Assembly (NCBI GenBank): GCA_021613535.1
Contig: CP075495.1
Coordinates: 1,426,001-1,490,000, forward strand
Origin: Adineta vaga
Taxonomy: Eukaryota; Animalia; Rotifera
DNA length: 64,000 nt
Reading direction: 5' to 3'
In this document: positions 1 to 64,000 of the stretch, piece after piece
How positions within the stretch are numbered: the stretch's first letter is position 1
Layout: the number at the start of each line of letters is the position of its first letter
Notes under the pieces: generated by a model
The model's input: only the letters and a program-made list of their open reading frames with translations
Told to the model about the DNA's origin: nothing
The model's database searches: none
Program-made: the position numbers and the translations under genes

Positions 1-151
1 TTCATGCTTGAAATATGATTTCCATTTTTGGCGCACAGCTAGATTCAACAAAACAATCACAAACGTCCATCTGGTTTTTATACACATATTTATTGAAAAA
101 TCTCTATCAAATGATCTGATGTATAGTGGTCGACCACGAAAAGATGGTTAA

Positions 152-232
152 CCCTTTCGAGCCGGATGTATCCATATGGATATATTTTGCCGTAGGGGAT
201 ACAGCATTTTCCAAATAGCCGGCCGGAAAGGG
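152..232. mobile_element. 81-bp piggyBac-type miniature element (MITE)
   Basis: TTAA at 148-151 and 233-236. Ends CCCTTTCGAGCCGG ... CCGGCCGGAAAGGG form a 14-bp TIR with 2 mismatches, starting CCC as in piggyBac. Confidence 0.75.
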
Positions 233-467
233 TTAAAAAACTGACATAAGTATCGTACCTATTCTGTCAATTACCTGAAGTGCAGTTTTTTCTATCAATT
301 CCTTACTATATTCTATACTCAGAAGTCGTAAATGATTCAAATGGCATATACAACCCACGAACACTAGCCCATTCATTAGTTTCTATCACCCTTTTAAAGG
401 GAGATATACACTAAGATATTTATCTTGGAGCGAGAGGTAAATAACAATGGTGGAATCGATTCCATAG

Positions 468-747
468 AACTAGCATCAGATTCAAATTCGTTAGTATCGA
501 TAATTTTTTATAGAATTTGACCAAACACTCATGAAACATTGAGTTTTCTGAGAGGGAAAGATCAAAATAGGTCTCAGATAAATAATTCATCGAAAATTAG
601 CATCGGATTCGGAATCCTCGATCCTGGTTACCCTTCCGTGAACCCTTACATGGTAGTATAATAACTTATAATTAGTTAATTAGTTAATTCATTAATCAGA
701 ATTTTGAAAAACTAACATCAGATTCGAGATCCTCGACCTCGATTACC
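468..747 (+). repeat. Three degenerate direct repeats, probably internal repeats of a non-autonomous element
   Basis: AACTAGCATCAGATTC (468), AATTAGCATCGGATTCGGAATCCTCGATCC (595), AACTAACATCAGATTCGAGATCCTCGACC (710). Confidence 0.5.
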
Positions 748-2079
748 TTCGGTGGATCATTTCCAGATCGCCATCATTAAGTTTTCAGTAGTTTAGAAAA
801 TGCTGTAATCTGATTGGCTTGGACAAACGCACAAACTTTTAGCATTTTATTGACCATATTTTCTACGCTATAACCCTTTCTTGCAGAAAAGGGAAAAATG
901 AAAACTGTCAAATAAGAAGAGTAATAAACATGGTCACATGAGAGACCTTTCCTGTTGAGAATAACATTCATGTCAGGTCAAATAGATTGATCAATTATTT
1001 GCTTTCAATAGAATCCAAAAGTTTCGTTCATTTTGCTGCATTACTTCAATCCGTTTCTACTCTCAAAATCAATGAGTTCAATCGACAATAACCGGAAAAA
1101 CGTCAAATGAAACAACTAATTATTTAACTGAATGTACAATGAAGAGAAGAACATTCGTAGACTTGTTTTATAGAGATAATGGGTGTTCCGAAAGTCGCTT
1201 CCATGTAAATATTTCGTATATCTTTCCTATTTTATTTACACTTATCAACCAATTTTGTTTTTGGAAGAATAGGGAAATACACTGAGTTTTTATTCATTTG
1301 AATAAACTTGATATGTATTGTTCCAAAGTATAAGACTTTGATTGGAAATAGAAAAACGTCACGTGTTTCCTATTTTGAGAAAAATATTACGTAAAATATC
1401 ATTTCTTTTTCTTAATTACTTAAACTTATTGATTAGTTTGGATGGTTGAATAGTTCAAGAGACTTTTCACAAAATTTTATTTGAGTATGTCTTCGTAAGA
1501 ACGAATTGAATCGTAACAAGTCAATATTCAAACTATTAAAATAGACATCACTCATGAGCTTTTTTGAATATACAAAATTGTCAAAATTTTTGTTTTGAAT
1601 CGTATTCTTATCTTTGAACAATACTTCTCAAGTTGGTTCATATGGATAAAAAAACTCCATGTATCCACTTATCAGTTAACAAAAATAATTCATGAGGTTA
1701 AATCAGAAAGGATTAATGTACTAGACGAATCAAAATACGTTTTATTTCTGATATACATAAAATAGTTTGTCTATCGTTTACTTAACTTCATTTCGTATCT
1801 GTAAATAGTTAAAGTATTTATGCTCGAGGGTTTAGGCAGATGCACACTCGAAAATGGTCGGAAAAGTGTAACCGTCGACGAATAAATCTTATATTCATCC
1901 GCTACTTAGATGTTGTAGTAGACACTATCTTTCTCCTCTCTTGTTTCTTTTCTTTTCCTTTCTCTTTCTCCTTCTCTCTCTCTCTCTCTTTCCCTCTTTT
2001 ACATCCATTGGGTTTTCTTCGAATACACATATCGTTTCAGATAAATCCTGTTTTTATCTTTATTTTGATTCGTATCAAC

Positions 2080-2643
2080 ATGAGCGAAAGTGAAGGTTCA
2101 CGAAAGGCTACTGAAGATGATGGTAAACCATCTGAATCTGATACAATTCAAAAGATAATTAAATTTTGTGGAGAAGTGCGATCAATCTCATCAACGTATT
2201 ATTTTAGAACTCAGACCTTAATCACGAACGCTATCAGGTAATAAAATCGAAACGACTTCGATAAAACGGTTTTTTGTTTCTTTAGAAGGTGCAAATCGAA
2301 ATTCGAGAATGCGAAAACAAAGTAAAAAGATCTAGTTTAGTTCTTCATTAAAGACCTTTTTTTTCTCTGTTTTAGCTTTGGACTGAACGTGAATCATACA
2401 ATGCTACATGGGCTTTGATCAATTCAAAGGAGAAATCGGTTAAAGACTTGGAAAAAAAGATAGAAACTTTACAACATGAAATTGCAGCACTGGTGATTGA
2501 AGAGAGTAGTATCGCTGACTCAATGAAAAGAATTCAACAAAAGAAAGGTAAAGGAGAAAAACAAAACATAGAATTCTGAATGTTTTTTGTTTTTTTTAGA
2601 AGCACTTGAAAAAGAATTATCACCATTTCAGATGAAAAATTAA
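2080..2643 (+). CDS. Small multi-exon coiled-coil protein, function unknown
   Basis: ATG 2080 (MSESEGSRK...). Later exons flanked by GT/AG encode heptad-like KDLEKKIETLQHEIAAL. Last exon ends ALEKELSPFQMKN* (TAA 2641-2643). Confidence 0.55.
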
Positions 2644-2799
2644 TTTTATTTTCTTTTCTGTTTTTGAAAGAGAACATTTGAACAAATAACGAAACGATTC
2701 GATCTTTTTTGTTTGTTTCTTTTTTTCTCAAAAGAATAAATTATCATTAGCATCATATAGATGAAAAGGATTTCCTTTGAATCTATCTAATCAGTAATA

Positions 2800-3720
2800 G
2801 AATAGACGACCAGCATCTAAGAAATAACCTGGTAGAGATTGATTTTTCGATGGTGTCCAATGTTTATTTTTTTCGTCACTGACCAACCATCACAAACAAA
2901 ATTTGATGTTTGATTTGAATCAAAACATGCTAAACTCCATCCAGCATTACCTGTTGATGCAAAAAATGGTACCCAAATATGTGTCGATCGTTGATATAAT
3001 ATTTTAAAATATCGACTGTTTTATAGAATGGAATATCTTTTAGCGCATAGTTGATTAAGAATTCTTTCCATTTGGATGAAATTCGAGAAGCATTTGTTTG
3101 ACTATTACGAACAATATCGTAGAGTTTTAAGCCAAGATGAGGATGATTTTGACAAATTGTATATACCCATCCAAGTTCACATGAAACTCCAGCAGATGAT
3201 TCATTATTCATTTGATGATAGATTAAATTAACTAAATCCGTTGTTGTATAATGAATTTTTGTCAGTGGATATTCATCTTCATTCCAAATGAAGTCAAATC
3301 CTTCATTATCATAAATCATCACCAGAAAGACTTTCATAGAGTGTTATTAATTGTAATAGATGTCCACTATACATGATATTTTCATAATAAATAGAATCGG
3401 GAAATAATTTGAATAGCTAATTCACGATAATTCGGTGTTCGATGAGCTAATGCTGCTGCTGTATAACCAATATGTGCAAGAGGAAATCGAATCGAATCTA
3501 AATCTAATTGTGGTCCATTGTAATTTTGTTCCTAACCATGCCAAGTGACATTCTTCATTGGTGTCGTTTGCATGTATTTTAAATATGAAATAAATCGAAT
3601 TAATTTCAATTCTTTTTCAGATAATATTTGATTTGTATCTGTGACATGATTACGGGTGTTCACAAATGATACCAGGAGAATATTAATTGAAGTAATCAAT
3701 TGAAAATAATTGGGTATTAT
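2800..3720 (-). pseudogene. Linalool dehydratase/isomerase (Ldi/LinD)-like pseudogene
   Basis: Manual translation across frames: SIRFPLAHIGYTAAALAHRTPNYRELA...PDSIYYENIMYSGHLLQLITLYESLSGD..YD...AGVSCELGWVYTICQNHPHLGLKLYD, matching Ldi motifs ENIMYxGHL and GxxCEPxxxFxxCN. In-frame TAG at 3532-3534, frameshifts near 3403 and 3312. Outer boundaries approximate. Confidence 0.7.
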
Positions 3721-4350
3721 TGATGAAACTACTGAAACAAGTATGTCAACAGGTTATCTGCTCGTTTCACCACTTTGATGAAGTCATATGACATAGAGAT
3801 GATAAGAATCAAAGTGAAAGAAGGTTTTTGATGAGAATAAACATTGATGTTATCTTTTTGCTTGTTTTCATGCCATACATCTCACTCAGAAATATCAGAG
3901 ATTAACCTAATTATTGAAAGAATTCGAAGAGACAACAATCAATTGATAAGTTATTGCTAAAATTTATCGTTGACTATACCGACTATCGAATCAATGTGTT
4001 TCTCTGATAAAACTTTAACTAAAATCATTCATACAATGGATACTATTCGAATACTTTCTTTTAAATAATTTCATACCAACATCTAGTTAAATGAGAACAA
4101 AGAGAAAGAATGTTTTGCATTTTGTTCGTTTATTATGTTTGTGGGAGAATCGAAATAGATCTCTACAACAGCAACGAAAGATGGAAAGTACAGTTTGATT
4201 ATGTTAATTTTAATAGTTTGTCATGGCGTGCTGTATTTCAACGGAACAATGAAAGTTTTTTGTTTTAATATGGTTAGATAGAGCATCACTTACTCTATCG
4301 ATAAATACCATTTGCTTTCTATTATCTTTGACTTTATATAGAAAAATCAA

Positions 4351-5624
4351 CAGATCTCAAACAAGTACGAAAAAAATTTTTTGCACTTTTGTTCACACCA
4401 TATTTCTTGTTTTTTTTTCTATTATAAATATATAAAGAAAAAAAGTTCTACAATTACAGACGATGTTCGATATGATAGCCTCGAGCATTATATATCTTCA
4501 AAACTCTTTTCTGTCTTGAAGCTAATACTCGGTCAATAAAAAGTTGATCCATCTTTCTCCATTGAATTAAAAGTTTTCTTTTAAATTCATCCAGAGACTT
4601 TGTTTCTGTTCTGTTCAGTGGTTCTTTCAAATAACTCCATATTGCATAATCCATCGGCGCAGCATCTGGAGTACTTGCCATCCATTTTTCTGGTTTTATA
4701 TAATTAATTTTGCTTTCGTTCAAAAATTGAATTATTTCTTTTGAAGTATAACTTGGTGCTGAATCTTGATGAAAATACCATTTTTCTTCATCATCATTTG
4801 GAAACAAACGTGATATATCTCGAGTTAAAAATAGTTTGAGAACCTTGTTGATATAATAGTTTGAATTAATTTTTATACCATGTGGAACAAAACGAAGTGC
4901 TGTTTTTCCTTTCGATGAAATTCCTCGCCATACCGTAACATCTTTTGGCCAAGAAGTATTTTGTTCAATAATCGTTAGGTGGTAATTAGAATCGATTTTT
5001 CTAATGTAACATACTTTTCGTTTTCCGCTACTTGCATCTAAGTGAAACCAAGCTTCGTCTGATGTCACAAAACGTTTGTATCGATAATTCGCTAATTGTC
5101 GATAAAATGGACGTGATGTTTGATGCTGTTAATTAATGAACTTTTTTTTTCTTTCGAAGAACGAATCCAGAATTTTTAATAATGTTCGAAACAGTACACT
5201 GACTAATATGAAGAGATTTAGCAATAGAACGCTGAGTTGGTGGATCTTCAATATTGATTTTTTTTATCCCTTTGTTGATATTTGATGTTGTTTGTAATGG
5301 TTTTCTTCGACAAAGAACAGGGGCGGATAAGCAATGGAAAATGGGCCCCAGAGAGTTTGTCGGTAATTCATCAGTAATCTGTTTTAGGAAAGTGAAATAA
5401 GCTTTGTAAGAGCAAATTCAAGTAGAATTACGTAGATTGAATCTTAAATTTAGATAAAAATATGGTGAGTCATTGCATAGGGCACTTAGGACCTATAATT
5501 GCTTTTTATTGTATTCATTATAGTTTGATATTTGAGAATATATATCTTCATTAGAAAGAGTATGTAATTCTACATCGTTTTGTATAAACCTATCAATTTT
5601 TTACGAACTTGTCTGATCATCATG
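4351..5624 (-). mobile_element. Decayed Tc1/mariner-superfamily transposon, DD37D (maT-type)
   Basis: ORF 4454-5068 has SDEAWF...HQDSAP...PDAAPMDYAIW with 37 residues between the 2nd and 3rd Asp. 5' part is frameshifted. Degenerate TIR candidates at 4351-4378 and 5595-5624. Confidence 0.8.
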
Positions 5625-6096
5625 GTCTCCCTTTTATATAAAGCACCATGTCATTTAAACATAATTCAAGTCTTTTGGATACTTTTCTTTCGCGAGCAGA
5701 TTTCTCTTATGTACCATTCGATAGAGCGAATCGAGGGCTACAATCTCATATACAATTCATATGATTCCAGGGTTGGCCCATACAGTTTATTTCGACTATA
5801 ATGGTCGGAACTGGCAAAAATAGCAGTTTTAGTCTAGTTTCACGTGGTTTTTACAAGACTAGCCTGTTTTTTTGACAAGAGAGAATGATATATTTGAAAT
5901 CAGCATAAAAAACTGAATCGATCTGTATAGTTCTGAAAACCATCAGATGAGTTTCATTTTGCATAAAAAATGTTGCCCTGGTACGCGCCTCAGGAATAGG
6001 TCCAAAAATGAAATTCAAGAAACCACTGTTTCAACCGTGAAAAAGACACTGTCAAGCTTCACAGTAGAAAATATAGTCAATAAAACAGTTAATTAA

Positions 6097-6615
6097 CCGG
6101 TTGGCTACGGGAGTATCATATATGATACTTGAGTGTTAGCGGTGATATTCGTGCAAGTAATCAGGAAGTCTATCGTCTTTCGCGTTATCTCTGTTACTGT
6201 TACCACCTTCTATGTGATTTAGTAACACTAGAATTATGTAAAGATGCGTTCACATGACTGTCCCTTGTCCAGTTCTCAAACACATTCTCAAACAGAAACC
6301 AGGGGTAGACCAACATCAACAACTGCACTACTCAGGTTAACTGCAAGACACTTTCTCTTGCCGATTTCAGCACCAGACACGCAGTTAGCACCTAGGAGAA
6401 AATGTGTTGTCTGCAGCAACACTGAGACGTCCGAAAAGAAAAGATGTACTCTCACGTTATCAATGCACAAGGTGTGATGTGTGCTTATGTCTTGATGATT
6501 GTTTTAAAGATTTCCATACTCTACAAAATTTTTAAGAACAAATAAATATGTATTTCAACATTTGAAACGTTTTGGATCAAATTGTATCTGAAAAATTAAA
6601 CCCGTAGCCAACCGG
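6097..6615 (+). mobile_element. Internally deleted piggyBac element (519 bp)
   Basis: Perfect 15-bp TIRs CCGGTTGGCTACGGG / CCCGTAGCCAACCGG with TTAA on both sides. Interior encodes the frameshifted C-terminal Cys-rich domain RHF...RRKCVVCS...YQCTRCDVCLCLDDCFKDFH. Confidence 0.92.
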
Positions 6616-6619
6616 TTAA

Positions 6620-7077
6620 GCAACGTTGAAGTACTTTATTCTTTAACAAGTGTTAATAAACGACTTCATCAATTTGTACTTGATCCGACTTTTACTACTC
6701 ATCTTGCATTAATGCAATATAATCGATCGACCCATCTTTCATCTCCATCTACTAATGAAGTGCTCTATCGATTCTGTTTGGAAATCTTACCTCTAATTTG
6801 TAATAGAATTAAATGGTTCACACTCGAAACATTGTCTATAGAACGTATTCTTCTTGCTGCAAAATATCCGAATTTAACTGAACTTGATATTTTCATTATG
6901 AACGATAAAACTGACATAGATTTGTTTACAAGTAAGATCATTGGCTTTGACTATTTCTAGCATCCATTGAAAAGAAGTTATAAAATTAATATGGTTCATA
7001 TGAGTTACCAAATATTTCCATCTACTACAAAAAAATCATAGAGAATGAATTTGTATTTATATTCAGCTAAGTCGGCT
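6620..7077 (+). pseudogene. F-box-family gene fragment, truncated at both ends
   Basis: SNVEVLYSLTSVNKRL...RFCLEILPLICNRIKWFTLE...ILLAAKYPNLTEL is the post-F-box segment. Donor GTAAG near 6932 and acceptor TTCAG at 7066; the next exon breaks off after ~11 nt at telomere-type repeats. Confidence 0.6.
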
Positions 7078-7312
7078 TGAGGGTGAGAATGAAGATGTGA
7101 TGGTTAATGTTAGGGCGACATCGCCCAACTCTTCCTGTATTCTTTCTCGTCTCTTTCTCTTCTATATATACCTATGTAGACTTTTTAGTTGTTAGAAATT
7201 CGAATGAATGAGGGACGAAGATTGTCCAACTCAAACATCTCTCTTTATCCCTACCTAACAATTAAGATAACATATTTACACATCAATCTCACCCTCACCC
7301 ACACCCACACCC
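7078..7312. repeat. Inverted, head-to-head interstitial telomere-type repeat tracts
   Basis: TGAGGGTGAG at 7078-7087 and CTCA-CCCTCA-CCCACA-CCCACA-CCC at 7288-7312. TGAGGG and TGTGGG are known bdelloid telomeric hexamers. Confidence 0.65.
7108..7260 (+). mobile_element. Putative solo LTR (153 bp)
   Basis: Starts TGTTAGG and ends CCTAACA (TG...CA, 7-bp inverted termini). Internal TATATATA. Flanks GTTAA/ATTAA give a 4/5 TSD match. Orientation tentative. Confidence 0.55.
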
Positions 7313-7476
7313 GTCGTCTACATTTCGAATATCTTGAAGCAATAGAAAAGTTAAATATTCCATCCAAATCAGAAGATTCAACACAAGCAATTAAATCTAT
7401 ATATCCACAAACATTTAATCGAATTAAACAAAATACAACAACAACAAAATCTTCTCGTATTTTTCCCTTAGAATAA
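7313..7476 (+). pseudogene. Orphan 3' coding fragment starting directly at the telomere-type tract
   Basis: RRLHFEYLEAIEKLNIPSKSED...SSRIFPLE* has coding-like composition, no start codon or acceptor, and a downstream AATAAA (7508). Confidence 0.4.
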
Positions 7477-7546
7477 ATGTAACAGAAATGTTTTTTTATT
7501 CATATTAATAAAAATAATCATATAGAAAAGATATCATCATCAATTT

Positions 7547-10500
7547 TTATTTATTGAATAAAGCATAGCGTCGTTGAATACGTGATAGAAATTGTGTAAA
7601 TTCTTTTTTATAAATTGGTGATGGGAGAACAAAAACAATAAATATGAGTATTGATGGTAAGAATGAAATGAAATATGCTGATAGATATAACCAGAAATAA
7701 TCAGATGATTTCTTACAATTTAATTTAAATGAAATAACTAAACGTGGTAATGACAAGATTAAAAGAAGAATAGGACTTATTAATAGATGTTTATGTTGAT
7801 TGAACTTAGTCATAAAATGATTTGTAAATTTATGTTGATTTTGTGAAATAACACGTTGATGTGCTGTGCCAATAATGATAAATAATGCTGAGAATAGATT
7901 GATGATAAATGGTGAAAAAAAATGAAAAAATAAACTAAATGAATTATAATTATTCAATAATTCTGAATAGAGAGTCACACACCAAGTACGATCTTCTCTT
8001 TTATCATAAAATAAACGTAAATTTAATGTTTGTGGAATAAGTAAAATCATATTAATGATAATAACACAAATAATAATCCATTCAGCCATTTGTTTACTTG
8101 CTTTTTTTCGAAAGGAAACACCTTTAAATACTGCAAATGCTCGTTCACTTGCAACACAAGCATTTAACCAATTATTAACATTTAAGAACAATTTCAATAA
8201 AGGTTCAATAATCATACAATTAGTAAAACGAATAAAATTTTGTCCAACAAAATCTCGATATGAATAAATAAGAAACCAAAATTTCAATGCAAATAAAATC
8301 ACAATACACAAAGAAATAATTGATGATGCGAATAAATAAATTCCACAACCAACTTCTTGTGATGTTTTATTTTTAAATACAATTATTGAAAGAATACTAT
8401 TACAAATACCTGCTAGAAGTATAATTGTTATTATTAAAGCACATAATTTAATTATAAATGATTGTTTAATTAAATTAACATTGGATTTAATTTCATAGGT
8501 TAAAATTTCATCTAATGTTAAACCTAAACCTTTACTATAGAATTGACATTGATTACCATAGAAACAATCTGTACATACACAAATAATTGTTGATGGACAT
8601 GTTGGATGATCTTGTAAACATTGACCACCATTGAAACAAGTATGTTTAGATGAACATTGAAGATGATTTTCATTAAATTGAAATTGAAAACAATTTGCAT
8701 GATGATCTTGTGTACAAAAACAAAGATAATATTCATCAATAAAACAAGAGAGAAGAGAATTTCTTTCACATAAAATATGATAAAATTTCATTCGTTGAAA
8801 ATGTAACATTGTCATCATTGTTGAATTAAATAAAGATTCAATAGGAAAACATTGTTGTAATGGATTGATTTGTGTTACGAGATTAAGATTTAGATGTGAT
8901 TGAAGAACAGCAAGATAATAGTTTTTATTTGATCGAACGACAACAATATGATATGGAATAGATATACGAAAAGTAACCATACGTTGAAAAAGTGTTAGTT
9001 TTTGTATCATAATTGTTAATGTTGGTTCAGAATCATTTGAAATAGTAAAGAAAAAAGCTAAGAGATACGATGGAATTTCTAAATTTTGTAAAAATATATT
9101 CAATTGAGCTTTACGATATTGACATCGAGAACCATAATAATATTCCGAACAAATACAAGAATATTCTTTCGTTGATATACTCATCAGATCCGAAGAAATA
9201 CATTGTCCATTATTTTCACAAGCATTTTCTGGACATAGAGAAGTTAAGGAACATCGACGACCAAATTTCATCAATGGACAAATACATATCGAACGATTAT
9301 TCATAGATCCAATACATAAAGAATCTATTGAACAATCATGACAAACGATGGGTATATTACATTGATATCCTGTCCATCCCGGAAAACATTGACAGAATGA
9401 TTTGTCTTCTCTATTGATATATTTCATGCATTGACCATTTTGACATTGGATGGAACAATATGAAATTGAAGATAAGGATTCCGATGGTATAAATAAAAGT
9501 GTAGATATTCGATTGACAGGTAGGAAAAGAAAAGGTATTGATAAATACCAACTTGCATGATAATTCATCGTATGTTTTTCATAGATATCAATTTGTATAT
9601 AATAAGTTTTTGAATGATCTTTTGGTCGTGTTGAAAACAATAAATAAATATTATATTTCATATCACAACTTTGACTTGGAATATATTCTATAAGTTCATA
9701 AGAATGAATATCTTTTAATGAACTATTATTATTATCATTGATTAACATTAGAATAAGAATATAAACATCGTATCGTTCTGAACTAATCATTCCTATTGTC
9801 AAACTAATTCGTTCATTTTGATATTGACAAAAATCACCATAATAACTTGGTGGACACATACAACGATATTGATTTTTTGTTGATTTTATTCTAATAGTTA
9901 ATCCGCGATTACAAGACCATGGTGATATCGAAGAAATCTTTTGTGAATAATGATATTCTCGAATGATATGTTGTTCAAATTTCCATGGAAATGTTTGATT
10001 GAATGCGATTTGTTGAGGATAATTCGATGATGTATGAATAGAAAAATGGACAAATTTCTTTTGTTCAATTTCATTAAAATAATGAAAAATTTCTTTCAAA
10101 TTTGTTTGATTTTGACAGAAAAGTTCATCATCAGCAAGTGGACATGATGAAATATCATTACAAACTTCTGATAATGATAAACATACATCTGTATTTTGAC
10201 AACGAAAACGTTTTGGATTAAGATTCGATGGATAAACCCGTCGACAAAATTCCATTTCATCCATTGAACCAAGACAATCACGAATCCCATCATTAATCTT
10301 TTCTGATGTTAAACAAATCAATGTATAATTCACTGGTGATATACATGAATATGTACCGTGTGAACATTTACTTGGAAAACAATTTTCTTCATCTTCACCA
10401 TTTGAACAAGACCAATATCCATCACATATTGTGTAAATATTTTTACATGGCCAATAATGACAATCTGATTCATCTGTATAAATTTGTCCTGTTTTAGAAT

Positions 10501-12142
10501 CAGTAAAAATCATTTCATTTAAACCATTACAAATATTTGCAAATGAAATTTTCTTTTTATTTAATAAGCAATCATCTTGAGTATGTAATGATGATAAACA
10601 TTTGTTTTCTTCTGAACATTGAATTCGATATTGAGAATTAATTGAACAACTATAGATATTTGTATTATCTTCATCATCACCAGAACAACAATCAAGATTT
10701 TCATCACTTATACGATGTTTAGATATGAATTTCGATGAATTTTCACATTGATATAAGAATGAAGAATTTTCATAGGTAAATTTTTCGATCTTTGAAGTTG
10801 AACAGGATCGAAAATATGAACTAATTACTAAAATTATATCAATCCAAAGATGACCTGTAATACTCGATGTTAAATCAATTTGTGAACTAAATAAACAAGT
10901 TAAATTTTCGTAGAAAAAATTTGGAATTAAACAATCACAAAGTTCTTGATCATAACAAATATAATCTGGAATAATTAAGAAAGTTTCATTTGTTTTTAAT
11001 GAAATATTTTCATATAAAAATCGAATATGTCCAGAATAAATTGGAAACGATGGAAATTGAAACATTTGATCACATGATCGAAGAAAATCTCTAATAGTTT
11101 TCATAACGAATTCACATGAATAACCATGAATTTGTTGAATCAATTTCGTTAGACATATCATTCCAATAAAACAATTATCCGATAAATCTTTTTGAATGGT
11201 CAGTGATTCAATTAATAATAAATGTCGTCCATTATGACATTGATCATAACTTTGTACACATTGTCCATCACCACATGAAAATTCATACCAATTTGGTCGA
11301 CATGAATGTTCTTCACAACGAAATGTTGGATCTTGAAAACATACATTTGGATAATAAACATCAGCATATTCATCTGATCGATCGAGACAATCAGCATGAC
11401 CGATACCATTTTCCCAAAATTGTTGTGGAATACATAAACCATTATGACATCGATATTCATCTTCTTGACATTCATGTTGTTCCATATCGAAACAAAATAA
11501 TTCATCAAGACCTTCATCAATACAATCGATATGTCCATCACATATCTCACGCCAATCAAGACATAATGATAATCCACCACGATTACATTGAAGATGAACA
11601 TAACATGGAAATGATTTGGGTAAATCGAATAATCCTATGTATGAAAATTTTCGATGAAATTGATTGTAAACAATATCATCCATTGACATTTGTTCAGTAA
11701 ATTCAAATGAATATTGACAATATAAACCAAACCATGGTTTTGTACAATTATAAAATATTTCATTTGATAATGATAAATCAATTTGATTCGAAAATAATTC
11801 ATATTTTTCAACTAAATCCAATGGACATGACCAGAAAAGAAGATCTTTCGTAGTTATATTATTTAAATGTAATTCTTCGAATGTTAATCTTTGACTATTT
11901 ATATCAATAAAATCTTCTATAAATTCTTCACTTTTATCTATTGGTCGAAAACAATATGGAATTATATCCTTAATTCGATTTGATAATTCTTGATATCCAA
12001 TTTCTTCACGAATAACATAATAATACAAACAATCATATTGCCAAATATATTCATTCGTAGTTTTATCGATATCATGTAAAATCAATTGACAATTAAGATT
12101 TAATATTTCATAATAAATCAATAATAGAATAAGTTTCTTCAT
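7547..12142 (-). CDS. Intronless LDLa/EGF-repeat ectodomain class-A-like 7TM receptor (1531 aa)
   Basis: Signal peptide; LDLa modules (CDGHIDCIDEGLDE, CDGYWSCSNGEDE, CNDISSCPLADDE); EGF modules (CMCPPSYYGDFC, CQCFPGWTGYQC, CVCTDCFYGNQC); seven hydrophobic segments with ERA at the DRY position. Confidence 0.9.
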   Translation of the reverse strand: MKKLILLLIYYEILNLNCQLILHDIDKTTNEYIWQYDCLYYYVIREEIGYQELSNRIKDIIPYCFRPIDKSEEFIEDFIDINSQRLTFEELHLNNITTKDLLFWSCPLDLVEKYELFSNQIDLSLSNEIFYNCTKPWFGLYCQYSFEFTEQMSMDDIVYNQFHRKFSYIGLFDLPKSFPCYVHLQCNRGGLSLCLDWREICDGHIDCIDEGLDELFCFDMEQHECQEDEYRCHNGLCIPQQFWENGIGHADCLDRSDEYADVYYPNVCFQDPTFRCEEHSCRPNWYEFSCGDGQCVQSYDQCHNGRHLLLIESLTIQKDLSDNCFIGMICLTKLIQQIHGYSCEFVMKTIRDFLRSCDQMFQFPSFPIYSGHIRFLYENISLKTNETFLIIPDYICYDQELCDCLIPNFFYENLTCLFSSQIDLTSSITGHLWIDIILVISSYFRSCSTSKIEKFTYENSSFLYQCENSSKFISKHRISDENLDCCSGDDEDNTNIYSCSINSQYRIQCSEENKCLSSLHTQDDCLLNKKKISFANICNGLNEMIFTDSKTGQIYTDESDCHYWPCKNIYTICDGYWSCSNGEDEENCFPSKCSHGTYSCISPVNYTLICLTSEKINDGIRDCLGSMDEMEFCRRVYPSNLNPKRFRCQNTDVCLSLSEVCNDISSCPLADDELFCQNQTNLKEIFHYFNEIEQKKFVHFSIHTSSNYPQQIAFNQTFPWKFEQHIIREYHYSQKISSISPWSCNRGLTIRIKSTKNQYRCMCPPSYYGDFCQYQNERISLTIGMISSERYDVYILILMLINDNNNSSLKDIHSYELIEYIPSQSCDMKYNIYLLFSTRPKDHSKTYYIQIDIYEKHTMNYHASWYLSIPFLFLPVNRISTLLFIPSESLSSISYCSIQCQNGQCMKYINREDKSFCQCFPGWTGYQCNIPIVCHDCSIDSLCIGSMNNRSICICPLMKFGRRCSLTSLCPENACENNGQCISSDLMSISTKEYSCICSEYYYGSRCQYRKAQLNIFLQNLEIPSYLLAFFFTISNDSEPTLTIMIQKLTLFQRMVTFRISIPYHIVVVRSNKNYYLAVLQSHLNLNLVTQINPLQQCFPIESLFNSTMMTMLHFQRMKFYHILCERNSLLSCFIDEYYLCFCTQDHHANCFQFQFNENHLQCSSKHTCFNGGQCLQDHPTCPSTIICVCTDCFYGNQCQFYSKGLGLTLDEILTYEIKSNVNLIKQSFIIKLCALIITIILLAGICNSILSIIVFKNKTSQEVGCGIYLFASSIISLCIVILFALKFWFLIYSYRDFVGQNFIRFTNCMIIEPLLKLFLNVNNWLNACVASERAFAVFKGVSFRKKASKQMAEWIIICVIIINMILLIPQTLNLRLFYDKREDRTWCVTLYSELLNNYNSFSLFFHFFSPFIINLFSALFIIIGTAHQRVISQNQHKFTNHFMTKFNQHKHLLISPILLLILSLPRLVISFKLNCKKSSDYFWLYLSAYFISFLPSILIFIVFVLPSPIYKKEFTQFLSRIQRRYALFNK

Positions 12143-12517
12143 TACTAATCACTTCTTTTTCCCTCTTACATACGTTTGACAACGGATACAACAAGTGCAA
12201 AGGTCATGAAAATTCTATCCGTAGTAAAATGAGAAAAATGCTAATAATGATAAAATCATCAATTTACATTTACTTTCTATGATTAAAACAAAAGAACGTG
12301 TCTATTTTAATAGAAAATTGTTTCATTCAAGGTTATTGAATAATACTTTGATTGTAGTTAGTATAAATATACAAGTCAATCAATCCGACAGAACTTCTTA
12401 CACATGGTTACATTCAAAATATAAATATGATATGATTTAGGTTTATTTTTAAATATTTAAAGAATCTAATTATACAAGGAAAAATTGATATACTACAATG
12501 AAGATACAATTGAAATC

Positions 12518-12691
12518 TTATTCTTTTTTGTCTGTATTTGTCGGTGTATTTCCTCCTTTTGAATTTGTTGAATTCGTATCATTTCCACCAGTCGATCGAT
12601 TTGCATCTGAATTTGAACATGGTGCAGTTTTGCCTGGATCTTGTGTTGGTTTCCAACGAGTTGATCCTGGACCTGTATAAGCTGGACGCAT
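12518..12691 (-). CDS. Possible small hydrophilic G/T/N/S-rich peptide (57 aa)
   Basis: ATG-initiated ORF, GC-richer than its flanks, low complexity. No recognised homology. Confidence 0.3.
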   Translation of the reverse strand: MRPAYTGPGSTRWKPTQDPGKTAPCSNSDANRSTGGNDTNSTNSKGGNTPTNTDKKE

Positions 12692-13478
12692 GTTTAATAA
12701 TTGATAATAATACAATAATATGGAACTGAAGATATAATGATCGAATACAAAGAATTGTTTCTATTATATACAAGGGATCGAGCGAGAGCGAGAGAGAACG
12801 TCGATATCATTAACAGAAAGCAGAAAATGTCGTCAATAAAAAAAAAAGAGGAGTATATCGATATGTTATTATCACTGATCGAAAGATTTTCTTCTAGATT
12901 GATAGATTATTATCAGAAATATAAGGACTATCCAGTATACAGACGAATATCATTAATATTAGTTAAGGTCAAAGATAACAAAATATATATTAACAATAAC
13001 AACGAATGTTTCAATTTGTTCTTTGAATACTTTGATTTACATAACAAAAAATATTCATCCAAGAGTTATGCGTACTACAAAAAGTGTATGAGAGAGATGA
13101 GTCATGCTGGAATATCTGTGCATCAAAATTATCATGAAAAATCTTTTTGATGATTTGTTTTTCAATGAATTCTTGTGTTTGTCTCTATCAAGATTACAGT
13201 CCTAAGCAACTTTATAAATCTATAAGAGGTATATGATAAGACTACAGACATTAGTATTCGCATAATAACCTATAGGAAACACCAAACTACTGATCATTTG
13301 AGACATATTTTTTGCAATAAGTAATTTCATTTAAAAAAACACATGTGATATCACTTGATGTGAAAATGATCGATTCCATAGAAGCAGTAATGCTCACAAA
13401 ATCTTTCTTAGTCTACGATTATTTTTATTTAGAATTTGTTAGATACGAACGAATATAAATAGTAAACAAATCAATATA

Positions 13479-15447
13479 CTAAAGATAGTTTTCCAAAATC
13501 TGTTCTTTTATTATTGGATGGTTTGAATACAAATGATGGTTTCTTCCCAACAGATTTATATCGTGATGTGAACCAATCCAAAGAAGTATTTTTGATGAAT
13601 TTGAATCAATTATTTGTTTCTGAACTGTAAAATTATGAAATATTGTATTCTGTTGAATCCATTCAGTCAAATCAGTGATATTCTCGAGTGACGTATTTGG
13701 TAATTCAATATTTGCCATTGTTAATTGTCGGAGAATATTTAATATAAAAAACATTTCTTCTGTAGAAAGTAATCTGATTGTTAATTCTTGTAAATTGAGA
13801 AATGATCGTGTAAAGGAAATTAAATCTGCACGAGATAGAATCAATTCACTCTCTTTGTTAAGTATCAATTTACGAATACGCATTGTCATTAGAAGACAGA
13901 TCCATTCATAATCTCTTGTTTCGAATAATGAATGTAACCAATCTGTTGTACATGTCAATATATGAACATGATCAGATGATTTTACAAGAAGAGATGCTAA
14001 TCTTGTTGGACTAATTGGTGAATTATGATTAATAATTATATGTTGAAATGATGGAGTTTGTAGGAGATCGCAAACATTTGGATGAATCGGTTCAATTTCA
14101 GTATTATTAGCACCATAGAACTGTATAGAACGTACATGTGGACATATAGATTGAGTAGATTTTGATAAATTCCACCATAATTCAATGTGAGTTACATGTG
14201 GATATATATCGATCAATGTTGAGTCAAGTAAAATTTCATCATCAGGCCAATAAAGAATAGTGTTGATAGATGATTGAGTAGTCGATAAACGAAAATATTG
14301 ACCATGATCACGTAAATGACAACGAACGAACCAATTACGAGATATCCAAAAATTATTTTGAAAAGCTTTAAATAAGGGAAGATGATCAGGATTTTCTTGT
14401 AGTGACATAGCAAAATTGAAACGAAATGAAGAGAGATTTACTGGTAAAATGGTTTCCCATCGATGAGCTTCTAAAAATGGTAAATCCGGATTGAGTGCTT
14501 CAATTATTAGAGTATGAAGTTGAGGTGTATGCCCAAGAAATAAAGCAAAATGATCAAAAACTACCTAAAACAACATGAAAAAAAACACAAGTTTTTTTTA
14601 AAGATTATCATTCTTAAAAAATAAATACATACATTTGATACAATATTTACGTTTAAATATCGTAAAGTATGAAAGATCTCAGTGGATCTAAAGATATCAT
14701 CAGTTAATAGATCAGGTTCTCTAACATCGTCTAAAACTGCAGTTAAACGTTTTATATGTGGAAATCGTTGTAGAAAAATCGCTAATAAATTTATATGAAT
14801 ATAATGAATATGTAATTGTTCTACAAGTGAAATTCCATTTGATGTTTGAATCCATTGATCTGAAATTTCATAAGGAAATGCTAAACAACGTAAAGATATT
14901 GGTAGAATGATATTTTCTTGATACAATTCATCTATGTTCATAACAAATGGCATCAAACGTGTGTATTCACCAATTGATAGATTTTTAAGATGAATGAATC
15001 CAGAGAAGTGAGGTGTGAGACTTTCAATGTCAGATTTTGTAAATTCAATTAATTTAAATGATTCAAGATTAAGGAAAATACTTCCTGAGAAATTGAAATT
15101 CATTAGAAATTGTGAGAGTAATCCAGGTGTTGATGAATTACTTCCAGATAAAGTAAAAGAAGTAATACGAGCATTAATATGTGGTAGAATTTGTTTACAG
15201 TACAGATCAAATGTAATCTTTGAAATATCAACGAAATTAACGTGTAAACGATAACATTGTTGACTAAATAGTAAAAATCTATAAGAAAAACGAATTTTGT
15301 ATATAAAACAAAGACTTACTCAAGTATAGTATTGATATGATAATTTAATCCATAGAATGCATGATATAGATCACATGCATCAAGATAATCACCGATTTCA
15401 ACGATTAATTCAGGTGGTAAACTATTAAATTTAGATAGAACCATCAT
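13479..15447 (-). CDS. F-box protein with degenerate LRR-like repeats, multi-exon
   Basis: N-terminal SLPPELIVEIGDYLDACDLYHAFYGLN F-box motif. ORF segments 15316-15501, 14561-15103 and 13479-14408 are separated by short introns and contain LxxLxL repeats. Confidence 0.8.
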
Positions 15448-16171
15448 GAAATTATCTAGAAAATGTATATTGTTTTCTAAAAATGCTTGAGCGCGTCTCA
15501 ATTTTCATTGAATTATCAAAAAATGAAAAAGAAAGAAGATATGTATGTACCGATCAATAATCAAATAAATATGAAGTGAGGTTATCTAATATAATTACAA
15601 AAAACAATGATCTCTATCGATATTAAAAGAATAAATCATAAAGAATAGGTAGGTCAGAAAACATACGAATCATATTGTTAATATCAGTAGAAAATAATTC
15701 TCAGATGGCGCATTAGCTCAGTTCTTATACGTGGCAATACATAGATGATGATACTAAGTTAATCAATCTGTACAATATGACTCATACAGCCACGTCGACA
15801 TAGACAAAACTAGGAACTAAAGATGCTTTTCAAAATCATAGATTATACAATAAATACATTAAATGAAACAATCAAATCTTTAATTAAAGTTTTCTTTTTT
15901 TTGTTATTATTTCTCTAAGCATTATGAAATAAGAATATGATTTTGAGCATTTTTGTTTGATCAAATAGAAACAAATACATTTGAAATTTGTCTCCGTAGT
16001 TCATTTAACAAGGTTTGTTTTTCTTTTCGTTCTTTGCAAGGACTAGGAAGAAATACATATCATATTTATAATATTTAATATGACCTCAACGTACATTTGA
16101 TCATTTTCATCCTATGTAAAGCCATAGAAGCGGATCGAAAAGTGTGAGGACAATTTTCAACGATAAAATCG

Positions 16172-16837
16172 ATGGATACTAATACAAAAATATTATCTCA
16201 TTCATTTTGGAATATTTTTGTTAAAATATTTCTTGGTTTTTCATTGATTGCAGGAATCATAGTCGGTTCCTATGGACTTGCTCTCTATGTAAAAGCAATA
16301 CAAGACGAACATTTATTTCGTCCATGGCAAACAATATGTCATTTACTTGATTATCAAACGATTAAACATGATTGTAAATCATGTGGTGAAGATGGATGTT
16401 TAGTTTATACATGTTATAATCAAATTTATCAAATAATGTATCAAATTTTCAATGGAACATATATAAATAGTACAATTATTTTTAATGATAAACAAAATCA
16501 ACGAGCAATGAAGGTTTCAATTAATCGATATGTTCAAACAAAACAAAAAAACGAATTTTTTTTCTTTATTTAGGTTGGAGAAAATTATACATGTTACTAT
16601 GATGAACCACATGATGTTACATTTGTTAAATGGGAATATGATGATGATAAAATTGGACTTATTCTACTTTGTGTAGGATATACTATTGTTGGAATTATTA
16701 TTTTATTAATATTTCTATTGTATTCAGTTCAATTATTTCAAAAATACATTAGGAAATCAAATGATCTACTTGTAAAAATATATTCGGGACGAAAAAGATC
16801 TGATTTAAATCAATTATCTATTGAAAATCCTCATTAA
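16172..16837 (+). CDS. Two-TM protein with Cys-rich extracellular loop (BK-channel beta-subunit-like topology), paralog 1
   Basis: TM1, loop W..TIC...CKSCGEDGC..Y.C, intron ending 16573, VGENYTCYYD...W, TM2, TAA 16835-16837. Confidence 0.7.
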
Positions 16838-17142
16838 TTTTGTTGTATATAACGAGTCATGTGATTCATATTATACATAAATATATTCATTGTTATTGTT
16901 GGATATTACATTTTGTTCCAAATGACTGATCACAATTAATAATGTTAAGAAAAAATTAACCTTTGATATTATTGTTACTGAAATTTTTCTTTTTTGTAAA
17001 AATTCATTTCGTTTCGTTCTTTTTCTCGACGTAAATAATTTCCATTGTTTTGGTTGCTCATAATTATGACGTCGATGGTCTATTCGATAATATAATAAAT
17101 ACTCTCTAACCTATAGATTTATAATAGACAAACAAAAAAATC

Positions 17143-17863
17143 ATGCGCAACTTAGGTGCAAAATATCGTAATCGAAAACGATTTCTGTGTAATCCGTATG
17201 TTATCTTTTCTCAAGTAGAAATTTTAGTATTTTTATCCTCTTTCTCATAGAGCACTCTGTCGTGTTCTATGGTTATTAGGTATCGGAATATTTGCATTTA
17301 CTATTGGCATTATCGGTGCTCTTTTGGGATCAATTGGTCTAATTAAACAAGCACATAATCGTGTTTATGAACAGTTGAATAATCAATGGGAAACAAAATG
17401 TTTCGTATTTCAACGTGTATCTCTTCCACATCCATGTCAGAATTGTAACGATTCAAATTGTAATACAAATATTTGTTATGATGAAAAATTCAAAGTTATT
17501 TATAAAATATTCGATGAAACAGAAATCTTAAGTACAATCAGTGTTAACGATACTCCACATCAACAAGATATTCAAGTGAGTATATTAACTGAATTCTTAT
17601 CATTGATTTTAAAGTAGAATTATTAGGTTGGTCATGAATATAAGTGTTATTATGATCGATCGGTGAATGTTCAATTCGTACAATGGGAATATATTTCACC
17701 AAAATCACAAACACAAATTATCATCGTAGGAATTGTTTTAATGAGTGTTGCTATAATTATCGCTGTTGTTTTGTCAATTTACATTTTTTGGATTGAAAGA
17801 CCTCGTTTAAAACAATCGAAAAGAAGAAATCAAATGTTAAGACATCTATCCGATGAACATTAA
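17143..17863 (+). CDS. Two-TM protein with Cys-rich loop, tandem paralog 2
   Basis: Same Cys/Trp pattern (WETKC...CQNCNDSNC...CY; VGHEYKCYYD...QWEY) and same intron position as paralog 1. Confidence 0.7.
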
Positions 17864-18126
17864 AATCTATTCCATAATATAATATCGTCTTTGTTTTTCC
17901 CATTCAAAATCATATTTTTCTTTCTGTTCTATTCAATAAAGTACATATGTCGATAAAAGTCGAATTTTCGTCTAAAAATAGATTCTTCATAGTGAGATTA
18001 TAAACATATTTGACATTTATTTCCCATGTTGTCGTATCAATATGCGAAATAACACTCAGCAGTCTTTTACCTTCGAATCGTATGAAAACAAAACAATGTA
18101 TGAGAAAGAAAAAAAAGAACGAGAAC

Positions 18127-18198
18127 AGGTTCTACCCTGATTTGAACAGGGGTTACTGGAGTCAGAATCCAATGTCCTAACCACTAGACTATAGAACC
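18127..18198 (-). tRNA. tRNA-Gln (anticodon CTG)
   Basis: Minus strand GGTTCTATAGTCTAGTGGTTAGGACATTGGATTCTGACTCCAGTAACCCCTGTTCAAATCAGGGTAGAACCT folds as a cloverleaf with A/B boxes and a downstream T-rich terminator. Confidence 0.93.
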
Positions 18199-18219
18199 CT
18201 TAATTGTTCAATAAAACGT

Positions 18220-18621
18220 TCATCGATTCGAAATTTCTAATAAATATTGTTTATAATTTCGATATTGTTCACGAATTACATTTTCATATGATTGTTCATC
18301 TTCATATAATAACGAATAAAGAATTGACAATTGTTCATTATTTAACATTGATAGACAACGTAAGAAAAGATTCATATCCACAGTAAGTAAAGAAAATTCT
18401 TCATTTGAAATATTTTCATGTGAACAAACAAGACATGGTATTGATCGAGGTAGATCAATTGAAATTTGTTCAATAGATTTCTTTTCACCATATAACCATG
18501 ATGAAAAATAATGCTCAATAGTTCGAGGAAAAACCGTTCGTTTAATTGCCATCATAATTCCATATTGTATATGTGAACGTACAAGTCGATAATCAGCTGC
18601 TTTCATTTCATTGAAATGCAT
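18220..18621 (-). CDS. Hypothetical protein (133 aa)
   Basis: Open frame with coding-like composition and a CxxC. 5' structure unclear. Confidence 0.45.
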   Translation of the reverse strand: MHFNEMKAADYRLVRSHIQYGIMMAIKRTVFPRTIEHYFSSWLYGEKKSIEQISIDLPRSIPCLVCSHENISNEEFSLLTVDMNLFLRCLSMLNNEQLSILYSLLYEDEQSYENVIREQYRNYKQYLLEISNR

Positions 18622-19720
18622 AGAAATATGTATCTATTCTTCTCATTTTTATATAGGATATATTCATCAAGATAATGATGCCGTTAATCGGATTGATTAG
18701 TTCATCTATGTGTGATGAACGTCAAACAAGTAACAGATTATTTCTCATCATTGATTTCAGGTTAGAAAAACAAAATCAATGACAACATGCTGTTGAGAAT
18801 TTTTCATTGATTTTCGAAAGAAGAAGAAGAAGAAGAACATCATCTTTATTTACATTTATCATCTATCTAAGCAAAGTGTGTGTGTTTTTCTACACACTTG
18901 TTTTTTCTTTCTTTCTTCTCCTATTCTTTCCGAAGAATAGGCAAAAAGAAAAAAGAAGCGAGATCTGTTTATAGACGACTAGTACTCTTATTTAGTTAGA
19001 AAAGAATGCAACTATATATTTTTCTGTACAAGGTTATCGTTCGTGCGTCATTCTTTTTTTTTCTTTTTCTATTTGGAAGAACGCACACGTGTTTCTTAGA
19101 ATTTTAACTGCGAACAAAAAAAAGAAGAAGAAGAAAGAACGCTTTGAGAATACAAATTACCTTGAATTCGATCAATATTTATACATGATTTGACATTAAC
19201 CTCAAAAACTTATGATTCTATTGAACTTAGAAGACAAGTATATACTCCTTTTCAGTGAACAATAAATATATATGGCAAATTTTTTCGTTACGCACATTTG
19301 TCTCCTTTTTTTCATTTGATGAATGATCGATCCAATTTATCATTATTATATATTCAGTGTGACGAACATTGAAAAATGACCTTCTTCTTTTCGTGTTAAT
19401 TTATATATATTCAAACGCATTGAACATAACGTAGATTTTTCTTTTCTTTTTAGAATAATTCAATGAACATTTCGTTTTGTCAGATGACTTTCATTTAAAT
19501 AAGGTAAAATAATATTTTCTTCTTTCCTTCAAAAGATTAATATCTGTCAATAAGATAAAGATCATTTTCTCGTAGTCTAGTCGGATATTTTCTTTTCTAT
19601 TTAATGAAAAAGAAAAGAGTTCCTTAAATATTATTCCATCGATTATATTGAAAGAAAGAAAAGACCTTGTCTTTCCCTCCCCTCCCCCCTAAAAAACCTA
19701 TACCGATAACTTTGTTTAGA

Positions 19721-21529
19721 ATGAATATCAATTCGTTCGAATCGATTATATTAAATATAATCTTATTAATTCTTCTTTATCCTTTGGTTAAAAGTTCAAC
19801 AACTTGTTCAATATTTCCATCATTAAATTGTTCATGTTTTCAATCGAATTATGATTTAACATCAACATTACCAATTAAAATCTATTCACATTTATATTGT
19901 AAAGGTAATATCTTAACTAAAAATACATTTCAATCACCATTTGGATCAGATTATAAACATCAAAATCGTTTTCGTACAATTTCAATTGAATTTCTTCATG
20001 AAAAACAAATTGAAATTCATACTAATCAATTTGATTCATTAGCAATGTTATTTTCATTGACAGAAAAAACAGCACAAATTGAACTTTCTCTTCGTTTTAA
20101 TAATTTTACATATATTAAATTTAACAAACAAGCAATTACATCGAATATCTTTCAAAAAAAACATCAAAATATACGTTTATGGTTATATTTTCAACCTACA
20201 ACCGATTCTAATCAAGTTCGTTTAGTTATTTCATAGATTTTGTTTTTCATATACATCTTTCTCTATTTAGATCAATTCCGGTGATGATAATTTAGATCAA
20301 TTTCAATTTTCACAAAATTCTTTTTCTGGTTTAATTATTTCACAATTAAATATGTATATTCATACATCACAAGATCATTTTTCTTCTTCATCTTCATTTG
20401 AACATGTTTTTAATAATACAAATATTGGTGAAGTTCATTTTCATGGAACAATTATTCCACCTGATTCATCCACAACTATTCAACCAATCTTTAAAGGTCT
20501 TATAAAATCATTAACACTTCATCGTCGTGTTGATACAATTGATTCAAATTCATTTCCATACTATCCGTCCGTTCTTTCATATAATATACATTCAATTGAA
20601 GCACATTCAATGGATCTTAATTCATTTATTCCACGATATCATAATTTACGTGGATTAGAATTAATTAAACCACGTTTTGAAGTTTCAATCGATAAACTAA
20701 TTCCTACATTAGATTCTCTTTTATTAGATATTGAATATGTCAATGAACGAACTTTATTAGGAGCTCAACATATACATTACTTAAAATTAGGTTCACGTCT
20801 TCGTCGAATTCATTCACAAGTTTTTCATTCATTACCAAAACATTTACGACTTTTTGATTTATCCGATATAAATTTATCTGAAATGACAACTGATTCTCTT
20901 TGTTTATTAATTCAATTTATTTATAATACAATTCAACAACAATTAAATATTATTTATCCTCGAATAGAAACATTAACTGAATGTAATTGTGCTCGACTTA
21001 TTCTTAATGATATTCGATCAAAAATTATTTCTAAAGATCATCTTCCTAATGAATCAATATGTTCGAAACAATGTCGTTTTAGTATTTGTCCAATTATTAG
21101 TGAACATTTTCGAGAAAAATATCCATTAGTTGCAAATAATTTCAATTTCAATGATGATTTACCATCGATAGATTTATATTCTGATCCAAGTGATATTGCA
21201 CTAATGAGTTTTCTTGCTAATCAAACTGAATTAAATTCCAAGTAAATTCAACATAAAGAAAATATTTCTCTTATAACATTAGTTTTTTTTGTTTCTTCTA
21301 TCTTAGACGAACAACATCAACTACATCTCGAACAAATTCTCAACATTTAGATGAAAATAAACGAAGCAAAAGTTCTAAAATAACAGATTATTTTTCTTGG
21401 ATAACAATTTTAATTAGTATTATTAGTATTTTATTTCTCGTTATTATTATAATTAGTATTATATTTTGTATCCGAAGACATAGAAAACAAAATGAATTCA
21501 CTGTTATACCTGTTTATGTTACGGATTAA
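19721..21529 (+). CDS. Type I membrane protein with LRR-like ectodomain (3 exons)
   Basis: Signal peptide, LRRNT-like CSIFPSLNCSC, LRR-like segments (LPKHLRLFDLS), Cys cap ECNC, TM ITILISIISILFLVIIIISIIFC, TAA 21527-21529. Confidence 0.75.
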
Positions 21530-22146
21530 TGTTTTGTCATAATAAAAATTTCTTCTGGTGATTTGAATACTTACGAAAATATGATGAATAATAATTCTCG
21601 CGCGAGTAAAAGAGAAAAACAACGAATATTTCTTTTCTTCTTCTTCTTCTTCTTCTTCGGTTCAAAGTCAATAGGATGATTCATTGATGTCTTCTATAGT
21701 TATTGGAAATCCTTGATATTTATTTGAATAACGTGTCCTTGTACTTTTATCTTTCATCATAACATATATAGGATTATTACTATGAATGTAAATGTAGTAA
21801 GTGTTGTTTTATTGACTTCATAAATTCTATGGAATGATTCGCTGGTTAGTGTGAAGAGAAATAAACTAATTTATTATCTTCCATGATAAGATTGATGCCA
21901 AAGCATCCAGAAAACAGACGATTATTCATCTTTCTGCATCTTTTTTCTCGCTTCTCTTCGGACTAGAAAATATAACGTGCAATATTTTTCTTCCTCTTCT
22001 CTTGACGTGTCTCTAGAAGAAAAGAACGAATAGAAGGGGAAAAAATAGACGCTAGAAAGAAAACGAAGTTAAAGAGTAGAACGGCAGCATCTGTGTAAAG
22101 TCAATTGTAAAATAATAATAGTCGTGTATTTAGAATCGGTGTATTG

Positions 22147-23582
22147 ATGAATAGTGATATAAAACCCCCACCTCCAATAGTGGTGACAGCAGATGAAACT
22201 ATTAGTTTAATCAATGACAATACATCATTTTCGATAACGAACAGACAAAACGAAGACAAGGAAAAAAACAAATCACAAATGTATCTTCCAAATAAAGCAG
22301 TAATTCAACATCGTTTAATGCGATGGTGTGCATTTCTTTTAGTAGTTGGAACATTAATTATTATATGGCGTTTTGTTTCAATATTAATTCTTGCTGTTTG
22401 GTTATCATCTATTTGTAGACCTTTATTAGAATGGCTTGTCAATCATTTGTAAGTTTAAAATACAAAATGAAAAGATATATCGAATATTTGTCTTGTTTTC
22501 TAGACCATTGATAAATCGTTGTCGAGAAAAACGTTCACGTTCAGCTATAGCTGCATTTCTTCTTGTTTTTCTTGTTCTTGTTGTTATCCTACCAATTATT
22601 TTGATCATCATAGCTCTAACAAGTTCAACACTAAGTTTTGTTGCTAGTCTATCGAATTCCACAACAGCACGAAATGCTATAAATATTCTCGTACCTCCTT
22701 CGACAACTAATGGAAGTGGTTCATTCATAAATTCAACTAGTCAAAATTTTATGGATTTTATTAAAGGCGGAAAAAATACAACATTTAATCTATTTGAACG
22801 ATTTGTTATTCAACGAGATTCTATTACAGATGTCGTGCAATTATTTGGTGGAAAAGCTCTATCCGTTTTATCGACTGTAGCTGGAGCTACGGCACAAGTA
22901 TAACTATACATTAAAAAAAAGTGTTTTTCTCATATATGTCATTTTTTAGTTTATTGTTGGAATATTAATCTTTTTGGTATCAACATATACATTTTTATTA
23001 CATGGACCTGAACTTTGGACATGGGTGATTAATCATAGTCCATTATCATCAAAACATATGGAACGTTTTAAAGATGCTTTTCAAGAAACAGGTCGTGGTC
23101 TACTTATTGGTGTTGGTTTAACCTGTGCTGTTCAAGGATGCGTTGCAGCAATTGCTTATTTATGTTTACAAATTCCACGATGGTATGCACTTGGTGTTTT
23201 AACAGGTCTTTGTTCATTAATTCCAATTCTTGGTACAGCAATTGTTTGGATACCAATTACAATAGGTCTATTTATTCAACAAGCTCATATTAAAGCTGTT
23301 ATTATGATTGCTGTTGGAATTCTTGGAATTGGTTCAGTTGATAATTTACTTCGACCTGTTTTTTCAAAATTAGGTTCTTTACAAATGTCGACATTATTGT
23401 TATTATTAACAATTTTTGGTGGATTAGAATTGCTTGGAGCGTGGGGAGCACTTTTAGGTCCATTAATTGTTCGATTAGCAACTGAAGCTTTGATTCTTGT
23501 TCGCGAAGACGAAGATGAAGAAGAACAATATCAACAACAACAACAACTATTACCACCACCACAACAATATTCATCATCTTAA
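22147..23582 (+). CDS. AI-2E (PerM/TqsA/UPF0118) family transporter, bacterial-type, 2 introns
   Basis: Motifs QG..AAIAY, SLIPILGTAIVWIP, GSVDNLLRP and IFGGLELLGAWGALLGP. GT-AG introns near 22449-22503 and 22898-22949. Confidence 0.88.
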
Positions 23583-24764
23583 ATAATCTTTCAAATATTC
23601 AACTTACTTTTATTGGTGTCTATTGTATATTATTTTATCGAATAAGAATATCTCTTTCCTGGTGTATAGATATAAAAAAAAAGGATTAGTGGTTTTCTAA
23701 GCGAACCAATCTATTTTTCTAAAAGTTGATCTTGAAGTATTTTGAGAGTTACGGTAGACGATGTTCGTTTTCATCGATTCAATGACGAAAATATTGTTTA
23801 TACATGTGATCCTTCCTTTATTTGAACAATTTATTTCCGTTTATAATACTTAAATACAACTATTTCTACTGAATAAATAACTCACTATGAGAAGAAATTT
23901 TGTTTATAAAATTTTTGTAAACATTTTAAGTATTGATCAGTGTCAGGAATGTGTGGGAGAGTAAAGGAATTTTCATCTAAAAATATACTTAGATGAAAAA
24001 AAAGAAGGCGAAGATATATGAATAGAATAGATACTTTGTTCGGGTGAGTAAATCATTGTGGAATTATTTGATGCAGGTCTATGTAAGATAAGGGGTGGTG
24101 CAACACGTTCAATATCCTTTGAAAAGATAATTTAGATGACTTTAACTATTATTGGAAATAAGATACAGAGTCAATAGAATCATTGGATTGATAATGATCA
24201 TAATTTTTCATTTGTTGATGACTGTGAAGAAAAGTAGAAGATATTTAGGGTATATGAAAAGTAGTGGCCGTGACACATTTTTACTCTGTATCAGACTTGA
24301 AGAAATTTTCTTTGATCGTACTTCAACGAATAGGAAAATTTTGATAAAATCTGTTTTGTTCGCATAATCAAAAAAGGAAAAAGCATAAAAGTGAGCTTTT
24401 CTCACGGTTATTGCTAGAAGATTGTATTAGAGACTGGAGTGAAATGTATATTCTTCAGCACAATCTTTCGCATTTTATAAATCTTCCATTAGTAATTTGA
24501 AATTATACATGATAAATGAAATTCACTGTAAACAACTTATCAGATATGTTCGTTCTTAAAATGGTCAATTGAAAATCACGAAATAAACACTGCGATGTGT
24601 CTTCATCTCCTCTTTTCGACGAAAAAAAACCCACAATTCTCTACCATGTTTATATCAAAAGAGAGTATTAATCGAAGCAGCACATATTGAAGTACGATCA
24701 AATAGCATAGAAAGAAAATTTCTTCTAGTCTGATATAGAGTAAAAAAGTATCACTGTCAGTAAA

Positions 24765-26372
24765 TCATACTTTGATTTTGATAATTGTTTTTTGCTCTGT
24801 TTTAAAGTAATATCTTGAAAAAGAAAAAAAGAATAGAATGATAAATAAGAAGATTACGATTATTACCACTGAGATCCGAATCGGAATGAGATCGACCAGC
24901 ACTTAGAGCTCGACGAGTTTCTTTTTTTCTAGAAAATTGATTAAGTTTTATGTATCTTCAAGATGATGATAAAATATTACTTTTGCCATTCAGTTTGTCG
25001 TATTTTATCATTTCTTGCGTTGATATAAGCAGTTGGATCAAAACGATTTGAGGAATCTTAAATAAGTAAATAAATAGAGAAAATAATGAAGAAAAAAGTA
25101 CCATAAGACGATGGTAATCGTTGAATGTTAGATACAAAATGAGGTCGACGTTGATCATTTGATACCGGACGCAATGATATTCCTGAAAGTTGTTGAGAAT
25201 CATTGAATGAACAACTAATAGACAGAGAAAATGTCCATTCGAATGGTTCTGATTGCTGTTGAACTTACTTTCTTCTTAAAAAAGAATTTTCATTTGTCAA
25301 AACTTTAACTTTCGATTTTAATTGTCTTTCAGATGTTTTTAATGATTCAATCTAAAGAATGAATTTAGCTTTTTTCTTGCATATGTTGCAATGTATAGAA
25401 AAACAAACTTGATCATTAAATGTTTTACAACGATTGTCTTTTCTTGTTTTTGTTTTTTGTAGATGAATTCGTGCTTTTATTAAAGCTTCTTCATTTCTAC
25501 GGATCATTTCACGTAAAAATTCAATTTGTTGATCTTTTTCCATTGAATTATTCAATAAGAGACGTTGATGAACATTGGTATGATTTTTTAAATGAAAGGA
25601 TCTAATCAACCAATAATATAGATTAGATAAAAGGAAAATGAAACAAACTTACTCCGATTGCAGATTAGATTGGAGCTAGATCAAAGTAGAAATAATATTT
25701 TTTCAACAAATTTAAAAATAAATTTTTACCTGAGATTTGAATGATTGATTTTCAATGGTCAATTGTTGTATCTGTTCTACTAAATTAACTGGATCTGATT
25801 TACCATTGTATCGGAGAGATAATACATAATTAGTACAATCATATTCAGTCTTGTAGATTAATATTAGATAACGTTTAGTTGAAACTTTAGTAGATGAACT
25901 TTTCTTTTCATCTTGTAGTTTCTTTCGCATCATATCAAGATCAGCAGAAGTCAACAAATCAATACTAACCGAAGAGCTTGTCTAATTGAAATACATGATA
26001 GTTCTCTAGAATCAAGCGAGCTTTACGAAACTTACCTTATTGATAGCATTTTCGAGCATTTCAATAAATACATGAAACGGCTTATAATTTCCCGTTTTTG
26101 TTGTCATCGTTTCGATAGCTATAAGAAAAGAAACACAGAGAACGTGATACCAAAGGAATTGGAAAAAACATCGGAATAGATATACCAGTAGTATCAAAGT
26201 TCGATTTCCACTGGTCAGCTGTTTCTTTTTGTTCAATTTTAATATCTACTTGTGCCTGTTCCAAAATATTATCGACAGACATCGAAACAATATAGGGATG
26301 ATTGCGAATGAAAATTTCATTTATACATATACGACGTGGTGAAACTTGTGGAAGATGAATTGAATCTTTCAT
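24765..26372 (-). CDS. Multi-exon coiled-coil protein, function unknown
   Basis: Consecutive coding segments (MKDSIHLP..., LVEQIQQLTIENQSFKSQ, KDQQIEFLREMIRRNEEAL) bounded by GT/AG. 3' end approximate. Confidence 0.55.
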
Positions 26373-26950
26373 ATCTTAAATACGCTCAGTAATTCATAAG
26401 AAAGTTTTTCTTAGAAAAAATTCTAATACCTATCTAAAAAGAAAATTGATTTGTTGTTGCGGTAGTCAATGTATTTAGCATTCAACCATATTAGAATTGA
26501 TGAACGATTACCTCTACTATTAAAATGTTCTTATGGCGGTAGAGAAAGAGAACACAAATGCACAAGTACATGCCTGATTTCAATTTTGCACACACTAACA
26601 ATAGTTGTCACATACAATGATCTATATGAATTCGAATATAAATGTGCATTCATCTATTTGTTATCATTTCGAAAATAAATCACATAAAATAGTTTTATTT
26701 TGTTTACCATTGATTATAATTCGAAATTATATTTATGAGCAACAAAGTTTAAATCTTTATTCATCAAAAATAATAATGACTAGGAGCGCTTTTTGAATAT
26801 CGTCATCTATATTCGAAGTCGAATTAGACAGGTACTTCAGTTTCTATATTTATTGTTAACATTAACAAACAAAAATGAAGATATATCTAGTTTTATATAA
26901 ATAGGTTCGTTAATTGAATGCAAACAAAACATATCCATGATACTGTTTGA

Positions 26951-28973
26951 TTAATGAGATATTGTATACATTCGACTGCGTGTTCGATTATATTCACGTA
27001 ATTGTTCCACTGGACCTAAAAGAAATTTTAATAAATAAAAACTTCATTTTCCACTTAGTATTCAATTAAACTTACCAACGGCAGCAATTGCTGGACAATG
27101 ATTATAGACATATTGTTTCATAACAGCCATTACAGTCTTTGCATCAACAGCCTTAATTCAAAGGAAATACATTTTCGACATGAATTTTCTTGTTAATATA
27201 AATACTTACATCAATACGTGCATCGAGTTCATGTAATGGAATACGTCGACCATAGGATAATAATTGACTGAAAACAAAATAAAATAAAAGATTAATATTT
27301 TATTTTTTTTAAAGACTAACCGTCCAATATCTTCGCAAATTGGTGTAGATCCATCAAGCATTAATAACATATTCGTTTTCAAAAGATTTTTCGCTCTTGT
27401 TACTTCAAGATCTGTACATGCTGTTGCAATACGACACCTAAGTTATAATTTATTAAAAGAATATAAATCAAATGAAAAAAAAAATCAAACGAAAATACCA
27501 TTCATCTTGTATTGCACTCATTGCATCATCAATTTTCATTCGATCAGTAACTAAATATGTGCCCCATAGACCAGTATCAGTATAACATGTATTGAATGCT
27601 TGATATGAATGACATAAATTATATTTAACTGCTTGTTGACCAAGACGAGTTGCAACATGACCACCACCAGCCATGGATCTAATCAATCAATAATATAACA
27701 TATTTTTCTTTCTATTTTTATATTACCTATCCCAATTTCCGACAATTGTTGATGCAACCATCAATGGTATCGTATCAGCATCAGCCCACCCAGTACTTTC
27801 AACAGAAATAGCAATATGAGCTAATGGCATTTCATCATCTCGAACACGAATTTCACTTCCAGTAAATCTGAAAAATTGAAGTTATGTATTATCTATTACA
27901 TAAGAAAATATTCAAATTATTCTACCGGCATGGAGTAAGATCGAGTGCTTCACCTTCTGGTTGACCAGCATTTAATTTACCAAAATTTTCTTCACTCAAA
28001 CGAACTAATTGATCATGATTAACACCACCAGCAGCGGCTAAAACTATTCGTGGTGCTCTATAATGTGTTCGAACATATTTCAATAAATCCGCTTTTTTGA
28101 TTGATCTTAAAGTCAACAAAAAAATTGAATTAAATTAGATAAAAGAATTTGTTTTTTTCTAAAATAATCTACTTGATATTTTCTGCAGGACCAAGAATAG
28201 TTCGACCTAATGGTGTACCTTGAAAAGCAGTAGCATGTAAATGATCAAAAGTCACTTCTTGAAGATTATTTTCAATTTCTTGCATTTCACGTAAGATAGT
28301 ATGACGTTCAAGTTCAATTTCTTCTTCACCAAATCGACTATTTTGAACGATATCAGATAGAAGTTCCACAACTATACATATACAAATGAGAATAGATATT
28401 GAACATAAAATTCAAGAAACATACTTTGTGGTAAATCTTTACTAAAACATTTTGCATAATAAACAGTTTGTTCTCTTGATGTATATGCATTAAGATGTGC
28501 ACCGAGATTTTCTACTTCAAGTTCAAGTTCACGTTGTGTTCGTTTATTTGTTCCCTAGAAGAAAAAGAAGAAGAAAAAGACGAAAAAACACGAATTGTAT
28601 TTCATTTTTTTGCAAAGATCATCCATTTGTGATTACTTTGAAAGCCATATGTTCAAGAAAATGAGCAGTTCCATTGTTTTCTGCTGTTTCAAATCGACTA
28701 CCAGCATCGATCCATACACCAACAGTACATGTTGGAAGTCCGTAATCTTCTGATGCTATACGTAAACCATTTTTAATGGATGTTACTCGAGTTTCAGGAA
28801 CATTAAGAAGGGTTTCCTGTATTGTGGATGGATTTGTTTTTAGAGCTGTTGTTAAACTACGAAACTATAAAAGAAATAATACCATGAATGAGAACGGTAG
28901 AAGATAGAAAATTATTCACCGATGAACGTGCTGTTAATCGTCCAACTCTATGAGCGAGACTTCGAAGGAACAT
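26951..28973 (-). CDS. PMPCB: Mitochondrial processing peptidase beta subunit (M16B)
   Basis: Presequence [12 protein letters not shown]; [12 protein letters not shown] (HxxEH); [11 protein letters not shown]; [13 protein letters not shown]; YTDTGLWG; [14 protein letters not shown]. Confidence 0.93.
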
Positions 28974-30267
28974 ATTTAAATTTAACTAAAATATTCTACA
29001 AAATGAAAACAATTTTGATAGTCAAATTGTACGAGAAGAAACTATTGGTTCAACCATATTGAATAGGAGGTAGATTGTCCTCTACTAAAATCTTGTTAGA
29101 ATCACAGAATTTTTTGCATCAGCTTTAAATCAGATACTGCTCATGTCAATTTGGCTATGAAAAAACTATATTAATACACGTTTAAAGTCATATGTAAACC
29201 AGCATGACAGGACCTCTATGTATTTATGAATATATACAAATGTTTCAGAAAATCATAGAATGTTCTTAGAAATATTATGTGAAAATAGATGAGTTTTTTA
29301 GACTAATGTGTTCATATGTGCTCATGATGCTCTTGCTATTGTATGAATAGGTTGAATTAGACGATATGTATCACTTGAAAGAGTATAGAGAAAACTAAAT
29401 GGAATGAAATAATCATATATTGTTGCCAAACGATAGAACCTAATCGTATAACTAATATAAAAGTTATTTGTGTTGATGGAATAGATGAATTCATCAAATA
29501 GGTTACTTCATATGGAAAGCTGAAGATCAAATGTTTTTAATGATAACACTCGAGTTAATTGACTTCGGTACAACGATAATGGTTTGTTGCTAATTGGAAA
29601 TCTTACTCGAGTTAATCGTTTTCGAATATTTGAAATAGTTTATAAACCAAATGTTGACATAGATTTAGATTTAAATCCCAATAATATATAGATAATCGAG
29701 CGATTGTTAAATTACTCAATGAACGAAGTCGTACTCATATTGAACAGTTAGTTCTCTTGTTGAGTATTTGTTTTTGATTTAAAGCACTGCAAAACTTTGT
29801 ATCGTCAATTATTATACGAGTAATCATGAACAAAAATGATCTTGAAAGTTCCTTTTGCTTTATAATTATCATCAATATTAATATTAAAGTAATGAGCAAA
29901 TTTTCGAATGAGAATGTAATCTTATAGACTACATGTGAGTAGTAATTACAAATACGCTATTGAAGTTACTCATTTAATTGAATAAATCTAGAATTATTAA
30001 AGGACATTTTCAATTATCTCACTTTCTACTTAGTAGGTTAGACAGTAGATGAATAAAAAATAGAAAAGAAAAAAGTAATGATATTAATCTATTTGAATTA
30101 TTGATGATTCCATATTTACTTGAGATTTCATTGATTTTTCTTATGTTTTGTATCATAATTGTTATTTTCTACTCTAATTCCTTGTGATATATTTGTTGAT
30201 ACATATAAATATAATCATTCGTCATAACACAAGATTAAAAAAAGAAATTTAAAAATCTAGACAATAG

Positions 30268-31266
30268 TCATCGACACATAATTTTACGAATAACAGATTT
30301 TTTTAATGTTATAATAGCCTTTCGAAATACACTTCCTCCACTAAGAGTATTGACATAAAATGGCATTGCTGTTGCAAAATAAGTACAAATTAATGCAATT
30401 TGATAGACAAAATCTTCAATAGTTAATTTTAATTGTGATTTTGGAATCGGCATTGTTAAAGTCGCATAAAGTTTCTGAATGACAAATGGAAGAGTAAAAA
30501 TCGCGAGAAAAATAACTTGAACAGAGAGCATTGTTAATAAACGTCTATCAGTTTTCTTTGATCGTGTTTGATTCATTGTCATATGACTAGCTTTATTCTT
30601 CACACTTACAGTCTTTGGTGCAACACGATGATGAGTCTTTCGTGTATTTAATATCGTCGTCCAACCAAAAACCAAAATAAATATTAAAGGAAGTAGAATT
30701 GCAACAATTGCAAATGTTAAGTCACTGACTAAACGACATTCGACATTTCGTGAAAAACATTTCAATGGTGTATTAATTAAATTAGCTCCATAACAATAGA
30801 ACAATTGTAAATGAATAAGAATGAAGAAGATCATACTAATGAATATACCACATAAGGAATTTTTCTTTGAACTCATTTATCGACGATGAACATCGATATT
30901 TGATATAAGCCATCGATCAATGGTTGCCAACATAATTAACCAAAATGTCGTAGCACGAGAAACAAATAGAATAAAAACACGAAATTTACAAATCCAATTT
31001 ATTGTTGCAGATAGATCAACGGCAATTCCCGATAAAACACGAGATGTTAGTCCAGATAAAATCGCAATGATACCAGCTGTTGAAGATCCAAGAAAAATGA
31101 TAACACATGGATTTGAACGAAGAGTACGTTGAGATAATACAAGAATATTCAAAATATTACCAACAATACCAAATATAAAGATAAATAAACCGAAATAGAA
31201 ATTGATATGAGAAAGAGTATCTTGAAGATAAGCAATAACTATAACATCAGGTGATGATGAAGACAT
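30268..31266 (-). pseudogene. Orphan class-A GPCR with one in-frame stop
   Basis: Two abutting same-frame ORFs separated by a single TAA at 30877-30879 (DVHRR*MSS versus DVHRRHLSS in a paralog). Otherwise a full 7TM. Confidence 0.85.
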
Positions 31267-32165
31267 TATTCATAATCTATAAAAGAATATATGAAATGTT
31301 TGTTAATCAAATCTTCTTTCTTAGAATAAAATACTGATTCAGTATTTTTACATTCGTCATAGAAAGCAACAGAACTAATTGTATCTGGTTCGCAAATCTT
31401 TCAAGTTGAGATAAGATATATATACGATACGTCTAGACTTTATATGAGATCACAATATGTTAATTCTAGCTATATAAGATTAGAGGGGAAAAAAAGCGTT
31501 AATGTAACTGAATCTATCAAACTCCATTTTTTTTGACAAGATCGTGTTTTTTACATTATACTTACATATGAATTATTCACCTGGAAAAAATAGAAAAATA
31601 AAAATATCTTTCGTATTAAACTTACCATATTTACGTGGAAGATAGTGATCGATTCATCATCATCTCAAAGATATGTTTACGTACGATGAATATATATATA
31701 ATATTTCTTTCCTTGTACTTATTGAGTACATAGGTCGTTGTTTAATTTTACTTTTAATTATCAGTAGCATTAAAAACATTCTAATATAAAATGTTTCCAG
31801 CTCAAAGTATACTTCAATACTAAATCTTGATTTTGTAATATTCCGGATTTCTTCATCAATGAACTGTCTCTGATAAATATGTTTTTTTTTCAAACTAATC
31901 TGACAACTATCAAGCAGGATGAAGTCAGATTAGTTCAAGTACATTTATCACCGCCATATTCATTAACATATCTTTTAATGTAAAATGACAATATAGTTCC
32001 TACAGCGACATCAAAGAAATTTTTTTAGTAAGCTGCGTAATATGCTGAGAATGCACATAATTTCAATAGAAGTGTAATTATTCAAAAATAAATGATTGAA
32101 TTTCAATCTGGATTTCTATTTTTGATTGACAGCTAAGAATTAATTAGTTGTTCTTGTTTCTTTTA

Positions 32166-32215
32166 CCCATTCGCCACGATGTGGCCTACCGGTGGGCCCT
32201 TTCGTGGCGAATGGT
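32166..32215. mobile_element. 50-bp GC-rich foldback, piggyBac-like micro-element
   Basis: CCATTCGCCACGA (32167-32179) / TCGTGGCGAATGG (32202-32214) is a perfect 13-bp IR around a near-palindromic core. Flanks TTTA/TTAA. Confidence 0.55.
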
Positions 32216-32272
32216 TTAAAGTACATGTTATAGTTTAGAGTGTATGATCAGACATATATTGTTCTTTGTTTA

Positions 32273-33313
32273 TTAGTTACAAAATTTAATTTGACAAAGA
32301 AGAATTGTTCTTAACCATTTGATGAATGTTCGACCTGCTAGACGCATTAAATTAAAAAAAGCTTTGCGAAAAACACTTCCACCACTTAAAGTATATATAT
32401 AAAATTGCATTCCATTTGCTAAATAAGTAAGAAGAAGAACAAAATTGTAGATGATATTTTCAATTGTAACACGTAAACGAGATTTAATCTCATTTGATGT
32501 TAATGTTGAATAGATTTTTTCGATTGATAATGGAATTGTTAGAAGAGCAAGAAGAATTACTTGAACTAAAAGCATTACTAAAAGACGTTGATCGGTTTTA
32601 TTCGATGATTTCGAACGTGTAGTTGTGCTTTTTGATTGACGGACTGTTGAAATTTGACCTGAATGAATACGATTTCTAGAATGACGTATATTAGTAATTG
32701 TCATCAGACCAAACGTTGTCATTACGGATAAAGGTATAAGAATAGCACAAACAGCAAATAACATATCATTTATCAATCGACATGCCATTCCATTGCTAAA
32801 ACATTTGCCTGGAGTATTAACAAGATTCGCTTCATAACAATAAAGACATTGACTATGTATGATAATCGAGAAAAGTACAACGAAAACAGTACCTCGAATA
32901 GCATTATTTATCGTACTGAAATGTCGACGACGAACATCCGTACATGACAAAAGCCAACGATCGATAGTTGCTAACATAATCAACCAGAATGCAATCGCGC
33001 GTGATGTAAATAATGTAAAACCACGAATCTTACATATCCACTGAACTGTATCAGAAAGATCAGTACTAATACCACTTAACATTCGAGGAGTTAGTCCCGC
33101 AATAATAGAGATGAGACCAGCTATTGATGAGCCATAGAATAATAATGCACATGGATTTGATCGAAGTGATCGTTGTGATAAGACAAGGATATTTAGAAGA
33201 TTTCCAACACAACCAAAAATGAAAATAAATGTAGCAAAATAACGATTGATTTGAGTAACGATACTATTTAACGATGCTATTGAATCTACATTCAATGATG
33301 AAGTTGAAGACAT
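32273..33313 (-). CDS. Intronless orphan class-A GPCR (346 aa)
   Basis: GN in TM1, CK in TM3, IDRW, seven hydrophobic segments, FYIYTLSGGSVFR. Confidence 0.9.
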   Translation of the reverse strand: MSSTSSLNVDSIASLNSIVTQINRYFATFIFIFGCVGNLLNILVLSQRSLRSNPCALLFYGSSIAGLISIIAGLTPRMLSGISTDLSDTVQWICKIRGFTLFTSRAIAFWLIMLATIDRWLLSCTDVRRRHFSTINNAIRGTVFVVLFSIIIHSQCLYCYEANLVNTPGKCFSNGMACRLINDMLFAVCAILIPLSVMTTFGLMTITNIRHSRNRIHSGQISTVRQSKSTTTRSKSSNKTDQRLLVMLLVQVILLALLTIPLSIEKIYSTLTSNEIKSRLRVTIENIIYNFVLLLTYLANGMQFYIYTLSGGSVFRKAFFNLMRLAGRTFIKWLRTILLCQIKFCN

Positions 33314-34262
33314 TGCAATTTTGATACGAGATATCTAAAGATTATTGAATGATCCATGTCTTTTTATAAGATTCATCCTTGTCTCACTATTAAAAACGTG
33401 TTCAGATGTAATGAAGATAATTAACAGATTCTTTCTATAATAAATTATCAAATATAGTTAGAAAATCAAATAGATTAATTCCTGAATGTGTGTGACATAA
33501 AGAATAGTTTTCTTACATATTTGTGTTGTCATTGAACATTTTTATTAATAAAGAAAAATACTAACGATAAGATCGTGTAGAAAATCTGACTCTTTCGAGA
33601 AAATCCCACAACTAACTCTCTCTCATAATGAATAGAAAAATGCAGACGAATATCATAAGTCGTGACTGACCGCAGGTGTTAAGTTGTCTACTTTCATACG
33701 ATCTCTTGGCAGAAAGTAATTATAATTCTTCATACGTACTCAAAAATATTTACCTGTAAAGCTCATAGGTTAAATATCTGAAAACACTTGCTAGTTGTTC
33801 ATGAAAGAAAACGGATTGTAGATCTTCTCGTACATTTCTTACAATAATACTTAGATGAAACCGATCTATAAAAGAGAAAAATACATGTGCTTAAGAGACT
33901 AGACAAGCATTAACTTAAACTAATCACATCCTATATAAATCGCTAACATACTTTATTATAGACTAACACACCTTCCATATTACATTCGAAATGTATACGA
34001 AACGTGCTGCGAAACATGCACGTAATTCATTAAATACTCATCTCGATGAATGGCGTTTGTAGTCATGATCTCTTTTTTACAGATATGCATATACATGTAT
34101 ATTGTATAATCGATAAGAATTGACGAACAAAAGCGACATCACATGTACACAGTTTTGATTTGTTCTAATCTCGATAACCAATCGATGACTATCATTGCAT
34201 GTGAATTATTTGTACGTACTCTTAGTTTAGAAAGAACTAGAAAAGAACTCATTTTCAAATAA

Positions 34263-34777
34263 ATGTTTCGTCTTGCATTAACTCGTCTTGTCTCAAGTAC
34301 TCGAATTTCATTTCGATCTTCGAAAGTTCTTACTAATTATCAACATTCGTTTCTTCGTAATCTCACATCACAATCAAATGATACAATTCAACAACAATCA
34401 AGAATTCCTCTAGCTGATATTCATCAAGGAGAAGCATCTAAACGAATGGGGATTCAATTTCGTTGTAAAGTATGTGATCATACATTACAAAAAACTTTCA
34501 CTCGTCAATCCTATGAACAAGGAATTGTTATTATTCGATGTGATTCATGTACTAATCTTCATTTAATTGCCGATAATTTAGGTTGGTTTAAAGATTTAAC
34601 TGAAAATGGAAAATTTAAGTAAGACTTTTTTTTATTCCATCGATTTTATAGAACATTCTTCTTTCTTCTAGAAATATTGCTCAGATGTTACAAGCAAAAG
34701 GTGAGACAATACATCGTATAACTGCTGTTCCAACGGATGATCAACCATCAAACGATAATACCATTGCGATCGTTTAA
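34263..34777 (+). CDS. DNLZ: Mitochondrial DNL-type zinc finger protein (Hep1/Tim15)
   Basis: Presequence; CKVC...YEQGIVIIRCDSCTNLHLIADNLGWF; exon 2 NIAQMLQAKGE. Confidence 0.92.
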
Positions 34778-35090
34778 ATTCTTTGTAACAAATTGTCGTT
34801 TTTCGAATAAATATATTTTTTGTTCAGTTCGATGTTGAACTATCAGAATGAATTGCATTTTTATTGGAAGATAATGATATATGGGAATCTATTTGGACTT
34901 GACGAAGAGTTTCATGATTGATTTATAAACTAATCTAATTGTAATAAAATCATCGAAAAGTCGGATAATGATGATATCAGCATTATAAGGAGAGAAGAAG
35001 AAAAAAACAGATAAAAAAGTAGTTTTGTCAAGAATAAATCTTATGATGAGAAACCATCAGCTTCTACTCCCATCATTATCATTCTTTAAA

Positions 35091-35922
35091 ATGCATCATA
35101 ACAGTAGTTTGATGTTGGCCTTTGTTCTTAGCATTATATTAGTGTCTAGAGCACATTCTCGACAACAAGAACGAGGCTTGTAAGTTGATTATAAAATTGT
35201 CAATATAATTCGACTTAATATATTATTAGTATACCTCCAGATCTCTTACCTGATACTAGTCTTTATCATATAGTACCTCAAGGAGTGATTCTTCTTTGGT
35301 AAGTGCGTGTTTTTGATAGACTTTTTAATTCGATATATGTCTAGGAGTGGTCCTGTACATCTTGTACCAAATGGATGGGCCGTATGTGATGGAACACAAG
35401 GTACACCTGATTTACGTGATCGATTTGTTATTGGTACAGGTTCGTATAATTCTTGTATGTGAATTTCTAGATTTCGTTTTGTATTTTTCTCAAAGGTTCA
35501 AACGCACAATATTCTGTGGGTCAACGAGGTGGAGCATCAACTGCAGCACCTATTATTACTGTCCATCCAACTCGTTTAACAATCGCTCAAATGCCCGAAC
35601 ACTCTCACGGTGGTGTAACATATTGGGAAGAAGTAGATACAATTTGTTCCAAAGACGAAATAACAGCAAATCAAAGTAAACAATCTATTCTTTCAAATTA
35701 ACGATATATATATATATATATAATGACTGGTATGTTTTAGAAAACGTTACCCAACGTACTATTCAATCTGACAAATCGACAATGATTGATACTACTCGTT
35801 ATCATCATCGTCATACAATTGAACAGCAAGGTAATGGTGAAGCACATATACATGAAGCAACATCGAATTCTATCCATACTATACCACCATTTCATGCATT
35901 GATCTATATAATGAAAACTTAA
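35091..35922 (+). CDS. Secreted phage tail-collar/short-tail-fibre-like protein (204 aa, 5 exons)
   Basis: Exons 35091-35179, 35230-35298, 35345-35439, 35496-35675 and 35741-35922 splice in frame (615 nt): signal peptide + VPQGVILLWSG...PNGWAVCDGTQGTPDLRDRFVIGTG...GQRGG...LTIAQMPEHSH...HRH...HIH...IPPFHALIYIMKT*. Confidence 0.88.
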
Positions 35923-36346
35923 TTTTAAGGAAAATAATAAATATATATCCTTACATCTATCTGCAAATCTACAAATGATTACATGATAAAGAATTAAAAT
36001 TACTTAAAAACTTATTGTTCGTCTTTTCTAGTCTGCGAACATTTCGATACATCATATTATTTGTTTTATTATGGTATTGTAAAATATGACTGTTTGATGT
36101 TATCGGAAGGAAAAATATTAGTTATGTTTTTTTTATTATTACGTGTATTAAAGTAGTATCAAGGTTTTGAGTAATATAAAAGAATCAGACACAAATCATG
36201 AGTAGATGCATGTGCACAACGAGAGGAAAGGCAAAGGAGAAAGTACAAGTTTAAAAGCAAGAAAGAGAAAAAAATATTGCCTCCTTCGCTATCGAACTGA
36301 CAAAAACAAATCAACGATTTGTACTCTTCCAAATATTTTATTGCAG

Positions 36347-37657
36347 ATGTCGACCGCAGTTTGTACTCGACTCAATGAAGTTCATATTGGATCTATATTA
36401 AATGATCATGATACATTTCTATTCGATTGCGATGGAGTTCTTTGGTGTTCACCTGTTATTCTTCCAGGTGCTATTGAATTACTCAATTATTTAACACAGC
36501 TAGTATATAAAATAGAATGGGTTTTTTTTTCTTTGCCAAAATATTATTGAATGATATATTTTATAGGGTAAACGCGTACTTTTCGTAACGAATAATTCGC
36601 TGAAAACTCAACGAGGATTCTCACAATGGCTCAATGAAATTGGTTATCCAGCAAAACCTGTATAATAGTTTAGTTTAGGAAATATAATTGAATATGTATA
36701 ATTTTATTAAGGAACAAGTCATTTGTACTGCATGGATTACAGCTAAATATTTGAAATCAATTAATTACAAAGGTCATTGTTATTGTATTGGAATGCAGTC
36801 AATGGTAGAAGAATTAGCACGTGAAGGTTTTCATATTTCTGATGGTATTGGTGTAAGTTGAATTGATTCGTATTTATATTCTATTATTATTTTAAATCTA
36901 TTTTATAAGTCTGATCCTGTTTCACCTGAAATAGATTGGATTGAAACTAGTACAATTCCATTTGATGATCAAGTAAGAAAGTGTATCTTCTTCTTTATTG
37001 AAAAAAGAAAAGAAGTCTGAAAAACTTTTATTTTAATAATTCTAGATCAATTGTGTTATATCAGCATTTGATATACATGTGAATTATTTGAAAATTATTA
37101 AAGCTGCCACTTATCTCAGTCGACCTAATGTTCTATTCTTAGCAACTAATGATGATGTAACAACTCCACAAAATGATGTAGCTATCTTACCAGGTATAGA
37201 GTAAATAGTTTCAGATGAAAACAAATGGGAAATTATGTGATATGTTGATTATAGGTGAAGGAACAATTTTAGCTTCAATTGTAGCAGCATCTGGTCGTTC
37301 ACCAACAATTCTTGGTAAACCACGTACACCTATGTTTGATTCAATTCGTTTAGCTTTTCCCGATGTTAAACCCAATCGAACGATTATGATCGGTGATCGG
37401 TAAGTACAATACTATTGAAACTATATGATTTTTCTTTTATGTTATATAGATTAGAAACAGATATATTATTTGGTAATCGTCAAGGTTTAACAACATTACT
37501 TGTTTTCAGTGGTGCAACAAGTGAGAAAAAACTAGATACAGTCAAACAATCAGCTGAAAAAAATCCAAATGATAAAGAATTTTTACCAAAATATTGTATT
37601 AAAGATGTTCAACATTTATTAGAACTTTTAATTTTACAAGAAAATACTTCAACATAG
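36347..37657 (+). CDS. HAD-IIA phosphatase (phosphoglycolate/pyridoxal-phosphate phosphatase-like)
   Basis: [38 protein letters not shown]. Multi-exon. Confidence 0.92.
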
Positions 37658-38035
37658 ATTTATTTTCTTATTCTTAGTCAATTTTTCTTTTTATCTGATA
37701 TTTCCATGAAAAACAAGAAAATATCCTTGAATATAACCTCACGTAAAATATTGTCCTGAAGGGAACAATTATTGTACAGATATGACGAATAATTCAGTCA
37801 ATGTGACAAAATTTGATCATAAGAAATCTACTTGATTGAAATGTATTCATTCTTTCTGTTTTTAAAAAACAAAATTTCATAGGTATAAGAAACTTCGATC
37901 TTCTCATATTTAATCAAAGTAAAATAAACATCTGAAAAAATGAAAAAAAGAAACACACATAAAAATCAAAATGCATATGATCAATTTGATCAAATTATCT
38001 TATTAAACAACAAATAAAGGTATTCTATACAATAT

Positions 38036-41000
38036 TCATGCAAACCACATCGTATTTTCAATGATTGAATTAAAATCAATTTTTATCGTTTGAATATCAT
38101 CTAATGTAACTAAAATATTTTCATCAACAATTCCTTCTTCAACATCGGAACTAAAATTTCAATTGTAAAGAATGAAAATTGTTTGTTTTTTTCTTCTCTT
38201 CAATTTTTAACTTACGCAGTAATACTTCGTTGATCACCAGACATTTGTCCTTCATAATCAAGATTAAGACCACGGGCTACACACAATGACGCATAATGAA
38301 CAGGTGCAGGAATAGAAACAGATTTTGTACATCGAACATCAGTATGACAAAGATAATATCTATAAAAAAACAAAAACTAACATTGACGAATATTACAAAT
38401 CAACTTGTTTATCTTACGTTAATTGTTGAATTTCATCGGATGTAAAACCAATATCATCATAGAGAACATGATAAAGTGAAGGTCTTGATGTTCCTTGAAT
38501 TGCTGCATGAGAATTAAGATAAAAATCAAATCCATTTGGTGATACAATATCTGTATCAATTACTGTACCTAAATGAATGATTAAAATATAGAAATATAAG
38601 ATTAAACATATTCTTACCAGGTTGAACATTATTCGTTTGATTTGATTGTTTATCATAAACAAAAAAACGTGTATTATGACGTTTTTTAACGATAGTAAAA
38701 CAAATTTTCGGCAATGGATTATGTCCGTATAATTCTATTTTTAATCGAAGAATTAATATGTTTGTTAATTGAAATATATTCACAAATACCTTTACATGCT
38801 TGTTGAATGGCTCGTACTTCATTATCTAATACTTTTTGAAATGCACCATCATCAACTCCAGCTCGATAAAAGACGAGTTTATTTGGTAAACGTGAATTAT
38901 ATTCAGAAAATTGTCGTATTAATTCTCCGACATAGATATGAAGATCTTTGATTATTTCGACTGCTATTTTTCCTTTCGGAGAATATTGTTGAATAACACG
39001 ACCACTATATTGTGTACCTAAAAGAAAAAGATGAATTTCTAACAAGAAATAGTTTCATATGATCATCAACTTGTTGAATCTTTTGATCCAATAATAGCAG
39101 CAATGGATGGTCGTTCACGTGAACATGTTACATGTGTACAATCAATACCAAAAAACATGAAAACATCTGAACGAATCGATGAAGAAGTTAAAGCACGCAT
39201 TAATGAAACAAGTTGATTCATTCCACCTAATTTTGCATTAAATTTCTGAGCTAAATTCTTTGAAAAGCAAGTATTACATAGTTTTTTAAGAAAAACCAAA
39301 ACTAGAAACAATTTACTTGAATATACATATCCATTTTTCGTGTTTCACTATTTGCTAAGAGTTTATCAAAACGTGTACATTGTGTAACCATACCTAAATA
39401 AAATTATTACACTGAAATATTTCTCATTCGAATTCTTTTTTCTCATTACCAAGTTTAATATTTCCAAAATATTTAATAACATGATAAATATCATCACCAA
39501 CTTGATTAAGAATATAAATAATAACTTCACATCCTAATACTTTCAAATGATTCATTCGAGATAGAATTGTATCTGGTATTGCTGGATCGGAATTTTCAAT
39601 TGCTGGTGAACTAAATCGTATTCCATACTTTGACATTGCCTAAGAAAAAAAAACGGCAAACAATTCATAGAAAGAAAATTTCTTCGTAAGAAAACAAATT
39701 TCATTTCTAACCTGTGGAATTTTACTTGCAAATTCTCTTGCCACATTAACTTGTCTTGCATCTGGTTCTTTCTGACTGACAAGTATAAGTGCCCATGAAC
39801 GTATTTCACGTGTTTTATTGAAATGATTATTTAAATACCATTTACCAATATTAACTCTTTCAATTATATCACGATCATTACCTTCAGTTGATTTATATTT
39901 GATTTCCGGTGGTGTTAGTATTCTTGCATGAATCATTAACATATCATTTGAATGAATTTTTAAACCAAATTTTTGTAAATATACATCTTGATCAAATTGA
40001 CGTTCATCAACAATACGTCGAATCATTCCATAACGTTCGCCTGGTTTAACAACTGTTTTCTTCGTTACTTTTGTGCGTTGTTCAACTGTTAAAGGTTTTA
40101 AACTTCGTTGCCATTCATCAACAGTAACTAATTCCATTGGTAAATAATGTGATTTATTCTTATCAGCTGGATTGAAAAGTTCAACGACAGGTAAATGTGG
40201 ATGCCGTAAACGAATTCGCCATTTTTCATGAAAATAATCAACAATATTGATTTGTTTACCTTGATTAGGACCTTGATCTTGTACAAATGTATATTGATTT
40301 GCTGATGTTCCAAATGATTTTAAACGATATTTACGAATTTGATTTGTATGAGTTGTCGCAAACCATAGAGATTTAAGAATCTTACGAACTAATAATGGTT
40401 GATCTTTTGAAGATATACCTTTTTAAAAAGAAGAAACTATAATGAACAAGACTTTCACGATCAGGATTTATCTAGAGATACAAATATCTGTCTAATTCAA
40501 CTTCGAATATAACTAACAATTCTAGTCATTATTTTTCATAGATAAAGATTTAGAATGTGTGACTCATAAATAGAATTTGTAATTAGAGTCATATATGTGA
40601 AGAATTTGGAATTATAATCAATGGTAAACAAAGCAAAACTATTCTATGTGAAGTATAATTGCATATACAGCTCATGAGAGATACTATTTTACAGATATTG
40701 TTAAAAGTTCAATCAAATGAATTATTCTCAACTCACCAGATCTTCGAATATCTTGACCAAGATAACATGAAATAAATTCAACTAAATTATAATTTTGATA
40801 AAAACAACAGAATGTATTGTTAATATTCAATGTTGGACCACGTTCACCTAATACAACTGCTTGATAAAATCCCGATGCTAATCCACGTCCATCTCCTAGA
40901 TTTATATGAAAAAAAAAAACAAAAATTGAATATCGAAAATCCAAAAAAAGACATTACCGAGATCATCTAATTTCTGATGTTTTGGATAGGATTGATTTTT

Positions 41001-41937
41001 AATACAAATCATCTCCGTTCGTTGTGTTTGTTTCAATAATGTTTCTAAAATTCGTACTGGATCATGTGGTTTTAATGGAATTTTTCGTTGAATAAAATCG
41101 AAAATAAATTTTAAATCATAAGTTTTAACTAAATTTATTAATAAAAATCGAAAACGATTTATTCGATCTGTTTTCTTATGTTTTATTTCACATTCATATT
41201 CTTTCTTGTATTTTAAAGTTAAATTTTCTTTTGCATATAAATTCTTTCCTTGATCATACCATACTAATGGAAAATTTTCACGTTCAATAATTGTTTTTAT
41301 AACTTGAAAACGTTCATCTTTTTTACTTGTACGCCATGAACCATCACGCATTAGAATTTCAACATCAACATCGAATTGATAAAGTTGTAATGAATCAGAA
41401 TTTTTCTCAAATTCAATTTTAAAATGATTTGTAAATATATCAATTCGTTGACCAACTGAAATAGATGTGAAAAAAAAAACATGTGACAAGATTAAAATTG
41501 ATTTACCTCGTCCAGATTGAACAGGTCGTCGTGCAAAGGAAATTAATTGAGAGTCGGGTACGACAGAACGAAGTACTGGTCGATTGAATGATTGAGAACG
41601 TTTTTTTGTATCACTTTCTACTTTAATTGTAGATGTCGAAGTAGATTCAATAGATCGACTAGTCGATGGTTTTTCTTCTACACTAGTTGACGAATAGGAT
41701 CGACGTTGAGAATGAGATGATGAACTCTCATGAGTATGACTGGGTCGATCTAAAATATCCATGACAGTTCGAAAAAACTTTTTAATCAAAAGAAAAATGA
41801 CATACGCCGTTTCGATGATCGACGATCGTCATCTATTCAAAATTGAAAAAAAAAACAAGAGATTATTTCAAGAAAAAAAACCATTCGAAATGTTTCATCA
41901 TACCATCTGGGTAATCACGACCACGTTGTGACGACAT
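38036..41937 (-). CDS. Argonaute-family protein with degenerate catalytic tetrad
   Basis: TNHF, PAZ-like [62 protein letters not shown]-terminal TMWFA*. Confidence 0.93.
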
Positions 41938-43554
41938 TATTATGAACTAAACCAAATGCATAAGAATAAATACACGATTATATCTTTCTTTCCTTCCTTC
42001 CTCAAGCTTGCCTGTGCATTTTAGGAGGATAACCTCATCACGTTATTCTTTCTCTCATTATATCCATTACGAGAAAAATAACCGATAGACAAAATCTGTA
42101 TTACGTTGATCTACGATACAATGTATACGCTCGCGTTCATTCTTATCTATTCTCTCATCAATATACACAGAGAGAAAAAAGAGGGTGATGTTTTAACTTA
42201 CTTATAGATTCACATACTGTACTTCGAAAAAACGAGACAGAGGGAGGAGGAGGAGGAAAACATTTGTATTAATAACGGTTAATCGGCGCTTGTTTACAGT
42301 ACGATATAACGTGGAAATATTTTTTTTTAAATATAAACGATAGGTCGTTATTTGTGGTTTGTCAAGGTTACAGTAAATGACTGAATGAAATAATACTTTT
42401 GTCAATAGAAAAAAAAAACAAAGAACATATCGTCGTTACTCATGTGAAACAAAGATGCATATAATATGGAGTTTATTTACGTCTGTTGCTTTTTTTTATT
42501 CAATATTTTTTGAAGTGAATTAAATCTTTGACTTCCTCTTGTCGAATTAGAATACATTCGTCACAGTTCTACAATTTCATTCTCATCAAACGACTTGTTT
42601 TCATGTTGTGCTTTTTGTTCGTCTTCATACGAGTCAATAGAATAACAAGATTAACTGTACGAACGATTATTACTTTCTTATTCAACTATCCATTCTACTT
42701 AAAAATATGACACTCAATCAAAAAATCTTACTACTAGATATAACTTATTCTATGATTAATAATCTATTCTAAAGTGAAAACACAACGCATTCAACCTCAA
42801 TAATTGATTACGTGATACAACCTCGAAATCTTAATTGCTATAATATCGAAATTTCTATTTGTATTAACTAGATCTGAATAAAAAAACAACTTGCAAGAAT
42901 CAAGGTTATTGAATCTCAACATCTCTTGTTGACTATTTACTCATCTTTCTTTTTCGTTCTCAATTCACCTTGAGAAATACAGTTTTCAAGGACTTAGTGA
43001 GATCCACCATCATCTTCTTTCATTACTTAGATGACTGAAATAAAACGCAAAAACATTCACCTAGATGTGATTTGTAGATACATTGAAATTAGATGAACAT
43101 AATTAAATCGTAGCGCTTTTGAAATCAACTGTTGTAGAATATTACACATATGTAAGAAACTAATTCATCAAAGAAAAGAAGAAACAACATACATTTGTTT
43201 CTCACAAATCTTCCAGTTAAAAGCAGAAGAGAACGCAAAGAAAAAAAAAGGATTTTTCTTTCTTTCTTTTTATATCTAAAGTATCTGACAAGATACTTCT
43301 GAAATCTATTGACATAAATCGTGTATAAATGATAGTATTTAACGATTATTGGCATAGATATTTGTAGCACAGTACTCTACTATGTTGATAGTTCTATGAA
43401 AATGCTTTGCTTAACACATTGTCTATATAATTCATTCAGAAAATACTTTTCAAATAAATTGTTTTGTTTTAATCAGTATCAATAAATGAAAGACTCTTAA
43501 AATCTATCTTACACTTTCTTTTTAAAAAAGATCAACAAGAGAGAGAAAAAAAAA

Positions 43555-44800
43555 CTAGATAGCACTTTTGATTTAAATTCGCCAATTGATATCATTAGAT
43601 TGATGAGGTTCTTGTACGTTTCGATTTCTTGAAAATAAATTTTGTTCATGTTGAAATGACGGATGTTGTGTCAATTGTTCAGGATTAGCATGAGTCATTT
43701 GTTGATATGTATAAGGATCAATTTTAACAATCGGTAAACGAATTAATTCGACTTCAATTAAAGCACGTGGTTTAGCATATGATACGACGATATTATGTGG
43801 AGCTGGAGGTGTCTGACGAGCTTCAGGTGGTAATGAATGTTTAATAATACGTTTTGGAGCTGGTTTATATGGTAACCATTGTTCGACAACAATTGGACCT
43901 TAACAAAAAAACATGATTTATTTTCATAAAAAAAAAGCAAAGATGACTTACGTGGTTTTGGTGGTAGATCTGGATGACGATGAATAATAATCTAAAGAAT
44001 CGTATGATAAGTTTGTATTTATTTATTAAAGAATAATACTTGTTGTGGAGGTTGTTTTGGAGGAGGAACATATTTATTATACACAATCGGTTGATCAGAT
44101 TCATTTGGTGGAAGTGGTGGTGGTGCACTTTTAATAACGATTGGTGATGGAGTTCTTGGTTCACGTTTACCAACTCGAACATGTATAGGTGGTTTAGGTG
44201 TTTGTCCTTGAAGTAAAACTTCTTGAACTTGAATTTCAATTGGTTGAGGAGTTGGTGGTTGTAATTGACGTAAATAAACTTTCTGTTTGTATCTTTGTTC
44301 AGTACTTTCACGTTCTTCAATAATTGGATCTGGATCTAAATTCAATTCTGTACCGGTTTCATCAGACTAAATATTTAAAAACAAAACAAAAAAGTTCGAG
44401 TGTTTTTTCTTTAAAAAAAAGAACAAACTTGTTCTGTTGTTGTTCGATCTCGAAATTCTTGATCATCATCACTTGTTAAATCTGATCGTCGTTGAGCTTC
44501 TGTTCTAACAGTACCTTCCGCATTTGATTGATATTGACGAAAAGCTGAAATATTCTGATAATTACGGTAAGGAATACCGTGCGTATCAATTTTGATTTCT
44601 GCTTCAGTTAAATCAGACTGTTCATCATCACGTAGACTACCATGTCGAGTTAATAAATTAGTAACATAATTTTTAATTGAATCTTTTGTCTCTCCAGCTG
44701 CTGTTGTTGTTGTTGGTCGTTTTCTAATATTTTCAGAAAATGACGATGGTCCATCTTCATAATCTGATGATGAGGATAATGGTTCACTTCGATCAGCCAT
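43555..44800 (-). CDS. Pro/Ile/Val-rich repeat protein, function unknown (4 exons)
   Basis: YLRQLQPPTP, PRTPSPIVIKSAPP, PPKQPPQQ, PPKPRPIVVEQWLPY. GT-AG junctions. Confidence 0.75.
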
Positions 44801-45510
44801 TATTTGCACAAATATAATATTATATTAATGAGACGATAGGTTGCCGTTCAATACAATTTATATATGTGAATAAGAAGCCTTGTCATATATCCAAGGAGAC
44901 CATCAAAGCTATATGAACGCATCTTTTCTTCTTATCTTCATAATATCTATCTTGTTCATGGTAATGGTTCTTTTCGAGGTAGTCAAGCTTGATTGATGAG
45001 GGACAAAGAATATCCTATCAATAATCAATATCATTCGTTATTGTAGAAATTAACGAGTATAAATAAATTCCTATCACAAGTTCTTCATTTCCTATTTAAC
45101 CAAATATATATATATTGTAGAAATGTTTGAAAAGAATCATTTCCTGAAAGTTTATATTATTTCTCGATGAAAAACCAAACGAGAATAACATTTATAATTG
45201 ATTCTAAATCATCATCAAGCAATAAATTAGTTCTTTTAAAAATCGATAAAGATATGTAAATTTTGATTCTTTAATCGTTGCGAGCGCCATCATAGTTGGT
45301 TCTGTTTTATTTTATTCTCAAACAAGGAGGTTGAGTGTATTCAAAATGATGGCGTTCTTTTTCATCAGGTAAATAGATTCCATGTTGCCTATATACATTC
45401 ATGAGAAAAAGAAGAAAAAAAACTCCATTATTCTATTCATTTCTTCTTTTTTGAATAAATAAGAACCCAATAAAAACGTTCGATGAAAGAGAACATTTGT
45501 AGTGAACAAC

Positions 45511-46915
45511 ATGGAAGACATTTCGAATTCCAATTCAATTTTTCGATATAATGACGAGTTTTTACGATGGTTTCAATCACGATTTTTACATAAGAAATTC
45601 TATTTAATTATCATGTCATTTATTGGATTTATTATTTTATATATCATTTTATTTTCTTCAAATCAATCGATACTTTCGAATACATTGGATACGAAACTTT
45701 TTTTTGCACCACCACAACGATCAGTAATACTCAATAATGATCCGAGTAAAATCATGCGAAATAAAGCTCAAGGACCACCTACATGTTTAATCATCATACG
45801 TTCAGCTGATGGTGCTCTTGGTAATCGAATGTTTCTCTTTGCAAGTGCATATGGTGTCGCTCGTCTTCATCAATGTCAATTATATGTTGCACCATGGATT
45901 TTAATTGATCTTCGATCGGTCTTTCGAATAAATATTGAAGATACACAAGTACAATTAACAAAAGATGATTCACTGGTAATTAATCGAACTGATTATTATA
46001 GTCGATATAGTGCTTGTACATTATACGATGATTTATTTCATATTCCATTTAATAAAACATTTCAACGATATGAAATGAATGGATTTTATCAAGCCTATGG
46101 ATATTTTGAAAAATATCGAGAAGAAATTAATTTTCTATTTCAATTTAATCAAGGAGCAATTAAACGAAATATTGAACTAGTCGAACAATTACTTAAAGGT
46201 TTGTTTGAATTCTCATTTAGTATAGTTGACATTATAGATAATTACTTTTTTTCTTTCCGCAACCAGGACCATATAGACTATTGAAATTCTTTATTCATTT
46301 ATTCTCTTGTAGAATTTTTTGACCAATCATTTTTCTCCATTGAATCTTCATAGATATATTTGTTATGTTATTCTAGTTGTTTGGAATATTTCATTGAATT
46401 TGGGTAATTATACTAAAGAAAATGTTACACATGAATATTTAAAATCAAAATTAATTAATCCACCATCATCATTAGAACCTATGACTTGGGTTGGTATTCA
46501 TATTCGTCGTGGTGATTTCTTAACATTTTTTAAAATTGATACAAGTGTAGAATATCTTTCTTGGTCTATGAATTATTATCGAAGAAAATATGTTAATACT
46601 CGATTTCTAATTGCAAGTGATGATAAAAAATATGTGCAAACACATTTTGGAAATTTTTCCGATGTTTTCGTTACACCATCCGGCTTTTTCTCAGGTGAAG
46701 ATATGGCTGCATTAGCTCTATGTGAACATACAATTGTTACAGCAGGAACTTATGGATGGTGGGCAGCATGGTTAGCTGGTGGTGATGTTGTTCATGATCT
46801 TAATTATCCAGTACCATTTCAAAACTGTGTTAAAGAACATTATTTTCCTCCGTGGTTTCTCTTTCCTCATAATAGTTCAAGCTTGAAATGGCAACCTGCC
46901 GTTCCAAAACGATGA
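45511..46915 (+). CDS. GT11 alpha-1,2-fucosyltransferase-like type II membrane protein
   Basis: N-terminal TM; GALGNRMF, GFYQ...YF, GIHIRRGDF, CEHTIVTAGTYGWWAAWL. One intron. Confidence 0.9.
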
Positions 46916-47313
46916 TTAATTTTGAGAATGTCTGTTTTTTGTCAATTTCATGTTTCATCATGTTAATTTATCAGTACGAATATACAGTAGGAAAAACAAG
47001 ATTCGATTCTTCTGACAATTTAACCAATAAGATCATTCAATACCTACATTTTAAATATTTATTTAGAAAAAAAGACAGTTTAAACTCGCAACTCAACTAA
47101 TTGTATAATCCAAATAATACATTCTCTTGAAATCACAAATTTCTTTTTTTCGTTTTCAAGAAATAATGATATTGGTTAATCAATTTCGAACACAAATATG
47201 AGTAAAATACGAAGAACAAAAAAAAATATAGATTAATTAAAAGATCGACAGACATAGGTTAACTATAAAGAAGAGAGTATATACACACAAATATGGATAG
47301 GATGGTTAAGTAT

Positions 47314-50473
<3,160 letters not shown>

Positions 50474-51492
50474 GATTCAATAAAAGTAGCAATATGAAAT
50501 CGAAAAAAAAACAAGTACAATATATAAACAAGAGAATCACGAGATAGAATATAAAGAACAATGGTATTCCAGTGACCCCAACTAAATACGCAATTTTACT
50601 TCTCTTACAGAAATATGTTATGTTATGTGATAGTGTAAGAAAAATTTGTCTTATACGGAGAATGATTCAGCAATATAACTTCATGCAAAAGAAAAATCTC
50701 CTTTGCCAATGATCATTTACCTCAAAATTATAGAATTCGTTAACTAGCGACATCTACGACTTGCTTATGTTTTGATATTATATGAGGAAAAAATCTTTCT
50801 TATCCTATGTTTTGATGACTATAGTTATTTATATATTTTTACGGAAGGAAACTTGTCAATAATGTCTACTAAATTATATATGAGTTTAATTCAATTATTA
50901 TAAATATATACTTTCATCCAGGGTTAGAATCAATTATCTTCTATTATAATACTTATGTTATGATTAAATCTTACGACAAAGACTGAAAAAATGAACTGTC
51001 ACACTCTTACAAAGCTTTTATCATCAAAATATTAGCGACTGTTCACTTGTCTATGCAGAATGATGAGCATTTTATTGTATATGTTTAATCTTTGGCCGGG
51101 CATACATGAAAAAACCGAATTACAAAATTTTGACCTGAAATGTCGCCCATGAATAGGTTTTTCTATCAGAGATTTTACTCACGTTCGAAAAATATAAATA
51201 TTATTTGATATTCTATTTGAAAAAAAATTTCATCAATTTCATAATATTCTAGTGATTTAAAGTAATTTCAGTCTTTTACAATCAGAAAAAGTCTGAAAGT
51301 CACTCACCGGAAAACATCTATATATAAAATTATTATAAACTCCTGACATCTACTGAATTCAACAGTATAGATTTGTATTTAATTAAGAAAGAGAATCATC
51401 TAAATAATAGTAATATGTAATTTTTTAAATATTTCTCGATAATCAAACAATAAACAGTTGAGAAGGTATTCACCATAGATGAGACAGATTTA

Positions 51493-53230
51493 ATGGCTTT
51501 ACATTACTACAGACGAGAACAACGATACAGTGCTCTCAATTATAAATCTATATATCCAGATGAATGACAACGAACTATCAAATAACTCCGCCAGATATTA
51601 AAGTGCAACCAATTATGCATAACAAAAGTCAAACTCGTTACAATTCTGCTAATAGTAAATGGGCTTCACCCATATCCGGCATTTTAAAGTAATGAAAAAA
51701 AAAACAAGTAATTGAAATAGATTTCTTCTATATTATTTTTGATATATTTACATAGCGATGATGAACTTCGTCTTGAACAAGAAAAATTAGAAAAATCAAA
51801 ACGTCTTGAACAGCGTCGTGCTCATTTATCTACTATACTTGAAGCAGATAAGAATAAATTTCAGGTTTGTTATTCAACTATTCAACTTGTATAACATTTT
51901 CTTTTCTCGAATTTATTTAGACAGAATTAACCTCACAACGTCGTTCATCACACGAATCAATAGTTCAAATAAACAATCCTATTGATCCACTTTATTCAAC
52001 ATATGAATATTCTTATCAACCTGAAATAACAATTAATTCTGATTTACAATCCATAGAACTATCTCGTACAGATTATCTGGTGGAAGAACAAGAAGATAAA
52101 CAAAGTGAAAGAAAACGAAGACATCAACAATTGAAAGTAATTCTTCAACAACAAATGGAAGAATTCAATCGAATGGAAGAAGAGGTTTTTTTTGCAAATT
52201 GCCCTATGTTTTTATCTTGAAAATAACCTCATTATATTTAGGCAGATATATTAAATCAAGAAGAAGAACGTTGGTATCAAAAACAACAAAGATTAGAACA
52301 ATTTCAAGAACAAAGAAAACAAATGGAAGAAAATTATCCTATTCAACAAAATCATGGGTATATTTATTTGTCTTTTTTTCTATTCGAAAAGTATAAATTT
52401 TCATTTTAGACGTCAACTTCTTCGACAACATAAAGCTAAATTACATAAACGATTAAAAGAAATTCAAGAACGACTGGTTTGTTTCTCTTTAAATATTTTA
52501 TTTTCTCTTATTTTATTTAATCATTAGCAATTGGATATCGATATTCTTATATCTATTGTTCATTCTGATGGAAGAATCTGAAGAACAACAACAACAATTA
52601 AAACAAAATGCTTCACATCTTCTCGAACAATTTCAACAACAGATGAAAATTGAGAAAAACAAAGAAAAAGAATTGGATGCTATGTATCCGTATGTCTATC
52701 TATTGTTGAATTTCATTTCTTATTTGATAGATTTTAATTTTAAAGTGAAGATGCTGCTAAACAATGGTCTCGTTATGATCAACAATGGAATGATGATCAA
52801 CAATTACGTTTAAAATTACTTCGACCAATTCTTAATGAAAGACAAAATCAATTAATTCAACAATTACATCTGTTTAAACAACAACAAAAGGATATCTATG
52901 AAAAACAACGATTATTAATTGATGATATGGAACAAGCACGAAAATATGATCTGATTGAAAAACAAAAAGTAAAACTTATCTCTTCATTGTTTAAATCATT
53001 TCTATTACTTCTTTTTCTTTTCCATCAAGATGTTAGTTATTCAAAAAGAGCCAGTACAATCAATTGTATATGATGAACCAAATCATCCAATAGAACAAAT
53101 AATTCCACAAGAAATATTAATTCCTCCTACTGATTCTAAAGTAAAGTAAAACTTGTTGATCTTTTCCTTATAAATAATTCATTATTCTTCTTTATAGTTT
53201 TATGGTCGTCGTCGATTTAATTGGAATTGA
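51493..53230 (+). CDS. Trichoplein-like coiled-coil protein (5' structure uncertain)
   Basis: KSKRLEQRRAHLSTILEAD, LKVILQQQMEE, ELDAMYPEDAAKQW and C-terminal YGRRRFNWN* resemble TCHP. First exons do not join cleanly. Confidence 0.55.
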
Positions 53231-53349
53231 TTCATATACTACGTCTTTAACTTTATATACGTAATACATCTTATCTTTGACGATAATGAATCATTCTATA
53301 TTCTATAAATATCTGTGTGCGTCTTTTTTTTCAAATCCGAAAAAAAATT

Positions 53350-53742
53350 ATGTCACGTCTTTTATTTCTGCTATTTGTTTCTTCACTGAATGGTTATTGT
53401 ATTCAATTGCAATGTACTTTGGAAGTAATCGGTTCGACATGTTGTTTTAATCTTGGTTGTTGTCCAGCATCGAGTAATGTATGTTGTCCAAATGATCCAA
53501 CAAATTGTTGTACACGTGAAAATCCAGTTTGTTGTGGTGCTGGAAAAGGTTGTTGTCCAAAACGATATCCAGTATGTTGTTCAACTCAATGTTGTACATC
53601 AGGATCGTATTGTTGTGAAGATAAATGTTGTCGACGTGAACCTACAACAGGTCGTCTTATTGAAAGAAATGATGGAATATCAAAATTGAATCAATATCAC
53701 TCGTTCTCTTCTAATCAAATGAATTTATTTCGAAAACATTGA
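53350..53742 (+). CDS. Secreted Cys-Cys repeat protein
   Basis: Signal peptide, then 10 CC doublets spaced by 3-6 residues. Confidence 0.75.
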   Translation: MSRLLFLLFVSSLNGYCIQLQCTLEVIGSTCCFNLGCCPASSNVCCPNDPTNCCTRENPVCCGAGKGCCPKRYPVCCSTQCCTSGSYCCEDKCCRREPTTGRLIERNDGISKLNQYHSFSSNQMNLFRKH

Positions 53743-53880
53743 TTTTCTTTCAGTTTGTACAAAAATTTTATAAAAAAACTCTCTCTCTCTCTATATATAT
53801 ATATATTTATATTACGAAAAAGAAAAATTCACTAAATCAAAACAAAAGACTATTGTACATTAACAAACAGTTGTCGTATT

Positions 53881-56800
53881 TCAATGTTTCAATTTTTCTG
53901 CTTCATGCATTAATCGAATAATATCTTTACGTGTTAAAATACCTTGTAAACGTCTAAATAAAAGAAACAAAACGATACAATTCTTAAACTAACTCAATCT
54001 AATCAAATATTTTACCCATTTTTAGTAACAAACAATTGTCGACAACCTAATTTTCTAAACATATCAACAACAGCTTCCATTGGTGTTTGATCAGTTACAA
54101 TAATTGGTGCTCGATCAACTAATTTATGTAATTGTAGAACTCGTGATGCTTGTAATGCTAATGATGCTCGACGCATTCCTAATGATGATGGTTGTCCTGA
54201 TTTATTCAATAAATGTGACATAGATACAACGGATACTTTCCGATTTAATGCCGGTTTTGCTTGTGTAAAAGTCATTTGAGTTTTACGTGAACTTAATAAA
54301 GCTATTAGATCACGTCGTTGAATTTGACCAACGATACATGGAAAATCTTCGCTAATAACAACGGGATAAATTGAATGTGGATGACGACGAATTAATGTAT
54401 CGATTTGAGCAATGGACATTCCATCTTGAATAATACGTGCTAATGGTGTTGGTTCACCTGTAGGGTCAGCACGTATGGCTTCACCAGCTTTGGTTGTGAA
54501 TCGAAAACTTTCGCGATTTTCTAAATGAAAATCAACAATAATCTATGTTTTCTTTTCGATCTTCTCATTACCTAAATATGGATAACCACTTAATTTGACA
54601 TTCTCTTCATAGATTCCTTCTCCAAATGCATCACCAACCCATTTAGCTGTTAATGCTGCAACCATCAATGGAACAATATAAGATAATCCACCTGTCACTT
54701 CACTCATAATCACGACAAGTGAAACAGTCATTCGACTAACTCCACCTAAAAATGCACATGCACCAACAACTGCATAGAGTCCAGGTGTAACACAATGTTC
54801 ATTGGAAACACCACATTCATGTCGTAGAATAGCTAAATGTTGATTTCGATAGGCAATTTGTTCTGTGATAATACCAATTAAACGACCAGCAATGGCTCCT
54901 ATTGAAATACTTGGAATAATTAAACCAGATGGAACTTTAGTACCAATAGTAAAAATCACTAAAGTAGTTTGTATAATCAATGCCCATAATAATTGCCAAA
55001 GTGCACGATGCATCCCTGGTCCAGCGGGTGATGCATATAATTTAGCTGTTGCAGTTCCAATTGGCATATTACGATCATAATCACTAAAAGAATAAAGTTT
55101 AGTTGATGATTCGAAACGAAATACAAACTTACCATAGATCCATATGATCTTCAACATGACATTGTCCAACTAATCGTCGAATTAATTCGGGCATCGTTAA
55201 TCGTAGATAATGATTGGGAAAACAAACAATTGCCGTAATAATTGTCAAACAAATTACTTCTGCACGTGGATATTGTCCAATTTGACTCGTTTTCTTATAT
55301 TTTAACCATCGAATATTTGTTTTAATAAATAATGTTCCCCATAATCCACCAAGTGCACCAAGACCAATAAATGGTATGACTTCAAATGTTGCCCATGGAA
55401 CATTATATTCAACAGGAAATTGAATTTCATGTCCATTTCCATATGGATTTATTGTACGTACTACTAATGCACCAACCATACAGCAGAAAAATGTTCGCCA
55501 TAATGTTTTATATGAAAAATAATAACTAATTTCTTCTAAACTAAAAAGAATTCCACCAATCGGCGCTCCAAATGCTACAGAAACACCTGTTGCTGCCGCC
55601 GCAGATAATATTTCACGTTTACGTGCTTCATTCTGTCCATATTTTGGAAAAAGTTCTAAATGAATTTCGTTATTCCTTTTCTATTAGAAAACGAAAAGAA
55701 AATGAATTATTTTACTTGAAAAAAGATTTCCACAACAGCACGATATATGTACAAATGGTCCTTCTTTACCAACAATAAGACCTGCACTTGTAGCAAACAT
55801 CATTCCAATACTTTTTATAATAAATGTCCATTTGCCCAAATAACCATACATAATAAAACCAGATAGAATTGTTTTAATCTCTGGAATACCTGAACCACTT
55901 GCATATGGTGCTGAACCAACAACAAGTGCAACAATAAATGCGGCATATAGAACAGACCAAAATATAAACATAAAATATTGAAAAAACCATGCACTTGCAG
56001 CCATTTCATCAAATCCAAATAGATCCGACCAACTTTTCCACTAAATAATAGAAATTCAATAAATTGAAAAACTAAATCGTTTCTTACATGTTCACATATT
56101 TCATTATGAACATCATCAAATTCTACATGTCTCGATCCCCAACAACATTGTTCTCGATTAAGCCAAAATGCAGGTGCACAAACACCTGTTCGCCAATGAC
56201 TCATCCATTTTGCACCGATATCAACAAAACCGGCGACAAGACCTTCGAAATCAATCAAGATCCAAAAACACATATTTAGAACGAGAAATTTATATGTACC
56301 TGCAGATACTCCGACTAATAACACACAGAGCCACCCACTCCAATTATCAAACCAAAAAGCAAATCGTTGTTTCCATCCTTCACGTCGATGTGAATGTAAA
56401 TTTCGATGACGAATACGATTTCGCATTAAATCCTTTAACCAATCGATTGTTTCAAAATTTTCATAATGTTTTCGAACAACATAAGTAACATCAGTTACTA
56501 AAAACACGGATTCATATTTTCCTTAGAAAAAGATCAGATTCAAACCTTGATCATGATGTTTATTTGTCGATGAACTACTAATACCATCATTTTTATCAAA
56601 TAATGTTACTGTAGTTGTTCTACCTAGTCCATTAGTTGCAAGCTCAACTTCTTCTCCACTATCATCTTGATTAAGACTTTCTAAACCTCGTTTAGTTTGA
56701 TATCCAACTCCATCATCTTCATCATCTTCAACACTCGGAACTGGTGAAAGATTAAATCGTGCATGACCATCTATAGAGCTGTCACCTACAAATCGGATAA

Positions 56801-56898
56801 ACCCATACACTTCATTACATAAATAAATGATCAAAATTCTACTTACGCGTTAGTTTCCTATCACTACCACTGCTACTACCACCACCGGGAGATGACAT
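53881..56898 (-). CDS. CLC-3/4/5-type Cl-/H+ exchanger
   Basis: [54 protein letters not shown], two CBS domains. Confidence 0.95.
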
Positions 56899-57937
56899 GT
56901 GTATTATTACACAAGAATAAAAGACTAATCTGACGAGAACAAGAAAAATGTGTATATTCAAACAATCTTAACTAACGAGAAAAAAAATTGCGTGCTGGTT
57001 GAGTGACTTTTTTCCTTGTACACTACGACTGATAATGGTGTATATATATCATAAAAATTAGAAGTATAATGATCATTTCGATGTTTTCGATCGTTCTGTC
57101 ATTCTTTTTTCGTTCTAACTCACGTCATTATTTATTTGATTGAGTGTGTGTTTATATATTCTTCTTTTTCAAGGTGGAAATCAATAGTAATATCAAAGAA
57201 TACAAAAGGAATAAGTTTCTTCTGAAAATACTTTGCGGGCAAATAATTATGATAAGAATCAATTTCATCATATTTCTATTATTAAATTCTTCTACTTTGA
57301 CACTTTTTTTTTCTAAAGATAAAAATCTAATATCACTTCTAGCAAAGAAAACTTTTCATTGATATAATCAAATTTATGATTATTATGTCTCTATTTTTAC
57401 TTACTAGTCATTATATAAATTATACTGAATTTGAATGAATATGTATGTATGTATGTATGTATATTTATGAAGAGAAGAAGAAGAAAAAAAACCTAGAAAT
57501 TACGATCGGTACATAAGAATATCATTTGTTCTATGTACGAAATTATTCAACAAGGTAAATATGTTTTTCCTTTTTTCGTACTAATCGATCAATCGATTTG
57601 TGTAGTACAAACGAAAAAATGTTTTTGATTTATGTGATAAAAAAGGTAACATTTTTAACCCTGAGGTCATAATTGTATGATACTAATTTATTCAAAAGAG
57701 AAATTTAAATAAAAAAAATGTTAACATTATAATCTTTTGTTCATTTAATCGTCATTCTTCTCAAAATGATGATGAACTAACTATACGAAAAATGATTCAT
57801 CATTTCTTATCAGATGTCTCTACTTGTATAATGAACCAGTCTGTCTAATTTCATCTTTCCTTTGTTTTGACGATTTATACATTTCTGACGAGACGAATAA
57901 AAAAAAACACAAAAGAATTCTTTAACATCGGATTCAC

Positions 57938-59431
57938 ATGGATTTATCTAATGATATCGATTATTGTCAACTACCTCCATGTCATGCCCGTCAATATTTT
58001 ACATGTCCACATTGTTCCTTTCATTTATGTTTTGAACATGGTCAACAACATCAAGAAAAACTTCAAAATCAAATTCATTATTTACAAGAACGTACAATGA
58101 ATCTCGAACAAACAATAAAAGATTCTCAACCTGTTGAAACAATAATTGAACAAGTTTATAAATCTTTAAATGAATGGAAAGATAAAATGTTTCAATTTAT
58201 CAATCAATATAGCGAACAAATTCGATTACATATTGAACAAGCACAAATTCGATTGAATGAACAATGGACTTTAACAAAAGATGAATATGTCGAAATGTTA
58301 GAAAATTTTATTCAACAACCAATCGATCGATTACTTCAAGGTTTGATGAAAATTGAATAAATATATATGTGTTTTTTAAAAACAAACAAATTTTTAGTAC
58401 CAAAACAAATTCATCCGGATGATGTTCGACATATTCATAGACGATTTAGTTCTATTCAAAATCAAATTACGGATCTGTTAACATTTCGTGATCTTCTTCG
58501 AATTAATTTTGATTCATGTTCATTAGCTGGTGATATTAATATATCTCGTGGTCATTTTCCATCACCAAAATTAACTTCATTTATATCGACAAATTCAATT
58601 GAAAATATTCCACAATTAGAACAAATGAATTTACTTAAACGATTTGATACATTATCATCAAATACTTCAGCTTTAGCTGTTCGAATGATAGATAATTCTC
58701 ATTCAATGATAATAACATGGATGAAACCGAGTACATTATTGATTTTCGATTCCGAACAAGGTTTAATCAAACGTATCGATGTTGATCCACCATTTATATC
58801 AATTCATGATATTATTTGGTGTGATTATTTGAATAGTTTTCTCATTGCTGGTGCTGCTCTTCATACATTTAATGTAAATACAAATGAAATAAAGCAAATT
58901 TTCACACCAGAAACTCCACAAATATGGTCAATTACTACACATAAAACTAATCTCTATGTTTGTTATGCTATGGGTGATTCACCACTAATTGAACATCGTT
59001 CATTACCATCTTTTCATCTTATTCAAACGTATACTCGTACTCAACTTTTACCAACAAATTCTACATCGATTATTGAAATTGCTCGATGTATTCGTACAAA
59101 TGATTATCAACTTGCTATGACTGTACGAAATTTAACAACACATGAATGGCGTATTGATATATTTAATTTTCATATGCAACGATTAATTCAAGGTGAAATT
59201 CTTGGACATGCTTTACATTCCGATTATTGGTGTTGTTTATTGACATCTTATCGATCTAATTATTGGTTAGTTATGAATAATACATCAGAACCAGAAACAT
59301 TAACATTAGTAGATAAACAAGCACGTATAGAACAACAAATTCAACATGATGGATATAATATATGTGTTTTACAAGCAAATCAACAAATTGTAATTAAAGA
59401 TCAAAATGGCTTGGCTATATTTCGTTTTTAA
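57938..59431 (+). CDS. B-box-like Zn finger, coiled coil and beta-propeller-like protein
   Basis: CQLPPC...CPHCSFHLCFEHGQQH, helical region, beta-rich C-terminus (DIIWC, IWSITT). One intron. Confidence 0.75.
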
Positions 59432-59580
59432 ATATATGTATTCATTTATTTATTATTCTAGTTGGTTTTTTTTATTACATATGTATTTGTTAATTATAAT
59501 TATTATTAAACAAGAGTGAAATATATTGATCTAGAATAAGATAGATTGTAATGGTACTTGGTTCATAGGTGGGTTATATT

Positions 59581-59640
59581 TAGAGACGTGATTTGGGTAG
59601 GCGCCGCCTACCCACCGAACAATCTCTGGTAATGTCACTA
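59581..59640. repeat. 60-bp MITE-like relic with internal palindrome
   Basis: TGGGTAGGCG-C-CGCCTACCCA (59594-59614). Imperfect ends TAGAGACGT / ATGTCACTA. No clear TSD. Confidence 0.4.
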
Positions 59641-59748
59641 TTTATTAATCGATCCGATTGTTCTTCTCAGCATAATCATTGTGTTTATGAAATGTTATTT
59701 GACTTTGAATTACCGTTGATTTTATTTCTAATGCAGAAAACAATCTTT

Positions 59749-60765
59749 TTAATAACATTTAATTTTTTGAAAAATATCATTGATGATAGAATAGAATTCA
59801 TTTCGAAAAACTCGTCCACCACATAATGTGTAAATATAAAATGGCATTGCTGTTGCTAAGTATGTTAGATTAGTACAGAAATTAAATAATAATCTTTCAA
59901 TAGCATTTTGTAAAGCTGATTTTCCTGCAGTAGATGGTGTTACAGTTGCATACAATCGATATAATGTATATGGAGCTGTACATAAAATAAGAAAAAATAC
60001 TTGTACACAAAGCATTTTAAATAAACTTCGATCAGTCTTTTTCTGTTGTTGTTGTGCATTACCGACTGTATTATTAAGTATTCCACGTTGACTATTTTGA
60101 GTAATTGTTACAATTGGTTTGACATTAATACGATTGTGCATTTGATGTATATTATAAATAGTTAAACAACCGAATAATAACATCATTAATGATGGTACAA
60201 CATTATTACCACAAGTAAATGATAGATCTGTATAAAGACGACATGATTCTGAAAATCCGAAACATCTTGCTGGTGTACCGATAAGATTAGCTTCATAACA
60301 ATAAATTAATGGACCATTGAGTGCCATGGAAAAAAGTGTAACAAATAAAATACTTCGATAGGAATTTTTCAATGAACTCAAATGTCGTCGATGAACATCA
60401 GTACTTGATGAAAGCCATCGATCAATTGAAGCAAAGACAAGAAACCAAATAACCATTGTTCGTGAGACGAATAGAATAAAAATTCGAAGTTTACATAACC
60501 AACCAATTGTTTCAGATAAATCAACAGCCCAACCAGCTGTAAGTCGTGTAGTTAAACCTGATATAATTGCAATCAAACCAGTTATTGATGAAACAAGAAA
60601 AAGTAATGCACATGGATTTGTACGAAGTGCTCGTCTTGATAAAATCATTGTATTTAATAGATTACCAATAATACCAAAAATAAAAATTACTAATGGTAAA
60701 TAACGATTCATTTGAACTGTTGCATTATTAATGGATGCAATGAGAATATCATCAGATGAAGACAT
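59749..60765 (-). CDS. Intronless orphan class-A GPCR, paralog of the 30-33 kb pair
   Basis: Shared motifs LRTNPCA, CKLRIF, SIDRW, CYEANL and MPFYIYTLCGGRVFR. Confidence 0.9.
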   Translation of the reverse strand: MSSSDDILIASINNATVQMNRYLPLVIFIFGIIGNLLNTMILSRRALRTNPCALLFLVSSITGLIAIISGLTTRLTAGWAVDLSETIGWLCKLRIFILFVSRTMVIWFLVFASIDRWLSSSTDVHRRHLSSLKNSYRSILFVTLFSMALNGPLIYCYEANLIGTPARCFGFSESCRLYTDLSFTCGNNVVPSLMMLLFGCLTIYNIHQMHNRINVKPIVTITQNSQRGILNNTVGNAQQQQKKTDRSLFKMLCVQVFFLILCTAPYTLYRLYATVTPSTAGKSALQNAIERLLFNFCTNLTYLATAMPFYIYTLCGGRVFRNEFYSIINDIFQKIKCY

Positions 60766-61980
60766 GGTTATTTTGATATTTAATGGCAATGAAATACTCA
60801 ACAAACTTTATGATCTAGAATTGAGAAAAATATATTTGATACGTAATTCTTCTATAATCCTTGATTATATAGATGATGTCTACATTAGAAAACACGCCTA
60901 ATCGCGTTTATATATAGGAAAAAAGTATGATGGAGAATTCGTTTATAGATCTTTCAATAAGATGAAAATCTTTGATGTGACAGTATGTAACTTCAAGCAT
61001 GTCCTTTAATGATAGACTCTATTTTGAAGATACTTAAGAATATAGATATACATTACCTGATTATATCACATTTCGGAAGTGTTAACGAATGTTCTCAAGG
61101 AATAACTTGTTTCTTATTTCTTTCATATGATATGTAAACAAACATAATTGTATGAATAGAATAAATGAAATTTGAGTTCAATACTCAACATTTCTCCTTT
61201 ATCTATCACGTATATCTTGTTATGTTCGTGCCAGAGTAACTGTTATCAATCATAATCTATGTCGCTTCAGTCCTTACAAAAAAAGAACTTATTACTAATG
61301 TACTTTTCTAAAAATGTGCTTCCCTAAAATAGATTTCCGTTTTGTTAATTAAACGTAGGAAAAAAAACGAGATAAGTATGCGTCTACTAAATTATAGGTG
61401 TTTCCTTTGGAAGAGATCTGTCTTTTAGATTTTCTATCAAAACGTGCTTTCTATCTAAAGAGCGCTGTTAGACACACCTCTTATTTTACTTTTTATAATC
61501 ACATTCTTTGTACTTATGAACATAATCTTTTTACTTTCTTCTTTCATTTTATTTGGTATTTGTACACTCGAAGATATGTATAACAAGGTGCATGTCAACC
61601 TATATTCTAATAAAACATACGATTAATATTAAATAGAACATGTTTTCTCTGAACTTTTCTATTCTCACGATATTATTTGATGTTAATAATACTACGTAAT
61701 TAACGATTTTCATTTATAATAAATAAATATTCTTTCAAAGAATAACTTTCTCGATGAAATTCACGAGACAAATCTAATTTAAATTTGAGAGAAAATAAAT
61801 AAATCTCAAAGAAATATTTGAATAGACATTGAAATATCTCATTATAATATGTAATCAAATCTTCATCTAATTTAAAAATGACGTCAAGAAAATTGATGTT
61901 TTTTTTATTTGAAATGCTGATACTTATACAACAACAGGAAAAAAAGAATGTCGTTTTTTATTTCATTAAAAATTCAAAGG

Positions 61981-63015
61981 ATGCGCGTATTAGTTATACT
62001 TTTATATTTGATTTTTTTGAATAAATTCTGTTCAAGTTTAAAATGTTACGAATGTACAGGATATGTTCCATGTGGAAGCGGTCAAACTCATCTTTTAGTC
62101 AATTGTCCTGGTAAATGTATCGTTTACAAAAATCAATACGATCAAGGTAATTCTTTTATTGAAAATATATAGAAAAGAAAGAAGTACAATTTCTTTATTT
62201 CATTAATAAAAGGAATGATCATTCGACGTTGTTGCTATAGTAATTGTGGAAATGATGGAATGAATAGATATGAAGGACGAGATGCATATGTATGTTCAAC
62301 TGATATGTGTAATGGAGATCAAGCTGATCCATATCTAGAGGGTGGAGGTGTAACTATAGATGAAGGTGGTGGTGTAACTATAGATGTAGGTGGTGGTATA
62401 ACCGTAGAAGAAGGTAGTGGAGATGAATTTGAATCAACAACAACGATAATCATATCAACCACCTCGTCAACCACCTCATCCACCACTTCATCCACCACCT
62501 CATCCACCACTTCATCAACTACCGCATCGACAGGTATTTCAAAAGAAAAAAAGAACATTTAGATAATGAATTTTTTTCATTTTAGTAACAATCAAAACAA
62601 GTCAATCATCAAAAGTTAGTTGTCATGAATGTACGGGTCATTATTCCGGATGTGGAACTTCTCAACATACAATTATACATAATTGTCAAATGTGTATGGT
62701 GTATAGAAATGTATGGGATGGAAGTAAGTTAGTTTATTTGTATTGTCAAAGAAAATCTTCGTTTTGTTTTAAGATACAATCGTTCGACGTTGTTGTTATT
62801 CCAATTGTGGACCGGCGAATTCTGTTAATCAATATGAAGGACGACAAGCTTATTTTTGTGCATCTAATCTTTGTAATGGTATTGGTTCAGAAAATTCACT
62901 TCCATCAACACGAAGTATAATAAATTCGAATATCAAAAGATGATTAGTATTATGTCATATTTTCGTTTCTTTTTAGGTCTATTTCTTTCAGGAGATTCAT
63001 TTCCAAGCAATTGAA
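61981..63015 (+). CDS. Tandem Ly6/three-finger-like domain protein with Gly/Thr/Ser-rich linker
   Basis: Signal peptide; LKCYEC...RRCCYSNCG...CSTDMCN and SCHEC...RRCCYSNCG...CASNLCN; linker repeats. 3' end uncertain. Confidence 0.75.
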
Positions 63016-63332
63016 GTCCATTTATTATCGATTATTTTTCTTTTTTTTTATGTGAATTCTATGTATGTATACTCGATTAATTTAAATAAAAGAAAATCAT
63101 TAATGTATTTTATTTAAATAAGCTTTGTTCAATATAGATAGTTTCATAATTATTTTCATGAGAAAATAATTCAATATAGATATCAAAGTCGATGACCCTC
63201 CCTTGTACTTTTATCTTCGACCTTGATAGTGCATTGATGTCGTAAAAACAAACCCCAGATGTGAATATATTCACATCAATCATAGATATATGATGATGAT
63301 GATGATATTTACAGATTTAGTTCGAATATTCA

Positions 63333-64000
63333 ATGATAAAATTATACGTGTTTGTTATTGTCGTACTTTGTCAACCTTTATTTTCTAAATGTTCGGTTGA
63401 GAAAGCAGAAGAAATATGTTCAACAAATAGTCAATGTGTTAATCTTCCGACAGGTGATGGAAGTTCAGTTGTATGTGCATACAATTATGCGACATGTAGT
63501 GATTTAATTCCTTGTATGGGTGATCATACATGTACACGTCCAAATACTGTTTGTGTTAAACATCGTTGTCATATTCAACCTATTTGTTATCCAAAAACGA
63601 TGACAACTCATACACTTTGTCCTCCGATTTCACGTAAGTTTATAATAATAATAACAACGAAAGTATGTATATTGATTTCTCTCTTATTGTTTAGCGTCCA
63701 ATTCTTCATGTTATTCATGTCAATGTCCAACACATATTGTTCCTGATTATCCCACACAATTTTGGCGTGAAACTCTTAAAACAAGTGGTACAAATCCATT
63801 TACTGATAGTATTGATTATAAAGTTTATCGAAATGTCAAAGATTTTGGTGCCAAAGGTGATGGTATAATTGATGATACACGTGCAATTCAAAATGCTATT
63901 TCAAGTAATAATCGTTGTTCAGCTATTTCTGCATGTGAAGGTTCAACTTCTGAACCTGGTCTTATCTATTTTCCTCGTGGAACATATCTTATTAGTAAAA
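63333..64000 (+). CDS. Secreted Cys-rich domain fused to GH55 exo-beta-1,3-glucanase-like domain (runs off the window)
   Basis: Intron 63634-63694 joins in frame to FWRE...NPF...YKVYRNVKDFGAKGDGIIDDTRAIQNAISSNNRC...CEGSTSEPGLIYFPRGTYLIS, the typical N-terminus of fungal GH55. Confidence 0.85.

Follow-up and report, generated by a model that had tools for sequence, protein, structure and literature searches.

Gene organization and expression

A small gene of five exons is located on the forward strand of a 64,000-nucleotide stretch of the Adineta vaga genome (GenBank assembly GCA_021613535.1, contig CP075495.1, positions 1,426,001 to 1,490,000), which as a whole is referred to as the window. 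The window lies on a 16.27-Mb chromosome with 29% GC within a 100.8-Mb genome of six contigs. Pfam domains identify two rhodopsin-type GPCRs (7tm_1), DNLZ (zf-DNL), a HAD hydrolase and an Argonaute (ArgoL2) as neighbours, with the HAD gene situated downstream in A. vaga as well as in A. steineri.

Splicing of the five exons by script yields a joined frame of 615 nt with 204 codons and a single stop, which is found at its end (Table 1). GT and AG delimit the intron in four out of four cases, with a GC content of 0.18-0.30 for the introns versus 0.34-0.44 for the exons; the window as a whole has 0.294. Assessed by simple hydropathy rules, the N-terminus is signal-peptide-like, with a 12-residue hydrophobic core encoded by exon 1 (LMLAFVLSIILV; maximal Kyte-Doolittle value of 3.14 over 11 residues) that is followed by A-H-S. 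The collar string of the 204-aa protein reads …ILLWSGPVHLVPNGWAVCDGTQGTPDLRDRFVIGTG…, and the three HxH motifs are found at residues 120 (HSH), 167 (HRH) and 180 (HIH).

Table 1. Features of the gene, with positions counted from the first nucleotide of the window.
Feature	Position	Strand	Description
Minimum 5' UTR	35069..35090	+	start of RNA-derived contig X1
Exon 1	35091..35179	+	codons 1-23 (35091-35159), signal-peptide-like N-terminus
Intron 1	35180..35229	+	50 nt, GT..AG; joint 35179>35230 in X1 and X3 (pieces meet at 35179/35230)
Exon 2	35230..35298	+	linker and collar start (…VPQGVILLW)
Intron 2	35299..35344	+	46 nt, GT..AG; joint in X1 and X3 (pieces meet at 35297-8/35344-5)
Exon 3	35345..35439	+	collar core SGPVHLVPNGWAVCDGTQGTPDLRDRFVIGTG
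Intron 3	35440..35495	+	56 nt, GT..AG; joint in X1 and X3 (pieces meet at 35437-9/35494-6)
Exon 4	35496..35675	+	GG…TV…L..AQMPEHSHGG; HxH no. 1 at 35600-35608; variable loop begins
Intron 4	35676..35740	+	65 nt, GT..AG, contains a (TA)n run; joint in X1, X3 and X5 (pieces meet at 35675/35741)
Exon 5	35741..35922	+	variable loop with N-V-T sequon; HRH 35806-35814; HIH 35845-35853; stop
C-terminal motif PPFHALIYIMKT	35884-35919	+	encoded in exon 5
3' UTR	35923..35959	+	AATAAA 35936-35941; poly(A) addition site 35959

Expression was addressed with three sequencing runs taken as RNA, X1 and X3 from one study and X5 from a second, which were compared with positions 34900-36100. The contigs of X1 (644 nt) and X3 (619 nt) span the region from 35069 and 35094, respectively, to 35929 in five pieces, with all four introns gone, and the X5 contig crosses intron 4 and stops at 35959, 18 nt past AATAAA, to continue with AAAAAAAA (A8). 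A DNA run from the same organism (X9) retains the introns and displays two haplotypes, one with the exchange Y165C. As the RNA-derived contigs join exactly at the modelled junctions, the splice model is demonstrated; the transcript is a eukaryotic mRNA, spliced as modelled and polyadenylated. The original prediction, which had been made from the sequence alone, had proposed five exons, four GT-AG introns of 46-65 nt and a product of 204 aa, and is borne out by the frame check and by the contigs of two studies, which cover four of four junctions exactly. Equally, the collar signature, the three HxH motifs and the terminal PP motif that had been described are all located in the joined frame, and the proposed signal peptide agrees with the hydropathy of the N-terminus.

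Relationship to the tip of phage tail fibres

Relatives were searched for with single exons of the window gene or with the full-length A. steineri orthologue P0153 (214 aa); the joined 204-aa frame served locally for the frame check, BLAST against fetched proteins, the dN/dS analysis and the tree. P0153 was reached through a C-terminal profile spanning 120 residues, for which window exons 4 and 5 were combined with one Logan protein and with the two A. vaga paralogues retrieved by exon 4. This profile matched 469 proteins at E ≤ 1e-3 among 1.84 billion representatives. P0153 and the window protein, which is itself not among the database search matches, are 61% identical in a local alignment.

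Exon 3 alone matches the Pfam Collar family PF07484 with E 2.2e-4 and 21.6 bits, below the gathering cut-off of 24. Full-length P0153 reaches 19.5 bits and aligns with profile positions 1-22 of 57 only, and the paralogues score 17.2-17.7 bits, equally below the 24-bit cut-off; exons 2, 4 and 5 individually had no match in Pfam. The low Collar score is explained by the subfamily, as the classic members of PF07484 possess an insert of approximately 25 residues between CDG and PDLR that the short rotifer subfamily lacks. PF07484 and COG4675, the 'microcystin-dependent protein' (MdpB-like), nevertheless belong to the same superfamily.

Phage-derived profiles are matched to a far greater extent. 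While exon 4 alone had no match among the PHROGs, exon 3 alone retrieves phrog_5795, phrog_8469 and phrog_1800 at 2e-7 to 5e-6, with 2.1e-7 for phrog_5795 and 4.7e-6 for phrog_1800, and P0153 aligns with phrog_5795 ('tail protein') over residues 42-213 at 2.1e-24 and with phrog_1800 ('tail collar fiber protein') over residues 31-214, up to the end of the profile, at 1.4e-18. Among proteins of solved structure, phmmer aligns residues 44-214 of P0153 with residues 260-434 of the tail fibre 9qgo at 3.3e-12, with both C-termini reached, and sequence matches extend to 6ov6 (7.3e-12, over the collar) and 9nxk (2.4e-6). Furthermore, 91 phage records, annotated as tail fibre, collar or tail protein, are found by tblastn with full coverage and 28-33% identity. 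The module is equally widespread beyond phage records, with at least 557 loci in bacterial and archaeal genomes of many phyla (31-39% identity, identified with a profile from a 12-row alignment) and 6,754 database proteins at E ≤ 1e-10. In nearly all matches it occupies the extreme C-terminus, preceded by a shaft that varies in type and may, for instance, be a coiled coil or consist of collagen-like repeats.

Phage tips and the rotifer protein share the pattern …WSG..IP.GW.LCDG.nGTPDLR.RF..G.G…GG…T…L…QMP.H.H…G..Q.H.H…PP(F/Y)YAL.YIMK, with the terminal motif at the very C-terminus. The end-to-end match of the module with 9qgo, 9nxk (Pseudomonas phage Pa223) and phrog_5795/phrog_1800 (E 3e-12 to 2e-24) is among the closest to known systems, the nearest solved relatives being the tips 9qgo, 6ov6 and 9nxk, and the PDB entries of phage tail-fibre tips hold three chains. 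Those tips are, however, virion parts with a long N-terminal shaft or attachment region, whereas the rotifer protein has a signal-peptide-like N-terminus in its place, introns and approximately 30-40% identity. The entry 6ov6 represents C24, through which a temperate Bizionia phage binds its receptor (PMC11821841). This trimeric tip from a phage of Bizionia argentinensis constitutes the best structural match (Pellizza et al. 2020, via PMC11821841), but differs by only 23% identity, another middle region and its nature as a prophage structural protein. T4 gp12 (1ocy, 1pdi, 5iv5) has a similar collar motif at the start of its receptor-binding domain; the match with P0153 is marginal, with E 0.0036-0.017 over query residues 27-70, that is, about 40 collar residues only. 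In the rotifer protein, nothing corresponds to the shaft of T4 gp12, to its attachment to the baseplate or to its reliance on gp57A.

From these alignments, the putative mature part is homologous end to end to the tip at the C-terminus of phage tail fibres. Tail genes, a shaft or an attachment region are absent, as the N-terminus consists of the putative signal peptide and a linker of approximately 20 residues and the gene is flanked by DNLZ and the HAD phosphatase. The protein is thus tip-like but not a fibre component, being without shaft and without tail-gene neighbours. The view of the original prediction that a tail-collar protein of the T4 gp12 type is encoded at the locus therefore holds with respect to the matches in PHROG, PDB and phage records, including the PHROG tail families, whereas the relation to T4 gp12 is weak and confined to the collar and the gathering score of Pfam Collar is not reached.

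A bdelloid gene family with common introns

All organism-named eukaryotic relatives derive from bdelloids, namely A. vaga, A. steineri, A. ricciae, Rotaria sordida, Rotaria sp. and Didymodactylos carnosus, a range that is judged from the names of the approximately 40 best relatives. For some of the bdelloid relatives, UniRef carries the automatic names 'Tail fiber protein' or 'Phage tail collar domain-containing protein', and JGI names several relatives 'microcystin-dependent protein'. A broad distribution across Metazoa, which would have spoken for vertical descent, is not seen among these best relatives. In a 101-row tree, nine bdelloid rows form a clade together with one metagenomic row (SH-aLRT 95), and a tree of 37 rows unites these nine by themselves, with a support of 88. 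The secreted lineage of A. vaga and A. steineri is a separate clade (support 99-100). Best prokaryotic identities are 35-41%, and as the backbone of the tree is without support, the donor cannot be named.

Intron positions are common within the family. The intron after 'LW' is found in the window gene, its paralogues L011 and L012, A. steineri L020 and D. carnosus L101, and the intron after G[ST]G in all paralogues and orthologues examined. The two introns flanking the collar, as well as the tip itself, are likewise common to I4U23_010640, P0153, P0006, P0003 and P0004, which fall into one clade. In the A. steineri orthologue, the first three exons have lengths identical to those of the window gene (89/69/95) and the frame is intact. 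Intron 4, on the other hand, is lineage-specific, missing in paralogue L012 and D. carnosus P0006. As the named eukaryotic relatives are all bdelloid, form a single clade and have intron positions in common, the distribution looks like the outcome of a single horizontal acquisition before bdelloid diversification. With nearest relatives outside of Metazoa, a range restricted to bdelloids among the animals named, introns and expression, the gene has the characteristics of a horizontally acquired gene of bdelloids.

The genome of A. vaga contains at least four short-type loci and at least nine classic long-type Collar genes (64-82 bits). The window gene is not unique, being one member of this family. 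The short-type loci are located near chromosome ends, on C2 at 1.46 Mb and at 15.47 of 16.27 Mb, and on C3 at 0.17 Mb and at 20.352 of 20.355 Mb. Bdelloid relatives share the tip at 44-61% identity (44-49% for paralogues) and carry different N-terminal parts. The A. vaga paralogue I4U23_010640 (P0002), encoded on the same contig, has an N-terminal membrane helix and a Thr-rich stalk, which would place its tip outside of the cell, and the large paralogues P0003 and P0004 have N-terminal bodies of 370-430 residues. These bodies are without match in Pfam, their atlas features for aerolysin/ETX (0.78-0.79) are at chance level and an AF2 model of such a body from a seven-row alignment has a pLDDT of 38. 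The orthologue P0153 starts with a signal-peptide-like N-terminus of the same kind but different sequence, the N-terminus of P0006 is also hydrophobic and the N-x-T sequon is kept at the aligned position in P0153. The window gene is probably the bare, free secreted member of the bdelloid family.

Selection on the coding sequence

Selection was estimated by the NG86 method with bootstrap ranges from the comparison of the window gene with its A. steineri orthologue. The whole-gene dN/dS is 0.52 (0.34-0.77), and no bootstrap replicate reaches 1. The collar core is the most constrained with 0.22 (bootstrap 0.10-0.44), followed by the C-terminus with 0.33 (0.12-0.85); the middle loop has a value of 0.96 (0.37-2.75), and the signal-peptide region a value of about 1, given without bootstrap. 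By this codon comparison, the gene is under purifying selection, in support of the original prediction. The omega of approximately 1 in the middle loop fits relaxed constraint equally well as diversifying selection.

Predicted structure and trimerization

An AF2 monomer model of P0153:24-214 from a 100-row alignment has a mean pLDDT of 75.7, with high values at residues 21-100 and 170-191 and low values at 101-160, where the pLDDT of the middle region amounts to 49-62. With this model, Foldseek retrieves 6ov6 (E 5e-8, probability 1.0, TM 0.47-0.50), 9nxk (4.7e-4) and T4 gp12 1ocy (1e-2, TM 0.27) and, as further matches, a Photorhabdus injection-system fibre and a cyanophage fibre.

Prediction of three copies of the orthologue fragment P0153:24-214 gave an ipSAE of 0.83 in three out of three runs compared to 0.00 for the best of three controls, a result that may reflect memory of solved fibres by the model. 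In the trimer runs, contacts agreed to 72% or more, and the partner pLDDT was 69 or higher. Among the calibration proteins, 21 of 30 whose structures are pairs of one chain attained the ipSAE mark, as against none of 23 whose structures are single chains. The proposed trimer thereby receives support from modelling of the orthologue, which is predicted to form a homotrimer as do its phage relatives. The predicted interface comprises residues 20-101 and 152-189 with both conserved His pairs inside, and residues 102-151 remain outside. Across 100 homologues, the last His pair (HIH) is invariant and the first (HxH no. 1) nearly so; the middle HxH (HRH) occurs only in a subset of the 100-row alignment. 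The conserved His pairs may form metal sites at the subunit interface. In T4 gp12, a His-x-His metal site is located on the trimer axis, and the His pairs of T4 gp12 and gp37 are buried structural sites on this axis rather than exchangeable metal stores. Phage fibre tips of such kind often need phage chaperones to trimerize, as T4 gp12 does with gp57A; no phage chaperone for trimerization is evident here.

Origin, proposed function and alternative explanations

That the gene has its identity and origin in a horizontally acquired phage tail-fibre tip can be considered with high confidence. The C-terminal receptor-binding tip of a phage, prophage or tailocin fibre, a short-type tail collar with His-x-His motifs and the terminal PP(F/Y)xALxYIMK, was captured before the bdelloid families diverged. 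The tip then gained spliceosomal introns and a eukaryotic poly(A) signal, with a signal-peptide-like N-terminus replacing the fibre shaft in this copy. Secretion of the mature protein of approximately 180 residues is suggested by this N-terminus, by the conserved N-x-T sequon and by the existence of a paralogue with membrane anchor and Thr-rich stalk. The mature protein would homotrimerize around a core of conserved collar and C-terminus, with both conserved His pairs between the subunits, at the place where Zn or Fe is bound in phage fibres. An extracellular ligand might be bound by the middle loop (residues ~123-165), which evolves fast and is poorly ordered; in view of the ancestry, the likeliest ligand would be a polysaccharide on the surface of bacteria or of other microbes that the rotifer feeds on or has to resist. 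The product could thus act in feeding or defence as a soluble protein for recognition or agglutination or in the manner of an opsonin, and the membrane-anchored and large fusion paralogues may use the same tip as targeting domain. Taken as a whole, the reading of a working gene derived from a phage tip, whose secreted homotrimer binds microbial surfaces via the loop, is modestly favoured. It is from ancestry alone that we infer binding of microbial glycans, and the microbe-binding role taken by itself is proposed tentatively.

Several alternative explanations differ in what is assumed about the origin or the job of the gene. That the sequence stems from bacterial or phage contamination, or represents a vertically inherited metazoan gene, has next to no probability. 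Nothing further than the phage-like sequence speaks in favour; four spliceosomal introns are removed in the RNA, AATAAA is followed by a poly(A) tail, the exons with a GC content of 0.34-0.44 reside within an animal chromosome of 29% GC alongside metazoan genes, and named non-bdelloid eukaryotes are absent among the relatives looked up, which argues against vertical descent. RNA splicing, poly(A) and metazoan neighbours exclude contamination, in line with the original prediction. Drift of an expressed but functionless transfer relic towards loss could be suspected from the fairly high omega of 0.52 with values of approximately 1 in signal peptide and middle loop, and from the position in a chromosome-end region rich in foreign genes. 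This explanation is very unlikely, considering that both A. vaga and A. steineri possess an intact frame and the same intron positions, that the omega of the collar core is 0.22 (0.10-0.44) with no whole-gene bootstrap replicate at 1, that the family has been kept since before the Didymodactylos split and that the transcripts are spliced and polyadenylated.

The same origin combined with another job, such as binding to self-glycans of the cuticle, mucus, pedal-gland adhesive or egg envelope, or binding or storage of metal, appears unlikely rather than remote. Every characterised relative is a host-surface-binding phage fibre tip, the His pairs in phages are buried structural sites that are found here in the predicted subunit interface and a fast-evolving loop is more in keeping with an outside ligand that changes than with a self ligand that stays the same. 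A job of this kind would, on the other hand, be compatible with the secretory N-terminus and the conserved sequon as well as with the invariant His pairs, and neither 'collar' nor PF07484 is found in the text and supplements examined of a study on fungal infection. Conceivable in principle is also a soluble modulator, a free tip that co-assembles or competes with the membrane-anchored P0002 or with P0003-like fusion paralogues and thereby adjusts or prevents the binding of their ligands; the trimer core is conserved among the paralogues (44-49% identity) with invariant interface residues, and the four short-type loci occur together in the genome. At such an identity, mixed trimers of intertwined fibres are unlikely though, and the secreted lineage itself has been kept between A. 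vaga and A. steineri (clade support 99-100), which leaves the modulator highly improbable.

Significance for bdelloid biology

Horizontal transfer into bdelloids is well known as a phenomenon, and other transferred genes of bdelloids are likewise foreign, located at chromosome ends, intronized and expressed. The described cases are mostly enzymes, among them NRPS/PKS, RNA ligases and glucanases (PMC11258130, PMC3499245). In the examined parts of the fungal-infection study, the heading 'tail fibre assembly' covers T4 gp63-like RNA ligases only. Apart from the automatic UniRef names, no description of a tail collar or tail fibre protein in rotifers, other animals or eukaryotes was found in the literature. 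The gene reported here is a phage structural module whose sole known job is the recognition of bacterial surfaces; over tens of millions of years, selection has maintained it in the animal, which appears to have re-packaged it for secretion, membrane display and fusions.

In a broader perspective that is rather doubtful at present, bdelloids might have made one phage tip into a repertoire of extracellular proteins for the recognition of microbial surfaces, with specificity set by the loop, for feeding or immunity. Besides the free secreted trimer of the window gene, such a repertoire would encompass a membrane receptor with a mucin stalk and proteins in which the tip is joined to a large effector-like body, and would be the animal counterpart of host recognition by tailocins and phages. 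If microbial glycans are still bound, the family would add a novel class to the pattern-recognition or prey-capture proteins of animals and would be a natural case of a phage receptor-binding protein acting outside of the virion.

Long-type relatives and large paralogues

Besides the short-type genes, the genome of A. vaga harbours at least nine classic long-type Pfam Collar genes, which possess the insert between CDG and PDLR and score 64-82 bits (L001-L009; contigs C1, C4, C5 and C6 of assembly G000), with stop-free open frames of 207-756 aa containing four to six HxH motifs each. Several of these nine genes have an N-terminal body of the type …W.G.K.IPKSF.V..L.D.TD.LQ.AI.SKQL… in common with the large short-type paralogue L012/P0003. 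In the large paralogues (P0151:60-490/P0003 of A. ricciae, L002 and L004), this body comprises 370-430 residues, and part of it is rich in Gly and Ser, with hydrophobic residues in alternation; it had no match in Pfam, its only matches in Atlas were aerolysin/ETX at 0.78-0.79, which is chance level, and its AF2 model reached a pLDDT of 38.

A combination of long-type and short-type features has been observed in P0037, encoded by a JGI metagenome sequence of GC 0.38, in which a long-type collar including the insert is joined to a tip resembling the bdelloid short-type (…MPTHNHGGQTGTENVNTLYYD…HTHIIGSEGDSQPHNNMPP…). The 101-row tree places this protein together with the bdelloids; the 37-row tree does not.

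Additional and partial copies

A fourth, more divergent tip gene of the A. vaga genome (L102) is located approximately 2.6 kb or less from the end of contig C3 (20,354,754 bp). Its product begins in the manner of a signal peptide (MKTFSLNLLIISTFSLLITG…), contains several HxH motifs and terminates in …PPYYVIAYIIYIGV, but a CDG…PDLR string was not found in the open frames seen. In Didymodactylos carnosus, the final 14 codons of the P0006 gene (LNPPFYALIYIMKL) occur a second time, in isolation, approximately 1.2 kb upstream of where the mapped exons of that gene begin; this may be the remnant of a duplicated copy.

Genomic context and sequence variation

Neighbouring genes of the window tip gene and a microsatellite inside it are compiled in the table together with the additional loci. 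Comparison with X9, a DNA sequencing run of the same organism, identified ten coding differences in the tip gene, five of which are synonymous. One A to G exchange in codon 165 (window 35801) converts Tyr165 to Cys, restoring the Cys-H-x-H arrangement that most paralogues share with the orthologue of A. steineri.

Features around the window tip gene and at related loci
Feature	Location	Strand	Remark
Two tandem rhodopsin-family GPCR genes	window 30268-33313	-	upstream of tip gene; one apparently split into two ORFs
Argonaute gene	window 38414-41789	-	downstream of tip gene; several exons
(TA)n microsatellite	window 35695-35731		inside intron 4 of tip gene; passed over as a repeat in the read comparison
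Divergent tip gene L102	G000:C3:20350800-20353400		ORFs 1111-1362 and 1468-1809
P0037	L103:458-1039		
D. carnosus 14-codon copy	L101:3674-3715		

Representation in databases

Searches of protein databases returned the same-chromosome paralogue I4U23_010640 and the A. steineri orthologue, but not the protein encoded by window 35091-35922, a gene that the public A. vaga annotation may lack. Where rotifer DNA is present in metagenomes or in assemblies of sequencing runs, genes have been called in the prokaryotic manner, so that the predicted proteins extend across introns or begin within the gene (P0001, P0005, P0007, P0009 and P0154/P0160; Logan, JGI, ENA); some of them carry the name 'microcystin-dependent protein'. 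Fragments of rotifer genes have thus been filed as microbial proteins.
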